This document shows, piece by piece, positions 1-64,000 of a stretch of DNA of 64,000 bases. This stretch comes from Octopus sinensis (taxonomy: Eukaryota), in NCBI RefSeq assembly GCF_006345805.1, contig NC_043002.1:54374001-54438000 (forward strand). Direction: 5' to 3'. Each line of letters begins with the position of its first letter. Position 1 is the first letter of the stretch. The position numbers were made by a program, and so were the translations under genes. Below the pieces are notes generated by a model that saw nothing but the letters and a program-made list of their open reading frames with translations, did not search any database and was not told where the DNA came from.

Positions 1-314
1 CATTTAATCTTAATGGCAGTAGTAAATTTTCTTTCAAAACCAAGATATTTCAAAATTTCATCTTGAATTAGTGCTATCTATTATTGTAAATTTATGTAAT
101 ACTCAATGTAAATATATTGAAAGACTAATGTGCATTTAACATAAAATATCTATAATTTTTTTTTTTCATTAATTTAGTATGGGATTATAAACATCAGCTT
201 GAACATAGCTGGAGTGATACCAAATTTCATAGCTAGGACAGGTAAGGTAGGTAGGCATCCTTTGGAAAAAAGAAGGCTTTGGAAGGCTCCCCTGTCCAAC
301 CTCCTCATATTTAC

Positions 315-353
315 CTGAGTTGGTGGTGTCACAGCAGAGTTTTCAGCATTTAC
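315..353 (-). CDS. Candidate 39-nt alternative microexon of CLTC (VNAENSAVTPPTQ)
   Basis: ctgttatttgcttttag|GTAAATGCTGAAAACTCTGCTGTGACACCACCAACTCAG|gtaaat. Phase 0/0 matches the exon 4 donor and there is no stop. No homology support, and the flank may be a decayed repeat. Confidence 0.3.
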
Positions 354-3001
354 CTAAAAGCAAATAACAGAACTCCAATTTCTTATAAATCTTTAGATAT
401 TTGTTTTAAATTAGTTTAACGAAGTACAGTGATCAATCCTTCACTTATAAGATAGCTCTAATGATGTGAATTGGCTGTTTAAAAAAAAAAAATCAACAAG
501 TAATAAAGTTAATTGTTTTAATCTGCAGCTATTTGAGAGCTTCTTTTTGCTATATGATTAAGTAAAAATTAAATTTTCTAAATTAACAGTTAATAATATA
601 AACTTAATTTACAATAAAGAAAATTAACATTTAATGAATATAATATAAAAGAAACTTTAAAATTAAAACTACAGTTTAAAACAAAATATAACTCAGAACT
701 GATTAAATTATAAAATGTCTCAATGCACTCTCCATTTCTGATTATTATAATTGATCAATTAAAAGAAATAGTGAAAACATCCCTTGAGCAACTCTAAACC
801 ATTCTACTGCTCACCCCACCCCCATTTACTGCAATATATAAATAAAATTATTTTTTACAGTTTGAGAAAAGAAAAAAATCCTCTTCAAATATTGTTGTAT
901 CACTCAATATAGAGGAGTTAAATCAACAGATTGCAGAACTTTTTTGTTAAACTTTCATCTGAACCAAAAAAATTTGGAACTACATGACTAAAACAATGTT
1001 TATATGTCAAGTAACCTTGAGAATTTATTCACAAGTAATCATCAGCATGAGAATTTTAAAAACCATTCTCAATTAGATTAGGTTCTAAATTACAATTATA
1101 GTGTTGCAATTTAATTTTTCACTTCAACTGTAATACAGAATATTTTTACTATCTTTTTAATTTCAAACAATAATCATTGGGAGTGCTTACCAGACAGCTT
1201 AAAATAAAATAAAATAAAAATCAGATTAGGAAGGCTTTTATGTAAAAAAAATAATAAATGGTTAAATTTTAACAGAACAAAACCCAAATATGAAATGGTT
1301 TCAAAATGCAAGCATCAATATGTATAGCTTAAATAGGATTCTTTCTCTTGTGTGAATTAATGCATTTTAAATCTAATATGTAAAATGTATTTGACTGAAA
1401 GATATAAGTTTGAGTGGGGCAAAAACAAAGGGAAAAGTTTTCTGCTAATTCAAGTCAATTTACATTTATTAAATGCTTTCAGCAACAAGGCTGAACATTT
1501 CAAAATTACATCATAATTTTAACAAATGTGTTAGTGAATTTATTCATATAAAAATGAAACTAGAATTTGATTGGTGTGATTTTTTTTTACTACCAACATG
1601 TTAACAATGACTGATTTGAATACTGAATTATTGTTGTAAATTCTTTCCTTAAAAATAATTACAATTCAATAGCAATTTGAATTATCTATTTCTTTTTTTT
1701 AGGTCTATGTTGAAGTACTTTTCTAAAATTTTTTAAACATGAATTACTTTACAAAATTGATGTAGTACCATAAATATGCTGTTTAAAAAGTCAGTACTGG
1801 TTTCAAGTCATTCACCAGATTCTATTTTTGGGGGGATGGGGGTGGGGGGAGACTGTAATTTATTTACATAAAAAAAAAAAAGAATCATTGAAATTTGAAT
1901 AACTAATTAGCTCTATTGTTTTTTTTACATGAAACAAAACCTTAATGTTGTAAAAAAAATGTTATATTCTACATGGTATTAATTCTTTTAAATGAATTAG
2001 TACTTAGTTTAGCTGCAGCTAACATTTAAGAAAAAATTTGTTTATGTAAATTAAATTTTCTATAATGAATTTTTTAATAAAAAATAATTCTGAATTGGGT
2101 TTTACAGATTATGGTTACTTGACAAAAATGTTATAAAGCAATAACAAAAAGATAAATGCATTTGAAACTATTAATGGTTTAAAATAAGATTTTACAGAAA
2201 CAAAAAAAGTTAACGAAGTTTTAAATTAAGACTGGGAGCGTTACTGATAGTACATGAAATTATAACCTGAAAGTTTGTTAGATATATCAAACTGAGTGAC
2301 ATGTAATCACCATCTCATACATTCAATGAAAGCAGGATATACTAAACAATAACACAAAATGAACTGAAATCACATGCATAGACACCATGTCTAACTTGGG
2401 AATTAGAAGAGACCTTCAAAAGACAAGCAGAAAACCTTTAGTCAATGCAAGTTGACAAGCTACCAAAGCAATTTTTTCATTTAAAAGAAAAGAAGCAAAA
2501 TAACACATAAGAACTAAATAGATTAGGAACATCTATGGGTCAGAAGTGTACATTGAAGAACTAAATGCAGCCAAAAAATGAAAAGAGTTGAAAATATTTT
2601 TAGTTATTAAATTTCTTTTCTGAGTTCCACTAAAAGAACAAACAAAAACAAGTAAACCTATGTTTCCCTAATGTATGCATAAATTCTTAAAAATACACAA
2701 TATTGAAACTATGTATCACCCCCACTCATGTTTGCTTGAGAAAAATTGAATTTCAAAACAGGGTATCAGAAAACTACTTTAGATCTATCATAAACAAAAA
2801 TTAATAGCATCAAATAAGATCCATAATAAATTTATAAGAAACTAATAAAATTGTGAAGAAAATGTAGTTTCTAGACATGTCATTTTAAAAATAACTTCAA
2901 AGTTTTAAGGATGTAATAAAAGAGAACTGTTTGTAAAATTTTGACATATGGAAGTGCATTTATTATATTTATTTCACTAACTTCAATGAGAGTGACATTA
3001 A

Positions 3002-5075
3002 ATCATCATTTAACATCCATTTCTCTAGCTGGCATGGATTGAACAGATTGACAGGATCCGACAACTTAGAAGACTGCATTGAGTTCCTGTGCCTGCTTTG
3101 GTATGGTCTTATGGCTGGATGCCCTTCTTAATGGCAGCCACTTTACAGAGTGTACTGGGTGCTCTTTTTCCACTAGCACTGGTGAAGTTGCCCAATAACT
3201 CACAAGACACCTAGGCTATGTGGAAGTGTGGTATTGAGGGAGGGGGTTTAATACCTGGTGTTGAGAGGCAAGAGTATGTCAGAGAGACATGAATATCATA
3301 GCAGGAAATAGAGAGAAAAGAAAATGATGGAGCAGTGATGTCAGGATGTGTCCTCGAGGTTCAAAGGGGAGAATATGAGGAGGATAGAGACAGAGGAATA
3401 GGAGTGGCAGGTGGGTATATTTGTGAGAGTATGTGAGAGCAACAGATGGTGCGACTTGGGGATGTATGTGAATGGTAAACAAGGAAGGAGAGGTCAATGA
3501 TGAATTTCAGTTTGGTTGTAGGATAGAGATGAAAAACAGGAATTGGTAAGTGGCAATAGAAAATGGGCTAGCAGCTGGAGAGCAGTATTGTAAAAAACTG
3601 TACAGATGAGAAATAGGGAGACAATGTGATGAGAGATGTGTGTGTGGAAGAAGAGGGAGGAGTGCACTATGACAAGGGAGGAGATCAGAGGTAAGTAGGT
3701 GTGAACATGGAAAGAGAGTGACAAAGCTGGAGGGAGTACATTGATGGCCAATGTGAGAGAAAAATACACTGGAAAACACAGTGGTAAGAGATGAGATCGA
3801 GAATGCTGAGTAGGTGACAAGGGGAGGAGACTCCAAAGAGAGAGGAAACTTGTAGCATCTCTGCTCTCATATAATTACAACAGCTGAAATAGTGCTGTAG
3901 TTTGATCAGTGATGGAAGGATGGGTGCTGAGATGAACTGTAGGGACAGCATAGACAGAACCATGCTTTGCTAAGATGGATAGATTTTCTTGAGCACAGTG
4001 AACTGCCAGTCATCTCTTCCCTGAGGCTCAACAACTGAGGTCTTCATTACTTTGTCTCATTTATTCTTGGATCTCCCTCTTCAATAGTTCCTTGCCACAT
4101 TTGGTGATCAGCACTCCTTTATGCTGCACACCTAGCAGAACACGCTAGTTTTGCTTTTTTTCTAGTCTCACATATCCTCTGCATTTACAGCTCATGTTTC
4201 ACTACAATGTAACATTGCTGTTTGCATACAAGCATCAAACAAACTGCTTTTCATCCTGAGAGACCTTCATTACCAACAGCAATAATAGCTCTCTGAGCTT
4301 TTTTCTTTTCTAATTCTACTATAAATTCAGCTATAAGAACAAGGTCATCAGTATAGAGGATATCTCATGAGTACCCAGTCTTAAAACTCCTGTTTTGGTC
4401 TGGAGGATTGTAATAAATAGGAAAGGACTAAGCCCTAGTGAACACAAACTTACGCACTAAAGCTGTTGCTGTATTAAATGCTAACTCTCAATAGCTATTC
4501 ATCTACAACTAGCTTCCACAGTGACCACCAGTTCAGGGAATGAGAGGCTCCACTGAAGGCTTTCTCTAGGTTCATGAATGCCATGTACAGCAATTTACTT
4601 TTGGCTAAATACTTCTGAAGTTGCCTAACTAGAAAGATAGCATCAATAGTTCTTACTGGCACAAAGCCAAACTACATCTTATCTAGTCTAATTCTCTTCC
4701 TAATTAAAAGAGTTGAGCAATAACTCTTTCTGTAACGTTCATGACCTGGTCCAGCAATTTGATATCTCTATTTGTAAGGCATTTCCTTTACCCCTGTCTA
4801 TAATGCGGCTACATCAGTTACTGGGTATGACAGCTTCTTGTACAACCTGATTGGCTATGCAAATAATTAGGCCATATCCTTACACTGCCAGATACTTTGA
4901 GCATATCAGTAGCAATTTGTAATGGACTAAAGGCTTTGTCTTCCTTCATATCCTTAATTGCTTTCTCTATAAAACTGCTGTCAACTATAGTACTAGGTCC
5001 CTCTGTTTCGCCTACATTGGGGAGACTTTTCTCCCATGCATTCTTAACTGAATTCCCCCTTGAATGCATAAAACC
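3002..5075 (-). mobile_element. 5'-truncated, degenerate RTE-clade LINE (RT remnant + 3'UTR + CAT-repeat tail)
   Basis: Minus-strand remnants NAWEKSLPNV..KAIKDMK (ORF 4818..5069), IKLLDQVM, FGFVP..IDAIFLVRQLQ, LEKAF and LYTDDL with stops and frameshifts. A long pyrimidine-rich 3'UTR (3230-3840) and a tail shared with local SINEs follow. Confidence 0.9.
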
Positions 5076-5392
5076 AATAAAAGCACAAAATAATACATGT
5101 ACATTAACTGTTATTTCTTTTCATTATAATTATTTTATTTTTACAGATGTTGGAGTAGCTTCAAAATTATCACAAATAGAAATATTGGAAAAATGTGATG
5201 TTTATATCGTCAACAAAGGCTAGGAAAACAAATGTAACAGGAATCAAAATTAGAGTTATTGGAAAACTGCACTAGTGTACTTGCATTTTTAATGTAAAGC
5301 TAACTGTATCAAACAAAAATTATTTTAACAATAAGAAAAATTTCAAAGCCATTTGGATTAAGAAAATTTGAGAGAAGATTGAATTTTCCCTT

Positions 5393-5548
5393 CATCATCA
5401 TAATCATTTAACATGGGGGAAAGTTTGACAGGAGCTGGAGAGCTGCATCAGGCATCATTTTGTCTGTTTTGGCATGGTTTTGACTGGATGCCCTTCCTAA
5501 TGCCAACAACTTTACAGAGTGTACTTGGTGCTTTTAATGTGGTGCCCT
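5393..5548 (-). repeat. SINE/RTE 3' tail fragment
   Basis: catcatcat...tttgacaggagctgg...ctggatgcccttcctaatgccaac..tttacagagtgtac, the motif that recurs throughout the window. Confidence 0.8.
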
Positions 5549-7735
5549 TCTCAAAGCAAAATGGTTAATCAATTTAACAGCAGATATCTTTACAAATAAA
5601 TTATTTTGGATGAACGTTTTAAAATTTAAATGAACTTTGTAAAGTTTCTGGTTATATTCAAGTATAATGTATAATAATTGGTTACATTACAAATATATAT
5701 ATAGAATTAGATTAAAAAAAAAATTTCAATAGGAGAAAAGTCCTTTTCTTTTTTAGAAAATTAGAGATGGGGCAGATCCGGGCCAGTAGGATATTTGACC
5801 ATCCTCCTTTACATTCGAATTTCAAATACTGCAAAAAACATTTCACCAGTGGACTAACCAAAGAATACTGTTGTTTTTTTTTAAAGAAAAGCTTGTTTAT
5901 TATTTAATAAGTTTTAGTATCAAATTTTCTCATCAGATTAATGATCAGAATGTGATACTAAGTGTTGTTTTTTTAATGAAAGTTTGACTTCATTACAAGA
6001 CATGGTAAATATTTCATTTTCTTGGATGGCAAGAACAGAATCATTACATACAAATGTGTTATGATGATATATTTTCTCAGCCAAATATTAGAAAGATTGT
6101 GCAAAATTGCAAATTGTAATTAGTGTTAAATTGTTTAATCATAAACTTATATAAAAATATGAAAGTTGGTTTTCTTAATGTAAGTGGACAAAGAAATTGT
6201 ACAAGTTTTGGCAAAAGTAATAAAGTCAATTTATATTCTTTGATATAAAAATCCTTTTCCCACACAATCTCCTGACTTGAATTAGAATATTTGTTTGTTT
6301 AATGAAAAGTAAAGAAAAATACATCATTGTGCTAACAGATTTAATCTTCAAATTTTCTATTCAAACAAATATTTCAACTTAATAACCTCTGGATATAGAG
6401 ACATATCTGCATGATTAAATCAATAAGGTATGATAAACATTCGAAAGAGTGATGGTTTATATCCTCTTCACTGGTTCTATATGATGTCCATGGCCAAGCC
6501 AAACATTCCTTAGAACAATCCACTTAACTGTAAATAAGGGTCTGTATAGATACAGCTGTAAATAGCAGGAATACTCTAATGAATTTTATGCAGTGCTGAT
6601 TTCAAATCTTCATATGGGTCTGAAAATCCAGTAGATACTTTATCTGTAACAGGAACATCTATAATAATTATCACTGATATTCAAACAACTATTGTTAGAA
6701 TAAGGAAAGCCTAATTTCCTTTTGTAGAAATTAGTAAATTATTTATCTAGATAGTATCAGTTTCTGTTTACACTCCAAATGCTGATACATTAAATTGAGA
6801 AAAATTTGGACAGCTTAGTACGTATGTCAAACTAAATCTGTACCATTTAATTTTACAGATTCATTAGATACTGGACCCCAAATACAGTGAGCCTGGCTAA
6901 CATAGGTTACATGAACTTGCCTAGCTACAAGTGCACACCAGTGAGTGCAATGTAGCTGGAGTAAAACTTTGCAGTTGAGAGATCCAATGTCAATTGAGAA
7001 TGAAGAATTCAATACTAGAAGGATGATACCAGCTCAGAAATAACATTCAGATTGAGGAAAAAAAAACAAAAACAAAATACAACAAACAAACTAGTGTTTA
7101 AATAACAAATTCATCAGTTGGCAATGAAATGTCAATGAATATTATGATAAATACACTTCTATGATTAAGTATACACTTTCTCTAAATACACAATCAGACT
7201 TTTGGTTAAAAAAAACAAAACCCTACTAGAAATTATTTTTGCCTTATTGCAGAGTTAAATTAAAATTTAAAACAATTTCATTTTTAAATGAAGTATGAAT
7301 CGGGAGGGATATTACAAATACAATTGAATATACAAACTAAAGGAATGTAAGAAAAATCAGATCACAAGTTATATACGATCAAAAGTAGATTCCAAGAAGT
7401 TTATTAGTGAATACTCCAAAAACATGCCGAGATTACACACAAACATACACATAAAAATTCTAATATTTTCCTTTGACTTACAGTTGTCCTTGAATAATAT
7501 TTTCTTCTCATTTTGAAATACAATTTTTTCAGTGAGAAACTGAATAATTATCATAAATAAACAATGACCATTGTGTTTTGGTAACTGTAGAATTTTAACA
7601 ATTTAAATTAGATAGCTGAATAACTATACTGATATTTAGTAAAATTTATTAAAATTTAAAAAATTTTTTTAAATACAGCTGAAAAATAATATTTATTCAC
7701 AACCAATATGATGAGTTGAAATGCGTTTAACAAAC

Positions 7736-7854
7736 CTGGGCTGATATTCCTATCAACAGAAGCCACTGTTGCTTTTCATCGGTCCGGTAGTTGATGACTT
7801 GACATCCAGCAAGACTTGAATGACGATCGAACATCTTTAGGGGTTGAGAATCTC
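7736..7854 (-). CDS. CLTC: Clathrin heavy chain coding exon 4 ([40 protein letters not shown])
   Basis: Translated by hand. Acceptor tacttttacag|GA, donor CAG|gtttgt, 119 nt, continuing the frame of exon 3. The next constitutive exon (QNRVVGAMQLYS-like) was not found in 1-7735, so the gene runs off the window. Confidence 0.97.
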
Positions 7855-9121
7855 CTGTAAAAGTATTTGATAAAAGAGTTCAAATTATTTAGAGCTGTTG
7901 ATTGTTACATGTATGAAAGTGACAGAGTTTAAAAAAACAAGACTAAAATAGAGACAAATATGACCCTTAAAAATTTGTAATGAAAAAGCACTATTCAAAT
8001 TAGCAGCTATCAAGTAAAACATTTAAGAAAAAATTTCTATTTTAATTTAAACTATTTGGTAAGTTGACTTACTGTATATACTTAAGTACAGTTGCATCTT
8101 TTACCAAGAAAATATAAAAACCACAGGCATGTGACTTATCTATGGAACATACAAAACATATACAATGTGATGTTAGCTGACAGGGCTTAATACCAATATG
8201 TGTATGACTCGTCACTATAGCTTAATCAAACACACTAACAGAAATTACATGTTTTCTAGGATTTAGACATTGGCAAAAGTAGCAGCACTGTAAGTGGTTA
8301 TTTTTGTATTGCTTGTTTATTTTTATGCCTATCACTTGGAGTCTAGTTTATAGTATTATGCCAATGTATTGTAATAGATTAAGCACTTTTATGAATGAAT
8401 ATTGAGTTGTATCAGATTTGTGCTGATAACATTGTAAAAATAAACTAAAAAAGAAATTAATAAAATTTAATATATATAAATAAAATACTGAGGCTTATAA
8501 ATTTGTGGACATCGATCATAATTGACAAGAAGTTGAAGAAAAAATAGTAGGGAGCAAACACCTTTGAAACATCTCACAAAGAGAAAAACCAAGCAGAAAA
8601 TGAAAGTCAAGGCCATAGCCCACCAGCTGGAGACAGAATCTCAGACAACAAAACTAAGTGTTAATGCAAACAAGTTACTAAAACATTGCATACTGTAGAA
8701 AACTTCTTTCTTTTTTAAATGAAATACAAAAACAGGATTTGAACTGAACTGGAAATCAAGCAAGGACTGGGGCACTGAAATCTAAATTGAAAGAGGATTT
8801 TTTTTTTTTTAATTTCAGATTGAAATTGCAAGATTTTCAATTTTTTCCATGTACATTGCAAACAAATACTTTATTGAAGGGCAAAAGATACATTTTGTAT
8901 AACTATCTTAAGAGAATATTTATTAATCTTCAGAACTACAGGTCAAGTTAATTTAATGTTTAACTTCAAATTTCAACAGAAAACTCATTAATCCCAGAAA
9001 TAATTTAAAATATTCTATTAAAATTAGTTTAGAAAATGTGTCTTTGGATTGTTTTCATTTTTTAAAAAAATATATGCATAATATATGAAGAGAACAAAAA
9101 AGGAGACAGCTGAGTATTTAA

Positions 9122-10001
9122 CCCCTTGACAATGGTTGATGCAAATATGTGATCACACTTTTGCTTGCCTACCCACGGTTAACGTAAATATACAATGTAG
9201 AGCCCCACATCTATCATGGACTTTTTAGCGGCTGACGTATGTTTACGTTTGCTATCATGTACTTTATCTCGAGGTGTGCGCGCTTGCCATCCTGTGCATT
9301 ATCTTAGCTATTTTAGGTTACGTTAAAGTCATGAGACTAGCAGTAGACTAATGACATGCAGATACTTTACATACATGTGCATTGGTACAGGAGGTATAAA
9401 ATTAACGGTCTCCAGTGAAAACACATCATAATTCAAATTGTATTCAAATCAATTACAAGTTCTGTGTTCATGCTTTGGTCCTCCATCAGCGAATTTATGC
9501 TTGTCATCACGCCCGATAAATGAAATTATCGAAGTTTCCGAGCTGCTCAACTACCGAACGCATGGATGTCCTCACACCTGACCGACTCCAAACTGGCTTC
9601 TTAACTGATAAGGACATTTCCTGTGCTTCATACCGCCAACGGAAAAAAAACAGAATCCAGCATGGAAATGTGTTGTATACACCTCACACCATCGTAAGCA
9701 CGAAACCAGATATCATTGTCCGGACTGTGATGTGTCCCTTTGCATAATACCATGTTTCGAGTTGTACCACATGCAAGCTATTTTTTGAACTTGAGCAGAA
9801 TAACTCGTGCATATCATTATGATAAATAGCTTCACATAGTTCATTTTCATAAACCAGTAGTCGTAAATGTACAACGCCATGTTATTGTAATGGTGAACGT
9901 AAATAGACGCAAGCTTGTTGGCACTTGCGTTTGTGTGGCCTCAGTAGATAAAAAACCAGAGCAGTGTCTCGCATGCTTTAGGTAATACCGGCGTCAAGGG
10001 G
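9122..10001 (+). mobile_element. Non-autonomous piggyBac element (880 bp) retaining the transposase C-terminal Cys-rich domain
   Basis: TTAA at 9118-9121 and 10002-10005, with TIRs CCCCTTGAC/GTCAAGGGG. 9612-9788 reads GHFLCFIPPTEKKQNPAWKCVVYTSHHRKHETRYHCPDCDVSLCIIPCFELYH (piggyBac/PGBD4-like CRD). Confidence 0.93.
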
Positions 10002-13000
10002 TTAAGAAGTCAGGTTCACATGCATTTTATCAGAATTTATAACATAAAGCAAGGCACTTTATCACTAACTGGAAAGCAAATACAAATCTTACTTCATGTT
10101 AGAACATTTAATTGGAAATCACTAATTATAAATATATACAAAACACTTAAATTTGCAGATGTATCCGTGTTCCATTAGAGTGTGTGTCTTGCATTTCTTG
10201 TTGCTATAGGTTTTTAAAAATCTGCAAATTTAAAATGTTTGCATATGTTCCTGCTTTAAAACAGGATGTTATTTCCAGATACAATCATGTGATGAGTATC
10301 TTCAAACTTAAAAAATTGATCAATATATTAGCCTTGACAACAATATATATATAAAGGAAGTATGCACAAAACTGATCTGAAAATGGAAAAAATAATTGTT
10401 GGCAGGGATATAATAACTGAATAGTGGTAGTAAGGAAAAACAATGGGTGGAAATTGGGGTGGGGAGTATTTAAAATGTCACAGCAATCAACCTGAAATTA
10501 AATTTTAATATATTTAAAATTAGTGTTTCTTGATCATGAAAAGCAATTCATGATTGCAACAAGTAATGCTTTTTGTTCTATTTAATAATAACAATCCACA
10601 AGTTAATTGGAGTTTTAAAACATTTACTCAGAATGGGTGCTCACTTCAAACTAGAACATTAATTCAGAAAGATTTTTTGTTTTGAGAATATTCAATTTGA
10701 GTTCAGAAATAGGTTTTCTTTTGGAAGAATTAAGTTCATTAACATGAAATAAATTTTCATTTCAACTACATTAACACTAGACATTATATAGATAGTCAAA
10801 TTAAGTTAATTATATCTTTTTTTTAAGGAATTTACATACTAGCTATTAGATATTTTCAGTGTTTAAAAAAAAAAAGTGGAGAATAAAAAATATCTTTCTG
10901 AATGAATAAGTTTGCTGTTGGCATTACACAAGGATTTCAAAGCAGTAATGGGTTTTGAATTAAAATGTATAAAAATAAATCAAAAAGTGGCGTGGGGGTG
11001 GGACCAAAAACTAAGAAAATAATCTAAAACCTTCACTGTTTGATACCATTTAAATTTCCCAGAAAAGGAAAGATTTAGAGATTTAGACAGTTGTATCTTT
11101 TTTGCATCTAATATTTATGGTTTTAAAAACATGGTTCAACATAATTTAGTCCAAGTGAAAATTACTCTTCCACAAAATTCATATCAGAATTAGATTTATC
11201 AATTTTATTTAGTTCCAATGGTGGGTGTTCTAGAGTCTTTAAAAGTAGATATACATTTCAATTGTTGGTGGATTATGTATTAAACTTTATGGTAGGAAAA
11301 GGGCTTAGTTGAGCAAATCAAATTTAAGAATTTTTGAGAATAAACTAACAAACAGTAATAAACAGATGGTATCATAGTTCCAACAGAAAAAAAAAAAACA
11401 AGTATTAAATTTATAACTAATTTAAATTTTAAATAATTATAGCTACTCAATAAGTAATCGGTTAAAATTAGTGCTAAAATAATTTTTGCCCCAATAGTAA
11501 AAAAAAAAACCATGTTAGTTTTAAGCTGATTATATTAAGCAAATAACTAAATTGTATCTGACTGCAGAAGATTTTCCATATCCAACTACTGTGAAAACAA
11601 ATACAAGTTTTAATGGTTCAAAATTTTTAGGACAAATCTTATACGTAGCTTAAAAGGGCATAAAGTATATCGTTGCTATTATGTTTAACTGTCATATGTC
11701 CAAATACATTTTTTGCATTATTTTATTTTATTTTTTTTTTTTTTTTTGTTGCTTGCAATAGCTAGTTCTTTTCGTCAAGCTATCATATCTCTAGCTGCTT
11801 CAGATGCCAAGATAACAAAAATTGTCAAAGTGTAAGTACAACAGTCTTGTTATGGAATGGTGAAACTACTTTTTTGTCTTCTGAAAAAGCAGCATTTTGA
11901 ACTTGCAACATTTTTGCATAATAGCAACAATATGCAAATTGGAGTGATATGGCATAAAAAAAGTTATTTCTTTAAAACTTAAAAAAAAAAAAAGAGAAAA
12001 ATGTACCAAACTTACAATATTATACTAATATTTTAGTAATATATCAGTGTATCAGAGAAACTTCAGGGATTTGCTTTTAACATGTCTTTGAGAAATTTCT
12101 TTGAGAGAAAATACTACAGCTAGTGCCATTCTGTGTTTGTATACACATTAAATATCAGCATTTTAATTTAATGTTGTTTCAAGTGTGCATGTTGATTCAA
12201 TTCTAGCCTGCCTAGGTTTTGCAAAAATCTGCAAATGTTTTGTATCCTGATCACTATACTAAAGTATAGTATAGCTTGTCTCAAAACACCTCGGGTATTT
12301 GTCAAATTAGACCAAAACACCATGTTTAGCAGTCCAGTGTTCTGCTCAAAGCCTTGTGGGTGTAACACAAGTCTCTGAAAAGATTGAAACAAATATTACA
12401 ACTAGTGCAGTTCTATGTTTGTATACACACACTGTTACATACACAGGTATTTTAATCTAAAGCTGTTTCATGTGTGTATATTAATATTTAAATCAGCTCT
12501 CAAAAAAAAAAATCTTAAACTAGAATATAGATGAAGTGTTGACAAAACTTAATTTGTAGATGCTTAAAATTATTACTAAGAATAATTGTGAGAAATATGA
12601 AAAAAAAAAAAAGCAGCATGGCCACAGCTCGTGAGCTGAAACTAGAATCAATCAATCATTATCCACCTGCAAAACTCAATATGACAAAATAAAGATGTCT
12701 TACGACAATTCTAAAAGTTTATAATTAGCTGGGTTTATTCAGTGAAAAGAATATATATATAAAAGATAAATCTAATTAGAGACTGATTAAAAAATGAGAA
12801 AGAATGTGCAATTAGTGATTGATTCAGTCAGATAGTACTTGCAATTAAAATATTTTTAACTCCATTTAAATCAAATTATTGAAGACTACAATTTTATGGT
12901 TTATGTAATAGTACAATATAGTGGTGAGAATTGTTTAAAACATCTGAGCTTACTGGTATTTAATTACTGACATTTCTGAGACTGAAACATTAACTGTGCT

Positions 13001-13104
13001 AGAAAGGTATTTTAAATGTTTTTTGTTTTTTTTTTCTAAGGAGCTATCAGTGTAGTGCGAAACTGTATATAATCAGTATGATTGAGGGGACATGAAAATA
13101 ATCA

Positions 13105-13315
13105 TTTCTAATTTAGGCACAAAGCCAGCAATTTTGAGTAAAGAGGGACTAGTTGATTAAACTGACTCCAGTACTTAATTGGTACTTTACTGACCCTGAA
13201 AGGATGAAAGGCTTAGTTGACCTCATCAAGGTTTGAATTTAATGTGTAAGAGCTGGATCACACACTGCAAAGCATTTCCCCTGCAACATTCTAATGCCTA
13301 CCATTTTGTCACCCT
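13105..13315 (-). repeat. tRNA-headed SINE
   Basis: Contains gaccctgaaaggatgaaaggc..gttgacctc, the reverse complement of the central SINE motif also seen at 31.99 kb and 46.1 kb. Confidence 0.7.
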
Positions 13316-16223
13316 TTTGATATGGAAACAAACATTGCAGTTCATGTATAATTTAATTACAATTCCAAACTATTTTACCTCCTCAAAATTGCAATACAAA
13401 AAGAAAGAAAAAAACAACATTCAAATGATGGAGCGGGATAAACAATCTCAATTTATAAAAGTGGAAGGGGAAAGAAAAAAAAAAAAAAACAACTGTCTTC
13501 AAAACCAATAGTCTAACCAGTGGTGAAAATTTTTTTTTATACATAAATTTGAATATATTCTGGTTTTTAAATGTAAGTATAAAGAACAATAACAAAAAAT
13601 TTAATCAGAAACAAAAAGAAATTTGAAGCAATCATGCTAAACAATTCAGTTTTAAAAAAAATTCACAACCCTCTAAAAGCCATGTTCAAGAAACAACCAA
13701 CATCCAAAATTTTAAGACCATGCCAAAGCCAAGATCTCCAAACATTTGGAATATTCCTTAACTGAATGCAAAAGTCAGTGAATTTTTTTACTATTAATCT
13801 TAAAAAAAAAAAAAAAAAATCACTAATTGCTTCTAGTGTAATATACAAGATCTAATGAGTGAAAAAAAAAGTTCCTGATAATATAATTATCCAATAACTA
13901 ATTATTATGGACAAAATCAACTAAACAGCCAACTTCACATTATGAAGTCATAATTTTTTATTGTAGATTCCAAAGTTGATCTCAAAGAATATTTAAAAAT
14001 ATAAAATAAAAATGATTAGTTAAATGCTCCATAGAAGTATGAGCAACACTTCTATATTAATTAGAAAGAAAACTTGTTTGAGGCCAAATCAGAGAGGGGC
14101 CCAATTAATTCAAATATAATTAAGCAACTAAAGCTATGCCAGCAAATCATAAAATTCTTGATGTTTAAAGGTGGTGTGTGTAACTGAAGAGGAACATGTG
14201 AAACAAGCAATAAAGTCAATCTTATAAGCTTCTGCAGAACAAGTTTCATGCCAATATTCTACTCAAAATGCTATAGAAAATGCAGCTGAATAATTAAAGC
14301 TATTTATTTTACTCAATGTATTTTTTACAATTTTTCTGCACAAGTGAGAAGCCTGCCTAAGAAAAGTTTTGAAATAAAAATTGAAATATGGTTAACTTCT
14401 CTAAACAACTATAGGAGCTAATGGCTTACCACTTATTTGTATAACAAATAAAAATATTATATCCTTTTAAAAATGATTTTGTAAAAATTCCTCTGTATTT
14501 TGTACCAACTGAAACTAAAACAAAATGAAAAGAATCTGCATACATGTAACAACATATTCATGGTGGTAATATGCAGAAGCTACACTATATCACCTCCCAC
14601 TGCTACACAAGAACAAGCTATAGTCGAAAGATTTCTCATAGGACAGAGATACCTCCAGATCACTAACCAATGTAGGTCAAGTAAAACTGATGTGGCTAAT
14701 GTGACATCATCAACAGCCTCCAAAAATATCAACTTCTTTATGCAGTATAACATTAAAGCAAGAGCCATCAACAGTACTGTTAGTTGGAATACACAAGTAT
14801 TATCTTACAAGAAATACAGCAAGCTGGAATACTTCTATACTTCTGATAAGGAATATTAATATATAAATTCAGTTAAAACTTTCAGCAACTGCAGGCTTAA
14901 CAGGCCTGTTATTGTTTTTCTGACAGATACCCCCACTCCACAATTAAAAACTACTGAGGAGAGGTCAAAGCCATCTACGAAAACAATAGCTTTAATATAT
15001 TTGAGCCATATATGCAAAACTCCTACTTGTTATTGGATTTAAATTTACACTAAAACCATTAATGTACTTAAATAATCATTTCTTTATGCAATACTCTTGG
15101 AAAGCAAGAAAGTTCTCAAAGACATAACTAAATTCTAGTGCAAGCTAATGATACTGTTACAGTATGCAAAATCTTTATACCAGTTCAAAAGTTAATGCCA
15201 AAACATTAACAAAATAAGCTTTCCACTTATAAAGAGCAATTTAGAGAATAAAAAAAACGTGCACATGTATACACATGCTGGTACATGTTAAATATGCATG
15301 CACACATCTGAATTAGCTTATTCAAGTACTAAACCGAGAAACATTGTAGTAAGTTCAACCGTTTCAAAAATTAAGTCTAAAAGTGTAAAGAGATTCATCT
15401 AATTTGAGCAGTCATACTAATTTTATTTCAAGAGAAAATTTAGATCTCTTAACTAAAACAAATCAAATTAATGTTAAGTTAAAGTAGGTATTAAGTTATT
15501 GTTTGGAAATAAAGAATAAAAGCATTTTTCTTTAGACTAATTAAAAATATATGAAATTTACATTATGCATCAAAAAAGCTCTCTCTTAAGGAATAAAATA
15601 ATATAATTAGACAAAGATCATACAGATAAGTTATCTATATACTCTCTCCCTGTCTATCATACACATATCTGAAATTATTTTTATAACAAAGTAGTAAAGT
15701 ATGATGGAAGAGATGGAAAACTACAAAGGAAATCTTAAGGCCAAATCAGAATATATTCAAACATATATAAAAAGTATTTGTTTTTCTTTTTCCAATAGAA
15801 TATATTTATTTAGTTAAAAAAATAATTCATGGAAATTACATACATAAAGAAAAGATCAATTACAGCTACAGGCTGTAATTATGCACACTGGTTAAACTAA
15901 ACTTTTAGCTTGATGACATGAAGGAAAAAACCATTTGGATAATAAATAGGTTTGATAGAAAGTATAGACAAAAAGGGGTGAGAAGAAAAAAAAAACTCCT
16001 ACATAATATAAACATTTTATAGTTATCACAAAAAAAAAAAAAATTTTAATAAATTTTTTTTTTTTAAACAGTTTGATGGCACTGAAGAACTTGCAAAGAA
16101 TTATTCATTCTCTATACCAAGATTTCCTCCACATTATAAAGAATGCTTTCTTGCAGAAGTCTTAAGATTTTAACCAGTTGGTAATTTAACTGAAACGGTG
16201 ATCAGATCAACATACCCTACCCT

Positions 16224-16290
16224 ACACACACACACACGTGTGTGTGTGTGTGTGAGTGTGTGTGTGTGAGTGTGTGTATACATACACACA
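16224..16290. repeat. (AC)7/(GT)n compound microsatellite
   Basis: Direct reading of the sequence. Confidence 0.95.
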
Positions 16291-17559
16291 TATTCAAACT
16301 GAACACCCTAAGTCAACAGCAAAACTTAGTTCAGTTATTGGACATTATACACTTCAAATTTAATCTTGAAATATGGACATATTTTCACATAATATTTAAC
16401 AAAAATTCATTAATATTGTAAAATTCAACTAAATAATCTAAATCTCGAATTTACAATTCATAAATGCTCTTTTGTAAATATAAATATGAAAATTTGTATT
16501 TAAAAATTGCTTGATTAATGCATTTAGGAAATGATAAAAAGTAAATCAGGTTTAAAAGAAAAAGTTAATTGATACTGGAGAAAGCATTCTCATAATTTTT
16601 TGGGGAGCATTCCAACTTTGAACAGAACATAAGCCATTATTAATAGAAAGAGTTGTTCAAAGAAAGTAATTTTACCCAACCAAGAAGGAGAGCAGAAGAG
16701 AAAGCATCATTGGAAAACCAGACTAACGAAAAGTAACAAACCTGCTTCTCCATTTTGTCCTGTAAGTAAGAAGATGTCACATGTTTCACAAATGAAGAAC
16801 TAACTTCAAAACTCTATGAAATCACTTTGTTGGTTTGAACCAAACATCATGTAAAATGAAAGAATTAAAAAAAAAATAAAACACTAAAAGCAATAATGAA
16901 AAAAAGTGCAAGAAGCTTAGGGCTTAAAAATTTTAATTATATGAATTATATTGCCTCATAAAGTAGACAAAAAGAGACTGAAATAAAAAGTATAAGCATT
17001 TTCCTTTGTCAGTGTTCAATAGGTGTTCACATATGAAAAAATATAAATAAAATCAGGCACCTAAACAATGATGAATAAATGAAGAAATGATATTAATATT
17101 TAAGTTGATGAGATGTCTGGTCATAATTCACAGAATACTCATTTTTAGACTACAATATAAATAAGTTTAATGAATTAAAAGAGAAAATGCAGTAATTTTG
17201 GACTAATTAAAAACTGTTGAGAACATAATTTTTAAGCTTTAACAGTGGCCATTGGAAACAGAATACACTATTCCTAAAAAGAGAAATTGCAGAATTAAAA
17301 AAAGAAGAAGATTAACTGTTTCACTGCCATTTTTCTATGTTTCCATGGTTTTCTTATATTTGCCAGTTGGAAGAATTCGTTTCAATGCCAGATGACATTA
17401 CTGCTAACCCCTTGCCTATAAAGTAGAACCTTGTGCTAAGATTTGTACTTAAGGACCATGTAGTTAATAGTCTAGTAGCTTAAATGTAAACTCCTTTTCT
17501 TCTTGCTTTCTTTCTTTCTTGTACATTTTAAAGAGCTATCATGAACTTACAGTATAACA

Positions 17560-17860
17560 TTTAATAAGAACATTTGATATGGCCAGCCCATTGTAGCTTT
17601 GTGTGGTGGTATACTGTGACAATGTCCTTCACTTCACACAAAGCTACGATGGGCCAGTCATGTTGCAAGGTTCACAATTGTTGGACATGAAGTTGTCAAA
17701 TGGTACCTGCACAAATAGAAGAGACCACTCAGAAGACCTTCAATCAGGTAGGAAGATGATTTAAGAAAAATGTTTGGAACAACATGGAGGAGAATCTCGA
17801 TAGGATGAGGGGAATAAAGCAAATGCTGTGGCCAGTGGAGTCGACTCGGCACCAGACAGC
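17560..17860 (+). mobile_element. RTE-like LINE C-terminal fragment
   Basis: From 17641 it reads KLRWASHVARF..KWYLHK*KRPLRRPSIR*EDDLRKMFGTTWRR, the typical RTE C-terminal RWAGHVAR..RPRGRP..W motif with stops. Confidence 0.7.
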
Positions 17861-18336
17861 CTGGTGATTTAATCCAGGTGATTTAACATGAAGCTTTATG
17901 TTGGTTTTGTAACATTACATAATAAATCAGTTAAGAAAATTAAGGAAAACCAATTACTATATAAGATATAGTAAACTTGTAATACCATTTAAATTTATAA
18001 AAGCAACATCCAATTTCAAGCTTTCATAATCAGTTATTAAAAGACTTTTGCAACAACAGTTCTCAATGCAGCAAACTTCAATATTTTATGAAGAATAAAA
18101 AGATAAATAGTAGTTATACTATATACATTTTCATTCTTCATAAAATATTTAGTCTGTACCTACAGCACAGCCACACCAATTCTTGAAATTAATGTAAAAA
18201 TATGTAATAGCTCTATACTATCATCAGCAAATGTAGTACCAGCACTCGTGAAGTCAACACATAATTTGCAAGGTTAAGTTGCCCTTCAATCGCAGTTGGA
18301 AAGCAAACTTCTTAACCACACAGCTATGCCTGTGCC

Positions 18337-19208
18337 TATAGATGAGAACAGATCAATAAGTATCCGCACTGTTGCCATAGCAATGAAGCTAAAGCATACA
18401 GAGTAAAGCTGCTTGGTACAGATTGACCTTAAACTCGTCTGTACATGCACACTAAGTTTTAACGTTCTAGCTCACTTCTGCTGTTTGCAGTAATGCGTGT
18501 TGCGTGTGATAATTGCCTTGATCATTACAGAGAAAGTTGTCGTGACAATACCTGCTCAGAGGCCACCGGAAAGTTGCAGAAAGTGTATGGAGAGGAGTGT
18601 ATGAGCCACACAGAAGTGTACGAGAGGTTCAGACATTTCCAAGATGGCCAAAAAAAATGTTGTTTGTGATGAATGTTCTGAGAGACCTGCAACCAGTAGA
18701 ACTGAGAAAAACATCACAGATGTGCATGCATCTGTGAAGAGAAATAGTTGAATCACTATCTGTGAGTTATCAGAGGAAGTGCAGATTTATGGTTCAGTTC
18801 AGTCCATTATTGCTGAAGTTGGGTAGGAGACGTGTCTGCCAAGTTTGTGCCAAAACTGCTTTCGGCTGACCAAAAAGACACTCAGTTTTTCAGTTGCACA
18901 AGATCTTGATTGTGTCGAGAAGGATGAAAACATTTTGAAAACTTTGTGTAGGCCTCTGAGCAGATATCACCAAGCTTTTGGCAAAATTTGATGCAAATTC
19001 TCTGCTCAACTTTCTCTGTCATGGTCAATGTGACGATCACACACTACTTACCTTCTTTCCAAGCACTGCTGTAAACAGTGGAAGTGAGATAGAATGTTAA
19101 AACTTTGTGCAAGAGTTCAAGGTCAATCTGTGCCAAGCGGCTTCACCCTGCATGCTTTAGCTTTGTTACTATGGGAACAATCTGGATAATTATTGATCAC
19201 ACCACATA
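18337..19208 (+). mobile_element. Fold-back mariner derivative (5' end duplicated in inverted orientation)
   Basis: Transposase remnant MSHTEVYERFRHFQDG..RPATSRTEKN..ITICELSEEV..RRVSAKFVPKLL (18600-18880). The right arm 18945-19208 is an inverted copy of the left end that also encodes EQRICIKFCQKLG. TA at both termini. Confidence 0.88.
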
Positions 19209-19648
19209 CATTATTTAAAGCAGTCTAAAATCCAGAGTTCTATTCTACTGTATGACAATCGGGATAAATGTTTTCCTTTGTAGCTTTGGATTTACCATTG
19301 CTTTGCAAGTAAAGTTTGGCAGAACGAAACTGTGCAGGAAGTCTATCAAATAAAATAAATAAAAGCCATTTTGAATTAAAACAATAGCTGAGAAACTTAT
19401 TCTATCAATTGAATATTATTAACTGAAAATCCTCTTAAAAGCAGTGCTTCAGGATGGCAACAGTCCAATGACTAGAACTTGTAAAGAGTAGCTATACAAA
19501 AAGAGGTAACAAGAGATTAAAAAAAAAAAAGCTGACTAAATTAAAAATGCAAATGTTGCATTATGGAATATCATGGTATAAAATATTTCTTTAGGGATAA
19601 ATAGAAAGTAGAGATAACAAATTCAATAGAATGAGTAGAAAGAACAGT

Positions 19649-19660
19649 TCTCTCTCTCTC

Positions 19661-19725
<65 letters not shown>
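19649..19725. repeat. (TC)7 + (TA)~30 microsatellite
   Basis: Direct reading of the sequence. Confidence 0.97.
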
Positions 19726-19727
<2 letters not shown>

Positions 19728-19924
19728 TTAAAGTATACAGATCTCAAACAGCTCGATTCACTGAATTAGCAATAGGCAGCATAATTCACCATTGCATGCA
19801 ACAGTTAGTTTGTACTGGTGAGTTCTATTTCAATTGTGTGGAAATCACCAGTGGTAGACTGCTACTATTCTATCTAGAGGGGATAGGAAGAAAGATTTAT
19901 TTCACAATAATGCAATAGAAATCA

Positions 19925-21868
19925 TAGACAAGCACTAGCAATTTGGAATGCCAAAGTTCATGAAGGGAAAAGTAGAGAAGGTGGGAGAAAGTTACCTATC
20001 CAGTTAATAGCCTTTCTTCTAAAAAAAAGGTGAATGAAATTTTGTTGAAGTGTTTCATTTTTTTTAAAAATAAAAATTGTCACTAAAATCATGATTTACA
20101 TCATTTCTCCGTATTATTTATAGTCTGTGACACCATTAAGGCCTATTTTAAACCCATTATATTGTTGAATGGAGCTCGTTGAGATCCTTCTTTTGCACCA
20201 TTAATTATTTTTCTCTCCTCTCCAGATCAAAAGTTATGGAAAGAAATGAAGAAAAGGACCAAGTTGAAGATCTTGTTTTGGATCCAAAAAGAAACAAAAG
20301 ACAGGGAAATGTTTCTTACACTCTCAAGACGTATAAGATTGTAGATAATCGATTCTTGAATTTGTGGAGAGTTTCATCAAAACGAATTGACCTTGGAGTA
20401 TTACCAATGAGGAGAAGCTGGATATTCCCTCTGTACAAGCCAAATTTCATCATGAACATTTTATACCGCACAGTAATAAGAGATTTTGGCAAATGATGAA
20501 GAATGCAGATGCCATGAGCTGTACTGTGAATGTCCTTGGTTGAAGTAATAAGCTCTGCAGTGAAATCTGGACCAAATTTGTTGAGACTGGAGAAATTTCA
20601 AAGCAGAAGATGACTTGAAATTGAAATCCAAAGGCTTTGGTAGTTCCTGATCATCTTGTGACTTCCGTAATCTAGAAATTTGTCAGAGACTGACAGGTGA
20701 CTCACACTAGGACTGTTGCTCAGGATGTGATGGACTGCTGTATCAATGATTGCAATCAACCAAAGCAAGTCTAGGCAGCTCTGCGATCTGTTCAAAGATT
20801 CTGTAAGGATACTGTTGCGGAAAGAAGAAAGGAATGATGTGCTACAGGCTCCGAGCCGAGAACATTTGTAAGTGGGATCTCTATACAGTCAGATTAGTTT
20901 CTCTCAACGCAGTGAAGAAGAGACAAATTGTGTACATGGATGAAAGCTATATAACCAAAAATTATGCTCAACATGATGACAGCTTATATGATCTGAACGA
21001 TGTGCAGGACCAAGAGAAAACTCAACACAAAGTGATATGGTTTAATGTAGCCATTATTGATGCTGACTGAATACAGCATGCCAAAAAAAAAGAAGCCCAA
21101 AATGAAAATCAAGTTGCTCATTTAATGGAGGACACTCTGCATGTCTCTGTAGGAGGAAAACAAACAAAAGACTACCATGGGATGTTTAACCATAATTTTG
21201 TTGAGTGGATGGAGAAGCTCTTCAAAGCTCTTGATGACTGAAGAATTAGTAACACTGTCATTGTGATGGACAGTGCCAAATGTCATTCTAATCTCCCTGA
21301 ATCAACACCATAAGGATAGTGGAAGGTGGCTCAAATGCAGGTGGCATGTCAAGAATGAGAGATTCCATTTGAAGCAGAAGATCTGAAGTGTGTGCTATGG
21401 GAAAAGCTGAGTGAATACAACAACTACATGTCTTTCCAGTTGTTTGTTCCATGGCATGAGAAGGAGGTCATGAAGTCATCTTTTCTCCACTGCATCATTC
21501 CGATTTGCAGCTGACTGAGCTCATATGGGCCATTGTCAAAGGAGACGTGGGAAGACAGTACACCACAAACACCACTTTCGAGTAAGTGCTGGCACAACTG
21601 TATACATCATTTCAGAATCTGGAGAACAAAACAGTCCAAGGATGCATTAACATGGTTAATTCACATCTTAACAAGCTTTATGAGCATATTAGAGTCATTG
21701 AAGATGAAGTCAGTGATGGTGAAAGTGATACTTCAAGCAGTAGTGGTGAAGATAACCTCAATAAATGATAAAATACACTACTAATGACTGTTTTCTTTTC
21801 TTTTCCCTCAAAATAAAAAAAAAACATTCATAACTTTTGAACCAGAATTGCAAAACTACTGAACTATA
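19925..21868 (+). mobile_element. Degenerate IS630-Tc1-mariner transposon with DD82E spacing (Sailor-type); pseudogenised transposase about 20236-21768
   Basis: IVYMDESY (D at 20939), KDYHGMFNH, VIVMDSAKCH (D at 21269) and FSPLHHSDLQLTELIWAIVKG (E at 21517). There are 245 nt between D2 and E, about 82 codons. Many stops and frameshifts. Termini are tentative, based on a degenerate ~45-bp inverted match. Confidence 0.85.
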
Positions 21869-22174
21869 GTTTATTCTACTCATCAAATCTATATTTATCT
21901 CTCAATAACATCAAAGCATTGTGTTACAAAAACAGCCTCAATGGTGTAGCAGACTGTTAAAAAAAATAAAAATTAAACTTTTCATCATCTAACAAGGAAT
22001 TTTCATAAAACATCTCAATGTAAAGATATTAATTTTTGGGATTAAACATACTGAAGCATTTTACATTTACTGAGGAAAATGTTTTTGAATCTTCATAAAT
22101 AATCATTGATCTAGCAGCCATAGAATTATCTTAAATGTGAGAAGAGGCTGAGCTCCTTTCGAGTTTTGAATGGT

Positions 22175-22379
22175 TTTGATTGGGCTGGCACACTGGAAGG
22201 CTGTGCCAAGATCCAGTTTGATTTGGCATGGTTTTCTACAGCTGGATGCCCTTCCTAACACCAACCACTCTGAGAGTGTAATGGGTGCTTTTACATGCCA
22301 CAACTGTGATGTAAAATTTTGCTCAGCTTGATGGGTCGTCTTCCCATGCACAACATAATGCCAAAGGTCTTGGTTATTG
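22175..22379 (-). repeat. SINE (inverted partner of 22674-22999)
   Basis: Its reverse complement aligns block by block with 22718-22957. Confidence 0.88.
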
Positions 22380-22673
22380 TTATAGAACTTGTGTCCTCAT
22401 TGGTTTAAATATTTAAATATATTAAATACCATGTGTTCAGTTTGCATTTGAAATTCAAGCTGAAAATTCTGTTCACTTCCAAATCTTTGGTATTGTCAAC
22501 TTGAAAAGTACTTTCTGTTTTTCATTATCCCTTTTGAATTTTAACATCAAGTGATGGTTTTACATGTAATCTTCACATAACAGAATTAGTCTTTTCTCTT
22601 TCACTGGTTTCTGTCATTAAACTGCAGCAATTCCAGGGCACCACCTTGAAGAATTTTAGTCAATGGGCCTCAT

Positions 22674-22999
22674 GGAGGCAAAGTGGCTGAGCTTTTGAGT
22701 TTTGGGCTTCATAGAAGCAATGACCAAGACCTTTGGTATTATGTCGTGCTTGAGAAGACCCATCAAGCCAAGCAAAATCACAGTCGTGGTAGATACCAAG
22801 ATACCAGTGTCACACAATTGAGACTCATGTCAGTGGCACGTAAAAGCACCCATTACACTCTTAGGGTGGTTGGCATTAGGAAGGGCATCCAGCTAAAGAA
22901 CCATGCCAAATCAAACTGGATCCTGGCGCAGCCTTCCAGCGTACCAGCCCAGTCAAACCGTCCAATCCATGCCATCATGGGCAATGGATGTAAAATGAT
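22674..22999 (+). repeat. Near full-length SINE with RTE-type tail ending aaaatgatga
   Basis: Head ggaggcaaagtggctgag, body aagcacccattacactc..ggaagggcatccagc, and a TGA-repeat tail. Confidence 0.85.
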
Positions 23000-23001
23000 G
23001 A

Positions 23002-23277
23002 ACTGACCCCAGTACCTATTGTTTTGAAGCCCGGTACATATTCTATCGGTCTCTTCTGCTGAACTGCTAAGTTGCTGGGATGTAAACACACCAACACTGG
23101 TCGGGAAGCAGTGGTGGGGGGACAACAAAGACACACACACACACACATATATATATATATCACATCGTTCTGACCGATTTGGAGTACCTGGTTCATGGAT
23201 TTCTTACTCTACTCTTGGATTATGTTACCTTTGAAGTATGTCGTTTCTGCGCCTTTGATTTTATATATAATATACAT

Positions 23278-23310
<33 letters not shown>

Positions 23311-23455
23311 TGCACGCACAATAGGCTTCACTTAGTTTCTGTCTACCAAATTCACTCACAAGGATTTGGTCAGCCTGAGGCTTAAGTGGAAGACACTTGT
23401 CCAAGTTGCCATGCAGTAGGACTGAAACAGGAACCATGTGGTTGAGAAGCAAAGT
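23002..23455 (-). repeat. Two SINE fragments with (CA)/(TA) microsatellites immediately downstream of exon 3
   Basis: gaccccagtacc..gctgaactgctaagtt at 23005-23130, and tttctgtctaccaaattcactcacaagg..gaagacacttgtccaag at 23320-23455. Confidence 0.75.
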
Positions 23456-23518
23456 AAGAAAGTAAAAAGAAAAAAAAAAAATTAAGGAATCATGAGAAAA
23501 GCTAAATTCTTGACTTAC

Positions 23519-23668
23519 CTTCCATACCCCAGTGGTATACAGCTGTATCTGTAACCAGTGCAACTGTGTTGACTGAAATCCATTTCCAGAAGGTAACGTC
23601 TTCAGTCATAGTATGTGCCTTCATTTTGCTTTTCATTTCAATATTGAAAATCTGTAAAGTTTTGCCAG
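23519..23668 (-). CDS. CLTC: Clathrin heavy chain coding exon 3 ([50 protein letters not shown])
   Basis: Contained in ORF 23502..23699. Acceptor ttcaattttcag|CT, donor GAAG|gtaagt. 150 nt, phase 1/1, encoding the clathrin-box-site residues ([13 protein letters not shown]). Confidence 0.98.
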
Positions 23669-23919
23669 CTGAAAATTGAAAGAAAACAACTGAGTACAAC
23701 AGTTTTAATATAAAGTGACTTTCTAATAATTATTTAGAAAACTAATAGAGTTATTGAAGAAAAAGTAATATCTTTAGCTATTTTATGTCCACCTTTGTCA
23801 TTATTACAATCCACAATGGAAATTATAATTATTTCAAAAGCAAGCACTATTCACAAATAATGCCCATGTTTCAGGCAAATAAAAAAAGGAATGGAGCTTG
23901 CCATTTGGGTATTTTCTTT

Positions 23920-24076
23920 CTCACTTTGTAAAATGGTTGGCATTAGGAAGGGCATCCAGCCATAAAAAAACATGTCAAAACACTGGAGCTTTGTGCAACC
24001 CTCTAGCTTGCCAGCTCCTGTCAAACTATCCAACATATGCAAGCATGGAAGACAGACATTAAATAATGATGATGAT
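23920..24076 (+). repeat. SINE/RTE 3' tail
   Basis: ggttggcattaggaagggcatccagcc..ccagctcctgtcaaac..aaataatgatgatgat. Confidence 0.85.
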
Positions 24077-24188
24077 TTGGACTTTGGATGATATAAAGTA
24101 TTCTTTAAAATATTTCTAGTTTTATACATCTCAATTGAGGAAGTAGTAAACACCAATAACTAAATCAAAGATGATTACTTCAGATTGT

Positions 24189-25080
24189 TCATCATTTATC
24201 ACATTTTCCATAATGGCATGAGTTAGACAGTTTGACAAGAGCTGGTAAGGCAGAGGACTGTCATGCTCTGTTGTCTGTCTTGGTATGATTTCTATGGCTG
24301 GATACCTTTCTAATGGCAGCCAATTTACAGAGTGTAGTGGATGCTTTTTTTGTGGCACCAGCACTGGCAGGGTTACCAAGCAACTTGCAAGTCAAAGTCC
24401 CGTTGACTGGAAGGAAGTAGTATTGAGGGAGGTGGCTTTGTGTTAGTTGATGAAAGATTAAAAGAATAATAGAGAGATAGGTGTGTTGCTGTAACTCCTT
24501 ACTACAACAAGGATATGCCAGTTGGAGAAGAAGGGAGAGAGAGAAACTTAGAAAGATACAGGTACAAAATGAGAAAGATGATGGTGGATATGTCAGGAAA
24601 TACCTTCAAAGTATGGGGGTGAATGTGTGTGTGAATATAGGTGAAGTGATACAGAGATTGGACTGAGTGAATGGGCAGGGTAGACAGACGAAATTGTTTC
24701 ATAAGAATGTGAGGAGAGATGATTAGATGGCATACAGGTGACTGTAGTAGTTGATGGTGAGAGACACAGGAGTGGTTCAGAGGTGGTTATGTTAGATATG
24801 TTAGGGCTGTGAGAGTAACAACAAATGAGAGATGTTAAGGATGGAGTATAGCAGATGGGAGAGAGCATGACTTGAGAATGGTGCCGAGGTGGGGGAAGAA
24901 AGAGGAAGGTAATAAAAAGGAGGGGATGTAGTATGTGCCTATTCTTCTCTCAGGTGATTATGGTAGCCAAATAAATATCAGACAGAGAAGTGATGAGTGT
25001 TAGAGAAAGAAATCTGTGAGTGTGTAAGCTTGACCGAGGAGAGAGGAGGAGTGAAAATAGAGGTGGAACAATTCAATACT
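24189..25080 (-). mobile_element. RTE LINE 3'UTR + tail fragment
   Basis: Tail motif at 24189-24365 followed by the same purine-rich (on +) UTR block seen at 3230-3840. Confidence 0.75.
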
Positions 25081-28000
25081 ACTCTCAGTAACAAGCAAAG
25101 CTGGTGCTGAGCCTGTCAATGTCATGGTCAGATCTATAATTAACTCCCTACAAACCATATTTGTACACCCCTTTGATTAGCAAGCATTTTCAAAGAATAC
25201 TTAGAATTATTAGTGGGACATGAAGCTTTGCAAATACATAGAGGAAAAAAAAATGAATAGTTACTTAGAGGCTTCTATGCTACTGACACATACACAAAAG
25301 GCTATCCAATTAAAAATATTTGAATGCTTTCACTTTAGTATATTCAGGTGAGCTTTCATTTTCAATAACATACAGTTACTTATGTCATCAAAGTTAGACT
25401 TTATGAATTAGCCAACTATAATTGATGGAATTGTAATATACATGGAAAGAGATATAATATGATCAATTATCTATTTTACATCCTTAATCCAGATAAATTA
25501 CTTAACACCATCAGTGATGAATAAATATGAATATTCCTACATAATTCAAATGAAGATATACATAGATGGTGAATTAGCAGAGTCACCAGTTGGTTTTTAT
25601 TTTGGCACCTTGTATTCTGAGTTTTAACCTCACTGAAGCTAACTTAGCCTTCTGCAGTTGATAAAGTAGTGGAGTGGTAGAAATGTTAAAGCATCAAGCA
25701 AGATGTCTTCTATATTTGTTCCAGCTCTTTGCATTCTGAATTCAAATCTTGCTGAGGTCTTAACTGGTAGACCTAATCAGTTGCTCAGCTTAGCACCTTT
25801 ATCTGACTCTCCTGTACCTTCAGTTAAGTCCACTTTGTTGCAAGCATTTGAGCAAGGTCTCCAATTTGAAGATAACTCATCCTCCTTCCCAACAGTTTTG
25901 GAGGTCTTGTAAAGAATCAAGTGAAATAACCTTCCTGAGAAATTAAAAAAATAAATGTTCCTATTATCTTGATATTCATTGAGAAAAAAAAAAAAAAAAG
26001 CCCATTCCGAATTTATGTGAGAAATAATTATTTATCAATAAGATCTAAGCTCCTTTTCAATTTCCTTTCTCTTAAGGAAATTGAAACTTAGAAAAGAGAA
26101 AGGCATTATACAAATAACTCATAACTTTAAAGTCGAAAAACAATCAAAGAACAGGTCATGAAATTGAAACATCCTTTCCCTTCATAGATTACATAATGTA
26201 CTATAAATAAGACAATGTGTTTATGTAGAGGTAGAAATTAGCAATGTCAATTTTTTTAATGTCAATAGTCTAACCTTAACCCATTTTTGCCATGATTTTC
26301 TACGATTGGATTAAAAGATTAATATTTTTCCCTTCAGCGTCAGAACAAAATAATCTATATATAATCCAAGTTATCCATATATTTCTGACAACATTTTTAT
26401 TGGATTACCCTCTTCAATCATTTAACCAATTTCAGTTTATTATTTGTTTTCAGATGATGAGTGAAAACACTAAATAAAAAATGAGGAGAGATAAATATCC
26501 CAAAAGATATTTACATTATGTAGTCAATATAGAATATTTCAGTTAACTAGAAATTGTCACAGAAAAAAAATATTTACATGGTTGTTTCATAACTGACGAT
26601 GTGTAATACTGTCTTGTTTTTTAAACTATAAAGTCATATTTTCAAAATCAATACTTTTACTTATCTCTCTCCTCCTGCAGTGTGGTCAAAAGAACCAGTC
26701 TTAAATTTTTGTAACTAAAAAATTATGTCAATGAGTCATTGTTGTCTCATCAGCTTTGCGAGGAAAGAAAAACAAAAACATTCATGTTTTTGTTAAGCTT
26801 CAGCAATACAGGTCAAATGAAATAACTACAACTAAAAGCTGAAATCTAGTAATTGATTTATCACAAAAATAAAAATAAGAAACACAATTCTCTCATTAGC
26901 AAAAAAACTGAAGTTTACAAAGCTAAATCTGTTTCTCCCTGGTTTAATATCCATTTTCACATTGTAGCATGGGGTGGAAGGGTTTATACAAGGTTATTTC
27001 TCTTTAGCTATGTGCTGTCATAATTGTAGGGGATTAACTAAGAACTAAACAAATATAACATTGTGTAACATGATTTTCAAAACCTAAAGAATTCCTTTCA
27101 ACACATGGCTGTGATGCTCCCTGACTCCTCTTGCTTATGATCAGAGATGCACATATTGTCAACCATAAGAGAGATGCTCAAGTGGTTATGGTCAAACAAC
27201 TGACTAATAAACCTATTGTATTGAGTAGCAGATTTGCTATAACAATAATTCTGCTTCAGTAACTCAGTGCTGAATATGTCTGAAATGTTATGGAAAATAG
27301 GTCAGTTTCAAAACATTGTCTCTCTTTTTGCTGAGTTGGTAACAGTGATAGAGACAATGGTCATGGCTTAGTGGGTGGTCAGCAAGAAAAGCCCATTGAA
27401 AGAAAGTTTTAGAGAGATAGACAGAGAGAGTTGGTGGGAGTGATGATGACAAAACAGAAACAAGTGAATTGAACTGATACTGATCATCATAATAGGTGAT
27501 ACTGAGCAAGTGGTGGTTGGAATACAGAAAATAGTTTACATGGTTACATATATTCAGCGTTTCCATTGACAAATGTTGGGGTTTAAAACTAAGTACAGAC
27601 AAATATAACAAACAACTACTGGAAAACCTCTAGGCAGACATTCATTTAACCATGAAATACTCAAATCTTCCTAAAAGTACACTATATCAATCTAATAACA
27701 AGGCACATTGAATAAATACAACAGTGTGTCAATGCAATATCTCATAGCATATAGTCTAGTTTAACAACCAGTTTTGCAGCCCTCAAGTTTATATAGATAT
27801 ATTAACTTTTCTTAATAGATGTGAAACTTTCACATTCCAGACAGTATTACACCTCACCAATTATAAAACCACCTATGAGCTTCTATCCAAGACTTCTCTC
27901 AATATTACGTGTACCCGAAATAAAATTTTACTACTCAATCTTTGCATCAATTTTCATGCTTGCAATAAAGTCAGATGGAATTCAAAGAGGAAGATTTTCT

Positions 28001-28142
28001 GCAACCAGGTCTTCTTCTGTTGCCAACCCTTATATAATTTGAAGCAATGCAGTATTTCTTGAGGACTAGACATTGATTGTATGGTAGTATTTAGAACTAT
28101 CATACAATGTCAAGACAAGGAGGAATACATACACACATATGT

Positions 28143-28280
28143 GACAGGCTTCTTTCAATTCCTGCCAACAAATTCCACTCACAAAGCTTTGGTTAGTCCA
28201 GGGCTATAGTAAAAGACACTTGCCCAAGGTGCCACACAGGGGGACTGAACATAAAACCACAGGGTTGGGAAGTGAACCCC
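28143..28280 (-). repeat. tRNA-headed SINE
   Basis: aattccactcacaaagctttgg..gaagacacttgcccaaggtgccac-type motif, the reverse complement of the SINE at 43676. Confidence 0.8.
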
Positions 28281-28739
28281 AAACCATGGGATTGCTGGGT
28301 AACATCTAATACCAACATAATCAATACATACCTGAATATGGTTGTTACTTGCCTTTTCATACCTAGAGTTTCTAAAAGTAATGAAGTTTTCAATTTTAAT
28401 CATTTCAGGGTTCTATAATCAAATTGCATTTGACAGTATTTGAAATCCATGTTGCAGCAATTGCATTACTTAGCTGAGATATTTTGCATACCAATGCTTC
28501 ACTGCCTGTACATACCAAAAAATAGCAGTCATATTCCTCTCCACTCTCAATCACACTCAAAAGGCTTAAAAAGGTCAGTAGACGACTTGTTTGGGATACA
28601 CTATTCTAAAGGGGTTAAGGAAGATGAGATGTACCATAGCTTGAACATTTGGTTGAGATTCCATTTAGTGGGCTTGAAATTGGAATCATGTGGTCTGAGC
28701 TAAATAGAAACAACAGAAGTCCACGAGAAATTTCACATT

Positions 28740-31052
28740 GTTTGCATTAAATAAATGCAAAGAGCATTTGAGTGAAGTCATTAGTAACTTCAGGTTAGGA
28801 TTCTAAGAAACAGACCAATCTAGAAAAGAAAGATTTGGAAGCTTAAGGGTCCTCTGAATAGTCAAAGATTTAGAGATATCCTAATTGAAGCATGTGATGA
28901 ATAGAAGGAAGATTTACAGACGTGTAACAAAGGACAAATGGAAGTTCCTATGGGATAACTTACTGAGGGCTACAGACCAAATTTGTGGTTGGTGCAAAAC
29001 TCCAACCAGACCAAAGGTGAGTGATGGTGGAACAGAATAGTAGAGAGGGCTATTAGAGTGAAAAAACAGGACTGGAAGAGTGGTGGTAGCTATGAAATAT
29101 ATCAGTAGTGAGAACAGAAACTAGGAGAGGTATATTTAGCCAGGAGAGAAGCAGAAAGGAAGAAGTTTGCTGATGTTCTACAGCATGAGGACTAGGGGAT
29201 TGAGGTGTTTTGGCTTGCAAGGCAGTACGTTAGAGAAAATCATCATGATGTAGGAGAGAAGTGTGTTCACAAGGACAGTTCACTTAAAGAAAGAGGTGAG
29301 AAGCGCCACTATCAAAGGCTACTAAATGTAGAAAATGCATGGGAGAAAGAGAGTGTCTACTGTGAATCCGACAGAGGGATCAGCTATCTGAATCAGCAGT
29401 AGCTTGGTAGATAAAGCAGTTAAGGATATGAAGACAGGGAAAGTACTTGGTCCATTAGGAATCACCACCGAAATGCTTAGAAATATCTGGTGGAGTGGAA
29501 TATGGCCTTGATACCAGTATAGTTAATCAGGTTGTCTATGAGGGAATCATACCCGATGACTGCTGTAGCATTATAGTCAACTGCTATAAAGGTAAAGGTA
29601 ACGCCTTAGATAGAAATAATTGCAGAGGTATCAAATTACTGGACCAGGTGATGAAAGTTAGGGTCATAGCTTTTGTGTCACAGATGTAAAAGTACAATAA
29701 ACATTAAGAATGTACAGAAAATAGACTTCTATGAATGTCTGGGGAGACCCTTAGAAGTAGATAGCTTCCTAGGCAACCAAGTTAGTAGTGGAGAAGGATG
29801 CAATGAAAGTGTAGTTGCCAGAAAAAGAACAAGTTCAGAGAGTCACTAACTTTGTCCATAACAAAAGTGCTCTCCCTCAGAGTGAAAGACAGATTGTATG
29901 ATGCTGTGAACAAACAATTATGCTACATGGTGGTGAAACATGGGCTGCGACTACAGAGGACATGTGAAAGCTTGAAGAGAACAAATCAAGCATGCTCTGC
30001 TGGATGGATAATGTCAGTGTGGTATACAACTGAATGCAAATGATTTAAGAGAAAAATTGGATAGAAGAGGCATTAGATGTAGTGTACAAGAGAGAGGCCT
30101 GCACTGGTATTGTCATGTGATGCTTATAGATGAAGACTGCAGCATAAAGAAATGCTGATCTCAAATTGTGGAAGGAACCTGTGGAAGGAGTAGGCCCAGG
30201 AAGATGTGGGATGGAGTGGGGAGAAATGATTTCAGATGTTGAGCTTCAGAGTAGATGACAAGGGACCAAGACAACTGGCAATTTGTTGTGCTTGAGAAGA
30301 CATGTCAAGCCAAGTAAAATCAGCCATCCATACAAGCATGTCATTTATGGCCATGCTCCCCACTCACATACGCAAGCTGTCCTTTGCCAAAAATACCCCC
30401 ATAACTCATCTTATTAACAGCTTCCATCTCACTACTCATGATCCCCACTGCAGGCCCCTCCACTCACCTTCTGCATACACTATGCTTTAATACATCTACC
30501 ATACCTCCCTCCCAGCTACTCCATTTTCTCTCACCATCACTTACTAGTCAGGTCTTTCCCATCTCTAAACACTTCCCCTCACTCTTATGGAACATCCTTC
30601 TCTATCCCCTCTGTACTACACTAATGCGCTTCCCCACTAATCCCTGTTGATAGACCCTAATCTCCAACACCTATCTCTCTCTCACTTCTCCCCATTTTCT
30701 CCTCTATCCTACTGAGGTAGCCAAGTAGCTCCTCTATAGTAAGTCAATGATCTCTGTCCCCCCGTTATACTCTAACTACTCACCTGGCTCACATCCACTT
30801 CCTTTGGTTCCAATCACTCACTCCGATGAGAGGTCTCTGTCTTGCAAGCTATTTGACAACCCTGCTTGTGTTGAAGCCATGTAAAAAGCACCCAGTACAT
30901 TTTGTAAAGTGGTTGGCATTAGGAAGGACACCCAGCCAAAGAAACTATGCCAAAACAGACAAATGCAGCCTGGTTTAGTTCTCTGGCTTGTCAGCTCCAG
31001 TCAAATCATTCAACCCATACCACTTTGGAAAACAAACATTAAATGATGATAA
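28740..31052 (+). mobile_element. Degenerate RTE LINE with internal deletion of the RT core
   Basis: HYQRLLNVENAWEKE, IVNCYKGKGNALDRNNCRGIKLLDQVMKV, then a jump to post-RT sequence (GNQVSSG, LSLRVKDRLYDA, GTCGRSRPRKMWD). A CT-rich 3'UTR and a tail ending ttaaatgatgat follow. Confidence 0.9.
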
Positions 31053-31918
31053 TATGCAATTAAATTTCTTTCATATTTACCAAGTAATCTAAAAACTACA
31101 CAAATCAATCAATAAACAAGTTAAAATTCATCATAGATGTAATCCAGTGTGAATAGGTCAGAAACAATTCACAAGAAATAGAAATGAAAATAAGTCTAAT
31201 ATAAATGCATTTGCTATATAGAAAATGAAAATTATCCCCGATTTGAGCACAGCCCTTTTTCAAGAGAAAATAGAGAAGAAAAAATCCATCTGTTACACTA
31301 GAGTCAAAAGTTTACATCATATCCAAGCTGGTAGGATTTGGATGGGTCATTACAACCCAAGTCAGAGCTTATTTGAAGTTATTGGCTTCCTGGGAAGGGG
31401 TGGGGGTTAAAGACCAGGTCTCACTCACATGCTACATTATTTGTAAAGGTTTCTATAGCTGGATGATCTTCCTAGAGGATGTACAGGGTGCATTTTATTG
31501 TGGTATCAATACATGGGATTTTCTGGTCTTTAGTCTTGCCAGCACTGTGGCAATCTTCTTAGTCTTGAAATCCTCTCGCCTATGTTGTCTCTATTTGTTA
31601 GTTCATCACTAAAGAGTGTGTGTGTGTCACACTTAGCAAGACTAAGAAATATCTCTACCATATGTTGCTTATATTTGTTTGCTCTTTATTTGAGAGAGAG
31701 AGAGAGAGAGAGAGAGGAAGCAATGGCAGAGTTACCAAAGAGATTGAGCATGATAAATATGAAACATTTTAGTTTGCTGTGCTTGACTTTTATGCTAAGG
31801 TGTTGTGATGGTGACAGATGACTTTCATAATCTGGTTCATCAACTTGATGCCTCTGTGCTTCACTCTAACTAGAATATCTTTTTTTTTTCTTGTAGCAAT
31901 TAATATTACTACACCAGA

Positions 31919-32110
31919 AGGTGGTGAGCTGGACAAAATACAGGTATTTCATTTGCCTTTATGTTTTGAGATCAAATTCTGTCAAGATTGACTTTGCTTT
32001 TCATCCTTTCAGGATCAATCAAATATCAGTTGAGCACTGAGGTCAATGTAACTGACTAGCCCCTGCCCCCGAAATTGATGGCCTTGTGCCAAAATTTGAA
32101 ACCAATATTA
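31919..32110 (+). repeat. tRNA-headed SINE
   Basis: ggtggtgagctgg..gattgactttgcttttcatcctttcagg..aaatttgaaaccaatatt. Confidence 0.75.
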
Positions 32111-32229
32111 CTACACCAGTATTGGGTATGGCATCCTGACTAGTGAGTAACCTACTTTGATAGATATTTTCAGTATCTCAGCAACCATGTTTGGTGGTTG
32201 TGTTGCTTGCCTTCCTTGCCTTCATATTC

Positions 32230-33170
32230 TTAATTGCACTTTCAACCATACAGTTGTCAACTCCACAGGCTGATCACTTGAGACTACTGAAAGTAGGATC
32301 TAAACTGTCATAGCAGCCAATCTGAGTCTCTTTCTTTTTAGAGTCAGTGAAGTCAAGTCATGATATTCCAGATTCATTTCTTCCCAACAACACTTCAAAC
32401 TTCTCTGGAACACTGCTCTATAATCCAGAACAATGATAAACCTTTCACTTGGCTTCTTGCTTTGATAAGTACAGCCAACATCTATCTTCCCATCTAGCTG
32501 TTTGATACTGCACAAATCTTTTCAATCTTTACAGGCCTAAACTCATATTTATCTACAAATAGTATTCTACCACTATATCAACTTTCATCAGGTTTGTACC
32601 CTACACTATTTACAGATCTTGCTTGTTGCTTGCACTAAGATATTTTCAATAAAAATTTATTTTTGTTTCCTATGTAATAAGTGTCTTCTCCACCCCATCA
32701 TATGTGTCAACTTCAAGCAGTTCTTTTCTGAACCCATATTGAGCTGAGGTCTTCCAGCTTCCATATCTTTTTTCTTTCAACTGATTGTCTTGTGTCTGTG
32801 AGACACATCTAGCTCTCACCATAACGTTATTGATCACAAGTCTAAGTTGAGTGGTACATTCTCTCGAAGAGTGTTACTTAGTGTTCATAACTAGTTGCTG
32901 TCCTCCATTTCTTGGTGTGTTTATGTGACTGATAGGTGATCAGATGGATGGTCATTTTCCAGAGGTTAGTAATACAAATGATTAGTTCATTTATATCATT
33001 GATCCCCAGGTGCCCTGCACCCTTATTCCTCTTGCCCTATCCATAACCTCTATGTATGCTGAAGAAACCATCATGGTGTTGTTTAACATGCCTATTAAAG
33101 TTACTAGTTATAACTAGACCACTATTCTTCATTGTCAAAATAGTTTTCAGAAGGATATTAAAGTCCTGCT
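32230..33170 (-). mobile_element. RTE LINE endonuclease-domain remnant
   Basis: Minus strand reads LVITSNFNRHVKQHHDGFFSIHRGYG..IHLITYQS, corresponding to the APE GDFNGHVG..GG.G.G..LITY motifs, with many lesions. Confidence 0.75.
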
Positions 33171-33319
33171 CATTTACCAAACTAATTGTAGAGTATCAGT
33201 AGAGAAATGTTGCTGGAGAAAAAGAAACTAGAGGAAAGATAAGCAATTCTTGAGTTCAAGAATCCAAGATGCCAAGTAAAAGGGAGTTATAGTGCTGGAG
33301 GAAACAAAGCAAAATTCAG

Positions 33320-33750
33320 CATTTTAACTCCCACTTTGTCATGTTTGCATGGATCAGACAGAGTTCACAGATTTTCTATGGCCTGATGCCTTTCCTGTTG
33401 CCAACTCTTACCTGTTTTGAAGCAATGTAATATTTCTTCAAGGACAGAAATGCTCTCACAGAATATTGGGAAATGACACTGCTTGTATGACAGTAACAGT
33501 CAATTTACAACTATCATGCAATGTCAAGATGAGGAGAGACAAACGTATATATACACACACACACACACAAATGTATATATACTTATGACAAGCTTCTTTC
33601 AATTTCTGTCCACCAAATCCACTTACAAAGCTTTGGATGGACCAGGGTTACAGTAGAAGACACTTGCCAAGGTGCCACTCAGGGAACTGAACTTAGAACC
33701 ACATGGTTGGGAAGTAAACTTCTTATCACACAGCCACACCCGCATCTATG
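33320..33750 (-). repeat. SINE cluster with (CA)n
   Basis: Tail motif at 33320-33530 and a head-containing copy at 33590-33745 (gaagacacttgccaaggtgccac..cacacagccacacccgc). Confidence 0.75.
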
Positions 33751-34283
33751 TAAACATTATTAGAGTTAATATTTGTTATAATATTTTTAATACAAGTGGT
33801 CAGCAATTTGGTAGGTTGACATAAAACAGCATCAAGTTTTGACATTAAAAATGAAAGAATGGTGGGGATACATACATACAACAACAAACAATTTGTTTAT
33901 TGCTTTACACCAACTATTCTCCTCTCTTCTTTCCACAAGTATTTGCCTCATCATTTGCACACCACAAACTTCTAACCATTTATTTCTTAAAACTCCAAAA
34001 CCCAACAACCCTAGCTGTGCCATAAAATTTCTCAATACCATGACCAACTTTTGTCCTCTTTGGTAACAATCTTATACATCCATGATAAAAACCATGATTT
34101 TGCCTCAGCAGCTCTCACCCACCAGTTCCATTTTACATCATCATCACTTAATGTTCATTTTCCATGCTGGCATGGATTACACAGTTTGACAGGGGCTGAC
34201 TGTACCATGCTACACTATACTTCTCTGCTTCAAACTTGTCATTACTTATAATTGCTTCTCCAGTGAATTGAATAAGCTATTGG

Positions 34284-34515
34284 TATGAGGACGGGTCACA
34301 AAAACACTGACATATTTGGTCATCTAGAAAACTAGATATTCATCAGGTTCACTGGTCCCACCCACTCTAGAACTAAATAAAATGTTATACCGACAGCACT
34401 GGTGTCACATCTCATACTTGTGAGCAACTCAATTGTCTTCCCTCACTAATTCTTTAACACCTGCTTTGGATTTCCATTCCACCATCTCTGACATTTCGAC
34501 AAAATTTTTTAGATA
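34284..34515 (-). mobile_element. Probable mariner 3' end fragment
   Basis: tatgaggacgggtcacaaaaac resembles a mariner TIR after TA. The minus strand has a decayed EG.R.L.HKYEMC-like C-terminal motif. Confidence 0.5.
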
Positions 34516-34714
34516 TGTTTCACTTGCACACACATCACTTCTATGATCCATTTACAAACTTATTCCCAACCATCTTAATTTCTTTGTCCTACCTCACTAA
34601 TTCAACTATTTGTGTGAGAGAGAGAGAGAGAGAGAGATGCAGCTATAAGAACAAAAATTGCTGCTGTAAGTCACTGGTTTGTTCCACATCTGTATATAAA
34701 GACAAGATACTGAC

Positions 34715-34922
34715 CTTTTAATGCAATAACTTTACTTGCTGGGTTCATGATGGCAGAGTCAGCGGAGATAGGCCGGCGAATTGGGTTGGTGGCATCATTT
34801 AAATCAATAATGACAACCTGAGCAGTTTCTCCAACCTTTTCTCTTATACATATGTATTTATCTGATTCCATAGTAAGGGTACTAAACCCAATATTGGAGG
34901 CATTAATGCCAACATTTTGGAG
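34715..34922 (-). CDS. CLTC: Clathrin heavy chain coding exon 2 ([69 protein letters not shown])
   Basis: Contained in ORF 34671..34964. Acceptor ttcctttgtttcag|CTC, donor AAAG|gtcagt. Length is 208 nt, the same as vertebrate CLTC exon 2 as I recall it. Confidence 0.98.
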
Positions 34923-35450
34923 CTGAAACAAAGGAAAAAAAATAATAATGACATGGAAAAACAAAAAGATGAAATAGTATCAAAACATTTCTGAAAGCAA
35001 TTCCCTTTATAGGGGAGTTTCTATATTGTTGCTCAATTTGCCAGAGAGAGTAGCTAAATCTCCCTTAAATCATGTCTTATCAATCTTAGGAAGGGGCATA
35101 TTAGATAGAATGGTCTTGGGTACACTGCACTTAATAATAATAATAATAAAAGGATGGTCATCATTGGAATGATTGACCAATAATCAAATTGATCAGAGTT
35201 GACTGTACACAAAGTAATTTGATTTATAATCATTAATTTTAAATCAAAGTACATTTTCTCTAAATTCTTACATCTTTTATTGCATAGTCTATCAAACACA
35301 ATTAGATTATTTTAGAATGAAGTTTGAAAATTGAAAATAATTTAATTTCATTTGACAAACTGCTTAACACCAGCCTTCACTAATCCAAACATCTGTGAAG
35401 TTTCCCTCTTTATCAATGAGAAAACAAAATATGAAATTTGCATACATATA

Positions 35451-36499
35451 CTGTAAAAACCCGTGTAAGTGACACACCTGTGTAATTTACACAGGTCATT
35501 TTCAGGATAAAATTTGTTAAAAAAAGCTTCTACTCATGTAAAATTTGCACCTAAAAGTTTTCAGAATTGTCAATTATAGCCAGGGGAAAAAAAAATTTTC
35601 AATTTAGTTGTGTTTAGCATAATTTCACTTCTGATTAGATTTTATTAAATTTTCATTAAATAAAAATAATTTCTGTTTAACAAGTATCACATTGAAAGTT
35701 ATTAAATTACAAAGTGTTTGTGTTGTTTATAACTTTATTTTACATTTCTTGCCCACAAGAGATTATGCCCAATCTTTAGTATACTACTGTATGTCTTCTC
35801 AAATCATGATCACAGGAAAAGTTGTTGAGAATTACCAACAAAAACAAAGCTGATAAATACATGCAGGTGTTGCAAATTAAGTTTAATTACCAATAAACAT
35901 CAGCTTGGATGACACTTTTCTGAACTGACAGAGGAAGGTGACCGATCAAGCTGATTATGTAAACAGAATTCTTTTCCGCCTATTCTTGTTGGAACCTTTG
36001 ATATGAAATTTTAATCCTTTTCACACTTATAAAATGTCAAGCAAACTTAAAATTTGTCATTACCATTATTGCCAGTATGGGCAGAACTTATGAATCATTT
36101 ACTGCGAAGGAGGAATTAAATGTGTGCTCCATTGCGATAGGTGGAAACGCCAAGCAATGTAAAATATAGCTGGGACTGTGTTTGCTAGCATGAACGTTAG
36201 ACTTCAAAAACTAGTTGATGGTTTTAGTAAATTTATACAGAAAAAGTAAACATTATACTGGCCAGCATAAATAAAAGTCAACTTCATTATGTGTATTTAA
36301 GCCATTATTTTTTCTGTAAAAACCTTTTCTGGCATTAAATGAGTCAACTTCCAGTACAAATGTTTATGTTTTGTCCATCTTTTCTCAACAAAATTTTTTA
36401 AAAATTCTAGAAACGATCTACTCATGTAATTTATGCACCCACTAAAGTTTATTTTTATTTTTGCGAAAAAAAGTGCATAAATTACATGGGTTTTTACAG
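35451..36499 (+). mobile_element. Non-autonomous pogo/Tc2-like element (1049 bp)
   Basis: TA on both flanks. TIR CTGTAAAAACCC(G/A)TGTAA matches 17/18. There are subterminal repeats and a remnant MGRTYESFTAKEELNV..IGGNAK at about 36078 resembling a pogo N-terminal DNA-binding domain. Confidence 0.8.
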
Positions 36500-38439
36500 T
36501 ATTTTTTTGTTGGCTATGATGCCAGACAAGTTTAAAATATTTAAGAATCCATCTTAATTGGAAACCTGTCAATTTATCAGCTCTCTATTCAATCCTCACA
36601 GTATACCCACCTCTCATGAGAAACACTGTTTGAAAGGGTGATGGCTCAAATGCTCAGAAATAATACTCGAATTAACAACACAATATCAAATTATATTACA
36701 TAATGTTGCCTCAGAGATACAAGTCAACAGGAGCAAAACTTTGATTTCTCAAGGATCAGCTTGACAAACCATATCAATTAAGGTAGTTCCTCTATCAAAT
36801 CATTTTACTTTCAAAGTGTTTCCTTGCAATACTATTTTTAAGCTACATGCTAAACATTAATTAGTCATTGCAGAATCCTCTAAATGGTTGCACAAAGTGC
36901 TAGAAATAGGAACAATCTCCAAACTACATTTCATTGTCTTAAAAAACAAAACAAAACAATAACATAAAAAAGAGAGAATACATTTATAATGTAGCTCCGC
37001 ATATGTAGAAATATGCAATGATCAAGGCTGTAAATTTCTGATCATAGGTCTGTTCAAACAGGGCTGACTTAGGGTTGAATATCAGCATTAATCAACATAA
37101 TTGATATTCAGATCAAATGTTATCAAAGCTAAAATTAAATGCCTACCATATTGTGTCTAATGAACAGCTTCAGGTGGAACTAATAATGCTATAGCACTGA
37201 TAAGAATCCACATGTTTAGCTACTTTCCTGACAGAGAAGTTAATTAGAAAAACAAAAACTAACAGCTGTTCTACATGTAAATTAAAAAAAAAAAATATGG
37301 ACAAAAGATTTTGTTCTTTGATAGAACCAGGAATTATATATTTCCTCACCAAAATAAACTTGATTAAAATTGGTTGAGTATAAAAAAGAATGTATGGTTA
37401 AACAACAGGAAAATAAAAAAAAAAGAATTGCTGAAACAGCTATATCTTTTTTATTTATTTATTTTTGCAGCAGTTTCCAGCCAAATTATTCTTGCAGCTT
37501 AGTTAAAAACCAAGGTAAATAAATTATTATTTTGTAATTTCTGGAAAATTGTGAAGTACAACCAATATTGCTGACTAATAATGTAGAGGGCTGAGAGAGT
37601 CTCTACATAGCAATTTAATCTGTTAGAATTAATAACCTAATCTTTCAAATAACATCTTTTAAAGAGTTAAAAAAAAAAAAGAAAAAAAGGAGGTTATTGC
37701 AGATTGGGTACATTTTACTTGAAAGAAAAAGGGATGGTTACAGTTGAAATGAATTTTGATCATAGATCTGCTTCAAAGATTAATGACCATTTGCAAAGTC
37801 ATTCCATAAAAACTGACATTTCAAGAACAAAAGCAATTCAAATTATTACCACCCAATAACTTTTTAGGTGCCTTTATGCAGCTTGTTTGGATCTAATGCA
37901 ATGATAGTTGTCCATATGTGATTCTACATACTTTAAAAAAAATTCAGGGTAAAAATGTAATTTTAAACTAGCAAATCATTTTTATTATTTATCAATATAG
38001 ATAGAGATTGGATATATTTACAATACAGTATTTCACCATGCATTACATGCTTACATTTTATCTGTGAGGTTACCAAATGTTTTCTGATCTCACCTCAAGC
38101 TACATCCACGACTATTTTTTTTTTTTGTATAGGATCGTATTAATGCAACTGTCTCTTTTGTTTATATCAACCAAACCTAATGTCAAGTCCACTATATAAG
38201 TTACTGCACATACAAGAAACCATATTCCTCTCAAACAGCTGCAGATTCACTATTCATATTATGATATTCAACATCACACACATCTTAGAAATGTCTCTTA
38301 AAAGGAAACTGCCCCCAGCCTACTAAATGTTTGTTTACATGATTAGCAATTTATTAAAATGCAGTCCTCACTAAAATCATTTGGCTATTTTTACCTCCAG
38401 CACAAACTAATACAAAATTTAACAATTTAGTAACTTCCA

Positions 38440-38770
38440 CCAGGCCAACCAAGCAATACAAGGCTTAGAATTTATAGATACTTCTGCTGTAAGCTACTAC
38501 AATACTTATAAAATTCTGGCTCAAAATTGCTCAAAATTTGTGCAGGCATCTATTATTTGCACCAACTCAATACTGAATCCTTGCCTTTCTTGCATACTCA
38601 TTAAGACAATTTGCTTGAAGCCTTTATGGGCCTGAGGTTATCTAGTACTTTTGTAATTTGGTCAAGCTTTCTAATAGACAATCTCAGGTGTACTTTTTCA
38701 AATTCCAAGAACTCACTGATTCTATAATGCAATCCATGTCATCAGTAGATAAAAGTTGTAATGGGTGAAG
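38440..38770 (-). mobile_element. RTE RT fragment
   Basis: Minus strand LLSTDDMDCIIESVS..RPIKASSK..VCKKG, a decayed LLYADD motif and following Cys motif. Confidence 0.6.
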
Positions 38771-38777
38771 GGAGCTT

Positions 38778-39110
38778 ATCATCATTTAACACCCACCTTC
38801 CATGCTGGCATAGGTTTGATAGGAGTTGACCAGACAGAAGACTGCATTAGACTTCTGTTTTGGCATGGCCTTTTTATGGCTGGATGCCCTTCCTAACACT
38901 AACCACCCAGCAGAGTGGACTGAGTGCTTTTCACATGGCACAAGCACAAATAAGGTCAGTTTTGGCATGGTTTTTACAACTAGATACCCTGCCAAACACC
39001 AAACACTTTACAGTGTGGACTGGATGCTTTTTACACTGCACCAGCACTGGCAGGGTCATCAAGTAACTAGCAAGACAAAGATCTGTTAAGAGGGGAGGGG
39101 GCACTGGTGG
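38778..39110 (-). repeat. SINE/RTE tail with internal tandem duplication
   Basis: The module ttttggcatgg..ggatgcccttcctaacac..gtggactg..tgctttt occurs twice (about 38858-38940 and 38960-39040). Confidence 0.8.
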
Positions 39111-42100
39111 CTAATCAACGAAAAAACTTCTATGCAGTCGTTTAACCTGCTAAAAATAGTATTCAGTTGTCCACAAATGACACTCAGCCATCATAGAAAA
39201 TGATATGTTGGACATAATCCTGGGTTCTGTGAACACGAGTAAAAGACTGGTCACAACTGACATGCATTTGATCATCAGTCTGTTCCATCAGAACTGACCT
39301 GGGAATATGTCCATGGTAATCTGAAAAACTTATGAACTGAACAGAGAAGATAAATAACCATTACAATTCTCTTAATTTCAACCCTACCAAATGGCTAAGC
39401 AGTTTTTAAGGAGTAGCCCACTATACCTAGTTTTCTCACTGAACTTAAATTTCTGTACTTGAGATTCTATTAAACAAGCTTTAGACGAATATCATGTCCG
39501 TTTTCCATGCTGAGTTGTGGCTTGCTGAGTCCCTCATACAGCATATCACCACTTGTTTCAATCGTGTGTCATCTAATTTGTGAGGCCCAAAGATCTTTCT
39601 TCACTCTATCTCATAGCTAAGAAATCATTAATAGAAGTAACAGCAGTTTGCAAAATGATAAACTTGTTTCAATAGAAATATATATCATCAGCAGTTCCAC
39701 ATACTGGTATAAAATCTATATCCATAAGTAACAGTCATATTTGGTGAGATTTACTTGTAAATTAGTCTGGAATTACTTTGTTGGTATTTAATTAAATCTT
39801 AGTTATCATTTTGTGAAAAGCTCTGAGTTTTAGAATGTAATTCACTATATATAAATGCTTCTAAGTACCATAAAATATGCCTTTTGGAATAAATCATTAT
39901 GACTTAAGTCATTCTAACAACATAACCTACCCGACTATCTTGCCAGCTGTGCAACTACTATGTGTTATTACAACAGCAAAGCTAGTAGCAGAAGAATGCT
40001 AAACAGCCTTAGAAAAATACTGCAGTTCACTGTAGATACACTACAAATACAATATTGATTTACAAATTATTTCTGCTCGAGAATAAAATAACTGTACTCA
40101 AGAACAGTTTTGTATGAGTGTCAGGACATGGATTTGTTATAAACCAATAATACAACATCAACTGTTTTTAACATATAATGATATGAAAAAGACTGATAAC
40201 ACACAGAACCTGAAAGTAGTGTTGTTTTATTATTGATTGTTGCACTTCGGACATTTCAATTTGACATTGTCAGGCTTTTTATGAAGCTAATTATGAAAAT
40301 TTGCTAAAAAGAAGGCATGGGATTCACAAGACTTTACTCGATTTATAACAAAAAATGTAAATTTTTGAAAACTGGCTAGAAGGTAAGAATATCTAAATAT
40401 TTCTATGGTCTGTTTTATAGAATGTATAATTAACATTCTAAAATTGGAACATCATCATCATCGTTTAACGCCCGTTTTCCATGCTAGCACAGGTTGAACA
40501 ATCTTTGACATTTGAAAAATATATAGAATTTTAATTTTCATAAAATAATTTAAACATCTATTTTCTTCCTAAAATTATACAAGTAAAAATTTAAAATTAA
40601 AATAGTTTTTCCTTAGTTTATAATGTGATCAATTCATAATACATGACATTTCTTTTAGCCATCCTTTTTAGCATAAAATATTTGGCTGATCAATTTATAA
40701 GATTACTTTTATGTTTGTGTTACCAATCAAACATCGTATAATATTCTTGCATATTTAAATTAAAACCATAAGTAGGGAAAGTAAAATTTTGTATCAATCA
40801 ACACCATTTTCATGGAAAATATTAAAATGAGATATGAATGTCAGCAGTTGGAAAATGTATAAACATGGCAATTTCTTAATGTATGTATGTAAGGGGAAAA
40901 AAATGACAAGATAAGATCAATTAATTTACCAGCATCCATAAATCGCTATATGGGTGGTGACTAGCCTTAAAATCTGTTTTGTAAAAGACTTCATCCTGCT
41001 ACCTTGGCTAACTCTTATAAAAAAAAGTTGAGTAATTCAAGAGTTGAGGCTTACAAACCCTAAAATTTCTTATTCTCAAAATACAAACTGGTTCCAACAG
41101 TGCCTGAATTTGCAGAACCAACTAACTGACCACTTCCATCAACATCAAAGCTAATGAATTCTACTGAAGTTACATGATTATATTTACCACATTCTCAAGG
41201 TCATTTTTGAAATTCAAAATTTTATAAAGATAATGTTTCTAAAACCTTTCTCTTCTTAGGCAAAACAAGATATAGGAATTATATTTGTGAATATGAAGCA
41301 TAAAAAGAAAAAAATCCTAAGTCAATAGCAACCATGAATGCAACAAGCAACTGATTAGCCTACCTTTCCAAGCAACCTATGATTACAAAACGTGGATAAG
41401 TAACAACAAAAATGAAATGATTTGGAGATATTTAATGAAGTTAGACATTCTTTTCCATAAATAGCTATTGAGAATGATTTCTTCTGAGATACATAAATAT
41501 CTTTTATCAATGACAATATTTTCAACACTATCTGAAATTGTTGCTAAGAGAAAGCATAAATCTATTGCCTCCAGATGAAAAATTCTATCTCAATATGAAT
41601 TCTGTCCTTACCAGCTCAATCCGGTGGGATTAGTAGCATTGACATACATTCATTAACCTACATTATCTTTCATACCAAACAAGAAAAATCTTTGACCACA
41701 TTCTCCCAGCAGACCAACTTGCTAAATCCTTTACTCCAAAATACCATTAAATTCACAAAAATAAGATAGCATTTCAGTAGTAATCATGAAATAATGCAAT
41801 ATACATGCACACAACCAAAACAAATATGGAAATATATAACTGTATGACCAAATCCCACCAAAAAGGCTCTTGTGAAACACTAACTCTGTCAAAAACACTA
41901 TCACATTTCAGAAACATATGATCATACAGCTCATATTAACAAAGCTTTTTACAAATTATGCAAAATGTTATACCAAAAGAAGTGAAGCTTTCCCTTTGGT
42001 TGTACCAAATCTACTAATGCACACAAAATGCCCAGGACCTATCTTCTGAAATCTCAATATTTTGTCCCAACCATTATACACACCCACACACATAGCATAT

Positions 42101-43675
42101 TTGCAGTCTTTTATATTTACATTGTGTTCATCACTAATATTAATTTTTCTGCTAGATATACATTTATCAATGAAGGCCACTACCATTTCCTTCATTGAGA
42201 ATCTGGTGACATTTGACAGCATGTGAATTAAATAGAACAATTACTTTATGAAAAAGCTGTGTGTGCGTGCGCACACATGTACACACACACAGTTATATAA
42301 TCAACAATTACGTGTATTATACAAAAATTACCAATTGGTTCTGACTTGATGAATTGTTTACTCAGCTTTAAGTGTTGTAAGCATTCTTCAAAAATTCTAT
42401 TTACCAAAGATTAAATGTTAAAGAAATCACTATAATATATAGAAACACTACAGGTCAAATGTAAGTAACTTTACACCGAAATATTTATAGTAAACCTTCA
42501 AACAGTAATAAGAATTGTACCAAAGCTAATCTTAAATTTCCGTAAGTAAACAACACAATTTCAATTTACTCAAATTGAATTTTAGTCTTCATGAAGTTTT
42601 TTTTAAAATTGCTATTTAAAAAAAAATATTGTTAACAAACAGTACAAGTGGCAAAATTTGTTAGGCTATCAGCACTATCCTCATCAAGAAATTCAATTAA
42701 CAATAAATGACCCAGTTCATTTAAAGAAGTGACACAAGGTAGAATTTTCCACTTTAGGAGAAAGCAATAAATAAAATATAGTTTTTCATAAGACGGGCAA
42801 TTCCAAGTTCAGAGGTTATCATGGAATGTGGGTGGTGGTAATAACCTGTTATAGACTGGTAAATCTATTTGCTTAATGTGGCAAAGACTTCGGTGAGCTC
42901 CAACACAAGATGTTCCTCTAGAACAAGTAGTGCACAAAAGAATATGCAGTGGAATTAGATCCAAACAACACAAAGCATTTCTGGTAGCCTACTTTTCTCA
43001 AATGGTTACTAGAAGACAAATGGAGTCTGCAGACAAATGAAAGTCTTCATAGACACTGGCCACTGAAACCAAACTGACATTGTACCTAATTGAAATTTTT
43101 GCAGAGATAATAGGGGGAGGGAGGAACCTTGGTCTTTCCTCAACCAGCACTTATTCCAAATTGCTTGCAGAAATTTATTTCATGAAATTAAACCTTTCTC
43201 TGAAGAAGTTCATCCTAAATATCAGCTGTCTTATCCATTGCTCCAGTCTAAAAAGAATCTTTAAACTTTCCTAGCTTTCACATTTTAGACTATATTTGCT
43301 AGATTTTTTCTTAAATTAGGTTTGAGTTTTGAACAGTGTTCATACCTCAGCAACCATACTTTTTAAATGGTTTATTCTTCCCTATTTTTCAGTCCAAAAC
43401 AGTATCTTGACAAAGAAACTCACCTTACCAGCAACATCTATATTTCATTTTTCCTATTATGATATGCTCTTTCAAATGAAATACATCTGTGACCATATCA
43501 AATCTAGTGAAGTATCACATATGCACTAGACAATGTGTGACCAGAGTAAAAGTTTGTGAGTAGATAGACTTCTTAATACCAAGCAACTTATAGATTCAAA
43601 GCAACCCCAAATCAAAAACTAGTTTTAAGAGTACTTATCTGCTATTATCCATAAATACTACTTTCTACAAATAGG

Positions 43676-44065
43676 TAGGTGCAGGTATGGTAGTGTGGTT
43701 AAGAAGCTTGCTTCCCAACCATGTTATCTTGGGTTCAGTCCCTGCATGGAACCTTGGGCAAGTGTCTTCTGCTATGGCCCTGGGCTGACCAAAGCCTTTT
43801 GTGTAGATTTGGTAAATGAGAATTGAAAGAAGCTCTTTTTGTGTGTGCATGTATATCCTTGACTAGACATCATAGTTGCATGAGATCACTGTCAATCAGG
43901 ATTGTTCATTTTCAGCCTTCCAGGATAAATGTCTAGCTATGGGGGGAAATATTACCTTGCTTGGAAACAGATGGGGGCTGGTGACAGGAAGGGAATCCAG
44001 TCATAGAAAATCTGCCTCAATAAATTCTGTCCGATTCAAGCATAAAAAAATGGACATTAAATTAA
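43676..44065 (+). repeat. Full-length tRNA-headed SINE
   Basis: gcaggtatggtagtgtggttaagaagcttgcttcccaacc..gggttcagtccc (A/B-box-like), ccttgggcaagtgtcttct, and an RTE-type tail. Confidence 0.85.
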
Positions 44066-44589
44066 ATGTGGTGTTCTTTAAAACATCTCCATTTATGAAT
44101 GTTGACATTCTTCGATAGAATAGCAACCTCATGACCACTTTCAATTCTAAGCTTAACCTTTAGTATTGATAATTCATATTAGATCTGAAATGTCTGATAG
44201 TATTGCAGAGCTGAAAATTAAAGCAAAAACTAGATCTGCAATATTACAATTAGATCAAAAATATCTGAGAAGAAATTAATCAAAATAGAATTTTTCTCTC
44301 AGTCATTAATACCAGGTTAGCCCCAATAAAAAAATAGAAATAAAAAGCTGTATATCTCCTGATTAATTTACCCAACATGTCACTCTTTGTTCCTTTTTAT
44401 GGCAGGGTATGAGCTAAGATTTGACTGCTATTTCTAATAGGTTGTGTTACCTTGTAAAGCCTCCGTCATTGATTTGTTCTTTCTGCATTGGGGGTGAACT
44501 TTAAACTTAATTCCATATACTGGCACATACAATATATTACTTGTATAATGCTTTTCAATATCTGCATTATTGTCAACAGACAATCCATA

Positions 44590-44795
44590 TCATCATTATC
44601 ATTTAGCATCCATTCTCCATGCTGGCATGGGTTGGACGATTTGACAGGAGCTGGTCAGCTGGAGAGCTACCCAAGCTCTATTTTGTCTGTTTTGGCATGA
44701 TTTCTACAGCTGGATGCCCTTCCTGATGCCAACAACTATACAGAGTGAACTGGATGCTTTTAACATTGTGCCAGAATGGGTGCTTTTATGTGGTA
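44590..44795 (-). repeat. SINE/RTE tail
   Basis: catcattatcattt..ccatgctggcatgggttggacg..tttgacaggagctgg..ctggatgcccttcct. Confidence 0.85.
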
Positions 44796-45985
44796 AAATT
44801 GTTAAATGAAATGGTGAATAAATACTGAATAAGAATTGCAATATATGATATAATTATTTCAAGCCACTACTAAATATATACAGAACATGACACTAGACCT
44901 ACACCAAAAAGTTGATAATTTTTGAAAAATCTATAAACAATGGAAGAAAAACTGAAGTCTTTTATTAAAAGGCTACCAGCACTAACATTTTCAAGTACTG
45001 ATAATTACATGAAGAAAATGTTTAACTTAATAACATTTAGGCAAATTAAAGGATTTATTTTTATTTAAATAAAGATTTAATGAAATGATATTTAAAAGTC
45101 AATTCACTTGGAAAGTGACAGCTTTGATAAACATTCAAAAAGCATTGCCCTTCAGCATTTAAAGCAGCAACAATAAAAAAACTGAAGGCTGATAAAATAA
45201 TGAATACAAATATTCAAAACATTATTGCTGAATGAAATAACAAAAATAGATAAGACAAAAAAAAATCAATATGGCAATTATACATGATTCCAATAAGAAA
45301 AACATTTTCAAATTTATAATCCTCAATTTAAAAGTTGCATTCTATTTATTTGTTCAGTCTTAAGATACTAATAGTGGCTGTCATCTCTGATACGTATTCC
45401 TGCAGCAACTTTATTATTCAGCTATCTATAATTATATTATCTACTGCACTCTTCCTTAAGGCAAAGGTATATAATTTTAGGGAAATTTATTTTTTCTGGC
45501 ATGTCAAATGATCACAGAGAGGTTCCCTCTTTAAGATACCTGGTTCATCATAATAACAAAATAAACATCCTTAAAAGATCAATTTGTGCTAGAATTGAAA
45601 ACTTTTGTTCAGTCAATAATTCACATTTAATATTAAGCTGATGAAAATGGCGAATCTTGAAACCATAGTACTAATGAAACTAGAAAGCTTAATTTTAATG
45701 CACCTTATAATAATATGCACTGCTCATAGCATAACTTTATATTGCATGTGCAAATTCTGATTCTTCAATCTCATTACAAAATAATAAATCATAATACTAT
45801 CAAGAGCTTTGTTGTATGTTATTGTGAGAAGTCCCAGATTTCTAATTCTAATTTGGAACCACATTCTTTATGCAATTAAAGCCTTTGGGAAATATGAAAG
45901 CTCTGAACATTCATTTTTGTCTCTAAAAATATGAAACATTTAAATCAAACACTTTTTCTTGGCAATAACATATGAAACTACAATA

Positions 45986-46023
45986 CTACAGTCCTCTGCT
46001 CTACCAACTAAGCTATTGCAAGG
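45986..46023 (-). pseudogene. tRNA-Tyr(GTA) 5'-half pseudogene
   Basis: Reverse complement CCTTGCAATAGCTTAGTTGGTAGAGCAGAGGACTGTAG versus metazoan tRNA-Tyr CCTTCGATAGCTCAGTTGGTAGAGCGGAGGACTGTAG. The 3' half (T-arm/B box) is not recognisable. Confidence 0.8.
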
Positions 46024-46235
46024 TGAGCTGAAAGAATAATTTTGAGTAATGGGAAAATGCTTTGTGGTATTTCTACTGACTCTTTGTATTCAGAGTTAAT
46101 CTTGACAAGGTCAACCTTGCCTTTCATTCTCAGTGTTCATAAAATAGAGCATCAGTCACATACTGGAGTCAATGGTATCAACTAATCCCCTCCTGTGAAA
46201 ATTGATAGCTTTAGGCCTAAATTAGAAACCATTCA
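46022..46235 (+). repeat. tRNA-headed SINE abutting the tRNA-Tyr relic head-to-head
   Basis: ggtgagctg..aaggtcaaccttgcctttcattc..aaattagaaaccatt, the same family as 31919-32110. Confidence 0.75.
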
Positions 46236-46334
46236 TATTTGTAATAAGGCAAGCATTTAATTTTGTCAAATTCTACTAGAATTCACTTAGTTTTCTTATT
46301 CCATTAAGATAATAAATGCAATGTTCTTTGATTC

Positions 46335-46750
46335 TCAACTGTGTACCATCATTTAATGACCACTTTTCCATGCTTGCAAGAGTTAGAATTTGTTGAGGTA
46401 GATTTTCTATAGCTGGATGCTCTTCCATGTAATCAATCTTCACCAGTTTTCAAACGAGGTAATATATTCTCACAGCAAGACAGGATTCCACAAAAGACTG
46501 GGAATAAAACCTCATATCATAAGAATACTCATTTACAACCATCACATGATGTCTAGACAAGAGTATACAATAACATATGACAGGTTGCTTGCAGTTTCTG
46601 TCTACCAACTCTACTCATAAGGATTTAATTGGCCCTGGAGCTATAGTAAAAGACATATGCCCAAAGGGCAGAGTAGAGAGACTGAATGCTAGACTACTTG
46701 GTTGAAATGCAAGCTTAACTACACAACCACACACACACACACACACACAC
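46335..46750 (-). repeat. SINE fragments ending in (CA)n
   Basis: Tail and head motifs of the recurring families. Confidence 0.7.
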
Positions 46751-49700
46751 ATGTTCTCTACAAATTTAGAGTCAATGCACTGAATATTCATTTACAATAA
46801 CAATGAAAATCTAAACATTATGAAATAAAACTGATCAGTTAATAGAAGATCAAGCCTATACATGCTGAATGATGTTTAATTGCTGCCATAATACACAAGC
46901 ACCTCTCACCACCACCACACAAAACCTTTTGATATATTTCTCTTAATAGGTACATGAATGGCTGTGTGGATTAAAGAGGTTCATTTTCCAACCACTTGAT
47001 TTCAAGTATGATTTCTGCACGGCAACATGGGCAAATGTTCCCATATAGCTTTGGGCTGATGACTGTCTTATGAATAATTTGGTAGATGGAAAACTATGGA
47101 AGCCCACTGAATATGTGTATACGTCTGTGTTTGTGCATCTATATCTATTTGCCTTCACACTGACGTCACTAGACGAGCAATGATATTTTACGTCCCATAC
47201 AAACAATATGTCCAACATCTAGGGGTTCAGTATGTAAAAGGAATAAAGAGCCTATTTGAAAGCAAAAAATGGTATCAGGATGGCCATCTGGCAGCAGAAT
47301 ACTACCTCAGAATGTCTCATCTAACTAATACCAATACAGAAAAAACAAAAATTGATGATGATGATGATCAACACTAAATCTTAACTGCACTCTGTAGCAC
47401 TTCATTTTCTTTTAGCTTATTACTACCCAAGTAGCAACTTAGAAGTACTACTCACAGTTGTTTTCGTCTAGTTTCTACAAACGAATGCACCATATGTACA
47501 TTTATTAATTTGGACTGTTTTGATCATCTAGAGGAACAAAGTAAGTTTTAGCTTTTAAGCTCTTTGTTCTACACTATCAATGTTTTACCAATGGGGTAGA
47601 TTATGGCTTGCTACACAACTTTTTCTTTTTTGAAAAATGACAAATAAAAGCAGAAACCAATTGAATTAGTGGTTGAAGAACCAAATCAGTTTCATAATCT
47701 TGAGATCAATAAACCATCAATGCAATTATATTTGTTAAATTTCAAATAAAAGACTTTATTATATATATTAAGTAGAAAAATACATAAACAAGATACATAA
47801 AAAAATGAGAGAGTCGTGTCAAAAGCAAATCTATTTGGAGCCAATTGTCAGCATAGAAGTGTTAAGCGAAGATAATATATTACTCACAAATATTGATTTA
47901 ATATTAATAACATCTGGCTATATAATTCTGTTGAAAGAGAACCAATAGAAACTTTTGAAATCTGAATTACAATTGGGGAAAATGTTAGCACTATTAAATA
48001 ATATCAGATTTAACATTTAGCTCCAAGCTCTTGACAATTCACAAAATAGTATCACAACTCTGTTCAAAATATATGATGTAGATATCACCTTACTATCATT
48101 GACTGATGCCAAAACAGTTGAATTCAAAAACATAAGACAATTTCTGTTTTTCTTTTAGTTTATATCTCTACTTTTGTTGTTACTCATAATTCAAAGATGT
48201 TTGAAAAGTAAAAATGATTGAGTTTATTTATAGAATACAGGTTTAGAAAATCAGATTTCTAAGTTGAGAAAAATTTACGTCTGTAAAATACTTATTTTTT
48301 TTTTAAATGAATAATTCATTCCAATCCATTCTCCTCAGCGTACATGATAAAAAAATTAGTGTATATAATAAAGAATTCATTTCCTGTTGTTTTCAAAGCT
48401 GGCTTTGATCTAGCTAAGAGATCCATATAGTCACAACTATCCACATCTGTTTATTGCTTGTTTGCATCATTAAGCTATATAGCTGTGAGACATGTACAAT
48501 GAGTGGTGACTTGCACAAGCTTGAAGTATCTTACTACTGCTGTCACTAAATCTTGTGTGTTCATGCTTTGGATTGTATCACACTCCAAAAATGGCGCCTT
48601 TGTTAGTTTTTAGTTGTGCAATCCATCTTCATGAGAGCAAACTCAACCATGCTAGGCCTCTCTAGAGATGGTGTAAATGATGAGGTGAACAACTGAAAAT
48701 CCAGATTAGTACAAAGAAGTGGGATCTTGAAGTAATAACGGGTTTTTGCATATATGACATATGTTGGGACTATAACTGGGTGATCTAATGCATAAAACAT
48801 CTGAGACTGCCAGGTGAAACTGACTTTTGTACATGACGTGGATTTACAAGTTGAACTGGTTCAACTGGTCCCAAGTCACCACTGATACAGTAAATACACT
48901 GTACATGGCCCAAACTTTTTTGTTTTTATTATTTTATCAAGTCAGGTCACTCGGTCAATGCCTAAACTTTCTGAAAAGCACTTTTCAGCTAGAGTATGAG
49001 TTTGACTGCATTTGTAAAGTACCAAAACAATTTGGTGCAATTTGGACTATGTGGCTTAGAATTAGTTATTAAGAGTTAAGTAAAGCAACTAGGTGCAAAT
49101 TAAGAGAAAAAATTGTTATTTAAGTATGACATAATTTTGACAAGTTGATATAGAGATTTAAACCTAATTTTGCAAACCTATAAGACACGTTGAAAGTCAT
49201 CTGAACATTAACAGTGCCATTAACTATCAAAAGCAAAGTCAAGTAAGAACTTGCATTTGCAAAGAAATATTCCATTTCACTTTATTAAAATCATTAAATC
49301 TTTCAATACTTCAGGTTGCTCAGTATGCTAACAGTAACAGACAAATCACATCTTATCTTAAAGAAAGGACATTAAAGTGATTCTACAAACCACTAAAATA
49401 GATGAGATGGTCATGGTTGGAATGCTTTTGATCATATGTCTACTTGCTTAAGCCTAATTGCATAATTTTCTTTTTACTACTACAAATGATATTTCCCTCT
49501 TAGAACAACCACAAAAAAAAAAAAGTATAAGGAATAGTTAATTGACATGAAATCACTCCTGTCAAATCTTTTTAATTTTATGCTGATGAGAAAACAAGAA
49601 CAAGTTTTAGAAGAATATAACTGAGTTGATGAAAAATTTTAAAGCGAGAATGATAGATGATAAAATGAAGGATTCAGAAGAGCAATAACCTAGATAATAA

Positions 49701-51754
49701 TGGCAGAGGTAAAGATAAGATACAGATCCAAGTCATCAAAGATCAGGATTAATTTGTAAAACTGGGATAGCATATTAGCCTGCTTTCTTTTAAATACAAA
49801 ATTTATATTTTGTTGATTATGACAAAGAGTTTTCTAATTAGGGGAAAATATAAACCATATTTTGCAAAAAACAAAAAAAGACCAAAAAACTGTACAAGTG
49901 CAAGGAGCATAATGAAAACAATAGATAAGAACAACAAAAAGTACAATACTGAAAAATAACTACAGTTTAAAACTTCTGATGTGTTACATATCATGAAGCT
50001 ATAAAGTGGAAATTTGGCTTTAGTAGTAGAATAATTCTACTACTTAGGCCAAATTGTAGCAGATGAGAGAAACTCAGTAATTTTCTTTTCATACAAAATA
50101 GCAAACTAAACTAAATTTAGCTAGTTACTCAAAGTCCCTAGATACTGACATTGAGGATAACAGTTTGGGATAAAAAAAATAAAAAAAAAGGACTGTGTTC
50201 AATTTTTTTTTGGTTTTCATCTTGCATGTTCTCCAAAAATGGAGAGAGATCTTCATATCAGACTGAAAATTTGAATGATTGCAACAGAATGGAGTTTACT
50301 GAAGGCACTCAAAGACAAGTGACTCTGTTCAATTAGGCAATGGGTTAGATCCATCACCAAAGAACAGATACATTTCATTTGATAGGCTACTGTACAGATT
50401 TTGCCCACACTATTTTACTCATAAGGCTTGACTGAACCCGAGGATAGAATAGAAGACACCATACTGGAAATGAACTTAAAACCATGTGAATGTGAACAGG
50501 CCTTACAGATATGCCCAGTGTGTGAATTTATAAAATTAGATTGAAAAAACTGCAAAATACCAAAGAATTAAGGAAAGTGATGGTCACAGAAAACCAAATA
50601 TGTGCTGTGAGTCACTTAAAAGCTGGTCATTAGTAACAAAAGAAGTCGAGTTCAAAGAAGATATGGCGTAAAAGAAAAAAAAGTACAAACCACAAGGTTA
50701 AGATTAAATGAGGAAATATGAGGAGGGAAAAAGTAATGTCAAGAGCTAGTTGACTAAGTTCATCCAGCCTATGAAACCAATGATTATGTTGAACATACAT
50801 AATTAGTTCAATTATATATTTGGTATTAACTCAAACTATGCCATATCCTAAAGCATGAGAATTAAGTAAAAACAATCCTAGTGCCAAAGGATTTACCTAA
50901 AATATTACAAAGACTTCAAATACTGATAAAAGCATTGGCATAACATTAGTAAATGGTTAATTTATTTATAAATTTTTAACCATCAATTTTTATAAAATCT
51001 ATTGTGAAGCTGCAGCAGCTCAGTTTTGCTTCAAATGGCAAGACATGCCATTTATATTGGCTCAGATGATTATGTATCTCATACAGAATTAAAATATTAA
51101 TTTGAAAAGATAACTCCATATGTTGAGAGAATAGCATACTAATTATCAATGTTCTCTATATGTTATTGAGATTCAACCAAAAATATTAACTGTTTCTTTT
51201 TAAAGATATACTTTACAAGCAGTCACAGAGGACCAGTTTTAATTTAGAAACTGTTCATCTTGAATTTAACTTAGCTGTTTTTACAATATCAAATACTTAA
51301 CATTCTTTGCCATTCCCACTAAATTTGAACATTATCTACTATAGCAATACAAAGAGTTGTATTCATATACATGTACTCATTTTTAAAATGTGTGACAGCT
51401 GAAATATCTAAGTAAATAAAAAAGTTATATCCCAAACTTAGTAATTAGATGAAAAAATGACGTTTTGGTCTACAAAAAAAGTACCCAAGTGAAAGAAAAC
51501 AGCAATACTTTATAAAACATTTAACACAAACTGAGATTTAATAGTATTTATTAAAATTCTGATAGAAACCTCATTTTCAGACATAACAGCATGGATGTAT
51601 TAAGAATTTTAATTTTTCTGTGAATATCAAGCTATAAAAGAAGTGTTGAAACAAAAGTAAAATCTAGAAACTTTGGCAAATATCCATGTAGAAGAAATCA
51701 TGAGAATGCAAATGCTTAGCTATCAAATACCATAAACTCACACCAGATCTGATG

Positions 51755-52400
51755 TGGGGGCATGTACTGCTACAGTGCATTGCTGAGTTCCCATGTTGGT
51801 ATATTCCTAGGTCCTCCTGTGCAACCAACTGAACAGAGTTTCAGCCAGTCCTCATCTGCTGTGACCGTATGGCATTTGGTTGACCAATACAAGCAGTCAA
51901 CCCAGCTGGATCCTCAGTGAAGAGGATACAGTCAGCAGTGTCTAACTCAGAAAATCAAACAACATGGCAAAACAGTGAGCTGGTGCTCCTCAATCATACA
52001 AGTAACAGGATGCATCCTAATTTCAGAGTAGGGTTATCATTTGGATACAAAATCTGACCAATGGTAACCCATAATTATATGAAGCATTCTGGTGCCAAAG
52101 ATACCATCAAATCAATAAGACTAAATATTGCCACTGGATATAATTGTAGGAAACATTACCTAAGTTCCACCAGACAAAAGGCCAGTTATTGGCATTCTTT
52201 AGTCATTGGACTGTGGTTATGCTGGGGCACTAATATTAAATCATTATATAAACAGAAAGACAAAGTATCCAGTCCAAAGGCAATGCAATAACTGTTGTAT
52301 CTTATCCATTCGACCATTGTACTAGTTATACGAGTGAGATTAGAATGTAGGATTTTAAACTGTTTTTGAAAATAATATCTTGAGTAGGGCATGTTCAGTC
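51755..52400 (+). mobile_element. Probable 5' end of an RTE-like LINE (structured 5'UTR + start of APE endonuclease)
   Basis: A GC-rich structured leader is followed by RLNIATGYNCRK..VIGL..W (52118-52230), resembling the APE start IATWNVR..ILGL.E.RW. Confidence 0.55.
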
Positions 52401-53139
52401 TTGTTTGATAATCCTTTATCATAACAAATACGATTAGTGTTGCTTTATATTAACCACCACCAATTCCTAATGAGAGTGTGGCTAACTTTTTACAGAAATG
52501 CATAGAAAACATTTTAATAGGAACAGTTTTAGAATCTGGATCAGGAGTTGAAGAGAAACTGCATCAGGCTGCTATTTGGCGATGCTACGAGTTCTCATAG
52601 GTGTTTGAAGCAAGAAATAAATTCTTTTTCATCTGAATCCATTGGTTAGAAACATAATTACATTTTACAAAATTCAATTTCTCATAAAATATCAATGCCT
52701 AGAGTTAACCACTTGAAAAATATATTTCCTGAATTGGATGATAAAATAAATTATGAACAAAGTTGATAAAAACCTTTGAAGGCTGTGCCTCCGTATAGCT
52801 GCAGTCCAATAACTGACACCAGCGCATACACACACAATGAGAGAAGAAACAAAACAAAAAAGAATACATTTCTTTTACTTTTGATTCTGAAAACTATTTC
52901 TAAAGCCAACAACTAATTAACCTTTTGGATCAAACTGAAATGTTATCTGTTATATAAGACAGAAAAGCTAACAACAGTTCAAGTTGTTTTAGACAGCTAT
53001 AAGTAAAACTGTGGCTTTAAAGCAGCATACAATATTTTGGGATACCATATGACTGCAAGTTCGCCATAAAAAAAAAGTTCTTTTTTTAAATAGATATTTT
53101 CATGCAACACAAATCGAAGTGAGAAATCTCAAATATTCA

Positions 53140-54300
53140 CAAGCTCCAGCCCTGAAGGGTTTTAGTCAATCAAATGGACCTCCATCCAGTATTTGATTTT
53201 TGAAGCCTGGTACTATTTATTGCTTTTTGGAGATGCACACATACATATACCCACGAGAATATCTGTACAGTTTCTGTCAACCAAGTCCACTCACAAGGTC
53301 TAGGACTACAGAAGATACTTGCCTAAGGTGCTGTGCAGTGGAAGTGAACTGAACACCATGTAGTTGCTAAGTAAACTTCTCAACTACACTTCTATGCTTG
53401 CAACTATCACAGGATCATCAATGGAAAGAAGCATTTTAAGGCTATAAGTAGTGGTGCAGGCCTCACATTCCTCATTTTTGCTCTTTCCATGTTCTCTCTT
53501 ACCATCCCCTTAAACTCGTGTTATGTCAGATACTAATCTTCAGAACAGAACCCATTAGGATCTTCAGAGGAAGAAAAGCAGCCCAACAAAAATATTGCTC
53601 TGAGGGCAGCCAACCTATCACAAACTGTCAATGTTTATAATGTTACATACCAGTAAACTTTGTAGAATCAAGTTTGTTAATCAATGGGAACAAATAAAAG
53701 AAAAATTTTCCAATCTTTGTTGCTTTGATCTTTACTAATGAAACCAATCTGTATATTTCAATTGTAAGACCGATTCTAATATTTCTTTAAGTGGTTGTAC
53801 AAGATGTAATTCACTACCAGGAATCTCTACCTATGCCCCCATTAGCTCAAGTAAACCCCTAATAAATTTCAGTCAGCATCATCATAGTTTTAATACTTAC
53901 TTTTTTATGCTTACACAAGTCAGACAAGACTACGTTAATGCAGAGTTCCTGTGGTTGGATGCTGTTCTTGATGCCAAACCTCACCGGTTTTTAAGCAAGA
54001 TAACCTTCCAACAAACAGTTCAGACATGGTTATATCTGAAGCAAACAATGCTGTTTGTTTATAATAATAATAATAATAATAATCACCCAACATATCAGGG
54101 GAAATAGGAACACAAACTTGCACACACACACACACACACACACATACGATTCTTGTGTCTATCAACCAATTTTTCTCACAAGGTATTGACCAGCATACAA
54201 CTCTCAGAAGAGGTCACCGGCCAATGATGTTCGTGCAGTGAGAACAAAATCCTAACTATATGGTTTTGAAGCAAACTTCTTAACCACACAGCCATGCCTA
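53140..54300 (-). repeat. Cluster of decayed SINEs with (AAT)n and (CA)n
   Basis: SINE heads at about 53255-53400 and 54140-54300, with tail motifs at about 53900-54050. Confidence 0.65.
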
Positions 54301-54775
54301 CACCAATAACCATTACTTCTAATTCTTAAATCTCACTCCGCTCCATGCAATGAGTTAGGTCTTAAAAAAAAGATACTCAATCGAAAGCAGATAATTCATG
54401 ACGTTACATGTATCTTTAACCTGTTAAATTATAAGTTCAAATATTCGGACTTTTATGCTAATGGTTATCGCATAGCCCTTAAACGTTCACAAGGGCAAAC
54501 TGCTGACTGTCGATGAAATATTGTAAATGATCGATATTACTAAGAAATATGGTAGGCTGTTCCATATGTAGTAACTAAACTTCCCTCAACCAAGATTATC
54601 CAAGTCATTAGTTGACAAAAACTCCCCCCTTTAAAAAAACTTCAAACAAGGGAGATAACTCCAATAACAGGATCAACATTTTCGGACAATAAAGGGAATG
54701 TAGAATGGAGTGGAGCCGGTTTTTAAAGCCAACTAGTGAAAACAAATGGAGATGTTTTAGTTGATCCAAGATTTT

Positions 54776-54827
<52 letters not shown>

Positions 54828-57584
54828 GCGCAACTCTTCTGTAAGTTTATTTAATATGCAGAATGTTCCCCTGATGTATTCTCTCTCCACAGAACCACGT
54901 TGTTAATATTCAGAACCAGGATGACTACATTCCAGATTTTACTTTCTTGTTTTTATATTGTAAATATCTAATGTTGGATTCCTATCTACAAAGTGTTTGT
55001 GTAATCTCAAATGATCTAAATATTTTCAACTCAATAATAGAAGACTCTCACATTTGTGAGGCCCTGATACGTTTCTGTCACGTTTGCAAAACACTCCTTA
55101 ATATTATTTTATGTCAGTCATATTGTTGCTAAAAGATAATTTCCAAGCCAAGAAAAGGATTTTCTTTCCTTCATTTGAACATTCGAATTCAGTAAAAACT
55201 CTTCAGAACCTCATTATACAATTAGCTGTAAGATAATGGGTAACAAGTACCACATTCAAATTAATATCTAACTAGGAATAAGATTAAATACAAACAGAAG
55301 CTAATTGAATGTCAGCATTTCATGTGCTATTATATTGGCATATGTGAGTTATGACAAGTAAGCTTAGAAAGGTTGCACTGGTTCTGTACTTCTATCTTCA
55401 GTAGCATCCTACAATATAATGATTGTCGATATTTGAAATAGTATGTTATACCAAATTCTAACTCGTTACAATGGCAACAAAGACACTATCTGCAAATATA
55501 AAACTAAAACAGCGTAATATGTATGCTTCTGAAACTGGCAATTTGGTGAAAACCAGAGATTAATTAATAGGTGATATTTTAGCGACTCTCTGAAAAACAA
55601 TCAAAATTTAAGCTATGGGTTCTTCAAACTTAAAATCTAAATTCATTTCGCATGTCCTATGATCACTGAGCTGGCACCATGTACAAAAATTATTTGGTTG
55701 TTTAAAATCCTTAAGGTAACAACATTTCACTTTATATTTCCCCACTGACTCTTCTACCCTTAAGGATTTCCCTGGACCTATTCACATCTGCTTTTAATCT
55801 CTAAATCATCTTCAAATATATAAGACTTAATAGTAAATATTTCTTCCAAACTTATATACTAGAAGAAAAAAAACCCAAACCCCGCTAAACCTCATACTTC
55901 TGGAAAGGCACTCTCTCTCTCTCTCTCCTGTAAAACAAATACGGTTTTAAGACTTAGTTTCAATGCTATACCAGTAATGATGCACTAAAATTATTCTAAT
56001 GTGAAATAGTTGATTAAAAATTATAATTAATACAGAAAAGGTTGTCATGTATCAAGGTCAAGTTCCATACACAGGTTCAAACATCTAAGTAAACTGCATA
56101 TTTTGTATGAAATATAAATTTTACTAAAGTTGAAGGCAAAATCATTTCATCCAAAGTGACACAACTTGTAAAAATTACAAAGTCTTTAAACAGTTTTTCA
56201 AAGTTAACTACATTACCACAGAGTACTATTTTATTATGAATTCAAAATTTCAAAAAGTAGCATTTGTATATTGAAATATTAAACTAAAATTCCTTCAGAG
56301 TGTCTTGAACACATGTTTTATCGAGCAAAAACATAGGCGTTTCAGGATTGAATGGATAGCATTAGAAATGTAACTCTTGAGAAATAGCATAATTCAAAGA
56401 AACGGGCAACCAAATTTATGTGAATAAAAATATAAAAAGAGGGGGCCGTGTGGGAGAGTTTAATAAAAAATATTTATCATATTTGAAAACTGAATTACTT
56501 ATATCAAAGCCATTTTTCGAATAATGTTAGCGAGATTAAATATCTTCAACGCTAATTTAAGTAAAAACTGAACACTTTCTTGAGCCTCGTCTGTGATTTT
56601 ATAAAGACATTCATTGGAATTTGTGAATTACAAGACGGAAATGAAAATAATGAGTGCTGAATCGATAGCAAATGTCTAACAAACACCTAAGGAGTGTTTG
56701 AATTAGTTTGTTTTTTCTTTGTATTTGCTATATCTTAAAAAAATAAAATCCAGAGACAATAAAATCTCAGAAGAAAATAAAGGAAAAGCGTTAGACCGAG
56801 TTATCTCAGTGTGAAGTGTCGAGAAGCCGCCATGACACACACCTGACGTGGACAACGGATAGGAAATGGATTGTGATGCTTATACGTTAATGAAGCTATA
56901 ACAAGTTATACTAATGACCTAGTTAAGTAAGGTAAAAAGAAAAATGAAAACGAAATACTAGCAAGACGTCAAAAAAAAAAAAAAAAAAAAAAAGAAAGAA
57001 AGAAAGGAGTGTTGTTCCTCCTTTATAACGCGGACTTAAGCAGCTTCGTAAATGTGTTGTACTGAATGCCGAACAGTACAGACGAGTAAAGAAGTGAAAG
57101 TCTAGCAGCAGCAGCAACAGATCCAATAACAATGCATTGCACAGATTTTACAACTAATAAAGAGTACAAACGATCAGTTGATTAGAATAGAATGATAATA
57201 TACTAAAAAGTATTCTGAGACTGTGAAAGGGAGTGTATCAAAAAAGCTAACACAGGTAGTTGTCACGTAAACAACCAATTATCAGAGACGTTAAAAATCA
57301 TTTAGTCCCTTAGCTGATGAAGGTGGTACTATTATAAAAAGAATTTACTTATTGGAAGGTAGTTATAAGCAAAATCAGAACAATCAACATTAAGAGCGGT
57401 AGATGAGAGGTCGCTGGAAACACGAAAAATAATCGATAACATAAAAGAATGCAATAAAATGACTAGTACAAATCGGTTGTTCGGCTCATATTTTAATAAT
57501 ACCGTACAGAAATCAATAACAAATAATTAAAATAAACAGAAAAGGGTCGAGACGAGTGTTCCTTTAGTTCCATCCTGTTGCTGG

Positions 57585-57600
57585 TAGCCACCTAGTGACG
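57585..57600 (-). promoter_or_regulatory. CTCF-like motif
   Basis: The minus strand reads cgTCACTAGGTGGCta, close to CCACYAGRKGGC, inside the CpG-rich part of intron 1. Confidence 0.4.
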
Positions 57601-59389
57601 AGAAAAAGCAACAAGTCATCACATCGACAAGAGAACACGCCCCCAATCAACAATAATAAAACAAAAACAACAATAATTTGACCTCTAAAAACCCCAACAG
57701 ATGCGGGTTTGCAAAACTGGCGAAAGAGCTCAATCATCATATTAGATATAGATCGACAAGTCTCGACAGCCTTCTTGAAATCAAAACCGAAATGGAATTT
57801 ACTATATTCAAACCATTCATGATATCAAACGATCTAGAACAAGCTACACGGCTCGATAAAAATAAAATCATAATAATTAATCAACCTCAAGACAATTCGG
57901 AGCAGATTAATACTTCTGTAAGAGATAATTACCAAAGAATTTAAAATAACAACCATAAGATTCAACGTCTTGAAAGTGATATGTAGTACGGCTGTTGATC
58001 AACTTAAATTTCATCATGTAAATCAGAACTAAAATCAACTCAGATAACAAATTCATTAAATATAATGGTGATAGTGTAAAATTTGAGCCTGACACAACAT
58101 AATTTCACCGACATCATTTGTATATAAAATGTGGTTTATATTAAACAGTTACGCAAAAATAGTTCTGATATTTTTTTTTTAATAGATCATTGATAAATTA
58201 TTAAATCGTGTTCTAAATAGCAGCTGGTGTTTTATATATATATGACACACGCACATACGCAGCTCTTTTAGTTAAAGTCATGAGGCAGAAAGAGTATATT
58301 AATTAGAAACACTAACATATTTAATGTGGGTGTAGCGAAGTTGAATCACCCACTTGTGAAGGAGTGTTTTTCTTAAGAATTTCTATAGAACAAATTATTC
58401 TTCAACAGCACAAAAATCTATAGAATCCAATGAAAAGTTGTGAAACGAAAACAGTAAATAATGATATTTATGTAAAAGTCGCCGAACGATGCCAGAGTAA
58501 GAAGACAACGAAAAGGTAAACCGTCAAAAGAATATATAAATATGTGTGTATATATATAAGAGAAAAACATCACGCCATAAAGCATGAGTAATAGATAAGG
58601 TAGCAGTGCTAGGAGATTTAACGTGCGTGGTGGCATATAGGGGGGCGTATCTCATACACAATCCTCATTAAGCTATTAATAATTAATATTCGATTTAAAT
58701 AGATCTCTCATTGAAGCAGTTTTTATTTAAACATCACATTGCAATAAAAATATGCAGAAATAAAAGACGTGTGCGATGAATGTCAAATAAAAATCGTTTA
58801 CCGAGACTTACAAAGTGGTCGAGAAAAGAGGGTCCTACTTAAATTAGGCAATAAACAGCTGGCTAATCCCTCACTTATAGACCATCTAGCATCATATTAG
58901 GATAATTTGTTCAACATCACTTGATCACAACAAAATTAAAACCTAATAACCTTACACTACTGGTAAGTAGACGTTTTTTAATTGCTGTTGTAAGTACAAA
59001 ATTTATGTTAAAACTTACAGTAAATATATGCTTGAAATCTTTTTCAAACAAAATGCCTTAACTAGCCATGCGCACATCTATCTATCTATCTATCTATCTA
59101 TATATATGAAAGAGACAATAACCGATTTTGAATCTCTCAATGAATGCAAAATATTCTTACAATAATCATATATTTTGTTTGTAACTGTAGTTGTGTGATG
59201 TGTGTATGTAATAGAAATTAAATAAGATGAACTGAATGAATGAAACGTGTGAGATTTCAGGTAGCAAAAGAGTCAAAGATCTAACAACTGTTACATTTCC
59301 AGATCACAAGATGCAAGCACAAAACATATTTCTTCAGATGCATGAGATGATAGAACAATAATAATAATAATAATGATGATGATGACGAT

Positions 59390-59535
59390 TTCTAATAGGA
59401 ATACTGCCACACATTTTGGGGGTCAAGGAGATAAATATTTAACTCTTATTCGATCCTTTCTACTTCTCATATTTTACCGATTTCTGAAAGATAAACGGTA
59501 TAGACCGCAGCAGGATTCGAACTCAAAATGTAAAG
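59390..59535 (-). repeat. tRNA-headed SINE with preserved CpGs
   Basis: gccacacattttggggg..ccgatttctgaaagataaacgg..gaccgcagcaggattcgaactc. Confidence 0.7.
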
Positions 59536-60547
59536 GGACATAACACACAAGGACTATTTTGTCAGTTGTTCTACCGAATCTGCCACCCACCGAACTGACA
59601 ATATGTGATCATCTAAATTTATTGATCCAATCCAAACGAATTTGGTTAATAATATTAATTCTGTGGTGAACAAACGACTCCAGTTTCAACATCAATTTGT
59701 CAGCTCGGACATTGTGAATACTGTGGAATATCCCTGTTTCGTTTAGGTGCGAGGTGTGGTCAGATATTGTCACTTTTCTTTAAAAAAAATAAGCTTTTAT
59801 TAAAAGCAGAAGACGGAAAAGGGATGCCGGGGGAGGGGGGAGAGAGCGGAAATGACTATATATAAAATTATACACACACACACACATATGTATGAGGTAG
59901 GTAAGACAATGATACGCTTCCCTAAATATCAATAAATATACATATACCAAAAATGAGGTGTATATTTCAAATAAAATGAATTAGAGTTATCAGTTGAGAA
60001 TTTGAGATTTTAAAATATTTTTATAAGATTATGTAATGAAAATTTTAAAATATGACCTTATTTCAAAGAACCAAATAAAACTATTGTTTGAAAATCTTTT
60101 CAACGCCCCTTTTTTTCTTAACACCCTCTTGATATTTTTTTATTACACTGAAATAACACATAAATCGGAAATATATTTTCCACCATAAATATTAAAATAA
60201 ATTATTTGAATATCAACAAGTATTGATAATACGACATAGTTTAGTGGTGTCGTTCATTTGTGTGTGTGTGTGTCTATGTCGAAGTAAGCATAGCTTTGTA
60301 TATTAGGTTGAAAAATAAATCATGATTATAAACTAGAAGCCAAGAGCAAACTAATAAATATATTTAATGAATGTACCATAATAAATACACGATCGCAATA
60401 CCAGGAAGAAGTATATATACATCTCTTTGGTGTTAGAAAAGACTATGTGTACAGCTTTAGTCAGACATTTTTTTCGCCTGGCCGCCCCCTTTCTTGAATT
60501 TTGTAGTGGTATGAAAATGCCAGTTTAAATTAAACAAGAGAACCTAC

Positions 60548-60592
60548 CTGTAAATGCTCTTGAAAACGTATTGGAAGCAATTGAGTCGCCAT
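60548..60592 (-). CDS. CLTC: Clathrin heavy chain coding exon 1 (MATQLLPIRFQEHLQ)
   Basis: The reverse complement reads aagATGGCGACTCAATTGCTTCCAATACGTTTTCAAGAGCATTTACAG|gtaggtt. This matches the conserved CHC N-terminus (human MAQILPIRFQEHLQ) plus one residue, with a phase 0 donor. It is too short for the ORF track. Confidence 0.96.
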
Positions 60593-60719
60593 CTTCCAAT
60601 TCGCCGATAGTTATTTAGTATGTTTCCAATGCACCAGATCCTGAAAGGTGTGAAATATTTAACGCAGAGAACTGTCCACCGGCGCCTCACTCCTCCTGGA
60701 CCGTGCTTCCGTGTGACTT

Positions 60720-60728
60720 AAGATGGCG
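60720..60728 (+). promoter_or_regulatory. YY1-type motif AAGATGGCG in the CLTC 5' leader
   Basis: Exact match to the YY1 core (CGCCATNTT on the minus strand). A second copy overlaps the start codon (60587-60595) in the opposite orientation. Confidence 0.55.
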
Positions 60729-62914
60729 CCCACCGGACGAGTGGAAGGTTTCGACGAGAAATAGTTCGGAGGCTCTTTATTTCTATCTCCACTGAAATAT
60801 ACAAACCGTTTCGGAGAAGTAAAATCAAACCCAAGCCCAACCGCAGATTTCACAAAAAAAACATCAAAAGAAATCACCAAAGAGATGTTGTCAGGAGTTC
60901 ATTTATAATTTGTGACCAAAGCAACGACAAGTAAATGGTATCGCTTCGTGTGGGAACTATTTTGCGCTGCGTAAATTGTCCTCCTCCTCCTTCTACTCCT
61001 CTTCCTCCTCCGTCATCGCCACCACTAACTAGAACGATGACGCTGACATAGTATATAGAAGGAGTGAATATGAGGGAGAGAGAGGCAGACAGAATGTCTA
61101 TAAGGGGAGGTAGTGAAGAAGAGATTTGCCAAAGCAGGCAACTTTTGACATTCATAGTGGTTTCTTGGGTGTAGGAGTATATTAATGAATGGGTCGATAT
61201 ATAATACAATCCATTGGAACACGAAGATGATCAGTGAGAATGTTGGTGGTCCAATGTGATGTGGTACTGTTCGATCTTTCAGAGATGATAGCTCGTTATC
61301 TCCCAATTTATATAGTTTTCAAGGTAACAACGAGGAAGGAGAATAAAGCAATTTTGTGCATATATATTATATATATTATAAATGTATATATAAGTTTTAA
61401 TGTTCAATCTATCTCGTATTATCTTATATATATATTGTATGGTGCAATATAGAAAATAGACTACATTCTACATTAGGTTAAGATTTGAACCTGTTGTTCA
61501 GGTGCAAATACATTATGACAGTATAAAAACCACCTGATATTTATAATCAATACTGGTAGTCTGTTTACTCTTCCTTGTCTACCGACACATTAACTTGCCT
61601 CATTCCGAAGTTTAATCACCTCAATGGCTTCGATTCGAATTTTAATTTGCACCAACACCGTTGGTGTGTTGGTTCGCTTTCCACATTGAGAATATTGTTT
61701 ACTTACCCTGTGGTGCATTTATTTCAAAGGAAACCTGCTCACCTCATTCCCTCTTTAAACAAAAAATTTTTTCTTTGTCATTTCAGGTATTTTTTTTTTC
61801 GTAATTATTTTCCTGAGACAACACAAAATGAAATTTATTAGCTATAATTTTTCATATTTATTGATGATAATAAAAAGAAAATCGTAACTCTTATTTTTGA
61901 CAGAAATCGTTCATTGAATAGGTAGGAAGTCATTTTATTTTTCAAATATTTTTTAAAAAATCATTTACCAAGCGGTTCATTGAATAGTTTTCTCTTGTAC
62001 ACGTGTAAAGAAAACTCGGGAAACTGGGCTTGCATATGTTTGATCGTAAATTACTTTTATTAATACACACGTACATTTCCAGATAAACGCAATCACAGGT
62101 ACGTTTGTCGCTAACTGTATATTTTGTATAACGATAATATTATTTACAAAAGCCCTACCAGAAAAACCACTCATAAATGGAGTGGGTGATACTAGAATAA
62201 GACATGGGCAGATAACCTATGTCTACCTTTTTATTACGTTGGAAGAAAATTCTGAGAAATGTAAGGATTCAGGAAAATTCATATGACACAGCTCAAGGCT
62301 GAATCAAATAATCGCACTTCTGTTGCTTAAAGGTAGGATTAGACACCATTACTATAAACATAATATACATATATAATAAAAATAATAATAATATTAACAA
62401 CAATACTTAAAATAATAATAACACTACTTTAAACAATAATAATAATAACGCTTAAAATAATAATAATGATTATTATTATTATTGCTACAAATAATGCATC
62501 ATCAATATTGATGTAAACCACCCTTTGAAAAATCAATATACAAAGTGTGTGTGTAAACTGGGACTGTTTTCAAATGATCCGAAAGTTGTTATCATTATCT
62601 CCCCTGCCAATAAATGTCACATTTCATCATCATTTTAATAGGTGTGATTATTTAACCATGCTACAAGTTGCAGTATACTACGAAGTAATTTCTTAGGAAA
62701 ATATGATTTCACGGCTGAGATCAGAAACGTAAGAAAAAAATTAAATTACTTCAAAGCAAATTTCATTTTTGTGTACGTGTATTTCAATATCAGAACATAG
62801 GGGGAGATAATCTATAAGAACAATGAAAAATTTGAAAACAGATGTTCTCCACAATATACATGACATATATTCTTATCCCTCCCTCCCTATCAATCTGTCC
62901 TTCTGCAGATAGAG

Positions 62915-62939
62915 AGAGAGAGTGTGTGTGTGTGTTTAC

Positions 62940-62975
<36 letters not shown>

Positions 62976-63430
62976 CGTCGTCGTAACGTCAACTTTTCCG
63001 TGCTTGCATGGGTCTCAGAGCAAGACATATTTTCACAGAATATTAGAAAAGAGAGACACTGCTTGTATGACAGTGGCTCTTATTTCAACTGACACGCGCT
63101 GGTAAGGTAAGGACACACACACAGACGCACGCGCGCGCGCACACACACACACGTCTTCTTCTATAGCCTGAAGTCAACCAAAGCTTGTGAGGGGATTTTG
63201 TAGATGGAAACTGAAAAGAGGTCATGTGTGTGTGTGTATACGTGCACATTTGTGTCTATCTCCCATCACCACTTGACAACCGGTGTTGGTGTGTTTATGT
63301 CCTCATAAATTAGTGGTTTGGCAAAAGAGGCTGGTAGAATAAGTACTGGGGTTGATTCATTCAACCAAAAATTTCTCGAAGGTAGTGCCCCAGCATGGTT
63401 GCAGTTTAATGACTGAAACAAAAAGAAAGA
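62915..63430. repeat. Microsatellites and SINEs upstream of the promoter
   Basis: (GA)(GT)(TA) run at 62915-62972, a tail fragment at 62985-63110, a (CA)(CG)(CA) run at 63115-63152, and a SINE body caccacttgacaaccggtgttggtgtg..gactgaaaca at 63268-63420. Confidence 0.75.
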
Positions 63431-64000
63431 TAAAAAGATGAAAGATTCTTTTAAAAAATAAGAAATACTGGTGGAATATTCCAATAAAAACAGCAACCCA
63501 GTATAAATACAACTGTCCATATATTATTGTAAAGGCACAGGGAACAAAAATGATGTCCTTTTTATGGAGATAGCTACTTGACAGATGTGAATGTCTCGTA
63601 AAAAATTGGGCAAAAGGAAAACATCTATGATGAACTAATGAGAAGCCTACAACCCTTGTGTGTTTAGATTTTCATTTGTTCTTATTATCAGAAGCACATT
63701 GGGCTACATCACTAAAGCCAGCATAAAAAAAAAAAGGCTAGGATTCTCCAAAAATGACTGATACACATTCTCCAAGTACTGTTGATTAGAAATTCAGTCA
63801 AGATATGTGAAATATTTCAAGGATTCTCCACTGGAGGTTCCTGGGAGAACATAAGACACCATCACATGTACATTTGGAATACGCACACACACACACACAT
63901 GCTTATGCTCAACACACACATGTACACACACACACACATGCACAACAGACATACATATATATGAATACATCAATCATTTTAGATAGCCCCAAACCCCCAA

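Follow-up and report, generated by a model that had tools for sequence, protein, structure and literature searches.

Sailor transposons are a superfamily of the IS630-Tc1-mariner group whose catalytic core is of the DD82E type, with DD78E and DD111E as the extremes (Shi et al. 2021, PMC8533490). These elements are 1.4 to 7 kb long and carry short terminal inverted repeats (TIRs; classically 18 to 57 bp) that mostly start with GT or CC, together with a 4-bp target-site duplication (TSD) of the TATA type or, alternatively, TATT or TACA (PMC8533490). Their long spacer between the second catalytic aspartate and the glutamate has been derived from two ancient insertions relative to Tc1, and the study of 2021 already suggested that they are patchily distributed and move horizontally (PMC8533490). 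Of most relevance here are the Sailors of oomycetes: the Data S2 alignment of the same study includes elements of Phytophthora sojae (Ch-Physoj) and P. tubulina (Ch-Phytub) that are of the same subtype as the relic described below and have the blocks YxDESYIHHxY, DYHGMF, VMDNAKYH, and PPHYSDLQPIE in common with it. This protist-type subclade has so far been published only from stramenopiles (PMC8533490). The supplement of that study lists no Octopus, Euprymna, Sepia, Nautilus, Architeuthis, or Doryteuthis, and we found no link between Sailor and cephalopods in the literature that we searched.

The locus analyzed here lies in a stretch of 64 kb of DNA (hereafter the window), of which positions 20121-21956 (1836 bp, plus strand) very probably represent one class II cut-and-paste transposon, of the Sailor (DD82E) type within the IS630-Tc1-mariner group, that died long ago. 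It is thus an added member of a known transposon superfamily.

A clathrin heavy-chain intron contains the element

A clathrin probe detected three coding exons of a clathrin heavy-chain gene on the minus strand of the window, at 34928-34713, at 23508-23675 (residues ~82 to 137, upstream of the element’s intron), and at 7736-7864 (residues ~131 to 173, downstream of it). Their joined translations match the N-terminal domains of clathrin heavy chain in the PDB over residues 14 to 173 (E ~1e-94), and the best matches of the exons are 88% to 89% identical and indicate a metazoan host, in agreement with the animal clathrin intron that had been named in an initial annotation of this DNA. The Sailor copy is inserted antisense to the gene in the intron of ~15.6 kb between the second and third detected exons. 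These first three detectable coding exons take up more than 27 kb and the window (33% GC) has an observed/expected (o/e) CpG ratio of 0.26, so the introns are very long and the genome is strongly depleted of CpG. No open reading frame of at least 130 aa was found anywhere in the 64-kb window, Rfam gave no match, an exact search for the ORF of the clathrin exon had no result, and tblastn revealed no second copy of the Sailor element in the window, where it is therefore single-copy.

Several repeats are found near the element. A perfect (TA)30 microsatellite (19665-19725) lies 400 bp 5′ of it and an (ATAC)9 array (23272-23308) is located near the clathrin exon at 23508-23675. Just 3′ of the relic are two inverted arms of ~125 nt each (22175-22301 and 22833-22957) that are ~90% complementary and ~530 nt apart, with a third, partial copy of the same repeat 1 kb further on (23934-23982). 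These arms look like a family of host short interspersed or MITE-like repeats arranged in inverted pairs.

The transposase relic has the spacer of Sailor elements

The reading-frame relic of the transposase extends on the plus strand from an ATG at 20236 to a TGA at 21766-21768 and, as delimited by tblastn segments, falls into four parts that occupy positions 20236 to ~20350, 20355 to ~20810, ~20807 to 21418, and 21421 to 21768. Three-frame translation of 20150-21800 recovered the catalytic motifs MDESY (20939), VMDSAKCH (21269), and SDLQLTELIWA (21517) exactly where the initial annotation had placed them. Together with the alignment of relatives, it locates the first catalytic aspartate (D1) at 20939-20941 (gat, in VYMDESY) and the second (D2) at 21269-21271 (gac, in VIVMDSAKCH), while the glutamate lies 82 residues after D2 at 21517-21519 (gag, in SDLQLTELIW), all on the plus strand. 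The distance of 245 nt or about 82 residues from D2 to E that had been noted from the letters alone proved to be exact, with one 1-nt deletion accounting for the odd length. Aligned with 50 relatives, the triad of the Sailor copy reads D-109-D-82-E, and the D-E spacer is exactly 82 residues long in 39 of these relatives and 80 to 84 in the remainder, except for one truncated match.

The motifs KRQGNVSYT, ALRSVQRF, GKKKG, YAQHDDSLYD, TKDYHGMF, and VGRQYTTNTTF are all present in the relic and lie at positions conserved in the family. A stitched transposase translation of 512 aa finds 40 relatives at E <= 1e-3, the best of them (P0001) at E = 1.9e-108, so that the motif observation is real and far beyond chance. 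The catalytic piece of the relic scores only 21.5 bits against the Pfam domain DDE_3 (PF13358; gathering cut-off 28.6), which we attribute to decay, whereas intact relatives score 40 to 55 bits and thus lie above the gathering score.

The long spacer is also what distinguishes the relic from Tc1/mariner elements. These resemble it in their membership of the ITm group, their DDE_3 fold, their CAGT-type termini, and their single transposase gene between short TIRs, as exemplified by Sleeping Beauty (SB100X), but they have 34 to 41 residues from D to E/D where the relic and its colinear relatives have 82. The initial annotation had itself considered that a standard DD34E element with an unrelated insertion might lie behind the spacing, and the derivation of the Sailor spacer from ancient insertions relative to Tc1 (PMC8533490) gives the idea of an ordinary Tc1/mariner (DD34-37E) relic carrying such an insertion some plausibility. 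However, the 82-residue spacer is colinear with all 50 relatives and contains no private insertion. Moreover, the family profile aligns colinearly from D1 to E with the cores of published bacterial and mollusc Sailors (hhalign probability 99.9%, E = 1.4e-32), which shows that the long spacer belongs to the family as a whole and did not arise by private insertion into a DD34E element. A PDB search with the family profile gave a single weak match, to SB100X, and at E = 0.06 this similarity is barely detectable. We therefore give practically no credence to a Tc1/mariner origin with a later insertion.

The relic accordingly joins Sailor by its similarity to published members and its ~82-residue spacer, the tree described below having no Tc1/mariner, pogo, or Gambol outgroups, and TIRs of ~28 nt enclosing 1836 bp agree with this placement. 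The Sailor-type DD82E transposase that the initial annotation had read from the sequence is thereby borne out by spacer, similarity to published Sailors, and profile alignment.

Homologous terminal repeats define the ends

Where the initial annotation went astray is the extent of the element. It had suggested a degenerate inverted match between 19925-19967 and 21826-21868 as possible TIRs, but these intervals have an ungapped identity of 7/43 and a gapped local score of 13 and are noise. We rejected the limits 19925 and 21868, of which the first lies ~200 bp too far left and the second ~90 bp short of the end. Testing the flanks by generic local alignment against shuffles was non-discriminating in this AT-rich DNA, and we instead scanned both strands of the whole 64-kb window, plus shuffled versions, with the TIR of a closely related element on a metagenome contig (L007; CAGTCCGCGACACCATCGAGGCCGGTTT). 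The best match on the plus strand is the left TIR TAGTCTGTGACACCATTAAGGCCTATTT at 20121-20148 (left end at 20121), which agrees with the L007 TIR at 21 of 28 positions, or 25 of 28 if CpG>TpG/CpA changes are allowed, with the next match on this strand at 16. On the minus strand, the best match is the right TIR at 21929-21956 (reverse complement CAGTCTGCTACACCATTGAGGCTGTTTT; right end at 21956) with 23 of 28 positions, or 26 of 28 allowing for CpG decay, followed by a next match at 17. Shuffled sequence never scored above 19. The TIRs of intact or nearly intact relatives pair at 27/27 positions in L004 (ACAGTCATCGACAGCATCCAGAGGCCT), 26/26 in L005, and 34/37 in L002. Those of the relic are located at the expected ends and have homologs in the TIRs of L002, L004, L005, L007, and L024. 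The resulting element size of 1836 bp fits the 1.8 to 2.1 kb of the relatives.

The trinucleotide T-N-A precedes all 16 ends of 8 elements of the family (L002, L004, L005, L007, L012, L024, L057, and the Sailor copy), and each of these ends is indeed preceded by Y-T-N-A (20117-20120 and 21957-21960 in the Sailor copy). The Sailor copy has TTA on both sides, at 20118-20120 and 21957-21959, as the possible left and right copies of a 3-bp TSD. Nevertheless, the middle base of T-N-A is equal on both sides in only 3 of the 8 elements, and neither a simple TA nor a 3-bp TNA duplication could be established among them. The T-N-A ends may reflect a 3-bp duplication blurred by chimeric metagenome contigs, a target preference, or an extension of the TIR, and members of this subclade might conceivably duplicate 3 bp of the form T-N-A upon integration instead of TA or TATA.

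Following the convention of PMC8533490, the ends of the Sailor copy would be read as TATA|GTCTG (left) and AACA|GTCTG (right), as opposed to the TTA/TTA flanks obtained with CAGT-termini, and the TATA duplication of that paper is not clearly present at the flanks of the copy. Published records of Aphanomyces and of Phytophthora cambivora and P. syringae begin with TA-TTGTA..., while the lineage of the Sailor copy has CAGTC... termini. In the published Aphanomyces and Phytophthora Sailors (PMC8533490 Data S1), the “TATT” listed as TSD is inverted (TATT...AATA) and is for this reason better read as a duplicated TA to which the two initial bases of the TIR are added. The TSD of 4 bp that has been ascribed to Sailor may have to be reconsidered.

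The copy is long dead

The transposase frame is interrupted by 3 frameshifts (near 20350, 20810, and 21420) and 14 in-frame stops, several of which are found at positions where relatives keep a conserved arginine, as fits CGA>TGA changes. The CpG o/e of the Sailor copy (0.23) lies within the range of the surrounding host DNA (0.10 to 0.26), compared to 0.82 to 1.19 for the relatives examined. Stops, frameshifts, and a host-level CpG content together indicate that the copy has been resident for a long time and has been dead for a long time, and it can no longer encode a transposase. Each 28-nt TIR differs from that of L007 at 5 to 7 positions, mostly C>T/G>A at former CpGs, so that mobilization in trans is unlikely, too.

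The same data bear on whether the element belongs to an animal genome in the first place. Its relatives come from protists and metagenomes (see below), and one could suspect contaminating protist DNA or a misassembly. We consider this exceedingly improbable, because the element is flanked by clathrin exons on both sides within a single uninterrupted sequence, matches the surrounding intron in GC content (38%) and CpG o/e, unlike its relatives, and is heavily decayed.

Judging from its family membership, the active element would have encoded one transposase of ~510 to 540 aa, with a DNA-binding region at the N terminus and a D-D-E core of the RNase-H fold containing the unusually long 82-residue spacer. 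This protein would bind TIRs of ~28 bp of the form 5′-CAGTC.G.GACACCATCGAGG (termini CAGTC...ACACCATCGAGG), and its D-D-E triad would excise the element and reinsert it at a T-N-A/TA site by cut-and-paste transposition. The present copy inserted antisense into the intron of a metazoan clathrin heavy-chain gene and then underwent neutral decay, with its CpG content falling to the host level, to become the inert relic seen today.

Relatives of the Sailor copy

The closest sequences to the Sailor copy are found on two metagenome contigs, L006 (OFEW01028480.1) and L007 (OFES01013953.1), that are 97.3% identical to each other and show 66% to 67% nucleotide identity to the copy along its full 1.8 kb, noncoding ends included. 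They represent a transposon lineage in common with the Sailor copy, with the same TIR apart from CpG decay and a sister position in the tree (74% bootstrap for L007), but they are young copies with a CpG o/e of ~1.0 while the Sailor copy is decayed. Despite this CpG content, both of their reading frames are broken, and L007 has a glutamate instead of the second catalytic aspartate. Their host recently amplified copies that were already defective. The Sailor copy differs from L007 at 25% of first, 21% of second, and 48% of third codon positions, and the excess at third positions shows that the two lineages diverged while still active and that much of this divergence accumulated under selection. 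Neutral decay accounts for no more than ~20% of it.

Further environmental relatives were found in Tara Oceans marine metagenomes (PRJEB4352), in seawater, JGI, and Logan assemblies, and among foraminifer-associated unclassified contigs (Globobulimina; PJEL01). Pattern scans of viral contigs and of bacterial and archaeal genomes found no relatives of the subclade. In two relatives, P0030 (L003, 8001-9812) and P0032, the D-D-E triad is replaced by G-E-E. P0030 is located among genes for a Slo-like channel, RecA, and NPC1_N on an 11-kb GC-rich and apparently intron-poor contig and may be an inactive or domesticated protist copy.

Named close relatives are mostly from oomycetes (Aphanomyces, Achlya, Phytophthora, and Nothophytophthora). 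A search with the L007 ORF added proteins of Aphanomyces, Achlya, and Nothophytophthora, one of Salpingoeca rosetta (46% identity), and EukProt entries, but no animal-named protein was found among its best 120 relatives. The S. rosetta relative may be the single choanoflagellate species of PMC8533490. The subclade that emerges is mainly a protist one, with the motifs YMDESYIHxxY, DYHGMF, and PPHxSDLQPIE and with oomycete, choanoflagellate, and many marine-plankton elements as members, and it stands apart from the published clade of mollusc, arthropod, and bacterial Sailors.

We compared amino acid identities to the Sailor copy in a catalytic core of 201 columns and found 63.5% for L007, 51% to 54% for intact environmental proteins, 45% to 48% for oomycete proteins, 30% for a Legionella Sailor, and 24% to 27% for published mollusc Sailors. 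In a bootstrapped neighbor-joining tree with low backbone bootstraps within the subclade, bacterial and published mollusc Sailors are split with 100% bootstrap from the group formed by the Sailor copy and the environmental and oomycete elements. Within this group, the copy falls in an oomycete-free clade of 10 or more members (81%), and P0035 adjoins Ch-Physoj. The mollusc Sailors (Mercenaria, Haliotis, Crassostrea, Limnoperna, and Bathymodiolus) are of the same superfamily as the copy and have a homologous, colinear core with a spacer of 82 to 83 residues, but they differ in their low core identity and in their position with bacterial Sailors in another deep clade.

The Sailors of P. sojae and P. 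tubulina and of Aphanomyces and Achlya (PMC8533490) are considerably more similar to the copy. They share with it the motifs YMDESYIHxxY, HDDSLYDP, KGRRxCFIAAI, DYHGMF, VMDNAKYH, and GHEVxFxPPHxSDLQPIE as well as the 82-residue spacer, have a length of 1.8 to 2.3 kb, and cluster with it against the other sampled published Sailors (100% bootstrap). The differences are the limited identity of the core, their stramenopile rather than animal hosts, and the dead state of the Sailor copy.

A subclade member in an animal-like contig

Another decayed member of the subclade is found at 5711-7546 of contig L024 (JAAUXU010177171.1), likewise 1836 bp in length and with CAGTGTGCGACACCATCGATGC termini. On this animal-like contig, it adjoins split exons that closely resemble mammalian NADH-cytochrome b5 reductase 3 (CYB5R3; PDB E = 3e-56) and enoyl-CoA-hydratase-like sequences. 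The subclade therefore seems to be present in at least one other animal-like genome.

Horizontal transfer

The resemblance of several motifs to uncharacterized Aphanomyces and Phytophthora proteins had led the initial annotation to suggest that, if identity were high, the relic would record a cross-kingdom transfer. The likeness itself stands inasmuch as the named relatives are mostly from oomycetes and belong to the same subclade, but even in the catalytic core it does not exceed 45% to 48%, and marine elements are closer. A transfer between oomycetes and the host lineage could be argued from the predominance of oomycetes among the taxon-named relatives, from the sharp separation of the subclade from published mollusc Sailors (100% bootstrap), and from the patchy distribution and the lack of animal names among the best 120 relatives. 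Several observations speak against it. Identity to oomycete proteins is low, at only 32% to 42% of amino acids over the full length and 45% to 48% in the catalytic core, and marine elements are closer, with 51% to 54% of amino acids in the core and, for L006 and L007, 66% to 67% of nucleotides. The copy is not nested among oomycetes but lies in an oomycete-free clade in 81% of bootstraps. Furthermore, S. rosetta is as near to L007 (46%) as the oomycetes are (37% to 50%), and the surplus of oomycete names mirrors which genomes have annotated proteins. An oomycete transfer is thus very unlikely to be what this copy records, and with amino acid identities of 32% to 48% and no nesting in an oomycete clade a recent one finds no support; nor does the copy, being old, record any recent transfer event. 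In short, there is no evidence here for oomycete-cephalopod transfer, and the elements of oomycetes, although truly similar to the relic, are too distant from it to demonstrate one.

An ancient transfer, in either direction, between the host lineage and a marine protist that need not be an oomycete is a less remote idea, and we would tentatively entertain it while holding the opposite to be more probable. Protists and plankton supply most sequences of the subclade (Tara Oceans PRJEB4352, the foraminifer-associated metagenome, EukProt transcriptomes, and S. rosetta), the animal Sailors published so far fall in the other clade, and the difference between third and second codon positions relative to L007 (48% versus 21%) indicates that the lineages split while active. 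Conversely, L024 lies in an animal-like contig, and the subclade may be commoner in animals than is apparent from annotated proteins. Because protein annotation passes over dead copies, their absence from protein databases means little. One fossil copy cannot demonstrate an ancient transfer from protists. Together with L024, the relic could conceivably be the first sign that the protist-type subclade entered metazoan genomes by ancient horizontal transfer in the sea, independently of the Sailor clade of molluscs and arthropods, although we rate this reading as doubtful.

Significance

By itself, the relic matters little, as one neutral fossil of a superfamily that was described in 2021, and a cephalopod host, if true, would make it a new host record and nothing more. 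It also gives reason for caution, since named oomycete matches can suggest a donor merely through annotation while closer relatives are found in marine metagenomes. Its value is modest and taxonomic: the published mollusc Sailors are of a different deep clade from the subclade of the relic, and the oomycete/protist Sailor subclade has also left copies in an animal genome.
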